Positions 1 through 64,000 of a stretch of 64,000 nucleotides of DNA are shown piece by piece (the first letter of the stretch is position 1; each line of letters starts with the position of its first letter). The position numbers were made by a program, and so were the translations under genes. The notes under the pieces were generated by a model, which did not search any database, had not been told where the DNA came from, and saw only the letters and a program-made list of their open reading frames with translations. The stretch is from Candidatus Poriferisocius sp. Lineage in GTDB: Bacteria; Actinomycetota; Acidimicrobiia; Acidimicrobiales; Bin134. The DNA lies in the NCBI RefSeq assembly GCF_965202595.1, contig NZ_OZ241836.1, positions 535,095 to 599,094 on the forward strand, read 5' to 3'.

Positions 1-1
1 C

Positions 2-301
2 AAGTTTACCTGGTATGCAGAAGAGGACTGGACACCACCTGTAGAACGGCCAACTTTAAGCCCAGAAGAGTATGAAAAATATTTTGATATTGATGATAAG
101 ATATATCGGACATGTGAAAAAATAAACTTTCTGGCTGTGGCACTTCAGTGGGCTTGGCAGGAGCGGTTGCCGCCTGATGTTCGGGAGGCTGTGGATAAGG
201 CCTTTGAGGATTGTGTCGAGCAGCTCGGTGAGCTTGATGGTAGCGATGAGTGGTTGAGCCGGGAATCGGATTGTTGGGATGAGGCTCAGGAGGTCCGTTG
301 A
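2..301 (+). CDS. hypothetical protein, 5'-truncated at window edge
   Basis: Frame 2 is open from the window start to TGA 299-301 (...LSRESDCWDEAQEVR*). Local GC is clearly below the rest of the window. The stop overlaps the TTG start of the next gene (TTGA). No motif recognised. Confidence 0.35.
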   Translation, partial: KFTWYAEEDWTPPVERPTLSPEEYEKYFDIDDKIYRTCEKINFLAVALQWAWQERLPPDVREAVDKAFEDCVEQLGELDGSDEWLSRESDCWDEAQEVR

Positions 302-1308
302 CCTTTCGCCGGGCCTGGTTCCTGCTTGGGGCCGTATTCGCTGCTAGCGGGCTGGCGGGGTGTTCCCAGAGCCCGCTGGTTCAGGATGCTGAGCCGGCGC
401 CGATGGTTGTGGCGGTTGATCGGCAAGAGGTAACAATCACGACCTTCGCCACCTTGGAGCTGGAGTGGAGCCGGCCAGAGGTGCTCTGGGTGGCGGCCTC
501 GGGTTTGGTGACGGAGGTGCTGGTCCAGCCCGGCTACACCGTGCCATCCGGTTCTGCGCTGCTCAATGTTGACGGGGCACCACTGGTGGGGTTGCACACC
601 CCGGCACCATTCCACCGAGCTCTGGAGGCGGGAGACTCGGGCGATGACGTGGCGATGCTAACCGATGCTCTTGCTGCTGCGGGAGATCTGCCGGCGGAAA
701 CTGCCGACAACACCACCTTCACCCCGGTTGTTGCCGAGGCGGTGCAGCAGTTCAACCAGCGCCACAACCTCGGCAACACCGACTCCTTCGACCCTTCAAG
801 AATCGTCTGGCTACCGAAGAGGTCTGTGGTTGCCGGTCAAGTCAACCTTCGGGCCGGCGAAGAGGTTGCGGGCCGCACCATCGGGTTCACCCTTAGCCCA
901 GAGCTACTGGATGCGAGGTTGGTGGGCTTGTCCCGCCCGATCTCGGATTGGGCCAACACCTCTGTGATCCTCCCGAACGGGTTGGAGCTTCCACTACCGG
1001 AAGATGGGCTGGTGCCGGCCAACTCGCTGACCATACTGCAAGAAGCAGTCGATGCCGGCGTGCCGGACCTGAATGTGCGGGTGGAGAAGCGGCTGGGAAC
1101 AGCCTCGCTGGTGCCGGTCACCGCAGTGCAGCAGTCGGCCCGGGGCGATGCCTGCGTGTACGATAAGCACAGCAACGTTCATGGAGCGGTGATCGTCGGG
1201 GGGGAGGCCGGGATCGTCTACATCTCCGGTACGAGCCTGGATGAAGTATTGGCCAATCCCACTGCCCTGGATCTGGCCAATTGCGGGGGAATGGAAGTTG
1301 ATGGGTAG
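298..1308 (+). CDS. secreted lipoprotein, peptidoglycan-binding/HlyD-like adaptor of a MacB-type ABC exporter
   Basis: Signal peptide with lipobox (AVFAASGLAGC). PG-binding-like segment (GDSGDDVAMLTDALAAAGDL...AVQQFNQRHNL) and a beta-rich C-terminal half. First gene of an adaptor-ATPase-FtsX trio with overlapping stops and starts. Confidence 0.6.
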   Translation: MTFRRAWFLLGAVFAASGLAGCSQSPLVQDAEPAPMVVAVDRQEVTITTFATLELEWSRPEVLWVAASGLVTEVLVQPGYTVPSGSALLNVDGAPLVGLHTPAPFHRALEAGDSGDDVAMLTDALAAAGDLPAETADNTTFTPVVAEAVQQFNQRHNLGNTDSFDPSRIVWLPKRSVVAGQVNLRAGEEVAGRTIGFTLSPELLDARLVGLSRPISDWANTSVILPNGLELPLPEDGLVPANSLTILQEAVDAGVPDLNVRVEKRLGTASLVPVTAVQQSARGDACVYDKHSNVHGAVIVGGEAGIVYISGTSLDEVLANPTALDLANCGGMEVDG

Positions 1309-1951
1309 CTCGATCGGTCTCGAGTCAGCCTCTTACCATCCGCCCCGCACTGCCTCGCCCATTCTCAGCGAAGCGTGCTTGGAGGTCGGTTCGGGGGAAT
1401 CGGTTGCGGTTATCGGTCCCAGCGGATCGGGCAAGAGCACGTTGCTGTCCATCCTCGGTGGTATCGAGTCGCCCACTGGCGGCCGGGTGATCGCCACCCA
1501 CGAGGGTGAGTCCTGCGATCCTTGTTCGCTGGTGTCGTGGATACCCCAGGCCGACACCATGTTGCCCCGCCGGTCGGTTCTCGGCAATGTGCTGCTGGTG
1601 TCCAACTCCCGGGGCCGGGTTCGTAGAGCCGACCGCTCACAGGTTGTGCGGCTCTTGCCGGTACTCGGCCTGGGCCTGTCCCCCCGGTCACCGCTGCGGT
1701 GCCTCAGCGGCGGTGAGCGCCAGCGGGTCGCCATCCTGCGGGCGGTCATCTGCCGGACTCCCTTCATCTTTGCCGACGAGCCCACCGGCCAACTCGACCT
1801 CAGCACCTCGCAGGCGGTGGCCGATGTGCTGTTGAGATGCTGCTCCGACTACGGCCAGGGGCTGCTGGTGGCCACCCACGATCTCACCCTGGCCGAGCGA
1901 TGCGACCGGGTTATAGAGGTGTGCGACGGCCGTATCGGGGAACGCCGATGA
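1301..1951 (+). CDS. ABC transporter ATP-binding protein (MacB/LolD-like)
   Basis: Walker A GPSGSGKST, signature LSGGERQRVAILRA, Walker B IFADEPTGQLD. ATG 1301 lies just before the upstream TAG (1306-1308). Confidence 0.85.
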   Translation: MGSSIGLESASYHPPRTASPILSEACLEVGSGESVAVIGPSGSGKSTLLSILGGIESPTGGRVIATHEGESCDPCSLVSWIPQADTMLPRRSVLGNVLLVSNSRGRVRRADRSQVVRLLPVLGLGLSPRSPLRCLSGGERQRVAILRAVICRTPFIFADEPTGQLDLSTSQAVADVLLRCCSDYGQGLLVATHDLTLAERCDRVIEVCDGRIGERR

Positions 1952-3066
1952 GCCCGTCGCCCGGCTCCACCGACCCGCTACGAAGATGGAAGCCGGGGGC
2001 GTGGGGGGCCGAGGCCATTCGGAACCTGGTGGCATCGCCGGGTTCTGCGGCTGTGCTGGTGTCGGTTCTCGCGCTGGTGTACTGGTTCTCGGCCCACGCC
2101 GACCAGCGAGAGGTGGAGGCACTGGTTCGCAGCGAACAAAGGCTCCAGCACGAGGGGGCATGGGTTGTGGTTGCCCTTGCCTCCGATGAGGGGGCCACGG
2201 TCTCCGGGGAAGCCTGTGGCGCGTTGTCGACCATCACCGGGGTTCTGGGAACCGGGACGATATCCCATCGCAACGCTCGAGCGATCACCGCCCGCACCCC
2301 TGCGGGACCGGAACTGGCCGCCGGGGAGCTCTCGCCGTCTTTGGCCGTGCTGCTGTCGGGCCGCGAGCCGCCGCCGGGCACCATAGCGGTGGTGGGTCGG
2401 GGAGCCGCCGACCGGCTGGGACTGACCACCGGAAGCCGGCTTGGTGCCAAGTTAACCGGTATGGAACCCCATGGTGCCGTGACTCGGGCTGCGGGGGAGA
2501 TTGCGGTGGCCGATCTCACCCGGCTGGGCGTGATCAGCGACCGCGGCCTGTGGTTGCTGCGGGCCCGGACCGGTGAGGTGGAGAGCTGCGTGGTCGAGTT
2601 CGCCCCCTGGGTGGATGACAATGTTCAGCGGGCGGTGGCCTCCCTGGCCGCCGGGGGTAGCAGGCCCCCCGACCTGTCCCGCTTCACCCGAGTTCCCGAG
2701 GGTGAGGACTCCCTGCCCCATCGCTATGCCAACCGATCCACCAGGCTCCTACCCCTCGGTGCGGCCGCGGTGGTGGCGGTGGTGGTCTTCGGTTCGATGG
2801 CCCGGCGCCGGTCGGAACTGGCCCTGTACCGGCTGACGGGGGCTAGCCCACGGTCGGCCAAGCTGGTGATCATGGCCGAGATTTCCATTGCCGCGGTGGC
2901 CGCGTTCTGCGTAGCCACCGCAGTTCACCTGGCCACCCGTTCCACCGGCATCGACCATGGACTCGTCGCCGCGCTGCGGTGTCTCACCGCCACGGCCGCC
3001 GCCGTCCTCCTGGTTGGCATCACCTACTCCAGCGGTTCAGTGGCCAGCGCCATCAAGGATGCCTAG
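1948..3066 (+). CDS. ABC transporter permease, FtsX-like
   Basis: ATG 1948 overlaps the ATPase stop (ATGA). N-terminal TM helix, long extracytoplasmic region, C-terminal FtsX-type TM bundle (LLPLGAAAVVAVVVFGSMARRRSELALYRLTGASPRS...). Confidence 0.7.
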   Translation: MSPSPGSTDPLRRWKPGAWGAEAIRNLVASPGSAAVLVSVLALVYWFSAHADQREVEALVRSEQRLQHEGAWVVVALASDEGATVSGEACGALSTITGVLGTGTISHRNARAITARTPAGPELAAGELSPSLAVLLSGREPPPGTIAVVGRGAADRLGLTTGSRLGAKLTGMEPHGAVTRAAGEIAVADLTRLGVISDRGLWLLRARTGEVESCVVEFAPWVDDNVQRAVASLAAGGSRPPDLSRFTRVPEGEDSLPHRYANRSTRLLPLGAAAVVAVVVFGSMARRRSELALYRLTGASPRSAKLVIMAEISIAAVAAFCVATAVHLATRSTGIDHGLVAALRCLTATAAAVLLVGITYSSGSVASAIKDA

Positions 3067-3100
3067 ACACACAGGCGAAGATGCCTGGGTTCAGGTGTTT

Positions 3101-3135
3101 TTCAAAAGAGGACATAAAAGTTGTCCTCTTTTGAA
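3101..3135 (+). terminator. perfect 14-bp inverted repeat hairpin downstream of the FtsX permease gene
   Basis: ttcaaaagaggaca (3101-3114) / tgtcctcttttgaa (3122-3135) with a 7-nt loop, 35 nt after the stop at 3064-3066. It sits at the GC-rich to AT-rich transition. Only a weak T-tract follows. Confidence 0.4.
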
Positions 3136-3235
3136 AGAGGATTTGGTTGTCAGTTTCTGTAAGGGGTGTTATGCTTTCTTTGTGTCCTATGAATGTGGGA
3201 TGCAAACACAAAGCAGATGATAGAGGCTACTGCCA

Positions 3236-3766
3236 ATGATTGACATGGGCGAAGCCAGGCACTCCAAGTGGTTACTGGCTGCCGCATCGTGGGTGGTAAT
3301 ACTTGCGTTCTTAGCCGTGTTAGTAGTTGTCAGACTTGTATTTGAAGTACGGACTTACAAGCTGACTCCACTGTTTATCATCATGGGTCTGCTTTGCGTA
3401 ATCTTGTCCCGGCTGTTATGGGTAAGAGCATATCCTGATAAGCACCCATATGCCTTTGAGCATTCTGGAATCAAATCTCTGGCTAAAATGTGGCCCAAAG
3501 GTTACTGGGGTGTAATAGCAATTATTTTTTTGGTAGCAATTGTGTTTGATAGCATTTCGATGTTGATTGAACTGTTTACAGCAGGAACTCTTCAACGTTT
3601 ACTCTTGCTACCATTCGGCATTATTGGCATGTACATTGTTATAATGTTGATCCCAAAAACAAGAGAATTGATAATTTCAGAAATAAAAGAACTGCGTGAC
3701 AGGTCATCGCGTTTTCGTAGTTGGTTATCGTATTTTTACAATTACTTCTCGCGGTCCAGGCGTTAG
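3236..3766 (+). CDS. hypothetical polytopic membrane protein on an AT-rich islet
   Basis: 176-aa ORF with about 4 hydrophobic helices (WLLAAASWVVILAFLAVLVVV, LFIIMGLLCVILSRLLWV, WGVIAIIFLVAIVF, LLLLPFGIIGMYIVIMLI). GC is far below the flanks. No family recognised. Confidence 0.5.
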   Translation: MIDMGEARHSKWLLAAASWVVILAFLAVLVVVRLVFEVRTYKLTPLFIIMGLLCVILSRLLWVRAYPDKHPYAFEHSGIKSLAKMWPKGYWGVIAIIFLVAIVFDSISMLIELFTAGTLQRLLLLPFGIIGMYIVIMLIPKTRELIISEIKELRDRSSRFRSWLSYFYNYFSRSRR

Positions 3767-3772
3767 CAGGCG

Positions 3773-6664
3773 TTAGGTGTTGCTGATGGCGATGGCCCGG
3801 GTGTCGGTACCCAGGTAGCTGGCTATAACCAGGGGGTCGTTACGCACTTCGGGAGGGGTTCCCTCGGCGATCACCCGGCCGGCTTCGAGGCAGTACACCC
3901 GGTCGCTGATGCTCATGATTAGGGGCATGTCGTGCTCGATGATCAACATGGCCGCACCCAGCTCCCGGCGGATGTTCACGATGAGCGGCCCGAAGGCTTC
4001 GGTCTCGCGCTGGGCCACCCCCGCGGTGGGCTCGTCGAGGCACAGCACCCGGGCCCCCAGGGCCAAAAGCCCGGTGATCTCCACTATGCGCCGGGTGCCG
4101 GTGGAGAGGTCGCTGATGTAGGAGTCGCCGTAGCGGCCCAAACCCAAAAAGTCGATCAGCTCGTCGGCCTCGGCCCGCCGCCGCCGCTCCAGGGCGAACG
4201 TGCGGGGCAGGTGCAGGGCGGTGCTGATCAGCGGCGTGCGGCCCCTGGCCTCCAGGGCCACCTGCACGGTTTCCCTCACCGTCAGCTCTGGGAACAGTGC
4301 GGCGGCCTGGAACGTTCGCCCCAGCCCGGCCCGGGCTCGCCGGGGCGCGGAAAGCCGGGTGATGTCGGTGCCCAGCAACTCCACCCGGCCGCTCGACGGC
4401 ACGTAGCCCCCCACCGCGTTCATGAAGGTGGACTTGCCCGCGCCGTTGGTGCCGATGAGGCCCACGATCTCATCGGGACGAACCAGCACCGTGGCCCCTG
4501 ACACCGCATCCACACCGCCGAACCGCACGCTGATGTCGCGGCCGCCCAGCATGGGATCGGTGGCCGGCCTCGGGTCCCTGGGACGGTTCAGAGCCACCGG
4601 CACGGTTTTCACCGTCTTGGTCCAGTCGGCGGGACCGAGCCGCCGCTCGGCCAGGACGATGAGGGCGTTGCGGGCGCTGTAGCCGATCTGCACCAGCCCG
4701 CCGGGGAAGTACATGAGCACCACCAGCAGCCCGACGCTGGATGAGAACAGGGCCACGGTTTCGGAGCTGTTGAACAGGTTGGGAAGTCCGTAGACCCAGA
4801 TCGCCCCCAGCACCGCGCCCACCGACGACCCCAGGCCACCGATGACCACCATGCCGACGAGTTGCAGGGAGTCACCCACCTGGAAGAAGCGCTCGCTGAG
4901 CGGCACGTTCTGCACCAGCCCGGCCAGAAGCGCCCCTCCCAGGCCGGCGATCCCACCGGCCAGCGCGAACGAGGACAGCTTGGAGCGAACCGGTCCGACC
5001 GTGTAGGCCGATGCCGAGTCGATGTTGTCGCGCACCGCGATGATGGTGCGGCCGGTGCCGGAGCGGCGCAGCCGGCTCACGATGATCACCACTATCAGCA
5101 GAAAAGCCAGGCAGACGTAGTAGTAGCGCTTCTGGGAGGCAAGATCCAGGCCGAACAGCTCGCCCCGGCGGAACGAAACCGATGAGGTGTTGCCCCCCGA
5201 GAAGAACGGCCTGTGGTAGAGGTACTGCTGGGCGGCCAGCGCGAACACGAACGTGGTAACCGCCAGGTGGAGGCCGCGGACCCGCAACGACCCGATCCCG
5301 ATCACCGCTGCCACCAGCGCCGAGAACAAGCCGGCCAGCACGATGGCGACCATGAACGGGATGCCGCCGGTCTCGAACCGGATGTCGAAGAAGTCGAACG
5401 ACAGGGCATCGCCGGGCAGGAACCCGGTTCCCACGGTGAAGTCCATGGACAGGCCCCGGTGGAGGCCGGCGGCGAACAGTGCCCCCATGCCTGCGAAGGT
5501 CATCTGGGCCAGGGATAGCTGGCCGGCCCAGCCGGTGATGATGGTGACCGATACGCCGCACACCGCGAAGCACAGCACGGTGGCGTACAGGAGCTGGCGT
5601 GAAGGCAGGTCGGTGATGCCGGGAAGTTGCACGAGCACGATGGCGAGCAGCGCCAGGGCACCCAGAGAGATCCGGGACAGGTGCCGCAGCCACCACAATT
5701 GCCGCAGCCGCTCGGGGATCGGCCGCATCTTGGGGGCGAAGGCGAAGGCTCCGGTCTCCCCCCGGCTGCGGCTCTGGAAGTAAACGGCCACCAGAACGGC
5801 CAAAAAGGTCACGAAGTTGATGAGCCCCTGATCGCTCAGGAAGTTGAACCGCAGCAGGGATTCGGAGGCGCCGATCAGCACCCCGGCCAGCACGGCCCGG
5901 GGGAACGAGACCATGCCGGCCAGCACGGCGGCCACCATTGCCTTGCCCAGTGTCAACGACCCCAGATTGATGAGGCCCGAGACCCCGCGGGTTGACCCCG
6001 ACAAGAGGATCATGGACACCGAGGCCAAAAGCCCGGCCATGATCCACACGAAGGTGGACACCTTCTTGGGGTTGATGCCCGACAGGCGGGACAGTTCGGG
6101 GTTGCCGGCCGCCGCCGCCACCGACTTGCCGAACGTGGTGCGGTTCAGAAGCCAGCCCAGCACCAGGGCCAGCACCGGCACCACGATGAGAATGGTTAGC
6201 TGCGGGCCTCGCATGCGTATCCCGGTGTTCAGGACGCTTTCCCAGGTTCTGCCGATCATCACCGGGTAGCTCCGCCCGGCGGTTTCGATGTCGGGAAGTT
6301 GCAGAACCACCAGTTGAGCGAGCTGGGCAATGCCCACCGTGGCCACCAGCACGATCACCCGGGGAGAGGTGAACAGGCGGCGGATCACGGTGAGCTCCAC
6401 CGCGGCGGCGAACAGCGTGCCCAAAAGCAGCGACAGGGCCAGCGCCAGCCAGAACCCCCAGCCGTGGTTCAGCACCAGCAGCGCCAGGACCGAGGCGGCG
6501 ATGATGCCCATGTTGCCCACCGCGAAGTTGATGACCCGGGTGGACCGGTAGATCAGCACTATCCCCATGGCCACCAGGCCGACCGCCAGGCCGTTTACCA
6601 CCCCGTCGAACACGATCTGGCGGGTGATCCACACACCGACCATGGGCAGAGCGGTGGTTTCCAT
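3773..6664 (-). CDS. fused Liv-type ABC importer: LivH-like permease + LivM-like permease + LivG-like ATPase
   Basis: N-terminal LivH-like region (VNGLAVGLVAMGIVLIYRSTRVINFAVG), a central second permease domain, and a C-terminal ATPase (Walker A GTNGAGKST, LSTGTRRIVE, Walker B VLCLDEPTAGV). Start taken at METTALPMVGVW (ATG 6664). Confidence 0.8.
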   Translation of the reverse strand: METTALPMVGVWITRQIVFDGVVNGLAVGLVAMGIVLIYRSTRVINFAVGNMGIIAASVLALLVLNHGWGFWLALALSLLLGTLFAAAVELTVIRRLFTSPRVIVLVATVGIAQLAQLVVLQLPDIETAGRSYPVMIGRTWESVLNTGIRMRGPQLTILIVVPVLALVLGWLLNRTTFGKSVAAAAGNPELSRLSGINPKKVSTFVWIMAGLLASVSMILLSGSTRGVSGLINLGSLTLGKAMVAAVLAGMVSFPRAVLAGVLIGASESLLRFNFLSDQGLINFVTFLAVLVAVYFQSRSRGETGAFAFAPKMRPIPERLRQLWWLRHLSRISLGALALLAIVLVQLPGITDLPSRQLLYATVLCFAVCGVSVTIITGWAGQLSLAQMTFAGMGALFAAGLHRGLSMDFTVGTGFLPGDALSFDFFDIRFETGGIPFMVAIVLAGLFSALVAAVIGIGSLRVRGLHLAVTTFVFALAAQQYLYHRPFFSGGNTSSVSFRRGELFGLDLASQKRYYYVCLAFLLIVVIIVSRLRRSGTGRTIIAVRDNIDSASAYTVGPVRSKLSSFALAGGIAGLGGALLAGLVQNVPLSERFFQVGDSLQLVGMVVIGGLGSSVGAVLGAIWVYGLPNLFNSSETVALFSSSVGLLVVLMYFPGGLVQIGYSARNALIVLAERRLGPADWTKTVKTVPVALNRPRDPRPATDPMLGGRDISVRFGGVDAVSGATVLVRPDEIVGLIGTNGAGKSTFMNAVGGYVPSSGRVELLGTDITRLSAPRRARAGLGRTFQAAALFPELTVRETVQVALEARGRTPLISTALHLPRTFALERRRRAEADELIDFLGLGRYGDSYISDLSTGTRRIVEITGLLALGARVLCLDEPTAGVAQRETEAFGPLIVNIRRELGAAMLIIEHDMPLIMSISDRVYCLEAGRVIAEGTPPEVRNDPLVIASYLGTDTRAIAISNT

Positions 6665-6753
6665 CAACCGCCCTCGGTTCCGAGGAACTGGAGTACTGGG
6701 TCGTCTATTTGGTTGGATGCAGTTTCCATCAACCGCCCTCGGTTCCGAGGAAC
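6657..6753 (-). repeat. 32-bp direct repeat x2 (period 65) at the LivF/LivHMG junction
   Basis: gtttccatcaaccgccctcggttccgaggaac occurs at 6657-6688 and 6722-6753, separated by a unique 33-bp spacer. On the minus strand each copy carries TGATG. The upstream copy ends the MFS-LivF gene and the downstream copy starts LivHMG. Between them lies a 21-codon ORF, METASNQIDDPVLQFLGTEGG (6729 to 6664). Confidence 0.9.
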
Positions 6754-9032
6754 ACCGCCCGGGCCAGGTCGTCACGTTCGGCCAGTTCCTGGGCCGGACC
6801 CTCGAAACGGACCTGCCCCTTCTCGAGGAACACGGCCCGGTCGGCGATGGCCAGCGCCACGTTCAGCGACTGCTCCACGATGATCATGGTCTGGCCCCGG
6901 GCCTTGAGCCCCTCGACGGTTTCCAGCAGCGACTGCACGACCACGGGGGCCAGTCCCAGCGACAGCTCGTCGATTATCAGCACCTCGGGCTCATGCAGCA
7001 TCACCCGGGCCAACGCCAGCATCTGTTGCTGCCCGCCCGACAGGTTGGCGGCCCGCTCCCCGGGTCGTTTGGCCAGATTCGGGAACAGGTCGAACACCTT
7101 CTCGATGCGCCGGTCCCGGTCGTGGGAGTCCTTGCGGTAGGCGTAGGCACCCATGAGCAGGTTGTCGCTGATGGACATGTCGCTCCACACCCCGGCCCCT
7201 CCGGGCAGCATGTGCAGGCCCATGGCCGACCGCTGCTCGGGGGTGGCGAAGGTAATGGTTTGACCGTGCAGGCGCACCACACCCCGCTCGGGGGTGACCA
7301 GGCCGGTGATCACCCTGAGTGCGGTTGACTTGCCCGCTCCGTTGGTGCCCAGAAGGGCCAGCGTCTCCTGGCGGCCCACCTCGAAGCCGAGGTCGAACAG
7401 CACCTGAACCTGCCCGTAGCTGAAATCCACGTCGGCCACCTGGATGGCCGGTATTTCCTCGGGATCGGTTTCGGCCCGGCGGCGCTCCTCGGCCTGCTCC
7501 TCCTGGAGCTCTGCGACGATCAGGGAGAGGTCACGGCGGAGCCGCCCGGCCCCCCTCAGCACGAAGTAGGCCCCGATCGGCATGGCCGAGGCGGTGATGA
7601 GGGTGATGGCGGTCTGCTCGCCGAGCTCGTTCTGGAGGAAGCCGGCGATGATGCTGCCGCCCACCCCGCCCACCATGACCATGAAGAACGTCAAAAAGGC
7701 AGTGCCCATGCCCCGCAGGCGGTAGGGGAACACCGCCTGGATGGCGGGCTGTACCATGGCGAAGGCCCCGCCCAGCAGGGTGGAGTTGACCGCGGCGAAC
7801 ACCATGAACAGGGCGAGATCGGACATGGCGTACTGGATCGGTACCAGCACCCCGATGGGCACCAGCAACACGCCGATCATCCTCAGTGCCCGGTCGGGAT
7901 CTTGGCGGTAGGTGGCGTCGAATCGGCGCCCGACCACCGGTAGGAACATCATCAGCCCGATGCCCGCGGGGGCCACGGCCAGGCCGCGCTCCAGGGCGTC
8001 GAGGCCGAACTCCTCCTCCAGGAAGAACGACTGGATCGAGCCGGCGGGGAAGAGGGCGAAGCCCATCGCCGCGAACGCGATGGTCATGTTGCGGATGGTG
8101 TCGATGTTCCAGATACGGGTGAAGGCGGCCTCCACCGAGATGGGCATCTTGTCGTTCTGCACCAGGCCGGTTCCCAGCACTTCCTTTTGCTCCCACTGGC
8201 CCCGGGGCGGTTCCCGCAGCCAGAAGGCGAACACCGCGAGGGCGGCAGTGGGCAACCCGAGCAGGTAGAACGCCCAGCGCCAGCCGTCGTCGCCGCCCAT
8301 CCACACCGCGATGCCCCCGGCGAGTATCGGGCTGAGGGCCGCGAACACACGCCCCACGCCGGCGTTGGTGGCGAACATGCGGCCCCGGGTCTGAAGGGGG
8401 TAGGTGTCGGCCAGCATGCTGGGATGCACGGTGATGGTGTTGGCCTTGGACATTCCGGTGAGGAACCGAGCGAAGAAGAACATCAGGGCGTTCACCGCCG
8501 CTCCCGACAGCGCGCTGAAGGCGGCGAACGCCCCGCTGGCCAGCCCGACGATGGGGCCGCGCCGGAAGCGGTCGGCCATCCAGCCCATCGGCCCGGCCCC
8601 CAGCACGAAGAACATGAGCGACGCGGTGCTGATCGCGGTTATGGCCCCGTCGCTCACCCCGAAGCTCCTGCCGATGTCGGGTCCCAGGATGGCGACCGCG
8701 CTGTTCTCCAGCTCGTCCAGGCTGTTCAGCGCCAGTAGCACGAGAAATGTCCGGTAGCCCCCCTTCAGCAGGCCCTCCCTGAGGGTGGTCTCCTCGCCGC
8801 CCACGCCGGGGAGCAGGTCATCGGGGAACAGCACCTCGGCCTTATGGGCATCGCGCCGGGCAGCCTCACCCTCGAGCACCGTCGTAGCCAGAGCATCAAT
8901 GGTTTCGTCCCGGGTTTGGGATTCGTCCGGGTTCGGGGTTCCGTTCCCGGTTTGGGATTCGCCCCGGGTCTGCTCGCTGTCCAAATAGTCCCCCCGACTG
9001 TCGCGGGTATCGTCAAACCCGCATCGGCCCAT
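6729..9032 (-). CDS. MFS-type permease domain fused to a LivF-like ABC ATPase
   Basis: Multi-TM region with MFS motif A (GWMADRFRRGPIVGLASG). It is followed in frame by an ATPase (Walker A GTNGAGKST, LSGGQQQMLALARV, Walker B LIIDELSLGLAP) ending FLGTEGG*. Start is uncertain. ATG 9032 (MGRCGFDD) was chosen because the longer ORF runs through a repeat array and into the divergent gene. Confidence 0.7.
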   Translation of the reverse strand: MGRCGFDDTRDSRGDYLDSEQTRGESQTGNGTPNPDESQTRDETIDALATTVLEGEAARRDAHKAEVLFPDDLLPGVGGEETTLREGLLKGGYRTFLVLLALNSLDELENSAVAILGPDIGRSFGVSDGAITAISTASLMFFVLGAGPMGWMADRFRRGPIVGLASGAFAAFSALSGAAVNALMFFFARFLTGMSKANTITVHPSMLADTYPLQTRGRMFATNAGVGRVFAALSPILAGGIAVWMGGDDGWRWAFYLLGLPTAALAVFAFWLREPPRGQWEQKEVLGTGLVQNDKMPISVEAAFTRIWNIDTIRNMTIAFAAMGFALFPAGSIQSFFLEEEFGLDALERGLAVAPAGIGLMMFLPVVGRRFDATYRQDPDRALRMIGVLLVPIGVLVPIQYAMSDLALFMVFAAVNSTLLGGAFAMVQPAIQAVFPYRLRGMGTAFLTFFMVMVGGVGGSIIAGFLQNELGEQTAITLITASAMPIGAYFVLRGAGRLRRDLSLIVAELQEEQAEERRRAETDPEEIPAIQVADVDFSYGQVQVLFDLGFEVGRQETLALLGTNGAGKSTALRVITGLVTPERGVVRLHGQTITFATPEQRSAMGLHMLPGGAGVWSDMSISDNLLMGAYAYRKDSHDRDRRIEKVFDLFPNLAKRPGERAANLSGGQQQMLALARVMLHEPEVLIIDELSLGLAPVVVQSLLETVEGLKARGQTMIIVEQSLNVALAIADRAVFLEKGQVRFEGPAQELAERDDLARAVFLGTEGG

Positions 9033-9083
9033 CAGAGTAGCGTGGGGGGCCGGTAGGTAATCCACAAGCGGGGCAGGCGACTC

Positions 9084-9239
9084 ATGAACAAGCCGTTGAA
9101 CAAACCATCCAACGTTGTGAGCGAGCCGTTGAGCAAGCCATCCAACAGCAAACCATCCAACGTTGTGAGCGAGCCATCCAACAGCAAACCATCCAACGTT
9201 GTGAGCGAGCCATCCAACAGCAAACCATCCAACGTTGTG
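9084..9239. repeat. 36-bp tandem repeat, about 4 copies (one 48-bp variant)
   Basis: caaaccatccaacgttgtgagcgag recurs at 9101, 9149, 9185 and 9221 (periods 48, 36, 36). It lies in the divergent intergenic region between the MFS-LivF gene and the PNPOx-like gene. Confidence 0.9.
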
Positions 9240-9332
9240 GTTGTACTGTTGGACTCGTTGAACCGGCACATGTTGGGAAGCTACGGGGGTACCGAGTTCG
9301 AGACCCCGAACCTGGGGGTGGGTGATGGCTGA
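9084..9332 (+). pseudogene. possible 5' remnant of a sulfatase / alkaline-phosphatase-superfamily gene
   Basis: The plus-frame ORF ends ...KPSNVVVVLLDSLNRHMLGSYGGTEFETPNLGVGDG*. The segment VVVLLDSLNRHMLG.YG....TPNL resembles sulfatase N-termini, but the ORF stops after about 80 aa, where the next gene begins. Confidence 0.3.
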
Positions 9333-9357
9333 GGGTCGGGCCGGGCCCACGGTGCGG

Positions 9358-9795
9358 ATGTCGCCCGAGGAGTGCTGGGAGATGCTCGAGACCTCGGTCA
9401 ACGGCATCCTCACCACGCTCAGGGCCGACGGCCGGCCGGTGGCCCTCCCCGTCTGGTACGTCGTTTTGGATCGGAGGATCTACATGGTGACCCGGGGCAA
9501 GAAGGTGGTGCGGATCCGAAACGACCAGCGCTGCTCGTTGTTGGTGGAGTCGGGGGAGCGGTGGGCCGATCTGCGAGCGGTGCATATGGAGTGCACCGGC
9601 CGGGTGATCGAGCCCTCCGACGAGTTGGCCCAGCGAATCGGTAGGGCCCTCGACGACAAGTACGCCCCGTACCGGACCGCCCAGGACGCGATGCCCGGCC
9701 CAACCAGGGACTACTACCGCAAGAACCTAAATGCCACCATCGAGTTGACCCCGGTCGGCAAAATGCTCAACTGGGACAACCGCAAGCTGTTCTGA
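9358..9795 (+). CDS. pyridoxamine 5'-phosphate oxidase-fold (FMN/F420-binding) family protein
   Basis: About 145 aa with the split-barrel pattern (CWEMLETSVNGILTTLRADGRPVALPVWYVVLDRRIYMVTRGKKVVRIRND). ATG 9358 chosen. Confidence 0.6.
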   Translation: MSPEECWEMLETSVNGILTTLRADGRPVALPVWYVVLDRRIYMVTRGKKVVRIRNDQRCSLLVESGERWADLRAVHMECTGRVIEPSDELAQRIGRALDDKYAPYRTAQDAMPGPTRDYYRKNLNATIELTPVGKMLNWDNRKLF

Positions 9796-9841
9796 AGATA
9801 TTGGTTGCTGTTCTTGGTTGGTCGCCTTTGCAGTTCGCCGC
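9742..9841. repeat. left copy of a 100-bp direct repeat
   Basis: Identical to 10559-10658 except for one base (ggtCggc vs ggtGggc). It covers the last 54 nt of the PNPOx-like gene, including its stop codon (...ELTPVGKMLNWDNRKLF*), plus 46 nt downstream. Confidence 0.95.
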
Positions 9842-10558
9842 AGCAAATCGACGTTCGGGTGCAGGCGTTGGTGGAGTAGTGTTTGCCTATGGCTGATATT
9901 GAGACGCTGGCAAGACCCGTCGCTGTGCGGGCGTGTGATCCGTACCGAATATGGCTCCGCTACTCCGATGGGGTAGAGGGTGAAGTTGACTTATCGAACT
10001 TTGCGGGCCGTGGCGTATTCAAAGCCTGGGACGACCTGTCACTCTTTGCCAGCGTACATATCGGACCTGGGGGAGCCATTTGTTGGGGAGACATCATTGA
10101 TATGTGCCCCGACGCGCTCTACCTGCGGATTACAGGCATCTCGATAGAAGAGTACATGCCGACACTTCGCGGCATCCCAGCGGATGCCTGAACTCTGCCG
10201 CTTCTACGGAATTGTGATCCAGATGTACTACGGAGACCATTCGCCACCTCACTTCCACGCCAGATACGGCAGCTATCGGGCGGTCATAGATATCGATAGT
10301 CTTGCTGTTATCGGGGGTTGCCTTACTCCTAGAGCGACGGGTCTGGTAATTGAGTGGGCTGCGCAGCACCGAAGGGAACTGAGCGCGGCGTGGCGCAGCG
10401 CAGAGCGTAACGAGAACCCAGGCAAGACGCTCCCTTGCCGTAACCGATGGGAGATAGCGGATCTTGCAATATCAGCTTCTCGCGGGTCAGATCAAGATAG
10501 GAGTGAATGTCCCGCTCGTAGGTGTAGCGAAACGCTCGGATCGTGCGGATCACAATTT
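9842..10558. mobile_element. 717-bp inserted cassette bounded by the 100-bp direct repeat
   Basis: Lower GC than the flanks. It carries only the DUF2442/DUF4160 pair. The flanking duplication regenerates the 3' end of the PNPOx-like gene. No recombinase or terminal inverted repeats seen. Confidence 0.45.
9889..10191 (+). CDS. DUF2442 family protein
   Basis: MADIETLARPVAVRACDPYRIWLRYSDGVEGEVDLSNFAGRGVFKAWDDLSLFASVHIGPGGAICWGDIIDMCPDALY matches my recollection of the DUF2442 pattern. The gene overlaps the next gene by 8 nt. Confidence 0.65.
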   Translation: MADIETLARPVAVRACDPYRIWLRYSDGVEGEVDLSNFAGRGVFKAWDDLSLFASVHIGPGGAICWGDIIDMCPDALYLRITGISIEEYMPTLRGIPADA

Positions 10559-10612
10559 GAGTTGACCCCGGTGGGCAAAATGCTCAACTGGGACAACCGC
10601 AAGCTGTTCTGA
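10184..10612 (+). CDS. DUF4160 family protein with an aberrant C-terminal extension
   Basis: FYGIVIQMYYGDHSPPHFHARYGSYRAVIDIDS...LVIEWAAQHRRELSAAWRSAE is the DUF4160 core (about 85 aa). The ORF then continues about 55 codons and reads in frame into the duplicated ELTPVGKMLNWDNRKLF* of the right repeat copy. Confidence 0.6.
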   Translation: MPELCRFYGIVIQMYYGDHSPPHFHARYGSYRAVIDIDSLAVIGGCLTPRATGLVIEWAAQHRRELSAAWRSAERNENPGKTLPCRNRWEIADLAISASRGSDQDRSECPARRCSETLGSCGSQFELTPVGKMLNWDNRKLF

Positions 10613-10658
10613 AGATATTGGTTGCTGTTCTTGGTTGGTCGCCTTTGCAGTTCGCCGC
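10559..10658. repeat. right copy of the 100-bp direct repeat
   Basis: See 9742-9841; 99/100 identical. Confidence 0.95.
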
Positions 10659-10666
10659 GCTGATCC

Positions 10667-11479
10667 CTATTCCCATTTGAATTCGGGGTCGCGCTTTTCC
10701 CGGAAGGCCCGGCGGGCTTCGCGGGAATCCTCGAAGCGCAACAGGCGGGCGGTGTAGTCCTGTTCGGTGCGGTAGGCCTCACGCAGGGGTAGATGCTCGG
10801 TGCGGTTCATGGACTCCTTGGCCAGGCGGAGGGCGATCGGGCTCTTCGACGCCAGCAGGCGGGCCAGCTCCAGGGCGGCCTCCCGGAGAGCTTCAGGGGC
10901 AGTAACCGTGCGGACCGCACCGATCCGGTGCATCTCAGTGGCCGAAACCGGCTCGCCGGTGAAGAACATCTCCCGGGCCTTGTGGCGGCCCATCATCAAC
11001 GAGAGGTGGGCGCTGGCCCCGAGCAGGCCGACATTTATCTCGGGGGTGCCGAACGCGGCGTTCTCGGAGGCCACCAGCATGTCGCAGCACGCGGCCAGGG
11101 CCAGGCCCGCGCCGAGGGCGGGTCCGTTTATGGCCCCGATTACCGGAACCGCGCAGTCGATGATGGCCCACATGGCCTCCCGGGCCAGGTGCCCGGGGTC
11201 GGTCAGCTCCTGGGGATGGCGCTCGGATCGTGGCCGGTTAACGGCCGGGCTCAGATCGGCCCCGGCGCAGAATGCCTTGCGCCCCGCTCCGGTAAAGATG
11301 GCGGCCCTCACCTCCCGGTCGTCGCCCAGGCTCGAGAACAGTTCGCGGATCTGGACGAAGGTATCGTTGTTCACGGCGTTCACCGGAGGCCGATCGAGGG
11401 TGACGATGACAATATGCTCAAACTGTTCAACCTGGATATCGGGCACTGCTTGCTCCCTAACTGCCGGCTGCCGGGCCAC
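10667..11479 (-). CDS. enoyl-CoA hydratase/isomerase (crotonase) family protein
   Basis: AAIFTGAGRKAFCAGADL oxyanion-hole motif, about 270 aa, typical crotonase length. Confidence 0.85.
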   Translation of the reverse strand: MARQPAVREQAVPDIQVEQFEHIVIVTLDRPPVNAVNNDTFVQIRELFSSLGDDREVRAAIFTGAGRKAFCAGADLSPAVNRPRSERHPQELTDPGHLAREAMWAIIDCAVPVIGAINGPALGAGLALAACCDMLVASENAAFGTPEINVGLLGASAHLSLMMGRHKAREMFFTGEPVSATEMHRIGAVRTVTAPEALREAALELARLLASKSPIALRLAKESMNRTEHLPLREAYRTEQDYTARLLRFEDSREARRAFREKRDPEFKWE

Positions 11480-11568
11480 CCCTCACGGTATCGGGTCGGC
11501 CCATCCCTTGAGGACAGCACGCCCTATTTGATGTAGCCTTGCGGTCCGGCGGGTTAGAGGAGGGACTG

Positions 11569-12444
11569 ATGGTGCCCAGGACGTTGAGCGTGACCTTCGA
11601 GGGCCCAGGCACGCATAGTGGTGTACCGCTGGAGGATTTTCAGAAGACCCTTCGCCATGTGCAGGCCGCGGTACGGCTCACGGTCGAGCACCTGTCGGAC
11701 CTGGATGTTCCGCAGCGAGGTCGTCCCTCGAAGTCCGTTCGCGAAGGGAGCGAATTGCATCTGTGCGGGATCACACTAGGGTCGCTGGTTGTCGAGTTGG
11801 AGCTCCCGCCTCCCAAGCAGGAACGACTGTGGGACGACAATGTCGGACCGCAGGCATTGGCAGCAATCTTGAGCCTTGACAGTGACGGGAACGGTGCCGG
11901 ATCTGTTCCCCCATCTGCCGTTGACCAACTGCGCGCAATCTGTACTGATCTGTCATCGGAAGTAGATTCAGTATGGCTAGGTGATGCCAGCGAGAATCGA
12001 AGACTGCAATTCAAGCGGGAGACTTCTGTGAAGCAAATGTCGAATTCACCTGAAGTAGCCTTATTGTATGGTTGGCTGAAAGAGGTGAACTGGGAAAAGA
12101 ACACGGCTCGACTATATGATATGGCTGGCGAATATGTTAATTTGAGATTTGACCCTTCGCTGGATGTCCTGATGCAGAAACTTGCAACTCAGTATGTAGA
12201 GGTATCAGGAACTGGACGATTCAACGATAGTGGAGAGTGGATCACTGTTTCGGTCGACCGGATCGATCACACGAGGTCCTCGGATCAACCGTTTGATATT
12301 GAGTCTGCTCTTGAGCAGGCACGAGACAAGGTGTTCAATCCCGAAGCGGTCATAACAACAAGTGAACCATTTGATGTGGATGACTTCATCGATATCATTC
12401 ACCGAGCCCGTGATGTGGATGATGAGCTACCACAAGCCATGTAG
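11569..12444 (+). CDS. hypothetical protein, candidate large partner/antitoxin of the adjacent PIN toxin
   Basis: 291 aa from ATG 11569, preceded by gaggaggga. Reduced GC. Acidic C-terminus (EPFDVDDFIDIIHRARDVDDELPQAM) ends 9 nt before the PIN gene. No domain recognised. Confidence 0.5.
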   Translation: MVPRTLSVTFEGPGTHSGVPLEDFQKTLRHVQAAVRLTVEHLSDLDVPQRGRPSKSVREGSELHLCGITLGSLVVELELPPPKQERLWDDNVGPQALAAILSLDSDGNGAGSVPPSAVDQLRAICTDLSSEVDSVWLGDASENRRLQFKRETSVKQMSNSPEVALLYGWLKEVNWEKNTARLYDMAGEYVNLRFDPSLDVLMQKLATQYVEVSGTGRFNDSGEWITVSVDRIDHTRSSDQPFDIESALEQARDKVFNPEAVITTSEPFDVDDFIDIIHRARDVDDELPQAM

Positions 12445-12453
12445 GCTTCGATA

Positions 12454-12852
12454 ATGGGTAATATTGTACTTGATACTAGCGTAGTATCCTTCATTTTCAA
12501 GAACGATAGCCGGGCTGGATGGTACATGGCTGAAATTACAGGGATGAGCCCGTGTATCTCCTTTCAGACGTGGGAAGAACTATTATATGGGGCAAAGATC
12601 GGGAAGTGGGGTGCACAGAGAATGAATGATCTAGCCCGTAATCTTGGACAGTACTCCGTGATATGGCCTAACGAAGAGCTAGTCATGCGTTGTGCAGAGT
12701 TGAGGGGTATACAAAAATTAGCGGGGCGCAAGTTGGCGTGTGCTGATGCCTGGATAGCTGCCACGGCTCTGATGCTCAAATGCCCCTTGGCATCTCATGA
12801 TCGGGACTTCAACAATATTCCTGATCTAAAACTCATCAGGTCTCAACAATAG
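12454..12852 (+). CDS. PIN-domain ribonuclease, VapC-like toxin
   Basis: IVLDTSVVSFIF (first acidic residue), WEELLYG, CADAWIAATALML and LASHDRDF match the PIN acidic quartet spacing. 132 aa. Confidence 0.75.
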   Translation: MGNIVLDTSVVSFIFKNDSRAGWYMAEITGMSPCISFQTWEELLYGAKIGKWGAQRMNDLARNLGQYSVIWPNEELVMRCAELRGIQKLAGRKLACADAWIAATALMLKCPLASHDRDFNNIPDLKLIRSQQ

Positions 12853-13147
12853 AAAGGGACCTGTGGGTTCCAGGTCCTTTTATCATTGGTATGTCGACTG
12901 TGTTCAGCACCCGCACCCTCACCGGCCCGAGCACGCTGAGCTTGCTGTCGGGCAGCAGGTCCATCTCGTTATAGACATTGTTGGAATGGGAGGGGTCCAC
13001 CACGGCCAGCTCGCGGCGTACCTCTGCCAGTACTCGATCATTGTCGGCGTTGCCTTCCGTCAACCAGATCAGCGTTTCGGCCGCCTCCACTGTTGCAGAG
13101 GCCAGGTGCCCGGCTGGTGTTCGGCCCCTCAGGAGCCTGCGCAGCAC
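12836..13147 (-). CDS. hypothetical protein (weak call)
   Basis: 103-aa ORF divergent from the acyl-CoA dehydrogenase. It overlaps the PIN gene 3' end by 17 nt. No motif recognised. Confidence 0.2.
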   Translation of the reverse strand: MLRRLLRGRTPAGHLASATVEAAETLIWLTEGNADNDRVLAEVRRELAVVDPSHSNNVYNEMDLLPDSKLSVLGPVRVRVLNTVDIPMIKGPGTHRSLSIVET

Positions 13148-13181
13148 CCGCAGTGTCGCTCCTGGACACTAGGGTCGGGGA

Positions 13182-14477
13182 ATGGCCTGGGATTTTTCCA
13201 CCGACCCCGAGTTTCAGGACCACCTGGATTGGCTCACCGAGCTGATGCGTACCGAGGTGGAGCCGCTCGACCACTACTTTCGGGGGCGGTCGCCGTTCGA
13301 CAAGACCGACGAGGAGGTGCAGACCCATCTGCGCCGTGTCCAGCAGAAGGTGAAGGATCGGGGGCTTTGGGCCTGCCACCTGAAGCCCGAGATGGGGGGC
13401 ATGGGGTTCGGCCAGGTGAAGCTGGCGCTTATGAACGAAATCCTGGGCCGGTCCTCGTTCGGTCCATCGGTGTTCGGCAACCAGGCCCCCGACTCGGGCA
13501 ACGCCGAGATTTTGGCCCACTACGGCAACGACGAGCAGAAGGAGCAGTACCTGAGGCCACTGCTGGCCGGGGAGATCTCCTCGTGCTACTCGATGACCGA
13601 GCCCCAGGGCGGGTCCGATCCCAACCACTTCACCTGCACTGCCCACCGCGACGGCGATGAGTGGGTGATCAACGGCGAGAAGTGGTTCGCATCCAACTAC
13701 CCGAGGGCAGAGTTCCTTATCGTGATGGTCATCACCAACCCCGATGTATCGGTGTACCGGGGGTCGTCCATGATGCTGGTGCCCCACGATGCCCCCGGTC
13801 TGGAGCTGGTCCGCAATGTGGGGGTGGGGGGCGAGCGGCGCGGCAGCCACAGCTACCTGCGGTTCAACGAGTGTCGCATCCCGGCCGAGAACCTCATGGG
13901 TCCCGAGGGGGCCGGGTTCAAGATCGCCCAGACCCGCCTCGGCGGGGGCAGGGTGCACCACGCCATGCGCTCGGTGGGGACGGCCCGCAAGGCGTTCGAC
14001 ATGATGTGCGAGCGAGCCCTCAGCCGGGAGACGAAGGGCACGCTTCTGGCCGAGAAGCAGGCGGTGCAGCACATGATCGCCGACTCCTGGATCCAGATCG
14101 AGCAGTTCCGCCTCCAGGTGCTGCACGCCGCGTGGCAGATAGATCAGGCCGACACCTCCAAGGCCCGCCTCTACATTGCGGGGGTGAAGGTGGCCACGCC
14201 CCGGGTGCTGATGGACGTGATCTTCAGGTCGATGCAGATCCACGGTTCGCTGGGTATGTCCAACGAGACACCGCTGGCCAACATGTGGATGATGGCCCCG
14301 ACCTTCGGGGTGGCCGACGGCCCCACCGAAGTTCACAAGGACACCATTGCCAAGCAAGTGCTGAAGGGCTACCGCCCCTCCGAGGGCCTGTTCCCCACCG
14401 AGCACCTGCCCGCCAAGATCGAATGGGCCCAAGCCGTCATGGCCGAGCGCATCGAGCTGGAGTTGATGAACTCCTAG
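13182..14477 (+). CDS. acyl-CoA dehydrogenase
   Basis: 431 aa with YSMTEPQGGSDPN and ACAD middle and C-terminal domains (...RVHHAMRSVGTARKAFDMMCERA...). Confidence 0.85.
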   Translation: MAWDFSTDPEFQDHLDWLTELMRTEVEPLDHYFRGRSPFDKTDEEVQTHLRRVQQKVKDRGLWACHLKPEMGGMGFGQVKLALMNEILGRSSFGPSVFGNQAPDSGNAEILAHYGNDEQKEQYLRPLLAGEISSCYSMTEPQGGSDPNHFTCTAHRDGDEWVINGEKWFASNYPRAEFLIVMVITNPDVSVYRGSSMMLVPHDAPGLELVRNVGVGGERRGSHSYLRFNECRIPAENLMGPEGAGFKIAQTRLGGGRVHHAMRSVGTARKAFDMMCERALSRETKGTLLAEKQAVQHMIADSWIQIEQFRLQVLHAAWQIDQADTSKARLYIAGVKVATPRVLMDVIFRSMQIHGSLGMSNETPLANMWMMAPTFGVADGPTEVHKDTIAKQVLKGYRPSEGLFPTEHLPAKIEWAQAVMAERIELELMNS

Positions 14478-14498
14478 GTCCGGAGCCGGGCTCGAAGG

Positions 14499-14528
14499 CC
14501 TATCTTTGCCTATCTTTGCCTATCTTTG
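14499..14528. repeat. 10-bp tandem repeat x3 (cctatctttg)
   Basis: Copies at 14499-14508, 14509-14518 and 14519-14528, in the intergenic region upstream of the ABC ATPase. Confidence 0.9.
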
Positions 14529-14553
14529 TTGTGCCGAACCACCGGAGGCCTAT

Positions 14554-15390
14554 GTGAGAGCAGACGAGCCAGCCTCAACGAACGCAAAGATCTCTTCCGT
14601 TGGCCTTGAGCGCGTTTTCGGTGCCGAAACCGCAAACCCCGTGCACGCGCTCGGACCTCTCGACCTGGAGGTGGGCGACGGCGAGTTCCTCTGCATCGTC
14701 GGCCCTTCGGGGTGTGGCAAATCTACCTTTCTTCGGATAGTTGCCGGGCTGGTCAGGCCCACGAGCGGGCGTGTGGAGGTACGCAGCTCGGGACAGTTCT
14801 CGATCCCTTATGCCGTGGTCTTCCAGGATTATTCGATTTACCCCTGGAAGACGGTGGAGCGAAATGTGAGCTTCGGGCTCGAGGTTCAAGGGTTCAGCAA
14901 GAAGGTATCCCTGGAGAAATCCAGGCGATGGCTGGAAATGATGGGCCTATCCGACTTTGCCCGCGCCTATCCCGCCACGCTTTCGGGGGGTATGCGCCAG
15001 CGTGTCGCCATTGCTCGGGCACTGGCCGGCGAGCCCGAGGTCTTGCTCATGGACGAGCCGTTCGCCGCCCTCGACGCTCAGCTTCGCCAGTTGATGCAGG
15101 ACGAATTGCTGGCGATCTGGCAAGCCGACCGGCGGACTGTGCTGTTCATCACCCACTCCCTCGAAGAGGCGATAATGCTGGGTGACCGGGTGGTGGTGAT
15201 GACCTCCCGCCCCGGACGTGTGCTGGTTTCGATTCAGGTCCCCTTCGAGCGTCCCCGCAAGCCCGAGCTGCGCGATTCCGCGGAGTTTGCCCGCTTTCGG
15301 GCCATGTTGTGGGATTACCTCAAGGGGGAGGTGGAGCACTACCTCTCCGATGTTCACGACGAGATGGCCGATTCGAGGGAAGGCCGATGA
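14554..15390 (+). CDS. ABC transporter ATP-binding protein, NitT/TauT (nitrate/sulfonate/taurine) family
   Basis: Walker A GPSGCGKST, LSGGMRQRVAIARAL, Walker B LLMDEPFAALD. In-frame GTG 14554 is preceded by ggagg (14544-14548). Confidence 0.85.
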   Translation: MRADEPASTNAKISSVGLERVFGAETANPVHALGPLDLEVGDGEFLCIVGPSGCGKSTFLRIVAGLVRPTSGRVEVRSSGQFSIPYAVVFQDYSIYPWKTVERNVSFGLEVQGFSKKVSLEKSRRWLEMMGLSDFARAYPATLSGGMRQRVAIARALAGEPEVLLMDEPFAALDAQLRQLMQDELLAIWQADRRTVLFITHSLEEAIMLGDRVVVMTSRPGRVLVSIQVPFERPRKPELRDSAEFARFRAMLWDYLKGEVEHYLSDVHDEMADSREGR

Positions 15391-16298
15391 GCACGGCTGG
15401 ATCTTCAACGGCTGGGCCCTCAATGGCAGGATCTTCACTACCGTCCAACTCGGGGCAGAACGCCGAGCGAATTGTTCGCGAGCCGGGACCGGCGGAGCGG
15501 ATGCCTCGAAGGGCCAGCCGCCGCCGCCGAAGCATCGAACTCACGCTTGCCGTGGCGTTTCCGGCAGTACTGATAGGTCTCTGGCAGGTGGCATCCGGCC
15601 TGGATTGGATCGACGGGCGGCTCTACCCGTCGCCCACCGAGATCATTGCCAAAACCCGCACTCTCTTCGCCGACCGTGATCTTGCCTCGGATGCATGGAT
15701 CAGCGTTCGGCGAATCCTCTGGGGTTACTTGTGGGGAGTGCTGGGGGGCTTGTCCTTCGGGATCGGCATGGGAATGTTCCGCCTCATGCGAAAGACCGGG
15801 GAGCCCACGCTCATTGCCCTGTATACCGTACCGAAGCTCGCGCTCCTACCCATCTACTTGACGATCTTCGGCTTCGGCGAGACCACGATCATCGCGCTGA
15901 TTGCCACCACCGTGTTCTTCTTCGTGTGGCTTTCTGCGATGGCCGCGGTCATGGCCGTGCCCGAAACCTACCGGGAAGCGGCATCCAGCTTCGGGGCGGG
16001 TCGGTGGTTGCTGTTTCGTCACGTCATGCTGCCGGCAGCCCTGCCCTCGATCTTCGTTGGCCTTCGCCTGTCGGCCGGGGTTGCGGTTTTGATGATCGTC
16101 GGGGTGGAGTTCGTGATCGGGGGCGAAGGTTTGGGTTACGTGATCAACCAGGGGCGGCTCCTTGGCCTGATCGAACAGACATATGTGGGAATTGTGATCG
16201 TGGCCGTCATTGGTGTTGTCTTTTCTGCTCTGGTACGGTTCGCCGGAAAACTCGCCTGCCCGTGGTCGAACGACGATCAAGGCCAGCCAATAGCATGA
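15387..16298 (+). CDS. ABC transporter permease, NitT/TauT family
   Basis: ATG 15387 overlaps the ATPase stop (ATGA). About 6 TM helices and a BPD-type transport region (ASSFGAGRWLLFRHVMLPAALPSIFVGLRLS). Confidence 0.8.
   Translation: MSTAGSSTAGPSMAGSSLPSNSGQNAERIVREPGPAERMPRRASRRRRSIELTLAVAFPAVLIGLWQVASGLDWIDGRLYPSPTEIIAKTRTLFADRDLASDAWISVRRILWGYLWGVLGGLSFGIGMGMFRLMRKTGEPTLIALYTVPKLALLPIYLTIFGFGETTIIALIATTVFFFVWLSAMAAVMAVPETYREAASSFGAGRWLLFRHVMLPAALPSIFVGLRLSAGVAVLMIVGVEFVIGGEGLGYVINQGRLLGLIEQTYVGIVIVAVIGVVFSALVRFAGKLACPWSNDDQGQPIA
15393..15437 (+). repeat. 15-bp in-frame tandem repeat x3 at the permease 5' end
   Basis: acggctggatcttca / acggctgggccctca / atggcaggatcttca immediately after the ATGA junction, encoding TAGSS-TAGPS-MAGSS. 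Confidence 0.8.
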
Positions 16299-16384
16299 GC
16301 AAGACCGGTTTCATGGTGTTTCGCCACGGGTTGGGAGGCTCGACACGAACCAAGGCATTTAATTTGCCAAAAGGAAGGATGGAA

Positions 16385-17638
16385 ATGAAACGAGGCAAAG
16401 GGATATGGCCCGCGCTGCTCACCATTTTTGTGGTGTTCGCCCTTGCGGCCACCTCGTGCGGAAACGACGACTCGGGGAACGAGGGCGATGATGCCGCCCC
16501 CGCACCGGCAACCGAACAACCGGCAACCGAACAACCCGCAACCGAGGAGCCGGCCCCCGAGGAACCGGCTGAAGAGGATCCGTTCGCCGGCTGTGGTGAG
16601 GGGGCCGAGGTTGACCCCTCCATCCTGGCCGTCGGCCGGCCGGTGGCTCGGTGCGAACCCGGGTATCCCAAGGCGATCCCGCTGGCGGAGCGTCAAACCA
16701 TCAACTTCTCCTCGTCCTTCAAGCTGGAGTTCATAGCCCCCATTCTGCTGGCCGACTCCCTGGGTGAGTTCGAGAAGGAGAACCTTGATTTCAACTTCAT
16801 CAACCTCGGGCTCTCCGATGCTTTGCCCCAGATCGGTACCGGCCAGATCGATCTGGGGGTGGGTGGCATCGAAGCGGCGGTGTTCAACGCCATCGACAAC
16901 GATTTCGACGTGCGGTGGGTGAGTGCCAACTTCTTCCCCCCGAACGCCGGTGACAACAGTGTTCCCCAGACGGGGGTATGGGCCCGCGCCGACGTTTTCT
17001 CCGACCCGTCCAATCCCGACATTGCCGAGTTGGAGGGCACCAAGATGGCTTCCGCCGTCGGGCTCAGCTCGGTCATCGCTTATCCCATTGCCGAGGCGCT
17101 GAAGCCCGCCGGGTTGGTGTTCGGAGTGGATGTGGAGGCCGAGCAGATTCCCTCCACCGACATGATCCTGGCCATGGAGAACAACGCCGTTCAGTCGGCA
17201 TGGATCCTGGATCCGCTGTGGGGGGCACTGGTGGATCGTCCCGATGAATTCGTGTTCGTCACCGGGCAGCCTCCGGGTGAACCCATCGGCGGTCTTTTCG
17301 GCGGCCCATCGTGCCGTGAGACCAAGCGGGATGCCTGCGTGGCGTTCCACAGAGCGATCATCAGGACAATAAACACCTACCTCACCGGTGACTACCACCA
17401 GAACGACGAGATCGTTGAAGCCATCGCCGAGGCCATTGATCGGGAGCCGGACGCGGTTCGGGCCACACCGTCTCTGCTGTTCGACTGGGAGATCCGCGAG
17501 GGCACAGCGACCCGGGCCCAGGAGGCATTCATCAGCTTCGCGGAAGCGGGTGTGACCGTCGTCGAGTACGACGAGCCCTATCCCGAGGACCAAGTGGTGG
17601 ATCGTTCGATCTACCTGGAGGCCATCGGGCGGCAGTAG
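16385..17638 (+). CDS. ABC transporter substrate-binding lipoprotein
   Basis: MKRGKGIWPALLTIFVVFALAATSCG gives a signal peptide plus lipobox. A PATEQPATEQPATEEPAPEEPAEE linker follows, then a periplasmic-binding-type body. SD aaggaagg lies upstream. The long track ORF 15695.. overlaps the permease and is not used. Confidence 0.7.
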   Translation: MKRGKGIWPALLTIFVVFALAATSCGNDDSGNEGDDAAPAPATEQPATEQPATEEPAPEEPAEEDPFAGCGEGAEVDPSILAVGRPVARCEPGYPKAIPLAERQTINFSSSFKLEFIAPILLADSLGEFEKENLDFNFINLGLSDALPQIGTGQIDLGVGGIEAAVFNAIDNDFDVRWVSANFFPPNAGDNSVPQTGVWARADVFSDPSNPDIAELEGTKMASAVGLSSVIAYPIAEALKPAGLVFGVDVEAEQIPSTDMILAMENNAVQSAWILDPLWGALVDRPDEFVFVTGQPPGEPIGGLFGGPSCRETKRDACVAFHRAIIRTINTYLTGDYHQNDEIVEAIAEAIDREPDAVRATPSLLFDWEIREGTATRAQEAFISFAEAGVTVVEYDEPYPEDQVVDRSIYLEAIGRQ

Positions 17639-17695
17639 CGCTGGGTGGCAATCAGAGTTGGTTGGGGATCAGCGCTGGGTGGCAATCAGAGTTGG
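17637..17695. repeat. 25-bp direct repeat x2 (period 34) across a convergent stop-stop junction
   Basis: agcgctgggtggcaatcagagttgg at 17637-17661 and 17671-17695. Copy 1 contains the TAG of the binding-protein gene. Copy 2 contains the TCA (TGA) of the minus-strand ACAD gene. Confidence 0.9.
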
Positions 17696-18729
17696 ATGAG
17701 GCGGGGCACGGTTTCCTGGGCTAGCAGGTGACGGCCGATCTCGGCCGGTAACGAGTTGGCCGAGCCGAACAGCGTGTCCAGCACCAGCATCCGCTTCAGC
17801 CAGCGGTGAAAACGGTGCTCAGCCGTGAAGCCGATCCCGGCCAGTACCTGCTGGGCGTGGGTGGCGGTGGTGCGCGCCGCCCGGCCCGCCAGCGATTTGG
17901 CCAGCGCCGCCGGCAGGGGGTGGGGGTTGTGGATGCAGGACTCGGCCACCGAGCTTGCCCCCTCGATCTCAACCAGCGACTCGGCCAGCTTGTGCCGGAT
18001 GGCCTGGAACGATGCCACCGGCCGGCCGAACTGCACCCGGTTTAGGGCATGCCGGCAGGCCTCGTCCAGCATCCATCGCGCCCCCCCGAGGAGCTGGTGG
18101 GCCAGGGCAACTCGAGCGGCGACAACCGCTGAGTCCCAGGTGCCGCCCCCGGCCTGCCACTCGAGTTGATCAGCCGTGATCCGGGTGGCAACCCGGTGGT
18201 AGGCCCGCCCCGGATCCACCCCCGCGGCGGTGGATAGGGGGAGCAGCGAGGTATCCAGGCCGGCAATCTGGATCTTCCCGCCGCAGTCCACGGCCACCGT
18301 TGCCGTGGAGGCGTACCGGGCCCGAGCCGACACGAGCCCATCGATGGCAACGCGATTGCCCCGGTGAATGGCCGGTGCGGTGGATTTCAAGGGGGCGGGG
18401 AATACCGCGCAGGTTTGTATCGAGACCGCGACATTGAGGGCATGGGCTACCACGTCGTCGAGCAGCCCGGCTGCGGCCCCGGTGGTGCCCAGGGCTTTGA
18501 ACGCGGTGGCCGCGCCCCGGGCGGGGGCGGCGGCGAGCAACTCGGCCCAGCCCAGGTCGTAAAGCGCTTGGTCGGCCTCCCCCGGCCCGGCCGCGCCAAC
18601 CATGGCGGCCTCGAAACCACCGGCCAGCAAGGCCAGATCGTCGGCATCGGGGGTTTGGTTCACGATTCCGGTCCCGGGTCGAGGAGGTGTGGTTGTGGAC
18701 GCTGGTTCGGCATCGGGGGTTTGGTTCAC
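17686..18729 (-). CDS. acyl-CoA dehydrogenase-fold protein, probable non-catalytic partner subunit
   Basis: ACAD C-terminal domain (LGGARWMLDEACRHALNRVQFGRPVASFQAIRHKLAE). I see no Y/G-G-T-x-E-I-Q-like C-terminal motif. GTG 18729 overlaps the upstream ACAD stop (GTGA). An equivalent GTG at 18663 in the duplicate copy is an alternative start. Confidence 0.65.
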   Translation of the reverse strand: MNQTPDAEPASTTTPPRPGTGIVNQTPDADDLALLAGGFEAAMVGAAGPGEADQALYDLGWAELLAAAPARGAATAFKALGTTGAAAGLLDDVVAHALNVAVSIQTCAVFPAPLKSTAPAIHRGNRVAIDGLVSARARYASTATVAVDCGGKIQIAGLDTSLLPLSTAAGVDPGRAYHRVATRITADQLEWQAGGGTWDSAVVAARVALAHQLLGGARWMLDEACRHALNRVQFGRPVASFQAIRHKLAESLVEIEGASSVAESCIHNPHPLPAALAKSLAGRAARTTATHAQQVLAGIGFTAEHRFHRWLKRMLVLDTLFGSANSLPAEIGRHLLAQETVPRLIQL

Positions 18730-18753
18730 GATTCCGGTCCCAGGTCGAGGAGG
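18642..18753 (-). repeat. 46-bp direct repeat x2 (period 66) at the ACAD/ACAD junction
   Basis: cggcatcgggggtttggttcacgattccggtccc[g/a]ggtcgaggagg at 18642-18687 and 18708-18753, separated by a 20-bp spacer. The GTGA stop/start overlap is duplicated. The period is in frame and gives PGTGIVNQTPDA twice. Confidence 0.9.
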
Positions 18754-19868
18754 CGGCGGGCGATGATGTTGTGCTGGATCTCGGCGGTGCCGCCGTAGAT
18801 GGTGGCGGCCTTGGAGTAGAGGTAATCGGTGCGCCACCTGGCGGCGGGGAGGTCATCGTCGAACTCGATCACGCCGGGCAAAAGGTCACGCGCCGTCTCG
18901 AAAAGCTGCTGCTCGGCCGATGCGATGAGGAGCTTGTCGATGGAGGTTTCCACACCGAGTTGTTCACCCGATGCCAGGCGGTGCTGGGTGTCGCAGGATC
19001 GGCTGCGGAAGGCGACGATCGACTGGAACGCCCGGCCCAGGGCGGCGGCCGTCGTGTCGCTGCGGTCACCGGATGCCGCCACCCGGGCCACCAGATCGGA
19101 GCAGCGCCGGTGCAGTAGCGCACCCCGGTGCCAGAACGTGGTGGACCTCTCGTAGGGGAGAATGTCCATGGCCACCCGCCATCCCCCGTTCTCCTCCCCG
19201 ATGAGCCGCTCCTCGGGCACGAACACATCGTGGAAGTGGACCTCGGCGAAATCCAGCTTGCCGTGCATGGTCTGGATCGGGCTGTAGCTCAGGCCCGGTG
19301 AATCCACATCCACCAGCAGGGCGGTTATCCCCCGGTGGGCGCTGCCCGGTTCGCCGGTGCGGGTGAGCAGCACGCAGCGCCGGGAGTACTGGATGAAGCT
19401 GGTCCAGACCTTCTGGCCGGTCACCACCCAGCCACCCCTGGTTCGGGTGGCCCGGCACGACAGGGCAGCCAGGTCGCTGCCCGCGTCCGGCTCCGAGAAG
19501 CCCTGGCACCACATCTCTTCGCCCCTGAGGAAGGGGGGCACCACGCTAGCGGCCAACTCGGTCGGGGCGAAGTCGATGACGGTGGGGGCCAGCACCTCGA
19601 TCATCGTCCAGGCGTTGGGGTCGGCCAGGTTGCGGAGGTTGATCTCCTCGCCGACGATGGCCCGCAGCAGCGGCGAACCTCCCAGCCCGCCCACCGACTC
19701 CGGCCAGCCGTACCGGCCGAACCCGGCATCGTGCAGGGCGCGCTTCACTCGGAAGTAGTGCGCCATCTGCGCGTCCATCGATTCGGGTCCCTCCCGGGGA
19801 GGGGTCAGTTCGCCGGCGTTGGTATCGAGCCACGCTTCCAATCGTTGGCGGAAGGTCTTGGGATCCAT
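18726..19868 (-). CDS. acyl-CoA dehydrogenase
   Basis: 380 aa with MWCQGFSEPDAGSDLAAL and C-terminal IYGGTAEIQHNIIARRLL. Confidence 0.85.
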   Translation of the reverse strand: MDPKTFRQRLEAWLDTNAGELTPPREGPESMDAQMAHYFRVKRALHDAGFGRYGWPESVGGLGGSPLLRAIVGEEINLRNLADPNAWTMIEVLAPTVIDFAPTELAASVVPPFLRGEEMWCQGFSEPDAGSDLAALSCRATRTRGGWVVTGQKVWTSFIQYSRRCVLLTRTGEPGSAHRGITALLVDVDSPGLSYSPIQTMHGKLDFAEVHFHDVFVPEERLIGEENGGWRVAMDILPYERSTTFWHRGALLHRRCSDLVARVAASGDRSDTTAAALGRAFQSIVAFRSRSCDTQHRLASGEQLGVETSIDKLLIASAEQQLFETARDLLPGVIEFDDDLPAARWRTDYLYSKAATIYGGTAEIQHNIIARRLLDLGPES

Positions 19869-19917
19869 TGGGGTCGAAGCGAATCGGAGCTACCGGTCGG
19901 GTTGAGGGCTGTTCCGG

Positions 19918-20301
19918 CTACAGGCGCGGTTCGCGAACCAGCTCCAGGTCGGCCGACCCGCTGTCGGGAACGCGGGGCTGGCGCCACGCCTCCACCGGGA
20001 ACGAGGCCTCGCCCAGGGCGAACACCATCAGCAGCAAGTTGCGGGTGTCGCCCGGCAGGTCGTGGAGGGCGAAGGAGTCGCAGTGCTCGAGGATCTGGGG
20101 TAGGCGGGGCATCATGGCATCGTAGAAGGCCTGCATCTCGTCCATTGTCGAGGCCAGGCGCTTCTCGTAGCGCTCCCGCCAGGTTTCGAGGGCCCACCCC
20201 GAGAAGGGGGTGAGGTCCAGAAAGCAAGCGGGAAGCGCGGCGACGGTGTCGCTGTTGTTGGCGTGGCTCTGGGCGTTGTCGCTGTTGTTGGCATCGCTCA
20301 T
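19918..20301 (-). CDS. hypothetical protein co-transcribed with the Rieske oxygenase
   Basis: ATG 20301 overlaps the oxygenase stop (ATGA). 127 aa, MSDANNSDNAQSHANNSDTVAALPACF... No motif recognised. Confidence 0.5.
   Translation of the reverse strand: MSDANNSDNAQSHANNSDTVAALPACFLDLTPFSGWALETWRERYEKRLASTMDEMQAFYDAMMPRLPQILEHCDSFALHDLPGDTRNLLLMVFALGEASFPVEAWRQPRVPDSGSADLELVREPRL
20248..20292 (-). repeat. 15-bp segment repeated with period 30 at the 5' end of the hypothetical gene
   Basis: gtcgctgttgttggc at 20248-20262 and 20278-20292, encoding ANNSD twice just after the ATGA junction. Confidence 0.8.
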
Positions 20302-21617
20302 CGTTGTCCCTTTCGGGGTTCTCGGTCCGAGGCGGGCATCCACGGGTAGCCGGCCGGGCGCTCACCGGCCCGGACCTGCTCTTGCACCGCGGCGTGGTGG
20401 TGGCGGCAGAGGATTTCCTGGTCGTTGAGCATGAAGGTGTCCACCACCTCGCCCTCAATCATCGTCTGGGTGGCCTCCAGCGTGTTGGCGTCCTGGAAGG
20501 CGTACTCCTTGAAGGTCGAGAACGCGAACTCCTGGGCGGCGCGCCCGCTGGCGTTCTCGGGCGGCACGAAGTTGAGGGTGGACTCGAACAGGTGCCTGCT
20601 CGGTCCGAGGGGCCAGTAGGTGTAGGTGAGGTACCAGCCGGTCTCCCAGATCAGGATCATGAAGTTGGGCCACACCAGAAACGAGTCGATACCCCAGGCC
20701 CGGTGCCCGGAGGGGTTGACCAGCGGGGGGAGGTCCTGGTTGTTGTTGATCGCCGCGGGCTTGTCCCAGGGGCCGAACAGGCCACTGCGCAGCAGGTTCT
20801 CGATCGGCTTGACCATCCCCGGATCCTTGGGGGGTGACATACCACCCCACGACGACACCATCGAGTGGGGGCTGAACAACTCGTAGTGGAGGCCCTCGAA
20901 GCCAAAACCGGCCAGCTTCTGGGCCTCATCGGCGGCCGCCTGGCGCTGGTGCAGCACCGGTGCGTGGTAGAACTCGACGAAAGCGTCGATGAACAGCTTC
21001 CAGTTGCTGTTGATCTCCGAGCGCACCTCGTAGGTCTGGGTCATCTCACCGAACGGGTACCCGGCAAGGCCGCCGGCCAGCGGGGCCAGAGCCTCGGTGA
21101 GCGTCTGCCGGGGTTCGGAGTCGAGGTTGACGAAGATGAAGCCCTCCCACACATCGCAAGCCACGGGAACCAGGCCGAGGGTGTCCTTGTCGATGTCGAA
21201 GAACTCCGACTCCTGCTGGATGAACGTGAGCGAGCCGTCGAGGTCGTAACGCCACCCGTGGTACTTGCAGGCGAATTGACGGCACAAGCCCGCGGTTTCC
21301 TCGTTGGGGTAGTCGTCCCATACCAGTTTGTTGCCCCGGTGGCGGCACACGTTGTAGAAGGCCCGCACGGTGCCTCCCCGGTCCCTGACCACCACGATGC
21401 TGCGCTTGGCCCAGGGGAACTCCCTGGTGAAGTAGCTGCCGGTCCGGCCGAGTCGCTCGACACGGCCCACGCACAGCCACTCCTTCATGAAGATGGTGTC
21501 GATCTCCCGCTGCCAGTGGTCGGGGTCGTAGGAGTCACGATAGGAGACCGGCCCGGTTCCCAACCCGGGGTAGTGCTCGGTCCAGCTCCCCTCGGCGGGT
21601 TTCGGGAAGTGGGGCAT
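20298..21617 (-). CDS. Rieske (2Fe-2S) non-heme iron oxygenase, alpha subunit
   Basis: CRHRGNKL...CKYHGWRY Rieske motif, followed by a catalytic domain of about 300 aa (...FVEFYHAPVLH...). Confidence 0.85.
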   Translation of the reverse strand: MPHFPKPAEGSWTEHYPGLGTGPVSYRDSYDPDHWQREIDTIFMKEWLCVGRVERLGRTGSYFTREFPWAKRSIVVVRDRGGTVRAFYNVCRHRGNKLVWDDYPNEETAGLCRQFACKYHGWRYDLDGSLTFIQQESEFFDIDKDTLGLVPVACDVWEGFIFVNLDSEPRQTLTEALAPLAGGLAGYPFGEMTQTYEVRSEINSNWKLFIDAFVEFYHAPVLHQRQAAADEAQKLAGFGFEGLHYELFSPHSMVSSWGGMSPPKDPGMVKPIENLLRSGLFGPWDKPAAINNNQDLPPLVNPSGHRAWGIDSFLVWPNFMILIWETGWYLTYTYWPLGPSRHLFESTLNFVPPENASGRAAQEFAFSTFKEYAFQDANTLEATQTMIEGEVVDTFMLNDQEILCRHHHAAVQEQVRAGERPAGYPWMPASDREPRKGQR

Positions 21618-21626
21618 GGATTCTCC

Positions 21627-22862
21627 TTAGCGCTTGTACACCCTGCCGTTCTTCATCACGAACTGCACCCGCTGGGTGGTGGTGATATCGGTGAGCGGGT
21701 CGCCGGGGACACCGATGATGTCGGCGAGCATACCGGGCGCGATGCGTCCCAGGTCGGGTGCAGCGATCAGCTCGGCACCGGCGGTGGTTGCCGCCCGCAG
21801 GGCCTGCAACGGCGTCATGCCCCGCTTGACCAGCACAACCAGCTCCTGCGCGTTGCGCCCGTGCCAGATGGCGGGGGCATCGCTGCCGCAGGCGATTTTC
21901 ACCCCGGCCTCGATGGCCCGGGTGAGGGACTCCTTGGCCCGGGGGAACACCTCAGCGGCCTTGGCCCGTAGCGTCGGTGGGTACTGGGAGACATCCCAGT
22001 CCTCGGCCAGAGCGGTGGTGGACACCAGAAACGTGCCGGTGTCCACCAGGCGCTGGATGGTGGCATCGCCGATCATGAACCCGTGCTCGATGCAGTCGAT
22101 GCCGGCGTCCAGAGCGGCGTTCACCGCAGTGTCGCCGTGGCAGTGGGCGGCCACCTTCAGGCCCCGGCGGTGAGCCTCCTCGGCTATGGCGGCCAGCTCC
22201 CCGGTGGAGTACTGCTGGGCCCCCGACGGGCCGGTCTGGGACATCACGCCACCGGAGGCGCAGCATTTGATGAGCCTGGCCCCGTGCTTGATCTGGTAGC
22301 GCACGGCCCGCCTGATCTCGTCGATCCCATCGGCGATGCCCTCCTCCACCGTGAGGGGCATGATGTGCGGGGCCAGGCTGCTCTGGGCGCTCGGATCGAG
22401 GTGGCCGCCGGTGGGAACGATGGCATGGCCGGCGGGGACGATACGAGGGCCATCGATCCAGCCGGCTTCTGTCGCCTCGCTCAACGCCACGTCGATCAAG
22501 TACCCGCCGGTCTTGACGAACAGGCCCAGATTTCTCACGGTGGTGAAGCCGGCCCGCAGGGTGCGCCGGGCGTTGACGGTGGCCCGCAACGTCATCTTGA
22601 TCGGGTCGCTCCTCACCGGGTCGGAAAGACCCGCCCCCGGGCCGCCGAGCACCAGGTCCACCTCCATGTCCATGAGGCCGGGGATGAGGGTGAGATCGGG
22701 CATGTGGATCACCTCGTCGGCCCTCTCGATGGTGCTCCGGTCGGTGGATACAGTGCTGATCCGGTTGCCCTCGACGACCACCGATGCGGATTCGATGACA
22801 TCGCCGGTGTCGATGTCGAGAACGCCGCCGGCGCGCAGGACGGTTACGGTCGATTCGGACAT
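21627..22862 (-). CDS. amidohydrolase superfamily protein (COG1228-like) with a variant metal motif
   Basis: KCCASGG (carboxylated-Lys position), AAHCHGD, CIEHG and CGSDAP are all present. The usual HxH after beta-1 reads PGLMDMEVDL. Confidence 0.75.
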   Translation of the reverse strand: MSESTVTVLRAGGVLDIDTGDVIESASVVVEGNRISTVSTDRSTIERADEVIHMPDLTLIPGLMDMEVDLVLGGPGAGLSDPVRSDPIKMTLRATVNARRTLRAGFTTVRNLGLFVKTGGYLIDVALSEATEAGWIDGPRIVPAGHAIVPTGGHLDPSAQSSLAPHIMPLTVEEGIADGIDEIRRAVRYQIKHGARLIKCCASGGVMSQTGPSGAQQYSTGELAAIAEEAHRRGLKVAAHCHGDTAVNAALDAGIDCIEHGFMIGDATIQRLVDTGTFLVSTTALAEDWDVSQYPPTLRAKAAEVFPRAKESLTRAIEAGVKIACGSDAPAIWHGRNAQELVVLVKRGMTPLQALRAATTAGAELIAAPDLGRIAPGMLADIIGVPGDPLTDITTTQRVQFVMKNGRVYKR

Positions 22863-22907
22863 GGCAGGCCTTTTCCTGTGGGGTTATTTCGGGGGTTGTT
22901 GGGGTAG

Positions 22908-22966
22908 GGGCTAGTAGTTCTCGTACTCGATGTCTTTTGGACTGGGCTAGTAGTTCTCGTACTCGA
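22908..22966 (-). repeat. 23-bp direct repeat x2 (period 36) duplicating the ferredoxin 3' end
   Basis: gggctagtagttctcgtactcga at 22908-22930 and 22944-22966. Each copy encodes ...EYENY* on the minus strand. Confidence 0.9.
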
Positions 22967-23228
22967 CAACGGTATCGCCCTCGGGGATTGATTGGCAGGT
23001 GAGGATCCACCCCTCGTCCAGGTCATCGGGGGTCAGAGCGTTGTTGGCCCGCATCGTGACGTGACCCCGATGGAGCAGGGCCATACAGGTGGCGCAGTTG
23101 CCCGCCTCGCAGGAGAACGGGGGGCTGAGTCCGGCCCGCCGGGCGGCTTCGAGCACCGTGTCGCCCGCGACATAGTCCAAGGTGTGGTGCCGACCCTCAA
23201 ACACGATGGTCAGGGTTGCGTTCTTCAT
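22947..23228 (-). CDS. 2Fe-2S ferredoxin (plant/adrenodoxin-like fold)
   Basis: 93 aa with CEAGNCATC...LTCQS cysteine pattern. Confidence 0.85.
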   Translation of the reverse strand: MKNATLTIVFEGRHHTLDYVAGDTVLEAARRAGLSPPFSCEAGNCATCMALLHRGHVTMRANNALTPDDLDEGWILTCQSIPEGDTVVEYENY

Positions 23229-23322
23229 CTTCGGCGATCAGGGGATTGCGTTCTTGGTTTTCGGTGATCAGGGGGTTGGGTTCTTGGTTTTCGGCGATCA
23301 GGAAGGCGATCAGGGGATTGCG
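23221..23322 (-). repeat. 30-bp tandem repeat, about 3.3 copies, between the CoA-transferase stop and the ferredoxin start
   Basis: ttcttcatcttcggcgatcaggggattgcg / ttcttggttttcggtgatcagggggttggg / ttcttggttttcggcgatcaggaagg / cgatcaggggattgcgccc. Each unit combines the ferredoxin start region with the CoA-transferase end (..AIP*). The ATG is retained only in the copy next to the ferredoxin. Confidence 0.85.
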
Positions 23323-24530
23323 CCCTTGATCTTCAGTTCGATGACCTGGTCGTAGTCGAGGCCGAGGACCCGCTGGAGAATCTCGTCGCCGTGCTCGTTG
23401 AAGTCCGGTGCCCGGCGGGGCTGAGCCGGCCGGCCGCCGTACTGCACCGGCGGAGACACCAGCGAGAACGGTTCCCCGGCGGCCGACTCGTACTCCTGCA
23501 CGTACCCGTTGGCCACGGCTTGGTGGTCGGTGGCCGCCTCGAGGGTGTCCTGGACAACCGCCCACTGGCCCGAGAACCCCGCCAGCGCCTCGCGCCACTC
23601 CTCCAGGGTGCGCTCGGCGAAGGCCTCGGCCAGGAGTTGGGTACCCACCGCCGCGTTGCGGGTGATCGAGGCGGCATCGGCGAAGCGCTCGTCGCCGGCC
23701 AGCTCGGGGCGGCCCACCACCGCACACGCCTCGGGCCAGTACTTGGCGGCTTGAAGGCAGGTGAGGAAGATGAACCGGCCGTCCCTGGTGCGGTATGTGC
23801 TGCTTAGAGGATTGCCGGGGGGCGCGTCCTTGGGGCGGCCCCGCCAGGGGGTCTGATGCTGGAGGGACAGGGCAATGGTGGCCCCCATCGACCACATCCC
23901 CACGCCGAGCAGGGATACGTCCACGGTGGTGGCCTCACCGGTGCGCTCTCGGTGGAACAGTGCCCCCATGATGCCCCCGGCGATGGTCATGGCCCCTATG
24001 GAGTCGCCGAACGCCGGCCCCGGCGGGCCGATCACCGTGTCGTTCTCGGGGGGCGAGAGCGCGGCGGCGACGCTCGACCGGGCCCAGTAGGCCAGCGAGT
24101 CGTACGAGCCTTTGTCCCGGTCGGGCCCGTTCTCGCCCTGGCCGCTGCCGCTCACGTAGATGATGTCGGGGTTATGGGCCCGGATCTCGTCGAGGCCGAT
24201 CCGAAGCTTCTCGCGGACCCCGGGCAGCTTGTTGGTTAGGAATACATCGCTGACCCCGGCCAGGCGGTACAGCACATCGAGGCCCGCGGCGGCGGTCAGG
24301 TCGAGGCCGAGGCTCTGCTTGCCCCGGTTGGAGTGCTCGAGCAGCACGTGGGCTCCCTTGCCCAGCGACACCGTGCCGCTGGAGGCCAGACCCCGCATGG
24401 CATCGCCCCGCTCCACATGCTCGATCTTTACGACCTCGGCCCCCCACTCGGCGAGCAGGGCAGAAGCAGCGGGTACGAACGTGTGCTCGGCCACCTCGAG
24501 GATGCGGACACCGTGCATGACATCGGTCAT
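23310..24530 (-). CDS. CoA-transferase family III (CaiB/BaiF-like)
   Basis: MTDVMHGVRILEVAEHTFVPAASALLAEWGAEVVKIEHVERGDAMR is a typical N-terminus for this family. About 406 aa. Confidence 0.85.
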   Translation of the reverse strand: MTDVMHGVRILEVAEHTFVPAASALLAEWGAEVVKIEHVERGDAMRGLASSGTVSLGKGAHVLLEHSNRGKQSLGLDLTAAAGLDVLYRLAGVSDVFLTNKLPGVREKLRIGLDEIRAHNPDIIYVSGSGQGENGPDRDKGSYDSLAYWARSSVAAALSPPENDTVIGPPGPAFGDSIGAMTIAGGIMGALFHRERTGEATTVDVSLLGVGMWSMGATIALSLQHQTPWRGRPKDAPPGNPLSSTYRTRDGRFIFLTCLQAAKYWPEACAVVGRPELAGDERFADAASITRNAAVGTQLLAEAFAERTLEEWREALAGFSGQWAVVQDTLEAATDHQAVANGYVQEYESAAGEPFSLVSPPVQYGGRPAQPRRAPDFNEHGDEILQRVLGLDYDQVIELKIKGAIP

Positions 24531-24594
24531 CGAACTCTCCGTTTCGGATATTTCGGGCCCGGGGCCTGGATGCGGGGCTCGGACCTGGGCAAGG

Positions 24595-25083
24595 TCAGCT
24601 CTTTTTGAGGGCGAGCCGGCGGGCCAGGGCGTAGACACCCTGATCGTGGGAGAACTCCACCATGTTCCCGTCAGGGTCGCTCAGCATGCAGATGTAGCCG
24701 ATGGGGGGTGGCATGTCCGTGGGGGCCATGCGCAGCCAGCCACCGGCATCGCCCCGGGTGGCCGCATCCTCGACCGCCTCGCGGCTGGTCAGCTCGATGC
24801 CCAGGTGGGCAAACGGGGCCAGCCTGGCTATGGGCGAGTCCTTGAATGGGTCGGTCCCGGGAAAGAACTGGGCTATCACCAGCAAGAACGGAGAATCGGG
24901 GGCATCGTCGTGGCCCAGCCAGGCCCCGTAACCCATGTCGTCCTGGCGCCGGTCGAGCAACCGCATCGGGGTGTAGGTGGTGTACCAGTCGATGGTGGCG
25001 TCGATGTCGGTCACCCGCAGGGCCACGTGGGTCCAGCGGGGGGCCGGTGGGTGGATGTCGTGCACGGGGGCGTGATCGTCCAC
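24595..25083 (-). CDS. VOC (glyoxalase/bleomycin resistance/dioxygenase) family protein
   Basis: THVALRVTDIDATIDWY...HLGIELTSREAVED...GNMVEFSHDQG paired beta-alpha-beta-beta-beta pattern. Confidence 0.65.
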   Translation of the reverse strand: MDDHAPVHDIHPPAPRWTHVALRVTDIDATIDWYTTYTPMRLLDRRQDDMGYGAWLGHDDAPDSPFLLVIAQFFPGTDPFKDSPIARLAPFAHLGIELTSREAVEDAATRGDAGGWLRMAPTDMPPPIGYICMLSDPDGNMVEFSHDQGVYALARRLALKKS

Positions 25084-25090
25084 GGTGGAT

Positions 25091-25582
25091 CTACTCCGAG
25101 GTCCAGCCGTCGGGCACTTGGGGGTCGTCGCCGCCCTTGGTCCATAGCATCAGCGTGTTGCCCCACGGATCCTTGAAAGCGGCGTTGAACCCGTTGAACT
25201 CTGCCCAGTAGTGGTTTCGCCACAGCTCGGTGGCCCCGCGGGCCAGGGCTCGGTCCATGATGGCGTCGGAGGAGTCGTCGTCGCTCACCAGGATCCACAC
25301 CCTCACGGTGCGACCGTCGCCGGCCGGAGTGCGGGGCTCGGTTCCATCGGGGTGGGGGTGGGGACGGGCGTTGGCCACGTTGTGGATACCCATGTGCAGG
25401 TTGCCGATGGGGCTCTGGGAGCCGTCGTCCAGCAGGAAGTTCTGGCCGGGGACGATGCGGTGGAACACACCCGCGGGGCGGGGTTCCACCTCCCAGCCGA
25501 ACACCTCGCGGTAGAAGGTGGCCGAGGCCTCGGGGTCACTGGAGGGGAAATCAACAAAGATGAGAGTGTTGGGGTAGGTCAT
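25091..25582 (-). CDS. VOC family protein
   Basis: From MTYPNTLIFVDFPSSDPEASATFYREVFGWEVE (ATG 25582). The N-terminal extension in the track ORF overlaps the upstream gene. Confidence 0.6.
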   Translation of the reverse strand: MTYPNTLIFVDFPSSDPEASATFYREVFGWEVEPRPAGVFHRIVPGQNFLLDDGSQSPIGNLHMGIHNVANARPHPHPDGTEPRTPAGDGRTVRVWILVSDDDSSDAIMDRALARGATELWRNHYWAEFNGFNAAFKDPWGNTLMLWTKGGDDPQVPDGWTSE

Positions 25583-25610
25583 CGGGTTATTTCTAGTCCA
25601 TAACTCTGGG

Positions 25611-26984
25611 TCATCGCACCGGCCAGCGGCTGCGGGGCCGGATGCCGGACCGGTCGATGAGCCGCCGCCCGGCCCGGCCGGCCTCATCTCTAAGCGAACC
25701 GGCATCCACTGTGGTGCAGCGGCCATCGGCAATGACAAGGCGGCCGGCGATGAGGACATCGGTGACCGACCGGCCCCCACCGGCCCAGACCAGTTGCAGG
25801 ATCGGGTCGGGGCTGGGCGGCTGCCACTGCACCCCGGAGCGGTCGATCACCACCAAGTCGGCGGCCTTGCCCACTTCCAGGGAGCCGATCCGGTCGGCCA
25901 TGCCCACGGCCTCGGCTCCGGCAATGGTCAGCAGCTCGAAGGCCTGATGGGCCCCGAACGCGGTGGGATCGGCCGAGGTGTCCTTGGCCAGCCCGGCGAA
26001 CAGGGCCGCAGCCCGAAGCCCGTCCACCGCGTCGCCGGCGTTCTCGGTGTCGCACCCCAACGCAAGCCGGCCCCCCCGCCGCCACAGCTCCAGGTGGGCG
26101 AAGCGCTCGGTGATGCCCTGGCCCAGCCGCAGGTAGGCCCACGGGCAGGAGGCCACCGCGGTGCCGGTGGTCACCAGGGTCTCCACCTCGGCATCGTCGA
26201 TGTGGACGGCGTGACCCACCAGGGTTCGGGGACCGAGCACCCCCAGGCGATTCAAGTGCACCAGCGGTCGATGCCCGGTTCGCCCCCGGTAGTGGGCGGT
26301 GTCGTCGGGGGTGGGGGAGAGGTGAAAGCTCAACCTGCTTGCGGTGGAGCGGGCCAGATCGGCGGCCGCCACCACCAGCTCGTCGGACATCAGGTCGTGA
26401 CCCACCAGGGTCACCGATGCCTCCACCATCCCGCCGGGCGGGTATCGCTCCAGCAGGTTCCGGTGAGCGTCGATCACCTCGTCGACCGAGCCGGACTGGG
26501 GGAGGCCAACGGCATCGGTGCCCCAGCGCCCGATGGCTCCCCTCACCCCCACCGCGTTCATGGCCCGGGCCACCCGGTCGGGGTGGGCCACCGTCCCGGC
26601 ATCGATGGTGGTGGTGATGCCGTTGGTGGCCGCCTCGATCAGTCCCAGGGTGGCGGCCAACTCGTCGTCATCGCCGGTGACGTGCTCGTGGACGGGGACG
26701 ATCCACTCGTAGATGGCAGCTCCGGGGGGCAGCTCGTCGGGGATGGTCGAGGCCATCAACCGGTCGGCAGTGAGGTGCTGGTGGGCATTGATGAATCCGG
26801 GGACGACCAGCGAGCTTGCCGCCCCCCGCTCGGGGGCACCCGGGTACTGCGCTTTGATGTCACCGGCCTTGCCCACCGCGGCGATAACCCCACCGACCAC
26901 CGCCACCGCGCCCCCCGAAATGATGGTGCGCTCGGCATCCATGGTGACGATGTCCCCCAAGATCACCCAGTCGGCTGCGGTCAC
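25611..26984 (-). CDS. amidohydrolase (aminohydrolase/chlorohydrolase-deaminase-like)
   Basis: ADWVILGDIVTMD...VVPGFINAHQHL (HxH) ...HLSPT...GHAVHID...LGCDT. GTG 26984 chosen as start. Confidence 0.8.
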   Translation of the reverse strand: MTAADWVILGDIVTMDAERTIISGGAVAVVGGVIAAVGKAGDIKAQYPGAPERGAASSLVVPGFINAHQHLTADRLMASTIPDELPPGAAIYEWIVPVHEHVTGDDDELAATLGLIEAATNGITTTIDAGTVAHPDRVARAMNAVGVRGAIGRWGTDAVGLPQSGSVDEVIDAHRNLLERYPPGGMVEASVTLVGHDLMSDELVVAAADLARSTASRLSFHLSPTPDDTAHYRGRTGHRPLVHLNRLGVLGPRTLVGHAVHIDDAEVETLVTTGTAVASCPWAYLRLGQGITERFAHLELWRRGGRLALGCDTENAGDAVDGLRAAALFAGLAKDTSADPTAFGAHQAFELLTIAGAEAVGMADRIGSLEVGKAADLVVIDRSGVQWQPPSPDPILQLVWAGGGRSVTDVLIAGRLVIADGRCTTVDAGSLRDEAGRAGRRLIDRSGIRPRSRWPVR

Positions 26985-27172
26985 GCCCGTTGACCCTAGC
27001 CACCGGCTTGGTTTCGAGCAGCTCTTCTCGAGCAGACCTTCTGTTGGGGGAAACAGCAGCCACCAGCCTGCCTTCAAGCAGTCCTCCTGCTGGGTGAAAT
27101 CAACAGCCACCAGCCGTCCCAGCGGGTTCTTGAGTGAAAAGCGGTTTGGGGCGGCGGGGGTATCATCGGTCC

Positions 27173-28186
27173 ATGACGGGTAATGCCCATCTTGTTGGCC
27201 AGCCGGCGCTGGATCATCACTGGTATCCGGTGGCCCTCACCGGGGACATAGCGCCGGGGCCGGTGGGGTATCGGGTGCTGGGCCGCCGCTACGTGCTGTG
27301 GCGTTGCGGGGATGGATCGCTCATCGCCGCCCCCGACCGCTGCCCCCACCGGGAGGCCCCGCTATCGGCCGGCCGCATGGTGGACGGGTGCTTGGAATGC
27401 CCTTATCACGGGTGGCGGTTCGGGCCCGGTGGCCGGTGCGAGCGGGTGCCGTCGTCACCGCCGGGTACACCGGTGCCGCCCAAGGCTCACTTGGCCACGG
27501 TTGAGGTGACCGAGCGCTATGGCCTGGTTTGGCTCTGCCCGGGCCGACCGTGGGGGCCGATCCCCCAGATTCCCCAGGAGACCGACCCCGAGTTCCGGCG
27601 GCTCAACACCCCGTTCCAGCAGTGGGCGGTGTCGGCCACCCGGGTGACCGACAACTTCATGGATTTCTCCCACTTCCCGTTCGTTCACACCGCCACTTTC
27701 GGTCTGGCCCAGGAGACGGTGGTGCCGCCGCTGGAGATGGTCGATCTGCCCGACGGCTACCGGGGTTACGCCTACGAGGTGAACGCCAACAACACCACCG
27801 ACGCCGGCCGGACAGTCACCGGCCAGGACATCGATGTGCTGCACCGCCGCATGACCACCGGTTACACGCTGCCGTTCTCGGTGCGCAGCACCATCACCTA
27901 TGAATCGGGCCTGGAGCACATCCTGTTGCTGCTGGCCACCCCGGTGGACGACACCAATACCCGGTTCAACTTCGTGGTGTGGCGCAACGACGATTTTTCG
28001 GTGCCGGCCGAGGAGATCATGAAGTTCGACCTGGCTATCGGGGCCGAGGACAAGGCCATGCTCGAGAAGCTGGAAGGGGTGCTGCCCATGGATCTGACCG
28101 CGACGGTCAGCGTGCAGTCCGACCGCCCCTCGGTGGAATGGCGCCGAAGCCTGGCCGCGCTGCTGGACGGTGGCGGGAACTCCTGA
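27173..28186 (+). CDS. Rieske (2Fe-2S) domain oxygenase (short VanA/PaO-like type)
   Basis: CPHREAPL...CPYHGWRF Rieske motif near the N-terminus, then DNFMDFSHFPFVH non-heme iron region. 337 aa from ATG 27173. Confidence 0.8.
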   Translation: MTGNAHLVGQPALDHHWYPVALTGDIAPGPVGYRVLGRRYVLWRCGDGSLIAAPDRCPHREAPLSAGRMVDGCLECPYHGWRFGPGGRCERVPSSPPGTPVPPKAHLATVEVTERYGLVWLCPGRPWGPIPQIPQETDPEFRRLNTPFQQWAVSATRVTDNFMDFSHFPFVHTATFGLAQETVVPPLEMVDLPDGYRGYAYEVNANNTTDAGRTVTGQDIDVLHRRMTTGYTLPFSVRSTITYESGLEHILLLLATPVDDTNTRFNFVVWRNDDFSVPAEEIMKFDLAIGAEDKAMLEKLEGVLPMDLTATVSVQSDRPSVEWRRSLAALLDGGGNS

Positions 28187-28227
28187 GGTTTCCCGCCGTC
28201 CCCGGTTTTGTTGTCGATGCTGTGCGG

Positions 28228-28300
28228 TACCCCCCCTGGGATTCGAACCCAGAACCTGCGGATTAAGAGTCCGTTGCTCTGCCAGTTGAGCTAGAGGGGC
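28228..28300 (-). tRNA. tRNA-Lys (anticodon CTT)
   Basis: The reverse complement gcccctctagctcaactggcagagcaacggaCTCTTAAtccgcaggttctgggttcgaatcccaggggggta folds as a cloverleaf. T-loop is ttcgaat. Ends are accurate to about 2 nt. Confidence 0.85.
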
Positions 28301-28307
28301 TTGTCAG

Positions 28308-28383
28308 GCGGACCGAGGGGATTTGAACCCCCGACCTCCGGGACCACAACCCGGCGCTCTAACCAGACTGAGCTACGGCCCGC
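28308..28383 (-). tRNA. tRNA-His (anticodon GTG)
   Basis: Reverse complement gcgggccgtagctcagtctggttagagcgccgggTTGTGGTcccggaggtcgggggttcaaatcccctcggtccgc, with an extra 5' G typical of tRNA-His. Confidence 0.85.
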
Positions 28384-28589
28384 AAGGAAGAGCCAGTCTA
28401 GGCCCAACGATGCCCGATGCGGAAACCGTTTGTTGCCGGCCGGATGCTTACCGCAAGCACCCCAACCCCCCGCCACCCTCCGACACGGCCAAACCCCCCA
28501 ACCAACCCCCGTCCCGCACCCAAACCAGCAGCCCAAACCCCTACCCGACCGCTAACCTGGCAATTACGCGCCACAATTCGCGCCAGCCC

Positions 28590-28664
28590 GCCCCTGTAGC
28601 TCAGTCAGGATAGAGCAGTTGACTTCTAATCATCAGGCCGCAGGTTCGAATCCTGCCGGGGGCG
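28590..28664 (+). tRNA. tRNA-Arg (anticodon TCT)
   Basis: gcccctgtagctcagtcaggatagagcagttgaCTTCTAAtcatcaggccgcaggttcgaatcctgccgggggcg, with the acceptor stem gcccctg/cgggggc. Confidence 0.8.
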
Positions 28665-28699
28665 CATGCCGATTGCGGGAGGGTCGTAGGCACCATGCC

Positions 28700-28712
28700 G
28701 GGGGGGGGGGGG
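28700..28712. repeat. G13 homopolymer abutting the tRNA-Gly 3' end
   Basis: 13 consecutive G between the convergent tRNA-Arg and tRNA-Gly genes. Confidence 0.85.
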
Positions 28713-28783
28713 AGCGGGTGACGAGAATCGAACTCGCGTCATCAGCTTGGAAGGCTGGGGTTCTACCACTGAACTACACCCGC
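28713..28783 (-). tRNA. tRNA-Gly (anticodon TCC)
   Basis: Reverse complement gcgggtgtagttcagtggtagaaccccagcCTTCCAAgctgatgacgcgagttcgattctcgtcacccgct. Confidence 0.85.
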
Positions 28784-28875
28784 GGGGCTGGTCACCAATG
28801 ATAACTGTTGGCCGCGGCAACCCCAATCGGCTACGACACGAGTATTCGGGGGGTGGCCGGTAAACTGGCGGGTCT

Positions 28876-30243
28876 GTGAGGAGCACCGTGGAAAGCCTGG
28901 AGGGCAACCGGGTAAAGGTGTCGGTGGACATCGACTGCGATGAGTTCGAGAAGAAGCTGGACCAGGCCTTCCGCAAGCTGGCCCACGAGGTTCGCCTGCC
29001 CGGATTCCGTCCCGGCAAAGCCCCCCGGCGGGTGCTGGAGGCTCGGATAGGTCCCCAGGCGGCCCGGGGGGAGGCCCTCAATGATGCGGTCCCCGAGTAC
29101 TACACCCGGGCCATCAATGATCACGATGTGGACGCGATCGCTCCGCCGGAGATCGACATCACCAGCGGGGCTGAGGACGGCCCGGTCAGCTTTGACGCGG
29201 TGGTGGAGATCCGCCCCTCTGTCACCGTCACCGGCTACGACCGGCTCAAGGTGGAGGTGCCCAGTCCCGAGCCCACCGAGGAGGAGATCAGCCGCCAGAT
29301 CGACCAGCTTCGCAAGCAGTTCGGCGAGTTGGCCTCGGTGGCCCGGCCCGTGCTTGACGGTGACAACGTGACCATGGACATTTACGGGTCGTACAACGGG
29401 GAGCAGGTCGAGGGTCTCACCGTGGACGACTACTCCTACGAGGTGAACCAGGAGTCATTGATTCCCGAGATCGACGAGCATCTCCGGGGATCCAAGGTCG
29501 GGGACATCCTGGAGTTCAACGCCCGCCACCCCGACCCCGCCGAGGACGGGCTGCTGAGGTTCCGCGTTCTCGTCAAGGAGGTGCAGGAGACTGTCCTGCC
29601 CGATCTGGACGACGAGTTTGTTCGGGAGGCCTCCGAGTTCGACACCGTTGACGAGTTGCAGGCCGACACGTCGGAGAGCATCGCCCGATCCAAACGGGCC
29701 AACACCTTGGAGTCTCTGATGCATCAGGTGGCGGAACAACTTGCCGGGCTGGTGACAGACGATGTTCCCGAGGCGTTGGTGGACACCGAGGTGCTGCGCC
29801 GCCTCCGAACCTTCCAGTTGCGCCTGGACAGCCAGGGGGTTGAGGTGGAGACCTACCTGGAGGCCATCGGCCAGACCACCGAAGAGCTGGTGGAGGCATT
29901 GCGGGGACCGGCCCTCATGGAGGTGAAGAGCGACCTGGCTCTGCGGGCGGTGGCTGCGGCTGAGGCAATCCAGGTTTCCGCCGAGGACATCGAATTGGAG
30001 ATGGCCCTGCTGGCCGCCCAGGTGGGCCTGACCGTCGATGAAATCAAGTCGTCGGTTCTGGGCGGCGACGAGAATCGCCTCAAGGGGGTGCGATTGGATG
30101 CTCTGATGCGCAAGACCCGGGGATGGGTCCTGGAGAGGGTCGAGATCACCGATGACGACGGAAACCCCCTGGAGTGGTCTAGCCTGAACCCAGACGACAA
30201 CTTCGAGCTTCCCCCGACTCTGAGTGAGAATCAAACCCCATGA
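28876..30243 (+). CDS. tig: trigger factor
   Basis: N-terminal ribosome-binding signature GFRPGKAP, then a PPIase-like middle and a C-terminal arm. GTG start at 28876. Confidence 0.9.
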   Translation: MRSTVESLEGNRVKVSVDIDCDEFEKKLDQAFRKLAHEVRLPGFRPGKAPRRVLEARIGPQAARGEALNDAVPEYYTRAINDHDVDAIAPPEIDITSGAEDGPVSFDAVVEIRPSVTVTGYDRLKVEVPSPEPTEEEISRQIDQLRKQFGELASVARPVLDGDNVTMDIYGSYNGEQVEGLTVDDYSYEVNQESLIPEIDEHLRGSKVGDILEFNARHPDPAEDGLLRFRVLVKEVQETVLPDLDDEFVREASEFDTVDELQADTSESIARSKRANTLESLMHQVAEQLAGLVTDDVPEALVDTEVLRRLRTFQLRLDSQGVEVETYLEAIGQTTEELVEALRGPALMEVKSDLALRAVAAAEAIQVSAEDIELEMALLAAQVGLTVDEIKSSVLGGDENRLKGVRLDALMRKTRGWVLERVEITDDDGNPLEWSSLNPDDNFELPPTLSENQTP

Positions 30244-30423
30244 ACCCCCAGAACTGCTTCGAGCTTCCCCCGACTCTGAGTGAGAATCAAACCCCATGAA
30301 CCCCCAGAACTGCTTCGAGCTTCCCCCGACTCTGAGTGAGAATCAAACCCCATGAACCCCCAGAACTGCTTCGAGCTTCCCCCGACTCTGAGTGAGAATC
30401 AAACCCCATGAACCCCCAGAACT
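30201..30423 (+). repeat. 56-bp tandem repeat x4 spanning the tig stop and clpP start
   Basis: The unit cttcgagcttcccccgactctgagtgagaatcaaaccccatgaacccccagaactg starts at 30201, 30257, 30313 and 30369. The copies read as identical. ATGA occurs at 30240, 30296, 30352 and 30408. The first TGA ends tig and the last ATG starts clpP. The three between delimit 19-codon ORFs, [19 protein letters not shown]. Confidence 0.95.
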
Positions 30424-31040
30424 ACATGGTGCCCGTCGTGGTCGAGCAGACCAACCGGGGGGAGCGGTCATTTGACCTTTACTCCCGCCTTCTCAAGGAG
30501 AACATCATCTTCTTGGGCACCCCGATCGATGACACGGTGGCCAACCTCATCTGTGCCCAGTTGCTGCACCTGGAGTCGGAGAACCCCGACAAGGACATCA
30601 ACCTCTACATCAACAGCCCCGGTGGTGACATAAACGCCATGTTCGCCATCTACGACACCATGCAGTACCTGAAGCCCGACATCACCACCATCTGCTTCGG
30701 GCAGGCGGCCTCGGCCGCCGCGGTGCTGCTGGCGGCGGGCGCACCCAACAAGCGCCTGGCGTTGCCCCACGCCCGGATGCTCATCCACCAGCCCTACGCC
30801 GGGGCATCGGGGCAGGTGTCCGACATCGAGATCGCCTCCCGGGAGATCCAGCGGCTCAAGGACCAGTTGGAGGAACTCCTGGCCCGCCACACCGGCCAGG
30901 ATATCGAGAAGATCAAGCAGGACACCGACCGCGACTACGTGATGACCGCCAACGATGCCAAGGAGTACGGGCTGATAGACGAGGTGATCTCGTCCCGGGA
31001 TGCCGCCGACAACTCCGGGCCGATCACGGCCATCCGGTAA
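30408..31040 (+). CDS. clpP: ATP-dependent Clp protease proteolytic subunit
   Basis: [21 protein letters not shown], catalytic Ser in [11 protein letters not shown], His in MLIHQP, Asp in DTDRDYVM. Confidence 0.9.
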
Positions 31041-31054
31041 GGGGATCTGGGACC

Positions 31055-32296
<1,242 letters not shown>

Positions 32297-32326
<30 letters not shown>

Positions 32327-32452
32327 TCGCTCGATGCCCACGGATTACCCCATGTCTTCGGACCGGTCCCGGCGCGAGGCGAGCTGATCGCTCGATGCCC
32401 ACGGATTACCCCATGTCTTCGGACCGGTCCCGGCGCGAGGCGAGCTGATCGC
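32297..32452 (+). repeat. 61-bp tandem repeat, about 2.6 copies, starting in the last codons of clpX
   Basis: ggaccggtcccggcgcgaggcgagctgatcgctcgatgcccacggattaccccatgtcttc starts at 32299, 32360 and 32421. Each added copy holds an 11-codon [14 protein letters not shown] (ATG 32352 and 32413), ending with the clpX C-terminal residues. Confidence 0.95.
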
Positions 32453-32501
32453 AAAGTCGCCCACCAGATCTTTCGGATCTCTCGACGAGGCTCGGGCGTG
32501 G

Positions 32502-33824
32502 TTGGATACCCACATCAACCTGGAGGCCACCGCCGGGGATACCCGCGGCCTGTCGCTGGCACCGATGCGGGAGTTGTTGAGCGCGCTGGGAGATCCGCAG
32601 GCCGACTACCCGGCCATCCACATAACCGGCACCAACGGTAAGGGTTCGGTGGCCGCGCTGGTGGCCGCGCTGGCCTCGAGGTGGGGGATGACGGTGGGGA
32701 CCTACACCAGCCCCCATGTCGAGCGTATCAACGAGCGAATGGCCGTGGGTGGCGACCCCATAAGCGATCCCGAGCTGGCCGAGCTGTTGAGCCATCTGCG
32801 GCTGGTGGTGGACCACATTGCTGCTCACCCGGGTTCTGGTATTCACACGGGTTCGGGCCTTAACACGGGTTTTGGTCCGCCGTCGTGGTTCGAGCTGGTC
32901 ACCGCCGCCGCCCTGCGCTGGTTCGCCGATGCGGCGGTAAACCTGGCGGTGGTGGAAGTGGGCAAGCTGGGTCGCTACGACGCCACCAACGTGGTGAACA
33001 GCCGGGTGGCGGTTATCACCAACATCGGCCGCGACCACACCGATGGTCGACCCGGCTGGGAGGCGGAGGTCATGGGGGAGAAAGCAGGCATAATCCATCC
33101 CGGGGTCACCGCCGTTTTGGGGCCGATGGCACCTGAGCTGGTTGAAATAGCCTCTGGGGAGTCACCGGGGGATTTGCTGGTTGCCGGTGAGCATTTCGAG
33201 CTCGAGGAGAACCGCCCGGCGGTGGGGGGCCGGCTCATCACGGTACGCACCCCCCGGGCTCGCTATGAGGATGTTTATGTCAGCTTGTTCGGTGCCCATC
33301 AGGGGGATAACGCCGCGGTGGCTCTCACCGCTTTTGAGGCTCTGGCCGGCTGCGTGCTGGATGAGCCGCTGCTCGATGGGCTCGGGGAGGTGACTGTCCC
33401 GGCCCGCTTCGAAGTGGTGGCCCGCCGACCCCTGGTGGTGATCGACGGTGCCCACAACCCCGATGGGGTGGCCGCCACCGCCGCCACCCTGCGGGATCAG
33501 TTCAGCGTGTCCGGAGCGATCATCTGGGTCATCGGCATCATGCGCGACAAAGACCTGGATGCGATGCTGGCTGCCCTCGAACCAGCCGGTGCCCGCCGGA
33601 ACCGGGTGATCTGCTGCGCCCCCCGCTGGCCCCGCGCCCTACCGGCTCGGGACCTGGCCGCCGCGGTCCGAAACCGGGGGCTGGATGCCGAGATTGCCGA
33701 TGATGTCACCGGCGCGGTGGACACAGCCCTGGCTTCGGCCACTGCAAAGGACGCGGTGGTTGTGACCGGTTCCATGTACACCGCCGGGGAGGCCCGCTTT
33801 CACATGGCGGCCCACGATCGTTAA
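32502..33824 (+). CDS. folC: bifunctional folylpolyglutamate synthase / dihydrofolate synthase
   Basis: ITGTNGKGS P-loop and Mur-ligase middle and C-terminal domains. The frame is open upstream to 32388, and SLDEARAW precedes the listed TTG. The true start may therefore be upstream, possibly the CTG at 32445 overlapping the last repeat TGA. Confidence 0.85.
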   Translation: MDTHINLEATAGDTRGLSLAPMRELLSALGDPQADYPAIHITGTNGKGSVAALVAALASRWGMTVGTYTSPHVERINERMAVGGDPISDPELAELLSHLRLVVDHIAAHPGSGIHTGSGLNTGFGPPSWFELVTAAALRWFADAAVNLAVVEVGKLGRYDATNVVNSRVAVITNIGRDHTDGRPGWEAEVMGEKAGIIHPGVTAVLGPMAPELVEIASGESPGDLLVAGEHFELEENRPAVGGRLITVRTPRARYEDVYVSLFGAHQGDNAAVALTAFEALAGCVLDEPLLDGLGEVTVPARFEVVARRPLVVIDGAHNPDGVAATAATLRDQFSVSGAIIWVIGIMRDKDLDAMLAALEPAGARRNRVICCAPRWPRALPARDLAAAVRNRGLDAEIADDVTGAVDTALASATAKDAVVVTGSMYTAGEARFHMAAHDR

Positions 33825-33835
33825 AATCCCGCCCG

Positions 33836-34243
33836 GTGAATAAAACACTGGTGTTGTGCAAGCCCGATGCGGTGGAGAGGGGTCTGGTGGGGGCCATCCT
33901 GTCGCGTTTCGAGGCCCGAGGTTTGCGGGTAGCGGCCATGCGCATGCTCACCATCGACCCGGATCTGGCCGCCCGGCACTACGCCGAACACGTCAACCGC
34001 CCGTTCTACCCCGACCTGGTGTCGTTCATCGGCCGTTCACCGTCGGTGGCCCTGGTGCTGGAGGGGCCCGATGACACCTATGCCGTGGTCCGCTCCATGA
34101 TGGGGACCACCAACCCCTTGGATGCCCCCGCGGGCACCATCCGGGGAGACTACGGCCTGGAGGTAACCGAGAACCTCGTTCATGGCTCCGACAGCAAAGC
34201 CTCCGCCGAGCGGGAGATAGCTATTTTCTTCCCGTCCCTGTAG
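33836..34243 (+). CDS. ndk: nucleoside-diphosphate kinase
   Basis: KTLVLCKPDAVERGLVG...NLVHGSDS active-site His motif. 135 aa. Confidence 0.95.
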   Translation: MNKTLVLCKPDAVERGLVGAILSRFEARGLRVAAMRMLTIDPDLAARHYAEHVNRPFYPDLVSFIGRSPSVALVLEGPDDTYAVVRSMMGTTNPLDAPAGTIRGDYGLEVTENLVHGSDSKASAEREIAIFFPSL

Positions 34244-34331
34244 GGCCTTGCCGGGGGCGGGGGCTCGCCCGATTGCCGGGCAACTGCCGGGCCGGTGTGC
34301 GATTTCGGGTGAATCATTCTAACATTGCTTC

Positions 34332-35375
34332 ATGGTGAAGCGGCGGTTCTATTCCGGCAGTGGCCTGGTGGGTCGTGATATCGCCATCGACTTGGGTACC
34401 GCCAACACGCTGGTGTACGTCCGTGGCGAGGGTGTCCTTATCAACGAGCCCTCGGTGGTGGCGGTCACCAGCGAGGGTACGCCTCTGGCCGTGGGGGCCG
34501 AGGCCAAGCGGATGCTGGGTCGCACACCGGCCCATATCCAGGCCATCCGACCGCTCAAGGACGGGGTGATCGCCAACTTCGACATCTGCGAGAAGATGCT
34601 GCGGTACTTCATCCAGCGAGTGTCCCCCGGGCGATTCACCCGGCCCCGTATGGTGATCTGCGTTCCCTCCGGTATCACTCCCGTGGAGCAGCGGGCCGTT
34701 CAGGAGGCCGCGATTTCTGCTGGGGCCAAAAAGCCGGTGTACATAATCGAGGAGCCCATGGCCGCGGCCATCGGTGCCGGCCTGCCGGTGCAGGAGGCTT
34801 CGGGCAGCATGATCGTGGATATAGGCGGCGGCACCACCGAGGTGGCCATGATCTCGCTCGGCGGGGTGGTCACCGGCCAGTCGATCCGCATGGGCGGCGA
34901 TCGGATGGACGAGGACATCATCTCCTTTTTGAAGAAGGAGCACAGCCTCATCATCGGGAGCCGCACCGCGGAGGAAGTGAAGATTGTGCTGGGGTCGGCG
35001 TGGAGGGGCAGCGAGAACGAATACGCCGAGGTCCGGGGTCAGGACATGGTCACCGGCTTGCCCAAGACCGTGGTTACCTCCACCTCCGAAATTCGCGAGG
35101 CCATCTCCGAGGTGGTGCGGTCGATCGTGGACGCGGTCAAGGTGACCCTCGACGAAACCCCTCCCGAGCTGGCTGCCGACATCATGGAGGTGGGCATCGT
35201 GCTGGCGGGGGGTGGGGCACTGCTGAACGGTTTGCCCTCTCGGATCCAGGAAGAAACGGGGATGCCGGTCCGATTGACGGACGACCCCCTCCACGCCGTG
35301 GCCATCGGCTCCGGTCAGTCGCTGGAGGAGTTCGACGCGCTGGAGGGACTCCTCTTCTCGGCGTCGTACGACTGA
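34332..35375 (+). CDS. mreB: rod shape-determining protein MreB
   Basis: DIAIDLGTANTLVY, actin-fold phosphate motifs, VDIGGGTTEVA. Confidence 0.95.
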   Translation: MVKRRFYSGSGLVGRDIAIDLGTANTLVYVRGEGVLINEPSVVAVTSEGTPLAVGAEAKRMLGRTPAHIQAIRPLKDGVIANFDICEKMLRYFIQRVSPGRFTRPRMVICVPSGITPVEQRAVQEAAISAGAKKPVYIIEEPMAAAIGAGLPVQEASGSMIVDIGGGTTEVAMISLGGVVTGQSIRMGGDRMDEDIISFLKKEHSLIIGSRTAEEVKIVLGSAWRGSENEYAEVRGQDMVTGLPKTVVTSTSEIREAISEVVRSIVDAVKVTLDETPPELAADIMEVGIVLAGGGALLNGLPSRIQEETGMPVRLTDDPLHAVAIGSGQSLEEFDALEGLLFSASYD

Positions 35376-35387
35376 CCGTTCGGTTGG

Positions 35388-36245
35388 TTGGGCCCCGTGC
35401 CAGCGGGCACCCGCACCGGACGGTCGCGAGCAACGCTTGTCTTCCTGCTGCTCAGCTCAGTGACCCTTCTCACTCTGGATGCCCGTGGCTTCGAGCCCCT
35501 CCAGCGAACGGAAGAAACGCTGATGGATCTGATGTCACCATTTCGTTCAGCGGCGAACCGGCTGTTCAATCCGGTGGGCGATGCCTGGAAAGGCATGACC
35601 GGTTATGCCGAGCTGGAATCCGAGAATGTGATGCTGCGGGACGAACTCCAAAAACTCGAGGCTCAGCGCATTCTCGATTCCGATGCGGCCGTTCGCCTGG
35701 AATCGCTGCTCAAGGAACTGGATCTGCCCTATGTGCAGGCCATTCCCAACACCGTGGCGGAGGTGGTTACCGCCAATGTGGGCAACTTCGACCGGTACTC
35801 GGTGCAGATCAACCGGGGGTCCGAGGACGGGATCCGTAACGGGATGCCGGTCGTCACCAGGGGCGGGTTGATCGGGCGGATCGATGGTGACCCCGGGCGG
35901 CGGCATTCCCGGGTGACGCTTCTCACCGATCCCGAGTTCGAGGTGGGGGTGCTGGTGGTGGGAACCGACGACGTGGGATTGGCCTCGGGGGGTGGACATG
36001 GGAATGCGCTGAGGGTTGACAAGGGCTTGGAGGTCGATACCGAGGTAGCCGTTGGGGATGAGGTTGTCACCAGCGGTGTGGATCGCAGCCGTTACCCCCC
36101 CGGCATACCCATAGGCACGGTTACCAGGATCGAATTCGACGAGGCCCGCCTGCTCCAGGTTCTCATCGTGGAGCCCTCGGCCGATACCGATAACTTGAGC
36201 TTCGTGACCGTGCTGCTCTACGACCCCCTGGGCGAGGGCCCATGA
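35388..36245 (+). CDS. mreC: rod shape-determining protein MreC
   Basis: Position after mreB. N-terminal TM helix, coiled coil (ELESENVMLRDELQKLEAQ), beta-rich C-terminal domains. Confidence 0.85.
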   Translation: MGPVPAGTRTGRSRATLVFLLLSSVTLLTLDARGFEPLQRTEETLMDLMSPFRSAANRLFNPVGDAWKGMTGYAELESENVMLRDELQKLEAQRILDSDAAVRLESLLKELDLPYVQAIPNTVAEVVTANVGNFDRYSVQINRGSEDGIRNGMPVVTRGGLIGRIDGDPGRRHSRVTLLTDPEFEVGVLVVGTDDVGLASGGGHGNALRVDKGLEVDTEVAVGDEVVTSGVDRSRYPPGIPIGTVTRIEFDEARLLQVLIVEPSADTDNLSFVTVLLYDPLGEGP

Positions 36246-36349
36246 GTTCAAAGGGCAGTGGGCGAGGGCCTGTGAGTCCAAAGGGCAGGATGAGCTTGCG
36301 ACCCCCTGGGCGAGGGCCCGTGAGTCCAAAGGGCAGGATGAGGCGGTGA
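36221..36349 (+). repeat. nested 30/48-bp repeats filling the mreC-mreD junction
   Basis: tgggcgagggcc[c/t][a/g]tgagt[t/c]caaagggcag at 36229, 36259 and 36307. cgaccccc precedes copies 1 and 3. A 35-codon ORF runs from ATG 36242 (ATGA with the mreC stop) to TGA 36347-36349 (GTGA with the mreD start). Confidence 0.9.
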
Positions 36350-36852
36350 ACACGGCGAGTGGCTATGTCCGCAGCGCCCTGTTTCTTTTCACCGTGCTGG
36401 TGCTTCATCTGACGTTGTTCTCCGATCTGCGGGTATTCGGGGTTGCGCCCGAGGTGCCGCTGGCCGTGGCGGTCACCGCCGGTTTGGTGGGGGGACCGCA
36501 GCGGGGGGCAACCGCCGGGTTCGTGATCGGCTTGGGCATGGATCTTTACCTGCCCACGCTGTTCGGTCTTTCCGCTCTCATCTACACCGTGTGGGGCTAC
36601 GCGGTGGGTTTGCTGGAAGAGCGGATCATCCGCAGCGCCTGGTGGATAAACGTCCTGGTTGCTGCGGTGGCCACCGCGGGAGGGCTGCTGGTGTACGCGG
36701 TGCTGGGTGAGCTGCTGGGCGAGGCCAACCTCTATACCGAGCACCTCTACGTGGTCATGGGGGTGGCCGCGGCCTACAACCTGGTGTTGAGCCTGCCCCT
36801 TTTGGGTATGTGGCGCTGGTCGTGGGTTCGACTGTTGGCGGAGGAGTCGTGA
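36346..36852 (+). CDS. mreD: rod shape-determining protein MreD
   Basis: 168-aa polytopic membrane protein located between mreC and mrdA. Confidence 0.8.
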   Translation: MNTASGYVRSALFLFTVLVLHLTLFSDLRVFGVAPEVPLAVAVTAGLVGGPQRGATAGFVIGLGMDLYLPTLFGLSALIYTVWGYAVGLLEERIIRSAWWINVLVAAVATAGGLLVYAVLGELLGEANLYTEHLYVVMGVAAAYNLVLSLPLLGMWRWSWVRLLAEES

Positions 36853-36893
36853 GCCCGGAGTCATTGCGGTTGGCGGAGGAGTCGTGAGCCCGG
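36835..36893 (+). repeat. 25-bp direct repeat x2 (period 35) at the mreD/mrdA junction
   Basis: ttggcggaggagtcgtgagcccgga at 36835-36859 and 36870-36894. GTGA occurs at 36849 and 36884. Between them lies a 12-codon ORF, VSPESLRLAEES* (36849-36887). Confidence 0.9.
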
Positions 36894-38968
36894 AATCGCT
36901 GCGTCTGCGGTTGAGTTTTCTGGGCCTTTTGGCGTTGCTGGCCTTCGGAGCGTTGGTGGCCCGCCTGTGGTTCCTTCAGGTCATGAGCTCGGAGGAGTTC
37001 GAGGTTCAGGCCACGCAGAACACCATTCGGTTGGTCTACGAGCCGGCCCCCCGGGGGCGCATCTTCGACCGCAAAGGCAACGTGCTGGTTGACAACGGGG
37101 AGTCCCTGGTGGTGACCGTGGATCGGGTGATCTTCGACACCAAGTTCGATACCGACGAGCAGGAGGCTCTGGTTCTGCGGCTGGCCAAGGAGATCAGCCG
37201 AACCGGCCGCCTGACCAAGGTTTTTGAGATCAACAGGGCGTTGGAGGATCCCCGGTACGGTCCCCTGGACTCGGTGCCGGTCGCCGACGATGTGACCGAG
37301 CACTTCGAGATAGTGCTGGCTGAGCGGTCCGATGAGTTCCCGGGTGTGGATACGGAGATCCGCAGTGTTCGTACCTATCCCTACGGCGATCTGGCTGCCC
37401 ATGTTCTGGGCTATGTCTCTCTCATCAGCGAGGAGCAGTACGAACAGGTGGCTGACAATCCCAAGTCCTACCGCCGAAACGATGAAATTGGGCAGACCGG
37501 GGTGGAGGCATCATTTGAGCCACTGCTCAGGGGTACGCCCGGCTATACCAGGATGGAGGTGGACAATCTCGGTGATCCGATCCGGATCATTGAGAAAATC
37601 GACCCGGTAGCCGGTGCGGATGTGCATCTCACCCTTGACATCGACATCCAGGGAATGGCCGAGAAGGAGCTTCTGGCCGCTTTGGCCGCGGCTCGCCAGC
37701 GGGCGGGGACCGAGGAGGGGGATCTGCCCTTCAACGCTCCTGCCGGTGCCATGGTGGTAATGGACCCCAATGGGGCAGAAATCCTGGCGATGGCGTCGTT
37801 TCCCACTTACGAGCCCGGCGAGTTCGTCAAGGGGTTTTCCGACGAGCGATGGGCGGAGCTTCAGGATCCCAACAACCATCAACCCCTGAACAACCGGGCT
37901 CTCTCCGGCATCTACTCACCGGGATCCACGTTCAAGTTGTTCACAGCCTATGCCGCGATGAACAGCGGGGTGCTCGGTCCTCGTGGGGTTCTGGGCCCCT
38001 ACACCCTCTATGAGGACACCGGTAGCTTCGTCGTGCCTTCCTGCGATGAGGAGTTGATCGCCTCGTGCACCTTCAACAATGCCGAAGGAGCCGTATACGG
38101 GCCCGTTGACCTGGCTCGGGCCATCACGGTGTCCTCCGATGTGTACTTCTACTACCTGGCCGACACCATGGACCGGACCGACCGTTTTGATCGCGAGAGC
38201 ATCCAGCGTACCGCTCGACTCTTCGGGTTCGGGGCTCAAGCCGGTATAGCCCTGGGTGGTGAGGGGGCCGGCAGGGTGCCCTCACCGTCGGAGGCGGAGG
38301 CCGCGGGGGAGCCGTGGCGAACCGGTGATTCCATTGTGCTGGCCATCGGGCAGGGCGTGCTGGGGGTCACCCCCATCCAGTTGGCCAACGGCTATGCCGC
38401 TTTCGCCAACGGGGGCACGCTCTACGCCCCCAAGGTGGTGGATCGGGTTGAGAATCCGGTCACCGGGGAGGTGTTGCAGTCCTTTGCCGACCGGGTGCTC
38501 AACCGCATATACATGCCCAGTTCCATCCGGCAACCGATCCTTCAAGGGTTGCTGGGCGTCACCAGCGATTTGGATGGCACCGCCTACTTCGCCTTTGAAG
38601 GGTTTCCCCATGAGGATTGGTCGGTGGCCGGCAAGACCGGCACCGCGGAGGTGGTGGGCAAGGCCGATTATTCGCTTTTCGCCGCCTTCGGTCCCAATCC
38701 CAATCCGGAGTACGTCGCGGTGGCGGTGATGGAGGAGGCGGGCTTCGGTGCCCATGTCGCCGCCCCCGCGGTGCGCCGCCTGCTGGAGCCCATCGCCACC
38801 GGCACGGTGCAGGCAGTCCGTACTATCGACGACCTCGCCGACCTGGGCCAATCGATGGATACCGGCGGGGATGGGGAAGGCGGGGACGGGACCGGTGGGG
38901 ATGGGGAAGGCGAGGACGGATCCGGCGGGGACGGAGAAGGCGGGGACGGGACCGGGGGTAGCTCCTGA
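36884..38968 (+). CDS. mrdA: penicillin-binding protein 2 (elongasome transpeptidase)
   Basis: N-terminal TM helix and dimerisation domain. Transpeptidase motifs STFK, SSD(V) and KTGTA. Gly/Asp/Glu-rich repeat tail. Confidence 0.9.
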   Translation: MSPESLRLRLSFLGLLALLAFGALVARLWFLQVMSSEEFEVQATQNTIRLVYEPAPRGRIFDRKGNVLVDNGESLVVTVDRVIFDTKFDTDEQEALVLRLAKEISRTGRLTKVFEINRALEDPRYGPLDSVPVADDVTEHFEIVLAERSDEFPGVDTEIRSVRTYPYGDLAAHVLGYVSLISEEQYEQVADNPKSYRRNDEIGQTGVEASFEPLLRGTPGYTRMEVDNLGDPIRIIEKIDPVAGADVHLTLDIDIQGMAEKELLAALAAARQRAGTEEGDLPFNAPAGAMVVMDPNGAEILAMASFPTYEPGEFVKGFSDERWAELQDPNNHQPLNNRALSGIYSPGSTFKLFTAYAAMNSGVLGPRGVLGPYTLYEDTGSFVVPSCDEELIASCTFNNAEGAVYGPVDLARAITVSSDVYFYYLADTMDRTDRFDRESIQRTARLFGFGAQAGIALGGEGAGRVPSPSEAEAAGEPWRTGDSIVLAIGQGVLGVTPIQLANGYAAFANGGTLYAPKVVDRVENPVTGEVLQSFADRVLNRIYMPSSIRQPILQGLLGVTSDLDGTAYFAFEGFPHEDWSVAGKTGTAEVVGKADYSLFAAFGPNPNPEYVAVAVMEEAGFGAHVAAPAVRRLLEPIATGTVQAVRTIDDLADLGQSMDTGGDGEGGDGTGGDGEGEDGSGGDGEGGDGTGGSS
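38861..38958 (+). repeat. 30-bp in-frame tandem repeat x3.3 in the mrdA 3' end
   Basis: accggcggggatggggaaggcggggacggg and variants, encoding TGGDGEGGDG x3 directly before the stop. Confidence 0.9.
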
Positions 38969-40122
38969 TGTCGGTGATCTCCATGGAGGATCGCCGATCT
39001 CGGGATCCGAACACCCGGGACAGCCAGTACGCGCCCTGGTTGCACATCGATCTGCTGCTGATTCTGGCCGTGGCCGGCTTGACGGCAATCGGCATTGTGG
39101 CCATTTACAGCACCACTCGGGGCCGGGATCCCGAGAACTTCGATACTTTCTTTCTGGATCGGCAGTTGCTCTTCGGGGTGGCCGGAGCGTTGCTCATGAT
39201 CTTTGTGGCCTGGATGCCCTACCACGAGCTGTCCAAGTTCGCCGTGGCCATCTACGGCGTGGGCATTCTGGCTCTCATAGTGGTGCTGGGACCGCTGGGC
39301 CAGGAGGTTAACGGTGCCCGGTCGTGGTTCCGGGTCGGCGACGTACAGCTCCAGCCGTCGGAGTTCCAGAAAATCGTGGTGATCGTGGCGATGGCCGCCT
39401 TTTTGTCCCGCTTCGAGGACCACATGGACGTGACCAGGGTGTTTTTGGCCGTGGGCATGGTTGCGTGGCCGGGCCTTCTGGTCCTGCTCCAGCCGGATGT
39501 GGGTACGGCGCTGATTTACGTGTTCATCGGATTCGCCATGCTCCTGATCGGCGGGATTCGCTTGCGCCAGGTGATCGGAATCGCCTTGATCGCCACCACG
39601 GTTGTAACCCTCATGATCAACTCCAACATGTTGGAGGAGTACCAGACCAACCGGCTCCGGACGTTTGTGGATCCCTCCAGCGACATCACCGAGGCGGCTT
39701 TCCAGCAGCGCCAGGCCCAGATAGCCATCGGCAACGGCGGGGTGAGCGGCACCGGCTACGGCGAGGGTTCCCAGACCCTGAGCGGCTTGGTGCCCCAGCA
39801 GCACACCGACTTCATCTTCACGGTGATCGGTGAGGAGTTCGGCTTCATAGGGGCGGCCGCCACCCTGGCGCTTTACGCCATCCTTCTGTTGCGGATCCTC
39901 CAGGCCGCTCGCTTGGCCCGGGACCGGTTGGGCACGCTGATCTGCTCGGGGGTTTTCGCCATGATCCTGTTCCAGATGTTCGAGGCGGTGGGCATGACCC
40001 TGGGCATTACCCCCATCACCGGTATCCCCCTGCCCCTGGTTTCCTACGGCGGTTCCTCGGCCATCGCCACCCTCATCGGCATCGGCCTGGTCATCAACGT
40101 GCGGATGCGCCGGTTCGTCTGA
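38968..40122 (+). CDS. rodA: peptidoglycan glycosyltransferase RodA (FtsW/RodA/SpoVE family)
   Basis: ATG overlaps the mrdA stop (TGATG). SEDS motifs QPSEFQKI and QQHTDFIF. About 10 TM helices. Confidence 0.9.
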   Translation: MSVISMEDRRSRDPNTRDSQYAPWLHIDLLLILAVAGLTAIGIVAIYSTTRGRDPENFDTFFLDRQLLFGVAGALLMIFVAWMPYHELSKFAVAIYGVGILALIVVLGPLGQEVNGARSWFRVGDVQLQPSEFQKIVVIVAMAAFLSRFEDHMDVTRVFLAVGMVAWPGLLVLLQPDVGTALIYVFIGFAMLLIGGIRLRQVIGIALIATTVVTLMINSNMLEEYQTNRLRTFVDPSSDITEAAFQQRQAQIAIGNGGVSGTGYGEGSQTLSGLVPQQHTDFIFTVIGEEFGFIGAAATLALYAILLLRILQAARLARDRLGTLICSGVFAMILFQMFEAVGMTLGITPITGIPLPLVSYGGSSAIATLIGIGLVINVRMRRFV

Positions 40123-40180
40123 TCCGCTCTGAGGGGTTTGGTCTGCGCCGGTTCGTCTGATCCGCTCGGAGGGATTTGAT
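40106..40180 (+). repeat. about 36-bp direct repeat x2 (period 38) duplicating the rodA 3' end
   Basis: tgcgccggttcgtctgatccgctc at 40106-40129 and 40144-40167, with similar tails (gaggggtttg / gagggatttg). Each copy contains RRFV*. Confidence 0.9.
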
Positions 40181-40216
40181 CTGAGAACCCGGTCCGGGGG
40201 CGGTACATTTAGGTAG

Positions 40217-42115
40217 ATGTCCTTGTGGTCGGATTTGGAGCTGGTGCTCCCCAATGTCTCCAAACCGGCGCGCTATATCGGCGGTGAGGGTGGGATGGTG
40301 GTGCCCGAGCACCATCCGTCCAAGGCGGCTTGGCTGCTGGCCTATCCCGACACCTACGAGGTGGGTTTGCCCAATCAGGGTCTTCAGATCCTCTATGAGA
40401 TCCTCAATGAGCAAGACGGCGCGGTGGCCGAGCGGGCCTACGCCCCCTGGGTGGACATGGAGGCCGAGATGCGGGCTGCGGGCCTGCCGCTGTTCTCGGT
40501 GGACACCCACCGGCGGGCCACGGAGTTCGATGTGCTGGCCTTCAACCTGTCGTCCGAACTGGTCTACACCAACGTGCTCAACTGCATAGACCTGGCCGGG
40601 GCACCGGTGCGGGCCGAGCATCGGGCCGAGGACGACCTGCTGATCGGTGCCGGGGGGCACTGCACCTACAACCCCGAGCCGCTGGCCGATTTTGTCGATT
40701 TCTTCGTGCTGGGTGACGGGGAGGAGGTGGTTTCCGAGATCAACGCGGTGGTCCGGGACTGGAAGCGGGCGGGCAAGCCGTCGCGCCTCGCGGTGCTGCT
40801 GGAGTTGGCCTCGGTCGAGGGCGTGTACGTGCCTTCGCTCTACGACGTGGTCTACGACGGCCCGGCGCTGGTGTCGGTAACCCCCCGCCACCCGGGGGTG
40901 CCCGAGGTTGTGGAGAAGCGCACGGTGGCCGATCTGGCCGCCTGGCCCTACCCCAAGAACCAGCTCGTTCCGCTTACCGAAGTGGTTCACGACCGGCTGA
41001 ACGTGGAGGTGTTCCGGGGTTGCACCCGGGGGTGCCGTTTCTGCCAGGCCGGGATGATCACCCGCCCGGTGCGGGAACGGCCCGCCGAGCAGGTTCGCAC
41101 CATGGTGGCGGGTGGGTTGGCCCGCACCGGTTACGACGAGATTGCTCTGACCTCGCTGTCCACCGCCGATTTCAGCGGGATAGAGGAGGTGGTGGCCACG
41201 ACCATGGAGGTCGGGGGTGGTGAGGTATCGGTGTCGCTGCCCAGCCTGCGGGTGGATGCATTCACCGTGGGTTTGGCCGCTCAGATCCAGCGGGCCCGGC
41301 GTACCGGTTTGACGTTCGCTCCCGAGGCCGGGTCGTGGCGGATGCGCCAGGTCATCAACAAGCTCATCGGTGAGCAGGATCTGTACGGCGCGGTGGAGTC
41401 GGCGTTCTCCCAGGGGTGGCGGCGCATGAAGCTGTACTTCCTCACCGGGCTACCCACCGAGACCGATGAGGACACCCTGGCCATCGCCGAATTGGCCCGC
41501 AATTGTGTGGCGTTGGGTAAGGCTCATACCAAGAACCCGTCGGTGACCGTGTCGCTGGGGGGGTTCGTGCCCAAGCCCTTCACCCCCTTCCAGTGGTTCG
41601 GCCAGAACACGGTGCCGGAGTTGGAGCGCAAGATCTTCCTGCTGCGTGACGATGTCAAGCGGAATCGGGGGGTACAGATGAAGTGGCACGATCCCCGGGC
41701 CAGCCTGGTGGAGGGCATCGCCAGTCGGGGGGATCGCCGCATAGGCCGGGTCATAGAGGAGGTGTGGCGGGGGGGCGGCACTTTCCAGGAGTGGTCCGAG
41801 CATTTCGACCACGACCGCTGGATGGGGGCCATGGCCCGCCACGGTCTATCGGCGGACTGGTACGTGCACCGCCACCGCACCGCCGATGAGGTTCTGCCCT
41901 GGGATCACATATCCGCGGGGTTGCACAAGGACTTCTTGTGGCAGGACTGGCGGGATGCCCTGAACGAGGTGGGTTTGGAGGACTGTCGCTGGACTCCTTG
42001 CTACGACTGCGGGGCTTGCACCGGCTACAGCATCGAACACATCGTGGCTTCCGCCACCCCACCGGCGGGGGGGAGTCAGGGTACGGGGCAAACCCCGGTC
42101 TTTCTGCGGGGGTAA
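40217..42115 (+). CDS. B12-binding-domain radical SAM protein (TIGR03960-like)
   Basis: CTRGCRFCQAG radical-SAM cluster motif. About 630 aa. Conserved actinobacterial position upstream of a DUF2344 protein and RNase E. Confidence 0.85.
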   Translation: MSLWSDLELVLPNVSKPARYIGGEGGMVVPEHHPSKAAWLLAYPDTYEVGLPNQGLQILYEILNEQDGAVAERAYAPWVDMEAEMRAAGLPLFSVDTHRRATEFDVLAFNLSSELVYTNVLNCIDLAGAPVRAEHRAEDDLLIGAGGHCTYNPEPLADFVDFFVLGDGEEVVSEINAVVRDWKRAGKPSRLAVLLELASVEGVYVPSLYDVVYDGPALVSVTPRHPGVPEVVEKRTVADLAAWPYPKNQLVPLTEVVHDRLNVEVFRGCTRGCRFCQAGMITRPVRERPAEQVRTMVAGGLARTGYDEIALTSLSTADFSGIEEVVATTMEVGGGEVSVSLPSLRVDAFTVGLAAQIQRARRTGLTFAPEAGSWRMRQVINKLIGEQDLYGAVESAFSQGWRRMKLYFLTGLPTETDEDTLAIAELARNCVALGKAHTKNPSVTVSLGGFVPKPFTPFQWFGQNTVPELERKIFLLRDDVKRNRGVQMKWHDPRASLVEGIASRGDRRIGRVIEEVWRGGGTFQEWSEHFDHDRWMGAMARHGLSADWYVHRHRTADEVLPWDHISAGLHKDFLWQDWRDALNEVGLEDCRWTPCYDCGACTGYSIEHIVASATPPAGGSQGTGQTPVFLRG

Positions 42116-42118
42116 TGC

Positions 42119-42850
42119 GTGAACCCGAACGAGGCCCCGCGGCGGCGAGTGCGGTTGCGGTACCGCAAGATCGGACCCATCCGCTTCACCAGCCACCGCG
42201 ACGTGGCTCGTATCTGGGAGCGTTCGCTGCGGCGGACCGGGTTGCCGGTGGCCCGGACCGAGGGGTTCTCCCCCCGGGCCAAGTTGCACTTCGGGCTGGC
42301 GTTGGCCACCGGTTACGAGTCGGATGCCGAATACCTCGACGTTGACTTCAAGAACGACACCATTGGGGTCGAGGAGGTGCAAGAGGCATTGGTGGGCGTG
42401 CTGCCCGACGGGCTCTCGGTGACGGGTGGAACGGTTCTGGGTCGGGGCGCGATGTCGTTGCAGCAGGCAGTTACCAGTTGCGACTGGGACATCGAGGTGC
42501 TGGACGTGAGCACCCCCGATCTTGCCCGATGGGTGGATCGGGTGTGCGGCGCGGCTACGCTGATGGTCACGCGAGAACGCAAGGGACAAAAGATCACCGA
42601 CGACCTAGCCCCTCAGGTGCATGCACTGGAGGTCGGGGAACCTACGAGCCGGGGGATACGCCTCCTGGCCACCCTGGGTACCCGACCGAGGGCGGCCCGC
42701 CCGTCGGAGCTTCTTACCGCTCTCGAATCTGCGTACCGTCCGGTGCTGGTTCGGCGCACTCGTCAATGGATTGAGCAGGATGGCGCCCGCTTGGAGCCGC
42801 TTGAGGTCGGCGCAGCCCCTGCTCGGCTCACCCTGGTTGGTGGGCAATGA
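42119..42850 (+). CDS. radical SAM-associated DUF2344 (TIGR03936-like) protein
   Basis: RLRYRKIGPIRFTSHRDVARIWERSLRRTGLPVARTEGFSPRAKLHFGLALATG is a typical N-terminus for this family. Confidence 0.8.
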   Translation: MNPNEAPRRRVRLRYRKIGPIRFTSHRDVARIWERSLRRTGLPVARTEGFSPRAKLHFGLALATGYESDAEYLDVDFKNDTIGVEEVQEALVGVLPDGLSVTGGTVLGRGAMSLQQAVTSCDWDIEVLDVSTPDLARWVDRVCGAATLMVTRERKGQKITDDLAPQVHALEVGEPTSRGIRLLATLGTRPRAARPSELLTALESAYRPVLVRRTRQWIEQDGARLEPLEVGAAPARLTLVGGQ

Positions 42851-42865
42851 GAAAGGACTCAGGAT

Positions 42866-44695
42866 ATGACCGACTCCACGGAGCGGACTGGCAAAAAGTC
42901 AGCCAGCAACGCGCCACAGGCTAAGCCACAGGCTAAGCCACAGGCTAAGCCACAGGCTAAGCCACAGGCTAGTCCCAGGATTGGGGATTCCCGGCCGGCA
43001 CCGTCTGGGGATCGTCCCAGGATTGGGGATTCCCGCCCGGCACCGGTGCCGTCTGGTGGTCGTCCCAGGATTGGGGATTCCCGGCCGGCACCCGCGGGCA
43101 ACGGATCCGGTGCGGGTGGGGCTCCGGGTTCGGGGGCCAAAGACTCCGGTGCGGGTGGGGCTCCGGGTTCGGGGGCCAAAGACTCCGGTGCGGGTGGGGC
43201 TCCGGGTTCGGGGGCCAAAGACTCCGGTGAGGGTGGGGCTCCGGGTTCGGGGGCCAAAGACTCCGGTGAGGGCCGTGGGCGTCGGCGTCGTCGGGGCGGC
43301 CGAGGTCGCGGTGGCGGCCGTCCCGTTCAGCCGGTGGAGCACCAGGTGTCCGACGGCCCGGTGGAGCTGGATGAGAAAACCTTGCAGCGGAGGCGGGGTC
43401 GGCGCCGCAAGGGCCGGCCGGTGGGTCGGTACATGATGCTCGTGCAGGTTCGTCCCGAGGCCACCCAGATTGCCGTCGTCGAGGGTCGAGCGCTGATTGA
43501 GCACTACGTTTCCCGGCCCGCGGACGATGTGAACGAGATCCACGGCAACATCTATCTGGGCCGGGTGCAAAACGTGCTGCCCGGTATGGAGGCTGCCTTC
43601 GTGGACATAGGCACCCCCAAAAATGCAGTGCTGTACCGGGGGGACCTGGTGTTCGACCCCGATGAGGTGGAAACCACCAATGGGGCTCCTCGCATCGAGA
43701 ACCTGCTGGAGGCCCGCCAGACCGTCCTGTGCCAAGTCACCAAGAACCCCATAGCCCACAAGGGGGCCCGGTTGACCCAGGAGGTGTCGCTCCCCGGCCG
43801 GTTCGTGGTGCTGGTTCCCAATTCCAAGACCTATGGCATCTCCAAGCGGCTTCCCGACCGGGAGCGCAAGCGGCTCCGCCGGGTGCTGGACCGCTGCAAG
43901 CCGGACGCACACGGGCTGATCGTCCGAACCGTGGCCGAGAACATCACCGCTGAGGAGCTGGAACGAGACGTGGGGCGGTTGGTTTCCCAGTGGGAGCGAA
44001 TCGATGATCTGGCCAAGCGGGTGCGGGTTCCGGGGCTGCTCTACCGGGAGCCGGAGATGGCGGTTCGGGTCATCCGTGAGGAGTTCAACCAGGATTTCCG
44101 CTCGGTTCATATCGACGATCCCCGGCTCTTCGAGGAGGTGAACGACTACGTGTCCAGCGTGGCCCCGGAGCTGGTCGAGAGGCTTCACTACTACGATGCG
44201 AGCAGTGAGCGCCTAGATCTTTTGGAGCGCTACCACGTGCATGAGCAACTGGTCAGGGCTTTGGACAAGAAGGTGTGGTTGCCGGGCGGCGGGTCACTGA
44301 TCATCGAGAACACGGAGGCGCTCACGGTTATCGACGTGAACACCGGTAAGAACGTCGGCAGCTCCAATCTGGAGGAGACCGTGTTTCGCAACAACCTGGA
44401 GGCGGCCCGGGAGATTCCCCGCCAGCTCCGGCTGCGCGACATAGGGGGGATCATCGTGATCGATTTCGTGGACATGGACAAGCGGGTGAACCGCGAAGAG
44501 GTCATGAAGGTGTTCCGGGAGTCGCTGGCTTGGGACAAGACCCGCACGCAGGTACTGGACATCTCCGATCTGGGCCTGGTGGAGATGACCCGCAAGCGCA
44601 TAGGCGAGGGTCTGCTGGAATCGTGCTCATCCACCTGCCCGACCTGCAATGGCCGGGGCCTGGAGCTGGACCGCCAACTGGTATCGAGTAGCTGA
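42866..44695 (+). CDS. rne: ribonuclease E/G family protein with a repeat-rich N-terminal extension
   Basis: S1 domain (IYLGRVQNVLPGMEAAFVDIG), DNase-I-like/5' sensor region, IDFVDM, C-terminal CPTCNGRG zinc link. The first about 150 aa are tandem repeats plus an RRRRGGRGRGGGR tract. Confidence 0.9.
   Translation: MTDSTERTGKKSASNAPQAKPQAKPQAKPQAKPQASPRIGDSRPAPSGDRPRIGDSRPAPVPSGGRPRIGDSRPAPAGNGSGAGGAPGSGAKDSGAGGAPGSGAKDSGAGGAPGSGAKDSGEGGAPGSGAKDSGEGRGRRRRRGGRGRGGGRPVQPVEHQVSDGPVELDEKTLQRRRGRRRKGRPVGRYMMLVQVRPEATQIAVVEGRALIEHYVSRPADDVNEIHGNIYLGRVQNVLPGMEAAFVDIGTPKNAVLYRGDLVFDPDEVETTNGAPRIENLLEARQTVLCQVTKNPIAHKGARLTQEVSLPGRFVVLVPNSKTYGISKRLPDRERKRLRRVLDRCKPDAHGLIVRTVAENITAEELERDVGRLVSQWERIDDLAKRVRVPGLLYREPEMAVRVIREEFNQDFRSVHIDDPRLFEEVNDYVSSVAPELVERLHYYDASSERLDLLERYHVHEQLVRALDKKVWLPGGGSLIIENTEALTVIDVNTGKNVGSSNLEETVFRNNLEAAREIPRQLRLRDIGGIIVIDFVDMDKRVNREEVMKVFRESLAWDKTRTQVLDISDLGLVEMTRKRIGEGLLESCSSTCPTCNGRGLELDRQLVSSS
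42914..43264 (+). repeat. three consecutive in-frame repeat arrays in the rne 5' region
   Basis: 12 bp (ccacaggctaag, QAKP) about x4.9 at 42914-42972. 42/48 bp (cccaggattggggattcccgNccggcacc...) x3 at 42972-43092. 39 bp (ggtgcgggtggggctccgggttcgggggccaaagactcc) x4 starting at 43109, 43148, 43187 and 43226. Confidence 0.9.
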
Positions 44696-44772
44696 CCGCG
44701 AGCCGGCAGGGCTGTTGGAAGGGCCCGTTGAAGTTCACGATTGGCTGACCGCGAGCCGGCAGGGCGGTTGGA
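44691..44772 (+). repeat. about 29-bp direct repeat x2 (period 53) starting at the rne stop
   Basis: gctgaccgcgagccggcagggc[t/g]gttgga at 44691-44719 and 44744-44772. The first copy contains the rne TGA (44693-44695). Confidence 0.9.
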
Positions 44773-44861
44773 TCAGGGTTGACGGTTGGGGTTTCGCCCC
44801 GGTGGTTGGCCTAGAATTACCCGTCGGCCCTGCCGGCAACAAGTGAGTGAGGCGCAAGCAG

Positions 44862-45215
44862 GTGTATGCCATCATCCGCACAGGCGGCAAGCAGTACAAG
44901 GTGAGGGAAGGTCAAACTCTGGATGTGGAGTTGCTGGGTGAGCCCGGCACCGAGGTGGAGCTGATCCCGGTTATGCTTTTCGACGGGCAATCCGTGGTCG
45001 TGGCCCCGGACCAGCTCGGCGGGGCCAGGGTCACCGCCACGGTGCAGGCCTCGGTGAAGGATCGCAAGATCAACGGTTTCACCTACAAGAACAAGAGCAA
45101 CCAGCGTCGGCGGTGGGGTCACCGCCAGCACAAGTCCCGTATCCGGATCACGGCCATCACGGCCCGGTCCGGGGTTGAGGGAGCCAACGATGTCCAAGAC
45201 CAAAGTGTTGGGTAG
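44862..45215 (+). CDS. rplU: 50S ribosomal protein L21
   Basis: VYAIIRTGGKQYKVREGQTLDVE is the canonical L21 N-terminus (GTG 44862). The C-terminal tail (..GANDVQDQSVG*) is read from the duplicated rpmA start region. Confidence 0.9.
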   Translation: MYAIIRTGGKQYKVREGQTLDVELLGEPGTEVELIPVMLFDGQSVVVAPDQLGGARVTATVQASVKDRKINGFTYKNKSNQRRRWGHRQHKSRIRITAITARSGVEGANDVQDQSVG

Positions 45216-45256
45216 TACCAAAGGCTGAGGGGAGTTAACGATGTCCAAGACCAAAG
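45175..45256 (+). repeat. duplication (period 51) of the rpmA SD and start region
   Basis: aacgatgtccaagaccaaag at 45186-45205 and 45237-45256. Each is preceded by gagg(g)ag. Copy 1 opens a 12-codon ORF, MSKTKVLGSTKG* (45190-45228). Copy 2 is the rpmA start. Confidence 0.9.
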
Positions 45257-45492
45257 GCGGTGGCTCGACCCGCAACGGCCGCGATTCCAACCCCAAGCGT
45301 CTGGGGGTGAAGGTGTACGACGGCACCCGGGTGACCGCGGGGTCGATCATCGTCCGCCAGCGCGGCACTCGTATCCATCCGGGCGAGAACGTCGGCCGGG
45401 GTCGGGACGATACGTTGTTCGCCACCGCTGATGGGCGGGTCAAGTTCGGTCATCGGCGGCGCCGCAAGCTCGTCGACGTAATCACCGGCTGA
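45241..45492 (+). CDS. rpmA: 50S ribosomal protein L27
   Basis: [28 protein letters not shown] is the canonical L27 N-terminus. Confidence 0.95.
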
Positions 45493-45522
45493 CCGCCCCT
45501 CGGTGGTTTCCCACCGATCGGC

Positions 45523-45633
45523 GCGGGGACCGTGATGGATATTGCCGCCGCTGGGCGCAGGCGGGTGGGGGGTTGCGGGGACCGTGCGGGGACCGTGATG
45601 GGCCGATGTTATATTGCCGCCGCTCGGCGCAGG
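45523..45633 (+). repeat. imperfect duplication upstream of obg
   Basis: gcggggaccgtgatgg(..)atattgccgccgct[g/c]ggcgcagg at 45523-45561 and 45586-45633, plus a partial gcggggaccgt at 45575. It lies inside a 40-codon ORF (45535-45657) whose TGA overlaps the obg ATG. Confidence 0.85.
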
Positions 45634-45653
45634 AGCGCAGGGGTTGGCGGGCG

Positions 45654-46958
45654 ATGACCCGGTTCGTGGACGAATGCGGTTTGAATGTGCGGGGTGGCGA
45701 CGGCGGTGCCGGGTGCGTGTCGTTCCGGCGGGAGGCCCATGTGGCCAAGGGTGGCCCCGATGGCGGTGACGGTGGCAGCGGCGGCGGTGTCTGGCTGGTG
45801 GCCGATCACAATGTGGCTTCCCTGATCGCGTTCAAGGACCACCCCCACCGCCGGGCCGGCAACGGCCGCCATGGTGGGGGCAAGCGCCGTCACGGCGCGA
45901 CCGGTGACGACGCGTGGGTCAGGGTTCCCGTGGGCACCGTTGTCAGGGACCAGGGCGGGGAGCTGCTGGCCGACCTGGCGGTTGACGGAGCCCGCTGGCT
46001 GGCGGCGGCCGGGGGTCAAGGGGGTATGGGCAACACCCGCTTCTCGACCCATCTGAACCGGGTGCCCGGGTTTGCCGAGCAGGGTGAGGCGGGGGCGCAG
46101 CGCTGGTTGAGGCTGGAGTTGAAGCTGCTCGCCGACGTGGCTCTGGTCGGCTTTCCCAACGCGGGCAAGTCCACATTGATATCCCGCATTTCTGCGGCCC
46201 GCCCCAAGATCGCCGACTACCCGTTCACCACCCTCGAACCCAACCTGGGAGTGGTTCGTACCGGCGACGACTTCGAGATGGTGGTGGCCGACATTCCCGG
46301 CTTGATTGCCGGGGCCGGCGAGGGACGCGGCCTCGGTCACCGTTTCCTGCGCCACATAGAGCGGGCCCGGGTTCTGGTCGTGATGGTCGATCTGGCCTCG
46401 GTGGAGGATGTGCCGGCCGGGGAGCAGCAGCGGGTGCTGCTCCACGAACTGGGGTCGTACCGACCGGAATTGCTGGATCGACCCCGGATCCTGGTGGCTT
46501 CCAGGGCCGATGCCGGTCACCTGGATCCGCCGCCCGGAGCACTGCGCGTCTCAGCGGTCACCGGTGCCGGCCTGACCGAACTGGTTCGAGCCATGTCCAC
46601 CGCGGTGCGAACCGCCCGGGACCGAGAGGATCCGCCCCGAAGCCCCGGTGGTTCCGGTGGTTCCGGCGATGTTGTCGTTCACCGGCCCGTTCCCGAGGGG
46701 CTGGCGGTGGAGCGGGCCGATGACGGCGTTTTTGTGGTGCTCGGTCGGGCTGCGGAGCGGGCGGTGGCCCTGTCCGATCTGCACGCCCCCGGTGCCTGGG
46801 ACTTCGCTCGTCGCCGCCTTCGGGGGTTGGGGGTGGACCGGGCCCTGGAACGGGCCGGGATAAAATCGGGGGACACCGCTCGAATCGGTGCCTTCGAGTT
46901 CGAGTACCAGGATGACGACGAGTACTGGGCCGAGGGAGCCGAGGGGGACACAAGGTGA
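45654..46958 (+). CDS. obg: GTPase Obg
   Basis: MTRFVDECGLNVRGGDGGAGCVSFRRE Obg fold. G1 GFPNAGKST, G3 DIPGLI. C-terminal OCT-like domain. Confidence 0.9.
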   Translation: MTRFVDECGLNVRGGDGGAGCVSFRREAHVAKGGPDGGDGGSGGGVWLVADHNVASLIAFKDHPHRRAGNGRHGGGKRRHGATGDDAWVRVPVGTVVRDQGGELLADLAVDGARWLAAAGGQGGMGNTRFSTHLNRVPGFAEQGEAGAQRWLRLELKLLADVALVGFPNAGKSTLISRISAARPKIADYPFTTLEPNLGVVRTGDDFEMVVADIPGLIAGAGEGRGLGHRFLRHIERARVLVVMVDLASVEDVPAGEQQRVLLHELGSYRPELLDRPRILVASRADAGHLDPPPGALRVSAVTGAGLTELVRAMSTAVRTARDREDPPRSPGGSGGSGDVVVHRPVPEGLAVERADDGVFVVLGRAAERAVALSDLHAPGAWDFARRRLRGLGVDRALERAGIKSGDTARIGAFEFEYQDDDEYWAEGAEGDTR

Positions 46959-48052
46959 TCGTGGTGGTGAAGATCGGCACCTCGTCGATCACCGAGGCCG
47001 ACGGCACCATCAAGGCCGGAGCGGTGGCCAAATTGAGCGGTGAGGTGGCGGCCGCAGTGGCCTCCGATCATCAAGTGGTGGTGGTCAGCTCCGGGGCGAT
47101 CGGTGCCGGGCTGCCGGTGCTGGGTTTCGCCCGGGGGCGGCCCCGGGATCCGGTCACCCTCCAGGCGCTTTCCGCGGTGGGCCAGAGCAGGTTGATGGCC
47201 CTGTATCAGGAGTGCCTCGGGGGTTACGGTCTGGTATGCGGCCAGGTGTTGCTGGCTCCCCGGGATTTTCTGGAGCGCTCCCAGTACCTGCACGCCCAGC
47301 GCACCCTCGCCCGGTTGCTCAAGCTGGGGGTGATCCCCATCGTCAACGAGAACGACGCGGTGGCCGACGACGCCATCCGCTGGGGGGACAATGACCGCAT
47401 AGCGGCACTGGTGGCTCACATGGTGGGTGCGGAACTTTTGGTGCTGCTGACCGACATCGAGGGGGTTCATACTGCCGATCCCCGCTTTGACACCGAAGCC
47501 CGGATTGTGGAGGAGATCACCGACCTCGGCATTCTCGACGAGCTGGCCGCCGCGGCCGGTGGGTCCGGTACCGACCGGGGCAGCGGCGGCATGGCCTCCA
47601 AGCTGGCGGCCGCCCGCATCGCCAGCCGATCAGGGGTAAGGACCGTCATTGCCGCCGCTCACCGGCACCAGGTGGTGGCCGATGCCCTGGCCGGGGTGCC
47701 GGGCACAGGATCCACGGTGGTTGCCCAGCCCCGCCGGTTGAGCGCCCGCAAGCTGTGGATCGGGTTTGCCATGGTCCCCACGGGAACGATTCAGGTGGAT
47801 GCCGGTGCCCGCCGGGCGGTGATGGAGCGGGGTGCTTCGCTACTGGGTATAGGGGTCACCGGGCACGAGGGCAGCTTTCAGGTCGGCGATGCGGTGGATG
47901 TGTGCGGGCCGGATGGCCAAGTGTTCGCCCGGGGTCTGGTGAAGGTTCCGTCGGAGGAGATGCACTCGGTGGTGGGCATGCGTACCGACTCCATACCTTC
48001 CGGCCGCCCCGACGAGGTCATCCACCGCGATTCCCTGACCGTCCTGCTCTGA
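46955..48052 (+). CDS. proB: glutamate 5-kinase
   Basis: VVKIGTSSIT..., amino-acid kinase fold, C-terminal PUA domain. GTG overlaps the obg stop (GTGA). Confidence 0.9.
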   Translation: MIVVVKIGTSSITEADGTIKAGAVAKLSGEVAAAVASDHQVVVVSSGAIGAGLPVLGFARGRPRDPVTLQALSAVGQSRLMALYQECLGGYGLVCGQVLLAPRDFLERSQYLHAQRTLARLLKLGVIPIVNENDAVADDAIRWGDNDRIAALVAHMVGAELLVLLTDIEGVHTADPRFDTEARIVEEITDLGILDELAAAAGGSGTDRGSGGMASKLAAARIASRSGVRTVIAAAHRHQVVADALAGVPGTGSTVVAQPRRLSARKLWIGFAMVPTGTIQVDAGARRAVMERGASLLGIGVTGHEGSFQVGDAVDVCGPDGQVFARGLVKVPSEEMHSVVGMRTDSIPSGRPDEVIHRDSLTVLL

Positions 48053-48130
48053 ACGGCGAGGTACCAGGAGCCGACGACCTGCGATCTCCACGACCTCGCC
48101 TCCCACCCCCTGCTCTGAACAGCAAGGTAC
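48043..48130 (+). repeat. 22-bp segment containing the proB stop, repeated 66 bp downstream
   Basis: cctgctctgaacggcgaggtac (48043-48064) vs cctgctctgaacagcaaggtac (48109-48130), 20/22 identical. Confidence 0.8.
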
Positions 48131-48140
48131 AGTTGGAGCC

Positions 48141-48728
48141 ATGACAACGGTTTATTCCATTTTCCGGCGGCGGCACCTGGGGGTGATCGACGCTCTCATC
48201 GGGGCGGGCATCGTGGTGGTGACGGTATTCGCCTGGGCGGAACGGTCAAATGCAGTAGTAGGGGATCCAGGCACCTGGCAGTGGCGACTCTGGCATGTGG
48301 GCCCTCTGGTGTTCGCGTTGATCGGGGTTTGGGTGATGTGGCGAAACACCAGCAAAGTGCCTTGGGTGCGCACCCTTTGCCTGTCGGTGCTGGCCCTGTC
48401 CATCCTCCTCAACCGCTACACCGACATATTCAACAACAGCGGCAACCTGTGGTCAACCATAAACCCCTTGTCCATTGCTTGCGCCAGTGTAGCCGCCGTC
48501 ACCGGATACAGCAGGATGATGTCGCAGCGCCAAGGCTTGGAGCCGCTCAATCCCTTCACGCTGTTGGCCGGAGCTATTGCCGTGGGCTTGGGAACAAGCG
48601 TGCTGATCATGGCCTTTTTCTTCGGTCACGTCGAGGTCGCCTGGCAGGTGCTGGATCCGCTGATGATCCTGGCGCTGTTGATCTGGGCTTCTGCTGCCCG
48701 CCGCACGGGAGTGGGTGACGCAATCTGA
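48141..48728 (+). CDS. hypothetical integral membrane protein
   Basis: 195 aa with about 6 hydrophobic helices. No family recognised. Confidence 0.55.
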   Translation: MTTVYSIFRRRHLGVIDALIGAGIVVVTVFAWAERSNAVVGDPGTWQWRLWHVGPLVFALIGVWVMWRNTSKVPWVRTLCLSVLALSILLNRYTDIFNNSGNLWSTINPLSIACASVAAVTGYSRMMSQRQGLEPLNPFTLLAGAIAVGLGTSVLIMAFFFGHVEVAWQVLDPLMILALLIWASAARRTGVGDAI

Positions 48729-50475
48729 TTCTGAGCAGCATTGCCTTGAACCGCCCCAGGCCCTGCTCGATCAGCGCGGCGGCTTCGTCGGCGGCGGCCA
48801 CCCCCGCCCCCCGGCCGAGAACGATGTAGACCATTCCCACCACCAGCAGGGCGAACGGCGCGCCCACAAGAGCCGGCAGGGGTTCCAACCCCCAAGCCAG
48901 CACCCCGCCCAGCACCGCCGCGGTAAGGGCGGCGGGGGCCAATCGACGGGCCGGTCCCCGCAATGGCCGGTGGCACCGCAGCAGGTGGCGGACCCGATGG
49001 CGCAGAATGCCGTACTCCACCCAGGCCCCCACCGTGCTGCCCAGGGCCAGGCCCACCGCCCCCAGCCTCACGGCCCGGTCGGCCCTTTCCGCGCCGGAGA
49101 GCACCCGGAAGTCCCCCAGGCGCTGCACGCTGCCATCGATCACCGCGTAGGAGTCGAAACTGAACATCAGAAGCAGCCCCACGGTGGCGGCCAGCACCAG
49201 GCGCACGACCGCCACCCGGGCCGGACCCCTGGTGTCGCCGGCGGCGAAACAGGTGTTTTGCAGCAGGCGGGCCGAGGCCGAGGCAGCCAGCCCCAGGCTG
49301 TAGGCGGCCAGGATCCACCACACCTGAACCGTCTGGTCGGCGTTGAACTGTCCCCGCTCCAGCAGGGCTCCCACAATCAGCCCGCCCAGAGTGATGAACG
49401 CCACCGCGGAGAACAACACGTAGAACCCGATGCGGTCCAGCCCGGTTTGCAGCCGCCGCATCAGCGCCCCGGGATCATCCTGCTCGCGAGCCATCTCCGG
49501 CAGGTCGCTGGCCGCCACGCTCATGGCGAACAGGCTGATGGGCAGGAAGTAGATCACCTGGGCGAAACCCAGGGCGGCGATGGCCCCACCGGCCAGCAGA
49601 CCGGCCAGGATCAGATCCACATAGGCCGACACCTGCACCACGCCCCGCCCGATGAGGGCCGGGCCGAACCGGCGGAGCACGATGCGCACATCGGGGTGTC
49701 GCCAGTTCAGGCCGAAACGTAGCGACGGGACCAGCCGGAGCACCAGTGGCACCTGGACCAGAAACTGGAGGGCACCGCCCAGCACCACACCCCAGGCCGC
49801 CATCCTGGCCACGTCGGAGGCTCGGGTTGCCGGGTCCACGGTGTGCCAAACGGCCCAGGCCCCCACCATGAACGCCACTTGGGTGGCGTTCCAGATCACC
49901 GGAGCGGCGTAGGACAGAAAGAACCGGCGATGGGAGTTGAGCACCCCCAGGGCCCACGCGGCCGGCACGATGAACCCGATTCCGGCGAACATGATCCGTA
50001 CCAGCTCGACGGTGAGGTCGGTGGTGTCATCGGGCAACCGCCACAGCAGCAGCGACACCAGCGGCCGGGCCAGCATCCATCCGGCCAGCACCACCAAACC
50101 GGTAACCAGGGCCAGGAGTCCGAAAACCGCCCCCGCCAGCCGGCCGGCCTCCCGGGACCGCTTCTGCTCCACCAGTTGCGAGTAGATCGGGATGAACGAG
50201 GCCGACAGCACTCCCTCGCCCAGCAGGTTTTGAAGCAGGCGGGGAATGGTCAGGGCGGCCCGGTAGGCATCGCCGGTGCGCCCCGCGCCGATGAAAGCGG
50301 CCACCGCCGACTCCCGACCGATGCCGGCCAGGCGGGACAGGAATATCCCAGCACCGACAAGGATGGCACCCTTGCCGCTGGTTCTGCGCTCGTTGATGCC
50401 GGCTCTTCCGCCACTGGTTCCGCGCTCGTGATTGCCGGCTTTCCTGCCACTGGTTCTGCGCTCATCGGTGCTCAT
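48607..50475 (-). CDS. murJ: lipid II flippase MurJ (MviN family)
   Basis: GAGIFLSRLAGIGRESAVAAFIGAGRTGDAYRAALTIPRLLQNLLGEGVLSASFIPIY is the MurJ N-terminal signature. About 14 TM helices. The N-terminus carries 3 tandem 12-aa repeats. The basic C-terminal tail overlaps the convergent gene. Confidence 0.85.
   Translation of the reverse strand: MSTDERRTSGRKAGNHERGTSGGRAGINERRTSGKGAILVGAGIFLSRLAGIGRESAVAAFIGAGRTGDAYRAALTIPRLLQNLLGEGVLSASFIPIYSQLVEQKRSREAGRLAGAVFGLLALVTGLVVLAGWMLARPLVSLLLWRLPDDTTDLTVELVRIMFAGIGFIVPAAWALGVLNSHRRFFLSYAAPVIWNATQVAFMVGAWAVWHTVDPATRASDVARMAAWGVVLGGALQFLVQVPLVLRLVPSLRFGLNWRHPDVRIVLRRFGPALIGRGVVQVSAYVDLILAGLLAGGAIAALGFAQVIYFLPISLFAMSVAASDLPEMAREQDDPGALMRRLQTGLDRIGFYVLFSAVAFITLGGLIVGALLERGQFNADQTVQVWWILAAYSLGLAASASARLLQNTCFAAGDTRGPARVAVVRLVLAATVGLLLMFSFDSYAVIDGSVQRLGDFRVLSGAERADRAVRLGAVGLALGSTVGAWVEYGILRHRVRHLLRCHRPLRGPARRLAPAALTAAVLGGVLAWGLEPLPALVGAPFALLVVGMVYIVLGRGAGVAAADEAAALIEQGLGRFKAMLLRIRLRHPLPCGGQQKPRSTAPGSSADPAPARRPRRDRRKRP
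50374..50475 (-). repeat. 36-bp in-frame tandem repeat x2.8 at the murJ 5' end
   Basis: gcc[g/a]ctggttc[t/c]gcgctcg... units at 50374, 50410 and 50446, encoding STDERRTSGRKAG / NHERGTSGGRAG / INERRTSGKGA. The start codon lies in the last unit. Confidence 0.9.
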
Positions 50476-50605
50476 CGGGTGGAGTGCAACAATACGCTAG
50501 CCAAGCGGTTGGTGTGGCCCGGTACCGCCAGCGGGGGTGAGTTCTGCATGGTGATGCCGCCGGGCGTATCCAGGAACTGTCCATGGGGCCCGGTACGCTA
50601 GTGGG

Positions 50606-51862
50606 GTGAGTTCCGGTACATCCATGGTCGGGTTGGCGGATCGGGCCAAGGCCGCAGCCCGAGTCATGGCCACCGCCACAACCGAGATGAAGAACGAGGC
50701 GTTGTTGCTGGCCGCCGACCGACTCGAGCAGGCTCGTGAAAATTTGCTGGAGGCCAACTGCTCCGATGTGGAGGCCGCAACCGAGTCGGGCATGAGCGCC
50801 ACCCTGGTGGACCGCCTCCGGCTGACCGACTCCCGGCTGGGGGCAATGGCCGGGGGCTTGCGCAAGGTGGCCGGTTTGGCTGATCCGGTTGGGGAGGTGG
50901 TCAGCGGTTGGGTTGTGCCCTCCGGTCTGCGGATCAGCCAGGTGCGGGTGCCCCTGGGGGTGGTGGCCATTGTCTACGAGAGCCGTCCCAACGTGACCAG
51001 CGATGCCGCCGGGCTGTGCCTGAAGTCGGGCAATGCCGCCTTCTTGCGGGGCTCATCCAGCGCCTTGAACTCGAACCTGGCCATCGCCGGGGTGCTGGGG
51101 GACGCGTACCACCAGGCCGGTTTGCCCCGCGATGCCCTGGTGCTGGTGTCCGACACCAGCCACGCCGCGGCCGCCGAGTTCATGCAGCTCAGGGACAGCA
51201 TCGACTGCCTCATCCCCCGGGGCGGCCCCGGCCTGATCGCCTCCATCCTGGAGAACGCCACCGTGCCCTACGTGATCGACGGCGACGGCAACTGTCATGT
51301 GTACGTCGATGCTTCGGCCGATCTGGACATGGCCCGGCGAATTGTGGTGAATGCCAAGACTCAGCGGCCGTCGGTGTGCAACGCCGCCGAATCGCTGGTG
51401 GTGCATCGGTCGGTGGCCGCGGAGCTGTTGCCCCGGTTGGCCGCCGACCTGGAGGGAGTCGAGCTGGTGGGCGACGAGGTGGCTCGGGCCATCCTGGGGC
51501 CGGAGCGCATCGGGGAGGCCACCGCCGCCGACTACTTCACCGAGTTCTTGGACTTGAAGCTGTCGGTAAGGGTGGTGGACAGCCTGGACGAGGCCATCGA
51601 CCATGTGAATGACACCGGCAGTGGCCACAGCGAGGCCATCATCACCACCGATCTGGTTGCCGCCGACCGGTTCTGCACCGAGGTTGATGCCGCGGCGGTG
51701 CTGGTGAACGCGTCCACCCGGTTCGTGGACGGCGAGGAGTTCGGTTTCGGAGCCGAGATCGGCATCAGTACCCAGAAGCTGCACGCCCGAGGCCCCATGG
51801 GTTTGCGCCAGCTCACCACCACCAAATACGTGGTCCGCGGCGACGGCCAGGTACGCGGCTAG
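50606..51862 (+). CDS. proA: glutamate-5-semialdehyde dehydrogenase (gamma-glutamyl phosphate reductase)
   Basis: Aldehyde dehydrogenase fold with catalytic Cys in VCNAAESLVVH. The start (GTG 50606 or ATG 50624) is uncertain. Confidence 0.9.
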   Translation: MSSGTSMVGLADRAKAAARVMATATTEMKNEALLLAADRLEQARENLLEANCSDVEAATESGMSATLVDRLRLTDSRLGAMAGGLRKVAGLADPVGEVVSGWVVPSGLRISQVRVPLGVVAIVYESRPNVTSDAAGLCLKSGNAAFLRGSSSALNSNLAIAGVLGDAYHQAGLPRDALVLVSDTSHAAAAEFMQLRDSIDCLIPRGGPGLIASILENATVPYVIDGDGNCHVYVDASADLDMARRIVVNAKTQRPSVCNAAESLVVHRSVAAELLPRLAADLEGVELVGDEVARAILGPERIGEATAADYFTEFLDLKLSVRVVDSLDEAIDHVNDTGSGHSEAIITTDLVAADRFCTEVDAAAVLVNASTRFVDGEEFGFGAEIGISTQKLHARGPMGLRQLTTTKYVVRGDGQVRG

Positions 51863-51891
51863 CACCACCACGATTTCGGGGCCAGATCGGG

Positions 51892-51991
51892 CCGACCCTA
51901 GCCTTGTTTCCATGAGCGGTTGTTTTGTTGCCGACCCCGGTTTGTTTCCATGAGCGGTTGTTTTGTTGCCGACCCTAGCCTGTGCCCATGA
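51892..51991 (+). repeat. 38/39-bp tandem repeat x2.6 ending on the MoxR start codon
   Basis: ccgaccc(tag/cgg)..tgtttccatgagcggttgttttgttg. ATGA occurs at 51912, 51950 and 51988. Two 13-codon ORFs (MSGCFVADPGLFP, MSGCFVADPSLCP) are chained by ATGA to the MoxR ATG. Confidence 0.9.
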
Positions 51992-52887
51992 GCTTCTCGT
52001 TCGCTGACGTTGCCGCCGTGCGCAAGGGTTTGAGCGATGCTCAGTATCTGGCCGACGACGGCATCGCCGGGGTGGTGTATCTGGCCGAGCGCCTGGAGAA
52101 GCCGGTGCTGGTGGAGGGTCCGGCCGGCACCGGCAAGACCCAGCTTGCCAAGAGCGTGGCCGAGGCCACCGACGCCCGGCTCATCCGCCTCCAGTGCTAC
52201 GAGGGGCTGGACGAGTCCAAGGCGCTTTACGAGTGGAACTACAAGAAGCAGCTCCTGCGTATCCAGGCCGAGCGCCAGAGCGACGACATGTGGGAGCAGA
52301 TCGAGGACGATCTGTTCTCCGAGGACTTCCTGCTCACCCGACCCCTTCTGGAGGCCATACGATCCCCGGACCCGGTGGTGCTGCTGATCGACGAGGTGGA
52401 CCGGGTGGAGATCGAGACCGAGGCATTGCTGCTGGAGATCCTGTCCGATTACCAGGTGTCCATTCCCGAGCTGGGCACGGTGTCGGCCCGCCGGATCCCG
52501 CTGGTGTTCCTCACCTCCAACAACACCCGGGAACTTTCCGAGGCGCTCAAGCGGCGGTGCTTGTTTCTGCACATCGACTATCCCGACCTGGAGCGGGAGA
52601 AGGAGATCGTGCTGGCCAAGGTGCCCGGTGTGGGGGAGAGCCTGGCCGATCAGGTGGCTCGCATCGTCCGGTCGGTCCGCCAGATCGAGCTGAAGAAGGC
52701 CCCCTCGGTATCGGAAACCCTGGACTGGGCCCGCACCCTGGTACTGCTGGGGGTGGAGCACGTGGATGCCGAAACCGCGGCCGAGACGGTGAACATCCTG
52801 CTGAAGTACCGCAGCGACATCGACAAGGCGCTCAAGGAGTTCGCGTCCTCCGACGAGAGCTTCGCCCCGCCGACCGCAACCCCGTGA
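51988..52887 (+). CDS. MoxR-family AAA+ ATPase
   Basis: Walker A GPAGTGKT, Walker B VLLIDEVDR, about 300 aa. Paired with a downstream VWA protein. Confidence 0.9.
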   Translation: MSFSFADVAAVRKGLSDAQYLADDGIAGVVYLAERLEKPVLVEGPAGTGKTQLAKSVAEATDARLIRLQCYEGLDESKALYEWNYKKQLLRIQAERQSDDMWEQIEDDLFSEDFLLTRPLLEAIRSPDPVVLLIDEVDRVEIETEALLLEILSDYQVSIPELGTVSARRIPLVFLTSNNTRELSEALKRRCLFLHIDYPDLEREKEIVLAKVPGVGESLADQVARIVRSVRQIELKKAPSVSETLDWARTLVLLGVEHVDAETAAETVNILLKYRSDIDKALKEFASSDESFAPPTATP

Positions 52888-52921
52888 TCCGAATCTCCGG
52901 AAATCCAGATCATTCAATGCA

Positions 52922-52980
52922 GCCATGAGAGTCGAGCCCCGTGATGGTGGCCTGCTGACCGGGCCATGAGAGTCGAACCC
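52922..52980 (+). repeat. 18-bp duplication (period 41) of the VWA-gene start
   Basis: gccatgagagtcga[g/a]ccc at 52922 and 52963. ATG 52925 opens a 14-codon ORF, MRVEPRDGGLLTGP*, whose TGA overlaps ATG 52966. Confidence 0.9.
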
Positions 52981-54426
52981 GCCACCTCACCGCTGCTCGG
53001 GCTCCTGGCTGGGTTCATCTCCGAGTTGCGGGCCGCCGGGCTGCCGGTCAGCCTCACCGAGAACCTGGATGCCATGGAGGCCATCCAGCACATTCCCATC
53101 GAGGATCGAGAGGCGTTCAAGTACGCCCTGGCCGCCACCCTGGTGAAGAACCACGCCCACTGGCGGGCGTTCGAGACGGTTTTCGAGGTGTACTTCTCGC
53201 TGCGGGGGGCCGAGTACGACTTGGTGGACGGGCAGTGGCCCGACGGCCTCGACATGTCCGACCTTGTGGACGGGATGGACGGGCAGCAGCGCCGCTCGGG
53301 TGGAGGTGGGGGCGAGTCGATGTCGGCCGAGCAGTTGGCCGAGATGCTGTTCCAGGCGCTCATGCGGGGCGACGATGCCCTGATGAGGGCCATTGCCCGC
53401 CAGGCGGTGCAACGCTACGCGGGCATGGAACCGGGCCGCCCGGTGGGGGGCACCTACTACCTGTATCGAACGTTGCGGAACCTGGACCTGGACGGGGTGC
53501 TGGAGCGCCTGATGGATCAGGCCCGCCAGGATACTCCCGGCGAGCTGACCCCGCTGGAGGAGCGGTTGGAGCGCGACGAGTTCGAGGCCCGGGTGGATCA
53601 GCTACGAAAGGAGGTGGAGGCCGAGATCCGCCGCCGCCTGGTGGCCGACCGGGGGGTGGAGGCCATGGCCAAAACGCTGCGCAAACCCCTGCCCGAGGAC
53701 GTGGACTTCATGCACGCCAGCCGGGAGGAGATGCTGGCCCTGCGCCGCGCCATCTACCCGCTAACCCGCAAGCTGGCCGTTCGCCTGGCCCGCAAGCGGC
53801 GTCATGGCCGCAAGGGGCCGCTGGACTTCCGCAACACCATGCGCCATTCGCTTTCTTACGGTGGGGTGCCGGCCGAACCCAAGTTTCGCTATCCCCGCCC
53901 GGCCAAGCCCGAGATCATGGTGGTGGCCGACGTGAGCGGGTCGGTGGCCGCTTTCGCCCGCTTCACCCTGCACCTGGTTTATGCCATCAGCAACCAGTTC
54001 TCCAAGGTGCGCTCATTCGTGTTCATCGACGGCCTCGACGAGGTGACCGGTTTCTTCGAGGGGGTGGACGACATCGGCGAGGCCGTTCACCGGGTGAACG
54101 CCGAGGCCGATGTGGTGTGGGTGGACGGCCACTCCGACTATGGCCACGCCTTCGAGGTTTTCTGGGAGCGGTACGGGCGCGATGTGGGCCCCAAGACCAC
54201 GGTGATGATCCTGGGGGATGCGCGCAACAACTACCACGCCTCCCAATCCTGGATAGTCAAGGAGATAGAGCACCGGGCCCGCAAAGTGTTCTGGCTCAAC
54301 CCCGAACCCGGGGCCTACTGGGACACCGGCGACTCCATAGTCTCCGAATACGGCATCCACTGCAACGGCGTATTCGAAGTCCGCAACCTCCGCCAACTGG
54401 AGGCCTTCGTAGAAAACCTGGTGTAA
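52966..54426 (+). CDS. VWA domain-containing protein (CoxE-like), MoxR partner
   Basis: C-terminal VWA domain with MIDAS motif VVADVSGSV. About 486 aa. Confidence 0.85.
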   Translation: MRVEPATSPLLGLLAGFISELRAAGLPVSLTENLDAMEAIQHIPIEDREAFKYALAATLVKNHAHWRAFETVFEVYFSLRGAEYDLVDGQWPDGLDMSDLVDGMDGQQRRSGGGGGESMSAEQLAEMLFQALMRGDDALMRAIARQAVQRYAGMEPGRPVGGTYYLYRTLRNLDLDGVLERLMDQARQDTPGELTPLEERLERDEFEARVDQLRKEVEAEIRRRLVADRGVEAMAKTLRKPLPEDVDFMHASREEMLALRRAIYPLTRKLAVRLARKRRHGRKGPLDFRNTMRHSLSYGGVPAEPKFRYPRPAKPEIMVVADVSGSVAAFARFTLHLVYAISNQFSKVRSFVFIDGLDEVTGFFEGVDDIGEAVHRVNAEADVVWVDGHSDYGHAFEVFWERYGRDVGPKTTVMILGDARNNYHASQSWIVKEIEHRARKVFWLNPEPGAYWDTGDSIVSEYGIHCNGVFEVRNLRQLEAFVENLV

Positions 54427-54569
54427 GCGCGAACCTTGAGTCGTTGATTCGGTCTATGGCAAGGTCACTCTACCTATCCGACCCAACACGGGCACTAACC
54501 AGCAAGTTTAGCTGTTTTCCCAGCTCAGAACCGTTTTACATCACTTTAAGATATAAGCCCCAAATACTG

Positions 54570-54893
54570 TTAGCGAGCTTCGGCTATGTGGGCGCAGATA
54601 TCGCGGATCGCGGTGGCGTTCTGCTCGGCGGTGATGCGGCGGATAATGAACAGATCGACAAACGCCCAAATGAAGAAACCGCCTAGAGTGAACAGCTTGG
54701 CGAATCCTGCTCCGACCTGGCCCAGATAAAACCGGTCCACTCCGGTGACGTTGAACACGACGCTCAAGATCGTGGCTATGGCGGGGTCACGTCGGTGGCG
54801 GGCGTACTGGGCTTCGAATACCAGCCGTTCGGTGTCAGACAGGTCTTTGCAGGCTGAGGCCATCTCCCGCAGTTCGGCGTTTCTCGGTGTCAT
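54570..54893 (-). CDS. TM2 domain-containing membrane protein
   Basis: GVDRFYLGQVGAGFAKLFTLGGFFIWAFVDLFII matches the TM2 two-helix motif. Lies on a low-GC island. Confidence 0.7.
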   Translation of the reverse strand: MTPRNAELREMASACKDLSDTERLVFEAQYARHRRDPAIATILSVVFNVTGVDRFYLGQVGAGFAKLFTLGGFFIWAFVDLFIIRRITAEQNATAIRDICAHIAEAR

Positions 54894-54932
54894 GGGAGGC
54901 TCCCTTCAGATAGTCGGGTTCGTTTGCTGTCG

Positions 54933-54991
54933 AAGCCATGACGGTGCCGAAGGGATCCAGGGGTGACCCCGGCTCCTTCACGTCATGGCTT
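54933..54991. other. 59-nt extended stem-loop
   Basis: Perfect 11-bp outer stem aagccatgacg / cgtcatggctt (54933-54943 / 54981-54991). Inner pairings are gaagg/ccttc and gggg/cccc around a tga loop. Confidence 0.5.
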
Positions 54992-55350
54992 GGTTTCTAC
55001 AGCGCTTGACAACCTAGCCCAACCGGCGCGACGTGTCGACCCGACTGGCGCTGACCTTGCACCGAAGTCACTGTGGGTAGGCTCCACCGGTGATCGCGAC
55101 AGGTTGGCCACGATGGTCGGTCTGAGGTGTTCACGATCTACTGGTGAAGGTATTTCAGTGTGGCACAGAGTTTGGATGTGGGTGAGTGCGCCCGCGTTGA
55201 GGTGATGGTTGGTATGAGGTTGGGGGCAACCGAGATCGCAGACTTAAGTAACACCATGCCCTGCAAACTCCACCACTGGCAACCAGCCCAAACTATCTAC
55301 AATAAACTCTGTCACGATCACCACTAGAGCTTGCCAACCTCTTTATCCTT

Positions 55351-56205
55351 TTAGGAATGGTGGTGGCACTTCCCTGATGGGTTGGTTGTTCGGTTCTTGC
55401 ATTGACGGTTGTTGCTTAGACGATATGTGCAACGCTTTGACTTGGAGGCTATTGGTATAATTGTGTTTGGTGGTACCTGTTGCGTATTTGCTAGCTGTAA
55501 AGTTTCTTGCATAAGTGGGCTGAGTCTTGACCTGAGCAAGCTGGGAATGTTTTTGTCTTCCATAATTTTTTGAAAGATTTTCTTTTCACTCTTCGAAAGA
55601 GGTAGTTCACTTTTTGAAAAATGGCAACATTGCAGCAAAGTAATGATGTCATCATGATGACGCTTGGGGGAGCCTTGGAGACCTGATTGATTGTAGTAGA
55701 AAGCTGACCCTTTGATAACAAGTGCTCCTACGGGGGAAGGTATACGTATCATTCCTACAGTACCATCAAGTTGAATTGTGACACGGCGTGAACGTATCAA
55801 TGCTCGCGATGCCCCACGGGCGGCAACCGTAGTCCCCATTCCTAGCCTAAGTAAGTTTCGATAGCCTATCCCCTCAGGTACCAGAACGTCGATCGTAGCC
55901 TCTCCGCGGCAGTAGCGATGCCCAGTACCGACTCTAGTGGAAACCAGTTGAGTAAACCCTGCATTGACTAGAATCTGATGAGTTTTCTCTAAACTTTTTG
56001 TATCAACTCGCAAGTTGACGACAATATCTGCATCAGTTGTCTCACGGGAGATAGCGTCTAGGTGCCCTGTGGCATAAACCGTTACCATCTGCCCACCTAT
56101 CAGTATCCAGTCCTCTCCAAGTAAAGGGGCAACCTCTAAGAGAGCCTGCCAACTTGCTCGCCCTTTGGCACCTTGCGGGGAGATGATGATACTGTTGTCA
56201 TCCAT
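55351..56205 (-). CDS. nucleotidyltransferase-fold protein, AbiEii-like toxin candidate, with a Cys/His-rich tail
   Basis: LIGGQMVTVYATGHLDAISRETTDADIVV fits the hG[GS]...D.D minimal NTase pattern. The C-terminus reads KRCTYRLSNNRQCKNRTTNPSGKCHHHS. Low GC. Overlaps the upstream HTH gene by 8 nt. Confidence 0.5.
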   Translation of the reverse strand: MDDNSIIISPQGAKGRASWQALLEVAPLLGEDWILIGGQMVTVYATGHLDAISRETTDADIVVNLRVDTKSLEKTHQILVNAGFTQLVSTRVGTGHRYCRGEATIDVLVPEGIGYRNLLRLGMGTTVAARGASRALIRSRRVTIQLDGTVGMIRIPSPVGALVIKGSAFYYNQSGLQGSPKRHHDDIITLLQCCHFSKSELPLSKSEKKIFQKIMEDKNIPSLLRSRLSPLMQETLQLANTQQVPPNTIIPIASKSKRCTYRLSNNRQCKNRTTNPSGKCHHHS

Positions 56206-56890
56206 TATTTATTATTCTGGACTGGTAGTGCATCAATGAGTATGCTGCCTGTTGGCTTCGGGAGTTACCGTGTAGCATCAAGTCCAACGCCGCCGCCGCC
56301 ACAGGAGCCAATCGCAAGCCTTTGATGTCGTCAGATGGGATGGCCGCGGATGTGGCCAACGTCCACACGCTGTCGTCCACGAAACGTACTACGGTGTATC
56401 CCTCAGTAGTCAGAACAGCACCGGTTAAATCAATCAACTCTTGTTGCTTGGACCAGGGCAGGTACAGATCATGTTCAAAGTTCTGTTTGGGGATGCCAAC
56501 ATCAGAGTACTGCCTCACACGATCCAGTAACTCCACCGATGCGTATGTTCCGCCTATCATCCCCCCCAAAGCGACCGCCTCTTCGGTTGGCGCTCTACTA
56601 CCCATGAACCACCGAGTTGTGTGCCCGCGATTTTGATATTTTACTCCGTTGTCAACCTCCACATCACCCGCGTTTATGGCCTGCCAGGCGCTTTCCGCCC
56701 CAAGCGGGCGTGTGGAGGGAAGTCGCAGGTCGGCTCTGGCTGACACGTTGCCCAGCGGCAGAGCCCACACGCCACCTATTTTGTGCGCGGGCAGGTAGTG
56801 GTTTTCAATCAGTTGACGGACTCTGCTTTGCGAAACACCGAGTATCCCAGCGGCTTCCGTCACGCTCACGGGATGGAGCAGAACCGTCAT
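56198..56890 (-). CDS. HTH (excisionase/MerR-like) DNA-binding protein, AbiEi-like antitoxin candidate
   Basis: VSVTEAAGILGVSQSRVRQLIENHYLPAHKIGGVWALP is a helix-turn-helix at the N-terminus, followed by a 180-aa C-terminal domain of unknown function. Confidence 0.5.
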   Translation of the reverse strand: MTVLLHPVSVTEAAGILGVSQSRVRQLIENHYLPAHKIGGVWALPLGNVSARADLRLPSTRPLGAESAWQAINAGDVEVDNGVKYQNRGHTTRWFMGSRAPTEEAVALGGMIGGTYASVELLDRVRQYSDVGIPKQNFEHDLYLPWSKQQELIDLTGAVLTTEGYTVVRFVDDSVWTLATSAAIPSDDIKGLRLAPVAAAALDLMLHGNSRSQQAAYSLMHYQSRIINNG

Positions 56891-56927
56891 GGAGACAACA
56901 TTAACTTAAGTCTTGCGGCTACACAAC

Positions 56928-56942
56928 TGATTTTTGAAATCA
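56928..56942. promoter_or_regulatory. 6-3-6 palindrome upstream of the HTH gene
   Basis: tgattt-ttg-aaatca, 38 nt upstream of the ATG at 56890. Candidate autoregulatory operator. Confidence 0.25.
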
Positions 56943-57008
56943 TAGATGGTTTTGGGCTTGTCCCGGTTTGATTGATACATGGTTCTGATATGCAATAAAC
57001 GCGCGGTT

Positions 57009-57776
57009 TCAGTCGTGGCTGGTGACACCGCCGTCGACGATGAGGGTGGTACCGGTTATGTAATCGGCTTGGTCGGACATGAGGAAGCGGACGGCTTTGG
57101 CGATGTCCTCGGGTGTGCCCACCCGGCCCAGCGGGGTTTTGGCCTCAAGAGCGGCCCTGCTCGGGGGGTCGTCCATGACTGCGGCCATCATCGGGGTGTG
57201 AATGTAGCCGGGGCATACCGCATTCACCCGGATACCGTCGGCACCGAGGTGGTTGGCCAGTGACTTGGTCAGTCCCACCACGCCGTGCTTGGAGGATGTG
57301 TAGGACGGGATCATAGCGTTACCCACCACCGACATGATCGAGCCGATCCCCACAATGGCCGACTTCTCGTGACGACGCAGATCCTCAAGCAGAGCCTTCA
57401 CCGTGAATACCTGAGCCCGCAGGTTCACCCCCAGCACCGAGTCCCATATCTCCTCGGTCAGATGGTCGATGTCCACCGCAGTCACGATCCCGGCCGCGTG
57501 AACCAGCCCGCCGATGCTGCCCAGCGCCTCCCGAGCCGCGGTTACGGCATGGGCCACTGCGTCGCCGTCTGTAACGTCCACACTCACCGAATGGGTGACC
57601 ACCCCGCAGTCGGCGGCGATGGATGCTGCCGCCTTTGCCGCCTCCTCGTCGTTGAGATCCCACAGCGACACCGGTCGTTCGGCCTCGGCCAGGGCCCGGG
57701 CGCAGGCCCGCCCGATCCCCGAACCCCCTCCGGTGACCACCACCCCCGTTGTCGGCGACATAATCAAACCGGACAT
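57009..57776 (-). CDS. short-chain dehydrogenase/reductase (SDR)
   Basis: TGGGSGIGRA cofactor motif, YTSSKHGVVGLTK catalytic motif, about 255 aa. Start at ATG 57776 is uncertain. Confidence 0.9.
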   Translation of the reverse strand: MSGLIMSPTTGVVVTGGGSGIGRACARALAEAERPVSLWDLNDEEAAKAAASIAADCGVVTHSVSVDVTDGDAVAHAVTAAREALGSIGGLVHAAGIVTAVDIDHLTEEIWDSVLGVNLRAQVFTVKALLEDLRRHEKSAIVGIGSIMSVVGNAMIPSYTSSKHGVVGLTKSLANHLGADGIRVNAVCPGYIHTPMMAAVMDDPPSRAALEAKTPLGRVGTPEDIAKAVRFLMSDQADYITGTTLIVDGGVTSHD

Positions 57777-57864
57777 GCCAGCTACCTTACGCGGCAATAG
57801 TAGCCCGAGGGTATCTGGGTTCGCTGAGTGTTGACGGGGGATTGCTTGAGGCTGAGGTAGGCTG

Positions 57865-58113
57865 ATGAGTATGTCCAGTGCAGGTGATCTCAGAGTTTCA
57901 AAAAGTGGTCAGATGAGCCTCCCGGTGTCAGCTCGCCGACGGTGGGGTCTGATTGGTGGCGGCAAAGTCGGGTGTCTCGATTTTGGGCAAGGAGTGCTGC
58001 TTGTCCCCGGTGGTATTGAGGGACTGCGCAAAGAGGTGATGGAATCTGTTTCGGATCAGGATTGGGAAGCAGCTCAAGATGGATTCGGCGATCCTGACCT
58101 GGCCAGTATGTGA
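57865..58113 (+). CDS. AbrB/MazE/SpoVT-type antitoxin candidate
   Basis: DLRVSKSGQMSLPVSARRRWGLIGGGKVGCLDFGQGVLLVP fits the swapped-hairpin AbrB pattern. 82 aa. The stop overlaps the next start (GTGA). Confidence 0.55.
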   Translation: MSMSSAGDLRVSKSGQMSLPVSARRRWGLIGGGKVGCLDFGQGVLLVPGGIEGLRKEVMESVSDQDWEAAQDGFGDPDLASM

Positions 58114-58529
58114 CGCAGCTCGTTGACGACCGCCTCCTTGCTGGCGTACTCGGAGGAAGCGATCCACCTAACCCCTACGAGCCGGTTTTTACTACCGGTT
58201 ACTGGTATGTGAGGTTGTGTCGAGCTGTCATGGGTTCTGGCGGCCCAAGGGGTGTGCTCTCGGTGACGTTTTCTACTATGCCTTTGTCTATTCGTAATTT
58301 GGCGCTTCAAGCACTGTTGGAGTTGCCCGATGAGGTTGGGTTGGAGAGCTTGAGGACCTTGGCACCAGTGATCGGGCGCATGAGCCGCCGCCACCATCTC
58401 AATGCATTGGGTATCGAGGTGTTGGCTGCGGCGGTGTATCTCGAAGCCGATGTCTATCTGTCTGCGCCTTCACCTCGACTTCAAGAGGCACTAACCGCTG
58501 AGAGCCGCAGCGTGGAGGTAATCAAATAG
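58110..58529 (+). CDS. hypothetical protein, degenerate PIN-like toxin candidate
   Basis: 139 aa. LVDDRLLAGVL and LNALGIEVLAAAVYLEADVYLS resemble the first and third/fourth PIN segments, but the acidic residues are not all identifiable. Confidence 0.35.
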   Translation: MTQLVDDRLLAGVLGGSDPPNPYEPVFTTGYWYVRLCRAVMGSGGPRGVLSVTFSTMPLSIRNLALQALLELPDEVGLESLRTLAPVIGRMSRRHHLNALGIEVLAAAVYLEADVYLSAPSPRLQEALTAESRSVEVIK

Positions 58530-58766
58530 AGAGGGCCTGGGCCACGGCTTCCCAGGCTTATTGCTCTCGGTTCTCAGTGTGGCCACCATTTCCTCGGTCT
58601 CGTCTTCGGTGCAGTAAGTGGTGGTGTCAGTTCATCCAACTCATCCAACATCTCGGCGGCCATTCCGTAACAGCGAGCATCTCAGCCAAATCATCTTGAT
58701 CGGCCTCCAGCGCCGCAACCTCATCAGCCAGGCAATCCATATGGTTACAGTGTCTGGAACTGATGG

Positions 58767-59441
58767 TCAGTCGTGGAGGCCGCACTCGGTTTTTTCGGAG
58801 CCGGCCCAGCGGCCGGAGCGGGGGTCGTCGCCGGGGGCCACCGGTGTGGTGCAGGGCATGCAGCCGATGGAGGGGTAGCCCCGATCCAGCAGGGGATTGA
58901 ATGGCACCTTGTGCTCGACCATGTAGTCGGCCACGTGTTCGTCGGTCCAGGTGGCTATGGGGTTCAGCTTGACCAGGCCCCGTAGGTCGCGCACCACTAT
59001 GGGGGCGCTCACCCGGGTGACGGCCTCTACCCGGCGCAGGCCGCTCATCCAGGCCGCCTTGCCGGCCAGGGCCCGGTCGAGCTGGCCGGCCTTGACCGCC
59101 GAGCAGCAGTTCTCCGGGTCCATGTTCCACAACTCGGGATCGTGGCGGGCCACGGTCATCAATCGCAGGTTCAAGCCGTAGTGGCGGCGTACCCGTTCCA
59201 CCGTCTCCAGCGTCTCGGGGAAGTGGAAGCCGGTGTCTATGAACACCACCTCGATGGCCGGGTCCACCTTTACCGCCAGGTCTATAAGCACCGCGTCGGT
59301 CATCGACGCGGCCAGCGACAGGTGGGGGGAGAAGTTGTCCACCCCCCACTGGATGATCTTCTCGGCGGGGAGCCGCTCGAACTCCTCGTTGAGGGCGGCC
59401 AGCTCGGCGTCGGGAAAGGACGGTATGGTCAGGTTGCGCAT
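58767..59441 (-). CDS. cysH: adenylyl-/phosphoadenylyl-sulfate reductase
   Basis: PAPS_reduct fold, Cys pairs CCSAVK and GCMPC (Fe-S type), C-terminal ECGLH. Confidence 0.9.
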   Translation of the reverse strand: MRNLTIPSFPDAELAALNEEFERLPAEKIIQWGVDNFSPHLSLAASMTDAVLIDLAVKVDPAIEVVFIDTGFHFPETLETVERVRRHYGLNLRLMTVARHDPELWNMDPENCCSAVKAGQLDRALAGKAAWMSGLRRVEAVTRVSAPIVVRDLRGLVKLNPIATWTDEHVADYMVEHKVPFNPLLDRGYPSIGCMPCTTPVAPGDDPRSGRWAGSEKTECGLHD

Positions 59442-59501
59442 TCGGAATCACCAACCACGGAGGGGGACGGTATGGTCAGGTTGCGCATTCGGAATCACCA
59501 A
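59418..59501 (-). repeat. 37-bp direct repeat x2 (period 47) at the sulfite reductase/cysH junction
   Basis: ggacggtatggtcaggttgcgcattcggaatcaccaa at 59418-59454 and 59465-59501. Each copy holds the cysH-type ATG and the reductase-type TGA. A 19-codon ORF, MRNLTIPSPSVVGDSECAT*, runs 59488 to 59429. Confidence 0.95.
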
Positions 59502-61260
59502 TCACGACTTCGTAGGGGCCGGTCTCGTCGTAATCCACGTAGTACTCGGGGCCGGTCTCGGGGGTGGGGAACTCATCCAGGTCGGCCAGATCCCGGCCCA
59601 CCTCACGGGAACCGCCCCGGCGCTCCAGCCAGTGACGGAACTGCTCGCCCGCTTCACGCTCGGCGGTGAACTGTCTCACCACCCGCACCACCGCTTCGGG
59701 AGCGTTGCGGGCGGGCAGGCGCAGGGCTTTGGTGCCGAAATGAATCTGGGTGTCGCCCACATAGCCCCCGAGCAGCATCTGGTAGCCCGGTGCTGAGCGG
59801 CCATGGGCCCGGCGCTCGGCCCCGAAGAAGCCGATGTCGGAGGCGTGGTGCTGGCCGCAGGAGTTGGTGCAGCCCGAGATGTTGATCCGCAACCCTCCCA
59901 CCTCGGACAATCCCTCCTCCTCCAGGCGATCGCCTATGGCATCGGCCAGCCCCCGCGACTGGGTCACGGCCAGGTTGCAGGTGTCGGCCCCGGGGCAGGC
60001 CACCACGTCGCGCAGCAACTCCGCACCGGGTTCGGCCATGGAGATGGACGACAGGGCCTCGAACAACCGGGGCAACTGGTGCTCGGCCAGGTCGCGAAAC
60101 ACGATGTTCTGGCGGTTGGTCACCCGGCACTCCGCTCCCAGCTCCCGCTGGATGGCGGCCAGGGAGTCGAACTGATCGGCGGTGATGTCACCCAGGCGAG
60201 CCCAGGCGTAGGCCGAGACGGTGCCCCGGGCTGCTCCCCGCACCACGTTGGCCTGCTCCCAGCGCTCATACGGTGCCCGGCCGCCGATGGCAACCGCCAC
60301 GCCCTGGCCCACCGGGGTGGCGGTCATCCCGTCCCGGTGCCCGGCGGGGGCGTCGCCGTGCATCCTGACAAGATCGGGGATACCACCGGCCCAGTCCGCC
60401 GAGGCCGGCAAGAACTTGCGCTCCCGGAGGATGCGGCGCTGGAGCTCCTCAAAGCCCAGGTGCTCGACCAGCCACTTCATGCGGGCCCGGAGCTTGTTGT
60501 CGCGGTTCCCGTCGTGGTCGAACACCCGCAGGCAGGCCTCAATGGTGGGCAGTAGCTCCTCGCGGGGGGTGAAGTCCTCCAGGGCCAGCGCGGGATGGGG
60601 ATTGGCCCCCAGACCACCGGCCACGAACACCCGGAATCCGGCCTCGATTCCGCCGTTTACCTCCCGGGTGGCGGCCACGATACCCACGTCGTTGAACATG
60701 GCCTGGCCGCAGTCGGTGGCGCACCCCGAGAAGTTGATCTTGAACTTGCGGGGCAGCCGCTGAGCGTAGGGGTGGCGGAGGAAGTGCAGGGCGGTGGCCC
60801 GGGCCCAGGCGGTGATGTCCAGAACCTCGTGGGGGCAGGCACCGGCCAGGTGGCAGCCCTGCACGTTGCGGACGGTGTCGCCGCAGGCCTCCCGGGTGGT
60901 GAGCCCCACCGAGGCCAGCACCCTCATCACGTCGGGCACGTTGTCCAGATCCACGAAGTGCAGTTGGATGTTCTGGCGGGTGGTAATGTGCCCCCAGCCC
61001 CGGGACCAGGTTCGGGCGATGTGGGCCAGGGCCTCGAAATGCTCGGGATGGATGATCCCGGCGGGGACCTTGACCCGCACCATCTGGTGGGTACCGCCCT
61101 GACGCTGACCGTAGATGCCGTTGTTCAGGCGGAACACCCGCATCACATCCTCGGGTATCTCACCGGCCTTGTAGCGGGCCAGCATCCGCTCGAACTTGTC
61201 GATGTCGGCTTGCTGGGCGGGGTCTATCACCGCGGTGTTGTCGAGTTGAACGGTGACCAT
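59476..61260 (-). CDS. ferredoxin-dependent sulfite (nitrite) reductase, siroheme/4Fe-4S hemoprotein
   Basis: Two NIR_SIR repeats. Cluster/siroheme cysteines are in CPGADTCNLAVT and SGCTNSCGQHH. Confidence 0.9.
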   Translation of the reverse strand: MVTVQLDNTAVIDPAQQADIDKFERMLARYKAGEIPEDVMRVFRLNNGIYGQRQGGTHQMVRVKVPAGIIHPEHFEALAHIARTWSRGWGHITTRQNIQLHFVDLDNVPDVMRVLASVGLTTREACGDTVRNVQGCHLAGACPHEVLDITAWARATALHFLRHPYAQRLPRKFKINFSGCATDCGQAMFNDVGIVAATREVNGGIEAGFRVFVAGGLGANPHPALALEDFTPREELLPTIEACLRVFDHDGNRDNKLRARMKWLVEHLGFEELQRRILRERKFLPASADWAGGIPDLVRMHGDAPAGHRDGMTATPVGQGVAVAIGGRAPYERWEQANVVRGAARGTVSAYAWARLGDITADQFDSLAAIQRELGAECRVTNRQNIVFRDLAEHQLPRLFEALSSISMAEPGAELLRDVVACPGADTCNLAVTQSRGLADAIGDRLEEEGLSEVGGLRINISGCTNSCGQHHASDIGFFGAERRAHGRSAPGYQMLLGGYVGDTQIHFGTKALRLPARNAPEAVVRVVRQFTAEREAGEQFRHWLERRGGSREVGRDLADLDEFPTPETGPEYYVDYDETGPYEVVIGDSECAT

Positions 61261-61289
61261 GGCACCTTCTTCGTCTGGGGTTGGGCAGT

Positions 61290-61325
61290 GGGATAAAAAC
61301 TAAATCGGACTACTTTGATCCGATT
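61290..61325 (-). terminator. possible intrinsic terminator after the DAHP synthase gene
   Basis: On the minus strand, aatcgga-tcaaagtag-tccgatt (61325 to 61303) is followed by tagttttta. The stem is short and AT-rich. Confidence 0.35.
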
Positions 61326-61376
61326 ACTTGTCTATCAGCCCGCAGTCCCGAAATCAAACGCAACGAACGCAAATGG

Positions 61377-62750
61377 TCAGTCGCTGAGCCGCTCGGCCAG
61401 CCGGAAGGCCAGTTCCAGGCTCTGGGTACCGTTCAGCCGGGGGTCGCACATGGTTTCGTAGCGCCGTTCCAGGTCGTTGTCGCTCAGGGCCTCGGCACCA
61501 CCCACGCACTCGGTAACGTCGTCGCCGGTGATCTCCACGTGGATGCCGCCCGGCCAGGTGCCGGCCTGGTTGTGAGCGTCGAAGTAGCCGTTTATCTCGG
61601 TCACCACGTCCTCGAAATGGCGGGTCTTGAGCCCGCCGGGGGTGGTGTAGGTGTTGCCGTGCATGGGGTCGCACTCCCACAGCACCGGATGGCCGGCGTC
61701 GCGGGCCGCAACCAGCAGGGGAGGCAGGGCATCGAACACGTTGCGGGCACCCATGCGGCTGATGAGGGTGAGCCGGCCGGGTATCCGGTCGGGATTGAGG
61801 TTCTCGCACAGTTCGAGGACATCCGCCGGCGTTGCCGTGGGTCCCAGTTTGCACCCCACCGGGTTCTTGATGCCCCGCATGAACTCCACATGGGCACCGT
61901 CCAGCCGGCGGGTCCGCTCACCGATCCACAGCATGTGGGCTGAGCAGTCGTACCACTGGCCGGTTATGGAGTCCTGGCGGGTGAGGGCCTGCTCGTAGTC
62001 CAGCACCAGCGCCTCGTGGCTGGTGTAGAAGTCCACCTGGTGCAGCTCGGGGGCATCGGGGGGGATACCGCACGCGGCCATGAAGCGCAGGGCGGCATCG
62101 ATGCCCTCGGCCACCCGCTCGTAGCGCCGCCCCTCGGGGCTGGACGCGATGAAATCCTGATTCCATCGGTGGACCTGGCGGAGATCGGCGTAACCCCCCT
62201 TGGTGAACGCCCGCAGCAGGTTCAGGGTGGATGCCGATTGGTGGTAGGCCCGGATGAGGCGCTCGGGGTCGGCGGTGCGGGAGCGCTCGGAGAAGCTGAT
62301 GTCGTTGATCATGTGACCCCGGAACGAGGGGAGCTCCACGTTGTTGACCACCTCGGTGGAGGAGGAGCGGGGTTTGGCGAACTGGCCGGCGATCCGGCCG
62401 ATCTTCACCGTGGGCACCCCGGCGGAGAAGGCCAGCACCACAGCCATTTGCAGGATGACCTTGAGCTGGTCCCGGATGCTGTCGGCGGTCACCCCGTTGA
62501 AGGACTCGGCGCAATCGCCGGCCTGGAGGACGAATGCCCGGCCCGCACAGGCCTCGGCCAGTTTACCCTGGAGCTGGCGGGCTTCTCCGGCGAACACCAG
62601 CGGGGGCAGCTTGGCCAGGGTCTCGCAGGCCTGTTCCAGCGTTGACTGGACGGGCCATTGCGGTTGCTGAGCCGCCGGCCGATCCCGCCACGAGGACGGG
62701 TGCCAGGAGGCTGGGAGCGGGCCAACCGTTTCAGCGGTGACCGAACTCAT
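61377..62750 (-). CDS. aroG: 3-deoxy-7-phosphoheptulonate (DAHP) synthase, class II
   Basis: About 457 aa. WRDRPAAQQPQWP...VFAGEARQL...LQAGDCAESF is characteristic of the class II enzyme. Start is ATG 62750 (or TTG 62762). Confidence 0.9.
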   Translation of the reverse strand: MSSVTAETVGPLPASWHPSSWRDRPAAQQPQWPVQSTLEQACETLAKLPPLVFAGEARQLQGKLAEACAGRAFVLQAGDCAESFNGVTADSIRDQLKVILQMAVVLAFSAGVPTVKIGRIAGQFAKPRSSSTEVVNNVELPSFRGHMINDISFSERSRTADPERLIRAYHQSASTLNLLRAFTKGGYADLRQVHRWNQDFIASSPEGRRYERVAEGIDAALRFMAACGIPPDAPELHQVDFYTSHEALVLDYEQALTRQDSITGQWYDCSAHMLWIGERTRRLDGAHVEFMRGIKNPVGCKLGPTATPADVLELCENLNPDRIPGRLTLISRMGARNVFDALPPLLVAARDAGHPVLWECDPMHGNTYTTPGGLKTRHFEDVVTEINGYFDAHNQAGTWPGGIHVEITGDDVTECVGGAEALSDNDLERRYETMCDPRLNGTQSLELAFRLAERLSD

Positions 62751-62773
62751 GGTGAAGCCCAATTCATGGTGAA
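62747..62773 (-). repeat. 10-bp duplication (period 17) of the DAHP synthase start
   Basis: tcatggtgaa at 62747-62756 and 62764-62773. On the minus strand, caccATGA occurs twice, enclosing a 6-codon ORF MNWASP* (62767 to 62747). Confidence 0.85.
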
Positions 62774-62840
62774 ATCGTCGCCTTTTGTCGAGTGGAGGAC
62801 AACTGAATTAAATCAGAATAAGTGGAGCCACAACCGGCAG

Positions 62841-63674
62841 CTACGCCGCGTCTATGTCCAGCAGCTCGGCTCGGGCCCGAACCTTGTCCAGCGACCGTCC
62901 GATGATCCGGCGAATGGCCTCCGCGGTCAGGCCCAGGGCTTCGCCGATCTCCCGGTAGCTGTGCTTTTGCCGGTCGATGAGTCCGTAGCGCATCTCCACG
63001 GCCAGGCGGGCCTTTTCGTCCAGTTCCTCCAGGAGTACCGACAGGGTTTCCATCCGGTCGGCGGTCAACGCGAGATCCTCCGGTCCGGGACCGGCGTCCG
63101 GTTGCAGATCCATGAGTTCGCTGCCGTTGTCGTCGCCCACAGTGATGTTGAGGGAGGTCAACGATGTGAGCCTGTGGAGTATGGAGTGTTCGGCATCCAG
63201 CTCCTCGCCCCCGCTGGAGGCCTGGCGCACCGCAGCCCGCAGGCTGGCGGCCCGTTCTCCCGGTAGCCGGATCATGTTGGCCTTCTGATCCAGCGCCCGG
63301 CCGATGGATTGTCGTATCCAGAAGGTGGCATAGGTGGAGAACTTGAACCCCTTGCGCCAGTCGAACTTGTCCACTGCCCGGTCCAGCCCCAGGTTGCCCT
63401 CCTGAACCAGGTCCAGCAGCTCCATGCCGGGGGGCAGGGGGTACTTCTTGGCCACGCTCACGACCAGGCGGAGGTTGGCCCGGATGAAACGCTCCTTGGC
63501 CCTGGCCGCTTCCCGGACCTGGGCCCGCAGCCGGGGGCTGCGCTCACCGGCGTCCAAGCGTGCCTGGGCCTCCCGTCCCTGCTCGATGGTCTGGGCCAGC
63601 TTCCGTTCGTCCTCCTTGGTCAGGAGCGGCACCAAGCCGATGGCGTTTAGGTACTGGCCTGTTGAATCGTCCAT
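62841..63674 (-). CDS. RNA polymerase sigma factor, sigma-70 family (regions 2-4, no region 1.1)
   Basis: LVQEGNLGLDRAVDKFDWRKGFKFSTYATFWIRQSI (regions 2.2-2.4) and a C-terminal region 4 HTH (YREIGEALGLTAEAIRRI). Confidence 0.9.
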   Translation of the reverse strand: MDDSTGQYLNAIGLVPLLTKEDERKLAQTIEQGREAQARLDAGERSPRLRAQVREAARAKERFIRANLRLVVSVAKKYPLPPGMELLDLVQEGNLGLDRAVDKFDWRKGFKFSTYATFWIRQSIGRALDQKANMIRLPGERAASLRAAVRQASSGGEELDAEHSILHRLTSLTSLNITVGDDNGSELMDLQPDAGPGPEDLALTADRMETLSVLLEELDEKARLAVEMRYGLIDRQKHSYREIGEALGLTAEAIRRIIGRSLDKVRARAELLDIDAA

Positions 63675-63918
63675 GTGTCCCTGTCTTATCATCTGTGGGA
63701 GCTAAAACCGTGTCGCCCCCCGCTTTGTTCCCGGTTACAGCTAGCCCGGTGGTTTTTATGCAAATACCGACCTTCAAGAAAATACCGATCCTTCTGGCCG
63801 ATGTCGCATGAATTACCGGCCGGCATGGCAGCCGGTCTGTGGTGGCGGTGGGAGAGCCGGACTTCGGTGGTGGCGGGGCAGCGGGGCAGCCGGTCTTCGG
63901 TTTCGTAAACTGCGGGCA

Positions 63919-64000
63919 GTGAGTCGCGTCGGGATATTCGGGGGTACCTTCGACCCCGTCCATGTCGGTCATCTGGTGGTGGCGGTGTGGGTGCGGGCTG
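63919..64000 (+). CDS. nadD: nicotinate-nucleotide adenylyltransferase, 3'-truncated at window edge
   Basis: GTG 63919, then VSRVGIFGGTFDPVHVGHLVVAVWVRA. GGTFDPxHxGH is the NadD signature. Confidence 0.7.
   Translation, partial: MSRVGIFGGTFDPVHVGHLVVAVWVRA

Follow-up and report, generated by a model that had tools for sequence, protein, structure and literature searches.

MIRU (mycobacterial interspersed repetitive units), described by Supply et al. (1997), are short units lying between the genes of an operon, with ORF ends overlapping the neighbouring genes by 4 nt, and their insertion has little effect on expression thanks to these overlaps, as set out in PMC12548453 and PMC3184786. Overlaps of the -4 NTGA type are the commonest coupling architecture (PMC12548453), and a short ORF is able to deliver a ribosome to the gene coupled with it (PMC12548453). 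A comparable arrangement is found in the window, i.e. the whole 64,000-nt stretch of DNA analysed here, from a sponge-associated acidimicrobiial bacterium of the Candidatus Poriferisocius group, at the junction of mreC and mreD. Both genes belong to the operon mreB-mreC-mreD-pbp2-rodA, which lies entirely on the + strand and is preceded by tig, clpP, clpX, folC, and ndk. The two genes are bridged by a frame of 35 codons, quite probably a relay ORF that arose by tandem duplication of the mreC/mreD junction and serves to pass ribosomes on, its peptide being irrelevant.

The product of the frame is MSSKGSGRGPVSPKGRMSLRPPGRGPVSPKGRMRR; its position and those of its neighbours are given in Table 1. 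The original prediction placed its ATG 36242 in an ATGA shared with the mreC stop (TGA 36243-36245), which is exact on re-reading, and had the frame staying open through three copies of a motif and ending at TGA 36347-36349 inside the GTGA of mreD, both of which are confirmed (35 codons, with the stop overlapping GTG 36346). As for the flanking genes, mreC scores 120.9 bits against the Pfam MreC cut-off of 28; its ORF opens at TTG 35388, and GTG 35397 is the conserved start in the gene calls of relatives, in which MreC has 282 aa. For mreD the Pfam MreD score is 24.8 bits, with the cut-off at 24, and its N-terminus MNTASGYVRSALFLF... aligns to MNTANAYLRSALFLL... of the relatives. A different mreD start would have counted against the bridging frame; however, GTG 36346 is well supported, both by this N-terminal alignment and by the 168-aa form called in NCBI, ENA, and UniRef. 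On the - strand, the two long ORFs opposite these genes (35547-36353 and 36163-36864) gave no match in Pfam and are taken as shadows of the G+C-rich genome. The stretch GGATGAGG belongs to the mreC-mreD region 36200-36400.

Table 1. Features of the mreC-rodA segment of the window (positions are those of the window).
Feature	Position	Strand	Basis
mreC	35397..36245	+	Pfam MreC, E 4.9e-35
Relay mini-ORF, 35 codons + stop	36242..36349	+	ATGA with mreC stop, GTGA with mreD start
Repeat copy 1: mreC tail, ATGA, then GTTCAAAGGGCAG	36221..36258	+	repeat search
Repeat copy 2: core 36260-36288, then GATGAGCTTG; in-frame GTGA at 36272	36251..36298	+	repeat search
Repeat copy 3: mreC-tail copy, GTGA at 36320, then AAAGGGCAGGATGAGGCG	36299..36345	+	repeat search
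mreD, GTG start, 168 aa	36346..36852	+	Pfam MreD; N-terminal homology; exact protein in NCBI, ENA, UniRef
35-nt tandem duplication, 2 copies, 91% identical, over mreD stop and pbp2 start	36834..36903	+	repeat search
Second relay mini-ORF, 12 codons, VSPESLRLAEES; GTGA at both ends	36849..36887	+	
pbp2 (penicillin-binding protein 2), GTG start	36884..38968	+	Pfam PBP_dimer, Transpeptidase
pbp2/rodA TGATG (-1) overlap, then rodA	38966..40122	+	Pfam FTSW_RODA_SPOVE

The probability that the array is an artefact of assembling or sequencing a repeat-rich region is practically negligible. In other places of the window the perfect repeats do interrupt short-read contigs, but four public runs, belonging to three studies, have contigs across the segment 35900-37100 that match it with 0 differences and 0 gaps, and the array is therefore real DNA; a separate, independent low-coverage assembly has the same repeat numbers nearby. 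The only RNA run found, labelled as host, is uninformative: one short contig falls on clpP and none on the mre operon.

The array contains three copies of the 29-nt motif GGGCGAGGGCCNGTGAGTCCAAAGGGCAG, at 36230, 36260, and 36308 (2, 0, and 0 mismatches), none being expected in 100 shuffles; no further copy was found in the 64-kb window, nor any in the 36 fetched loci of relatives. The copies are spaced by 30 and 48 nt, both in frame, in agreement with the predicted periods, and the start-to-start distance of 104 nt, which had been read as keeping the coupling phase, is indeed 3n+2. The last seven mreC codons (DPLGEGP) and the stop fall within repeat copy 1, while the copied mreC tail inside the mini-ORF is read in another frame, as RPPGRGP and not DPLGEGP. 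AAAGGGCAGGATGAGGCG, at the end of copy 3, is a weak Shine-Dalgarno-like sequence ahead of mreD, with an anti-Shine-Dalgarno (anti-SD) duplex of -8.6 kcal/mol. The chance of a 104-nt insert being in phase and stop-free is ca. 13% by our own arithmetic from a GC of 0.64 (1/3 for the phase times ca. 0.40 for 34 open codons), and it is therefore the comparison with relatives that lifts the feature above chance.

The way in which the array was built can be reconstructed with the help of the nearest relative, L001, which is 86% identical to the window over the flanking genes. Both have a common collinear base unit composed of the mreC tail, NTGA, G(T/C)CC...GG..GGA.., and the mreD start. L001 has two serial links between mreC and mreD, of 23 and 10 codons (VSPGRGSGARFVGSQRAHRREGS and VSPGRGSGTQ), and in the window the base unit corresponds to the last nine codons of the frame, from GTG 36320 to TGA 36349. 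The plain state, with the mreC stop and mreD start overlapping as ATGA, would be the one kept in 10 relatives. The lineage of the window and L001 would then have gained a short unit between the two genes, in the window of ca. 29 nt and nine codons (GTG AGT CCA AAG GGC AGG ATG AGG CGG TGA), and this unit together with the mreC tail would have undergone two in-frame duplications, the first of 48 nt and the second of 30 nt. The mini-ORF would thus have grown from 9 to 25 and then to 35 codons, in an order suggested by the repeat layout. The window's unit has a 17-nt core, GTCCAAAGGGCAGGATG.

A G+C-rich sequence repeated between two operon genes might also be an RNA element, such as an attenuator, a REP-like stabiliser, or an sRNA target, in which the ORF is incidental. 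There is very little likelihood of this, since 36205-36375 folds no more stably than shuffled sequences do (z = 0.14; 117 of 200 shuffles fold as well), no Rfam match was obtained at E <= 1 in 35300-37300, no significant inverted repeats were found within the array, and unrelated sequences occupy the same position in relatives.

The original prediction suggested a comparison of the mreC-mreD junction in relatives. A search with MreC gave 35 related loci, all from metagenome-assembled genomes of Acidimicrobiia, many of them named Candidatus Poriferisocius (sponge-associated). Positions were determined in all 36 genomes for the mreC stop and the homologous start of mreD, and the overlapping starts were followed from each mreC stop. 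In 34 of the 36 an unbroken chain of -4/-1 stop/start overlaps leads from mreC to mreD, which supports the frame as a putative bridge between the two genes. The overlap is direct in 10 genomes (ATGA; TGATG in one), and in 24 one or two mini-ORFs, 5-35 codons long, stand in between, each starting on the preceding stop and ending on the following start. An ordinary spacer is present only in the two most distant genomes (ca. 70% nucleotide identity). The inserts are 14, 47, 62, 65, 97 (65+32, two links), or 104 nt long, and all these lengths preserve the chain. They are copies of flanking gene ends, with breakpoints differing between clades: in the 47-nt insert the encoded MTTAGAYVRSGL... repeats the MreD head, the terminal ..LYDSLGRQA of the 65-nt insert repeats the MreC tail, and the 62-nt one begins with MNTAN..RS. 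In a neighbour-joining (NJ) tree based on 4.2 kb of flanking genes the inserts fall in separate clades, and two genomes (L004 and L031) are nested in insert-bearing clades yet have returned precisely to the plain overlap. Judging from the sequences, this pattern is minisatellite behaviour by local duplication, and not that of an inserted element.

Similar arrangements are found at other junctions. At mreD-pbp2, 35 of the 36 genomes have an unbroken chain, with mini-ORFs in four; three relatives carry 62-nt inserts, and the 12-codon ORF of the window joins a duplicated pbp2 head to a duplicated mreD tail, in this order (VSPESLRL+AEES). pbp2 and rodA overlap by -1 (TGATG or TAATG) in all 36 genomes. 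Between tig and clpP a 56-nt unit is repeated four times without a mismatch (30201-30423), giving three identical 19-codon ORFs, each comprising the first five codons of clpP and then the last 13 of tig. As found by a protein search and four contig look-ups, relatives have a plain ATGA there in three cases and one diverged link in the L001 genome; a metagenome scan with trigger factor gave one match only, a distant one. The genes for an AAA ATPase and a VWA/CoxE protein are joined by two 41-nt links (52884-52969), the second a copy of the head of the downstream gene, and upstream of the AAA gene two 38-nt units (51891-51993) form two 13-codon ORFs ending on ATG 51988. At folC-ndk, a 38-nt duplication puts a 13-codon ORF on the ndk GTGA in most relatives, and L001 has four perfect copies. 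Between species the number of links thus ranges from 0 to 2 at mreC-mreD and is 0, 1, or 3 at tig-clpP, while among five public assemblies of the same organism it is constant, no copy-number variation within the population having been found in them. As far as can be judged from these comparisons, the mini-ORF is one case of a recurrent, locally made class and no special regulator.

The junction between ndk and mreB is different. Only 18 of the 36 genomes have an uninterrupted ORF leading from the ndk GTGA to the TGA of ATGGTGA, and the window is among those in which it is broken. A conserved block, GGTGTGCGATTT...TCTAACCTTGC, immediately precedes an ATG that lacks a Shine-Dalgarno sequence, an arrangement suggestive of a promoter giving rise to a leaderless mreB mRNA. 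The persistence of the chain in half of the genomes despite this probable promoter indicates that chains can persist by inertia. The ndk-mreB spacer, considered as a clean negative control, is therefore only partly usable.

The inserts have some properties of a mobile MIRU-like element placed in an NTGA junction, namely short units within an operon, ORF ends overlapping the neighbours, and tetranucleotide repeats on both sides. Such an origin is nevertheless very improbable: the units contain local gene ends (the mreC tail; the tig tail and clpP head; the pbp2 head and mreD tail), those at different junctions have no common consensus, and the motif of the array is without another copy in the 64-kb window or the 36 fetched loci.

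A complete ORF, with its own start and stop, in a cell-shape operon might code for a functional small protein, e.g. a partner of MreC/MreD in the elongasome, and its repetitive peptide, in which R, G, S, and P are abundant, has 10 basic residues among its 35. This reading is scarcely credible. Mini-ORF peptides are unrelated between clades or absent; even the nearest relative has two different mini-ORFs instead. In the clade with the 65-nt insert (8 genomes) 47 of the 60 interior sites vary, distributed evenly over codon positions (15/17/15), with a mean identity of 0.67. The GC content by codon position of the window's mini-ORF, 0.54/0.74/0.66, is atypical when set against ca. 0.67/0.47/0.80 in real genes here. 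The peptide has no Pfam match, and the 35-codon ORF is absent as a called gene from the public protein sets. On the evidence of these substitutions and compositions, the product of the mini-ORF is not selected. The original prediction had given the peptide correctly and pointed to its repetitive nature; the former stands, while the repetitive amino acid sequence is without evident meaning, as it is not conserved.

What is kept is the phase. All links are 3n+2 in length (14, 29/32, 35, 41, 47, 56, 62, and 65 nt), as are the classical MIRU units of 77 and 53 bp. A 3n+2 length follows by definition for any link flanked by -4 overlaps, and the non-trivial observation is that every junction insert, measured from the homologous stop to the homologous start, is a sum of such links. 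Counted by clade and breakpoint, there were 8-12 independent events, a number that rests on the NJ tree and parsimony: 14, 29/32, 47, 62, 62, 65, and the second 65 of L001 at mreC-mreD; 35, 62, and 62 at mreD-pbp2; 56 at tig-clpP; and 41 at the AAA-VWA pair. A uniform null of 1/3 was rejected as too generous, because microhomology raises the 3n+2 class to ca. 0.47. Among position pairs that span plain junctions and share 4-6 nt, 46-49% are 3n+2, 38-48% 3n, and 3-16% 3n+1, a bias arising because codon positions of the same phase resemble each other; as microhomology favours 3n+2 and 3n over 3n+1, the phase bias may be partly mutational in origin. The probability of all events being in phase ranges from ca. 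2e-3 (8 events at 0.47 each) to ca. 2e-6 (12 events at 1/3 each). No 3n or 3n+1 insert was found at the gene-gene junctions, and the 3n class appears only where it lengthens a mini-ORF (the 48 and 30 nt of the window). Tandem repeats without a start codon have mixed periods (16, 17, 30, 36, 38, 53, and 61), and repeats inside genes are 3n in all cases. Such a phase constraint is sensible only if ribosomes use the copied start codon.

The main rival of the relay reading is that the frame is an untranslated scar left by neutral repeats, that mreD starts from its own Shine-Dalgarno sequence, and that the open, in-phase frame came about by chance from the way in which the junction was duplicated. 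In favour of it, duplicating an NTGA junction by 3n+2 gives an open frame from the outset without any selection, and the microhomology bias favours this very class; the peptide lacks conservation, an SD-like stretch precedes mreD, and 18 of 36 genomes retain the ndk-mreB chain although no need for it is obvious. A start codon that is not used would, however, impose no phase, while all the 8-12 junction inserts preserve the chain, and the lack of inserts in the 3n and 3n+1 classes at gene-gene junctions is left unexplained. Moreover, in the 65-nt clade both NTGA overlaps, the length, and the open frame are kept in all eight genomes in spite of the divergence of the inserts; no stop is present in frame 0, while the other two frames are stopped in 6/8 and 3/8 genomes. 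Column-shuffle tests for stop-free frames are marginal (0.066 for the 65-nt clade, 0.19 and 0.49 for two younger groups). Taken together, the scar is an unlikely explanation.

The initiation signals were assessed by the binding energy to a generic anti-SD sequence, for which the background mean is -4.4 and the 10th percentile -8.7 kcal/mol. ATG 36242 has -7.4, mreD the value given above (11th percentile), and pbp2 and its mini-ORF -9.5 kcal/mol; the duplicated unit brings its own weak SD-like signal along. The moderate SD-like stretch of mreD makes independent initiation possible as well. No Shine-Dalgarno match whatsoever precedes the starts of clpP, coxE, and ndk, which fits dependence on a hand-over; genes of this kind must, as their sequences suggest, rely on a hand-over or on another route.

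Ribosomes are probably passed from gene to gene through the mini-ORFs, whose translation we infer from the arrangement of the overlaps. A ribosome ending mreC at TGA 36243-36245 would restart at the overlapping ATG 36242, or else a new ribosome would start at this ATG by means of the upstream GAGGG copy. It would read 35 codons of meaningless peptide, terminate at TGA 36347-36349, and restart at the overlapping GTG 36346 of mreD. The hand-over would continue from mreD through the 12-codon ORF to pbp2, and through TGATG to rodA. In such a scheme the phase would be kept while the product is irrelevant, as the frame opened by a copied start has to close on the true start (3n+2), and the other kind of duplication expected to survive would be an in-frame lengthening of an existing mini-ORF.

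The dependence of bacterial genes on a handed-over ribosome is still argued, with reinitiation and RNA unfolding as the competing models. At the junctions described here a stop/start overlap has repeatedly been pulled apart by duplication and only arrangements restoring the chain are found, which is evolutionary rather than reporter evidence that hand-over matters for the elongasome genes mreC, mreD, pbp2, and rodA. Arrays with 0, 1, 2, and 3 links are natural constructs for the efficiency of serial reinitiation. Relay frames are overlooked by annotation pipelines, as exemplified by the 35-codon ORF. By itself the relay element is of moderate interest, which becomes greater when it is regarded as a natural experiment on translational coupling. 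A broader proposal can be put forward only tentatively: junction duplication might be ongoing genome-wide in Candidatus Poriferisocius, making copy-variable relay arrays such as the three tig-clpP links; the phase rule might be a read-out of obligatory termination-reinitiation for many operon genes, several of them SD-less; and the arrays could be heritable rheostats. If the last idea were true, each added link would lower the share of ribosomes reaching MreD, PBP2, and ClpP.

Of the systems already described, several share single properties with the arrays. Bacterial minisatellites (VNTR) likewise consist of head-to-tail units of 30-65 nt whose number varies between related genomes; here, however, no variation is seen in the sampled population and the period is bound by the reading phase. 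Short upstream ORFs that deliver ribosomes, and the synthetic bicistronic design (PMC12548453), likewise employ a short ORF solely in order to end on the start codon of an expressed gene; the present ORFs differ in being natural, born by duplication, and located between two genes and not in a 5' leader, with the exception of the 38-nt repeat 51891-51993, in which short ORFs precede a gene as in the leader case. Translational coupling by termination-reinitiation employs the same -4 NTGA and -1 TGATG motifs, as presented in PMC12548453 (Huber et al. 2019 and 2023 therein). Its paired architecture of co-oriented ORFs with an overlapping stop and start is found from mreC through the mini-ORF to mreD, but one to three non-conserved ORFs are interposed here, and the hand-over would consequently be needed two to four times in series.

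The likeness to MIRU is closest. In both cases units of 40-100 nt lie between co-oriented operon genes, the start and stop of the unit ORF overlap the adjacent ORFs (here ATGA 36242-36245 and GTGA 36346-36349), which would allow translation to be handed on, and the units form tandem copies whose number differs between genomes, as seen here between species. The differences concern origin. MIRU are one dispersed family of ca. 40-50 copies, thought to be mobile and to insert at start codons, whereas the five relay junctions of the window have unrelated units, each derived from its own flanking genes; instead of a dispersed family there are three local copies in the 64-kb window and none in the loci of the 36 relatives. 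Similarly, instead of transposition in Mycobacterium, the inserts are local duplications in an uncultured acidimicrobiial sponge symbiont. A search of the literature gave no previous account of relay ORFs that arise time and again by local duplication, nor of a rule governing the phase of duplicated junctions. A MIRU-like architecture is possible without a mobile element, and the local relay ORFs are a new variant form of it, for which the already established mechanism of termination-reinitiation is invoked.

Short ORFs chained to the start of a downstream gene are located at the tig–clpP junction and on both flanks of an AAA ATPase gene (table). They comprise relay ORFs, i.e., short frames starting on the stop of one gene and ending on the start of the next through NTGA overlaps. 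The relatives carry 0 or 1 tig–clpP links, while the window has three; no Shine-Dalgarno match was found at the clpP start. On the 3' side of the AAA ATPase gene, the second link is a copy of the head of the downstream VWA/CoxE-like gene (ATGAGAGTCGA). On the 5' side the chain begins in the spacer, since the aldehyde-dehydrogenase-like gene located upstream ends ca. 50 nt before. The repeat in the clpX tail is a control case, with a 3n+1 period and no gene start within the repeat.

Junction and gene-tail repeats of the window with the short ORFs chained at them
Feature	Position	Location
56-nt unit, four perfect copies	30201–30423	tig/clpP junction
Three identical 19-codon relay ORFs	30240–30299, 30296–30355, 30352–30411	upstream of clpP ATG 30408
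Perfect 61-nt repeat, 2.5 copies	32298–32452	clpX tail and the sequence following
38-nt unit, 2.7 copies	51891–51993	upstream of the AAA ATPase gene
Two 13-codon upstream ORFs, formed by the 38-nt repeat	51912–51953, 51950–51991	ATGA-chained to AAA ATPase ATG 51988
Two 14-codon relay ORFs (41-nt links)	52884–52969	between the AAA ATPase gene (51988–52887) and the VWA/CoxE-like gene (start 52966)

Repeats are also located on both sides of ndk; the 36 genomes are the window and 35 related Acidimicrobiia loci (L001–L035). At the folC–ndk junction, a 38-nt duplication found in most of L002–L031 puts a 13-codon ORF on the ndk GTGA in most of the genus. The 38-nt unit is present in four perfect copies in L001, the nearest relative of the window (2268–2419), and the window itself has the short form with an 11-nt spacer. 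The ndk–mreB spacer (34244–34331 in the window) varies in length from 41 to 129 nt across the window and L001–L035, and an ORF running from the ndk GTGA to the TGA of ATGGTGA is present in 18 of the 36 genomes. The spacer contains 36-nt repeats, the repeated block including CCGGTGTGCGATTT, and the mreB ATG is preceded at ca. 5 nt by a conserved TCTAACCTTGC, with no Shine-Dalgarno match at this ATG. This arrangement may reflect the duplication of a promoter from which mreB is transcribed as a leaderless message. Further downstream, the mreB–mreC spacer of the window has an additional GGTT, and its mreC ORF opens at TTG 35388 (region 35388–35399), a codon absent from the relatives; gene callers place the start of MreC (282 aa) at the GTG equivalent to 35397.

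Gene tails are also copied elsewhere, and periods of 35–38 and 62–65 nt recur at many junctions. In another locus of the L001 genome (L038, 1267–1520), the plsX tail with its TAG stop is copied by a 53-nt unit (4.9 copies) 5' of acpP, and no relay chain is formed by this array. Duplication of the rodA tail, with a period of 38 nt, is seen in the window (40106–40183) and also, the sequence being unrelated, in another clade (L009, L017, and L018, at 8577–8661). Between two minus-strand genes, a 30-nt repeat (23216–23302, minus strand) copies the tail of the upstream gene together with the head of the downstream one; in the extra copies AAAACC replaces AGATGA and the ATG is lost.

Other repeats lie within reading frames. 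The C-terminal tail of PBP2, acidic, glycine-rich, and of low complexity, is built of in-frame 30-nt repeats (GGDGEGGDGTGG...; 38861–38955), and its length is different in every relative. Dense in-frame repeats (12 nt × 4.9, 48 nt × 2.7, and 39 nt × 4.3; 42913–43314) are situated near the start of the ORF at 42866–44695. At 9084–9332, a short ORF of 82 aa with no Pfam match is lengthened in frame at its N-terminus by a 36-nt unit (3.1 copies, 98% identical), each copy carrying GTGA. The remainder of this ORF (VVVLLDSLNRHMLGSYGG) resembles a sulfatase N-terminus, and therefore the ORF may be a gene remnant.

The base unit of the 35-codon relay ORF between mreC and mreD begins with GTGAGTCCAAAGGGC (36320–36335; GTGAGCCCCGGGCGC in L001), similar to the head of pbp2, GTGAGCCCGGAATCG (36884–36899). 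A G-rich stretch is located 5' of each, GAGGGCCC for one and GGAGGAGTC for the other. This likeness could be due to chance, or the base unit could be of ectopic origin.
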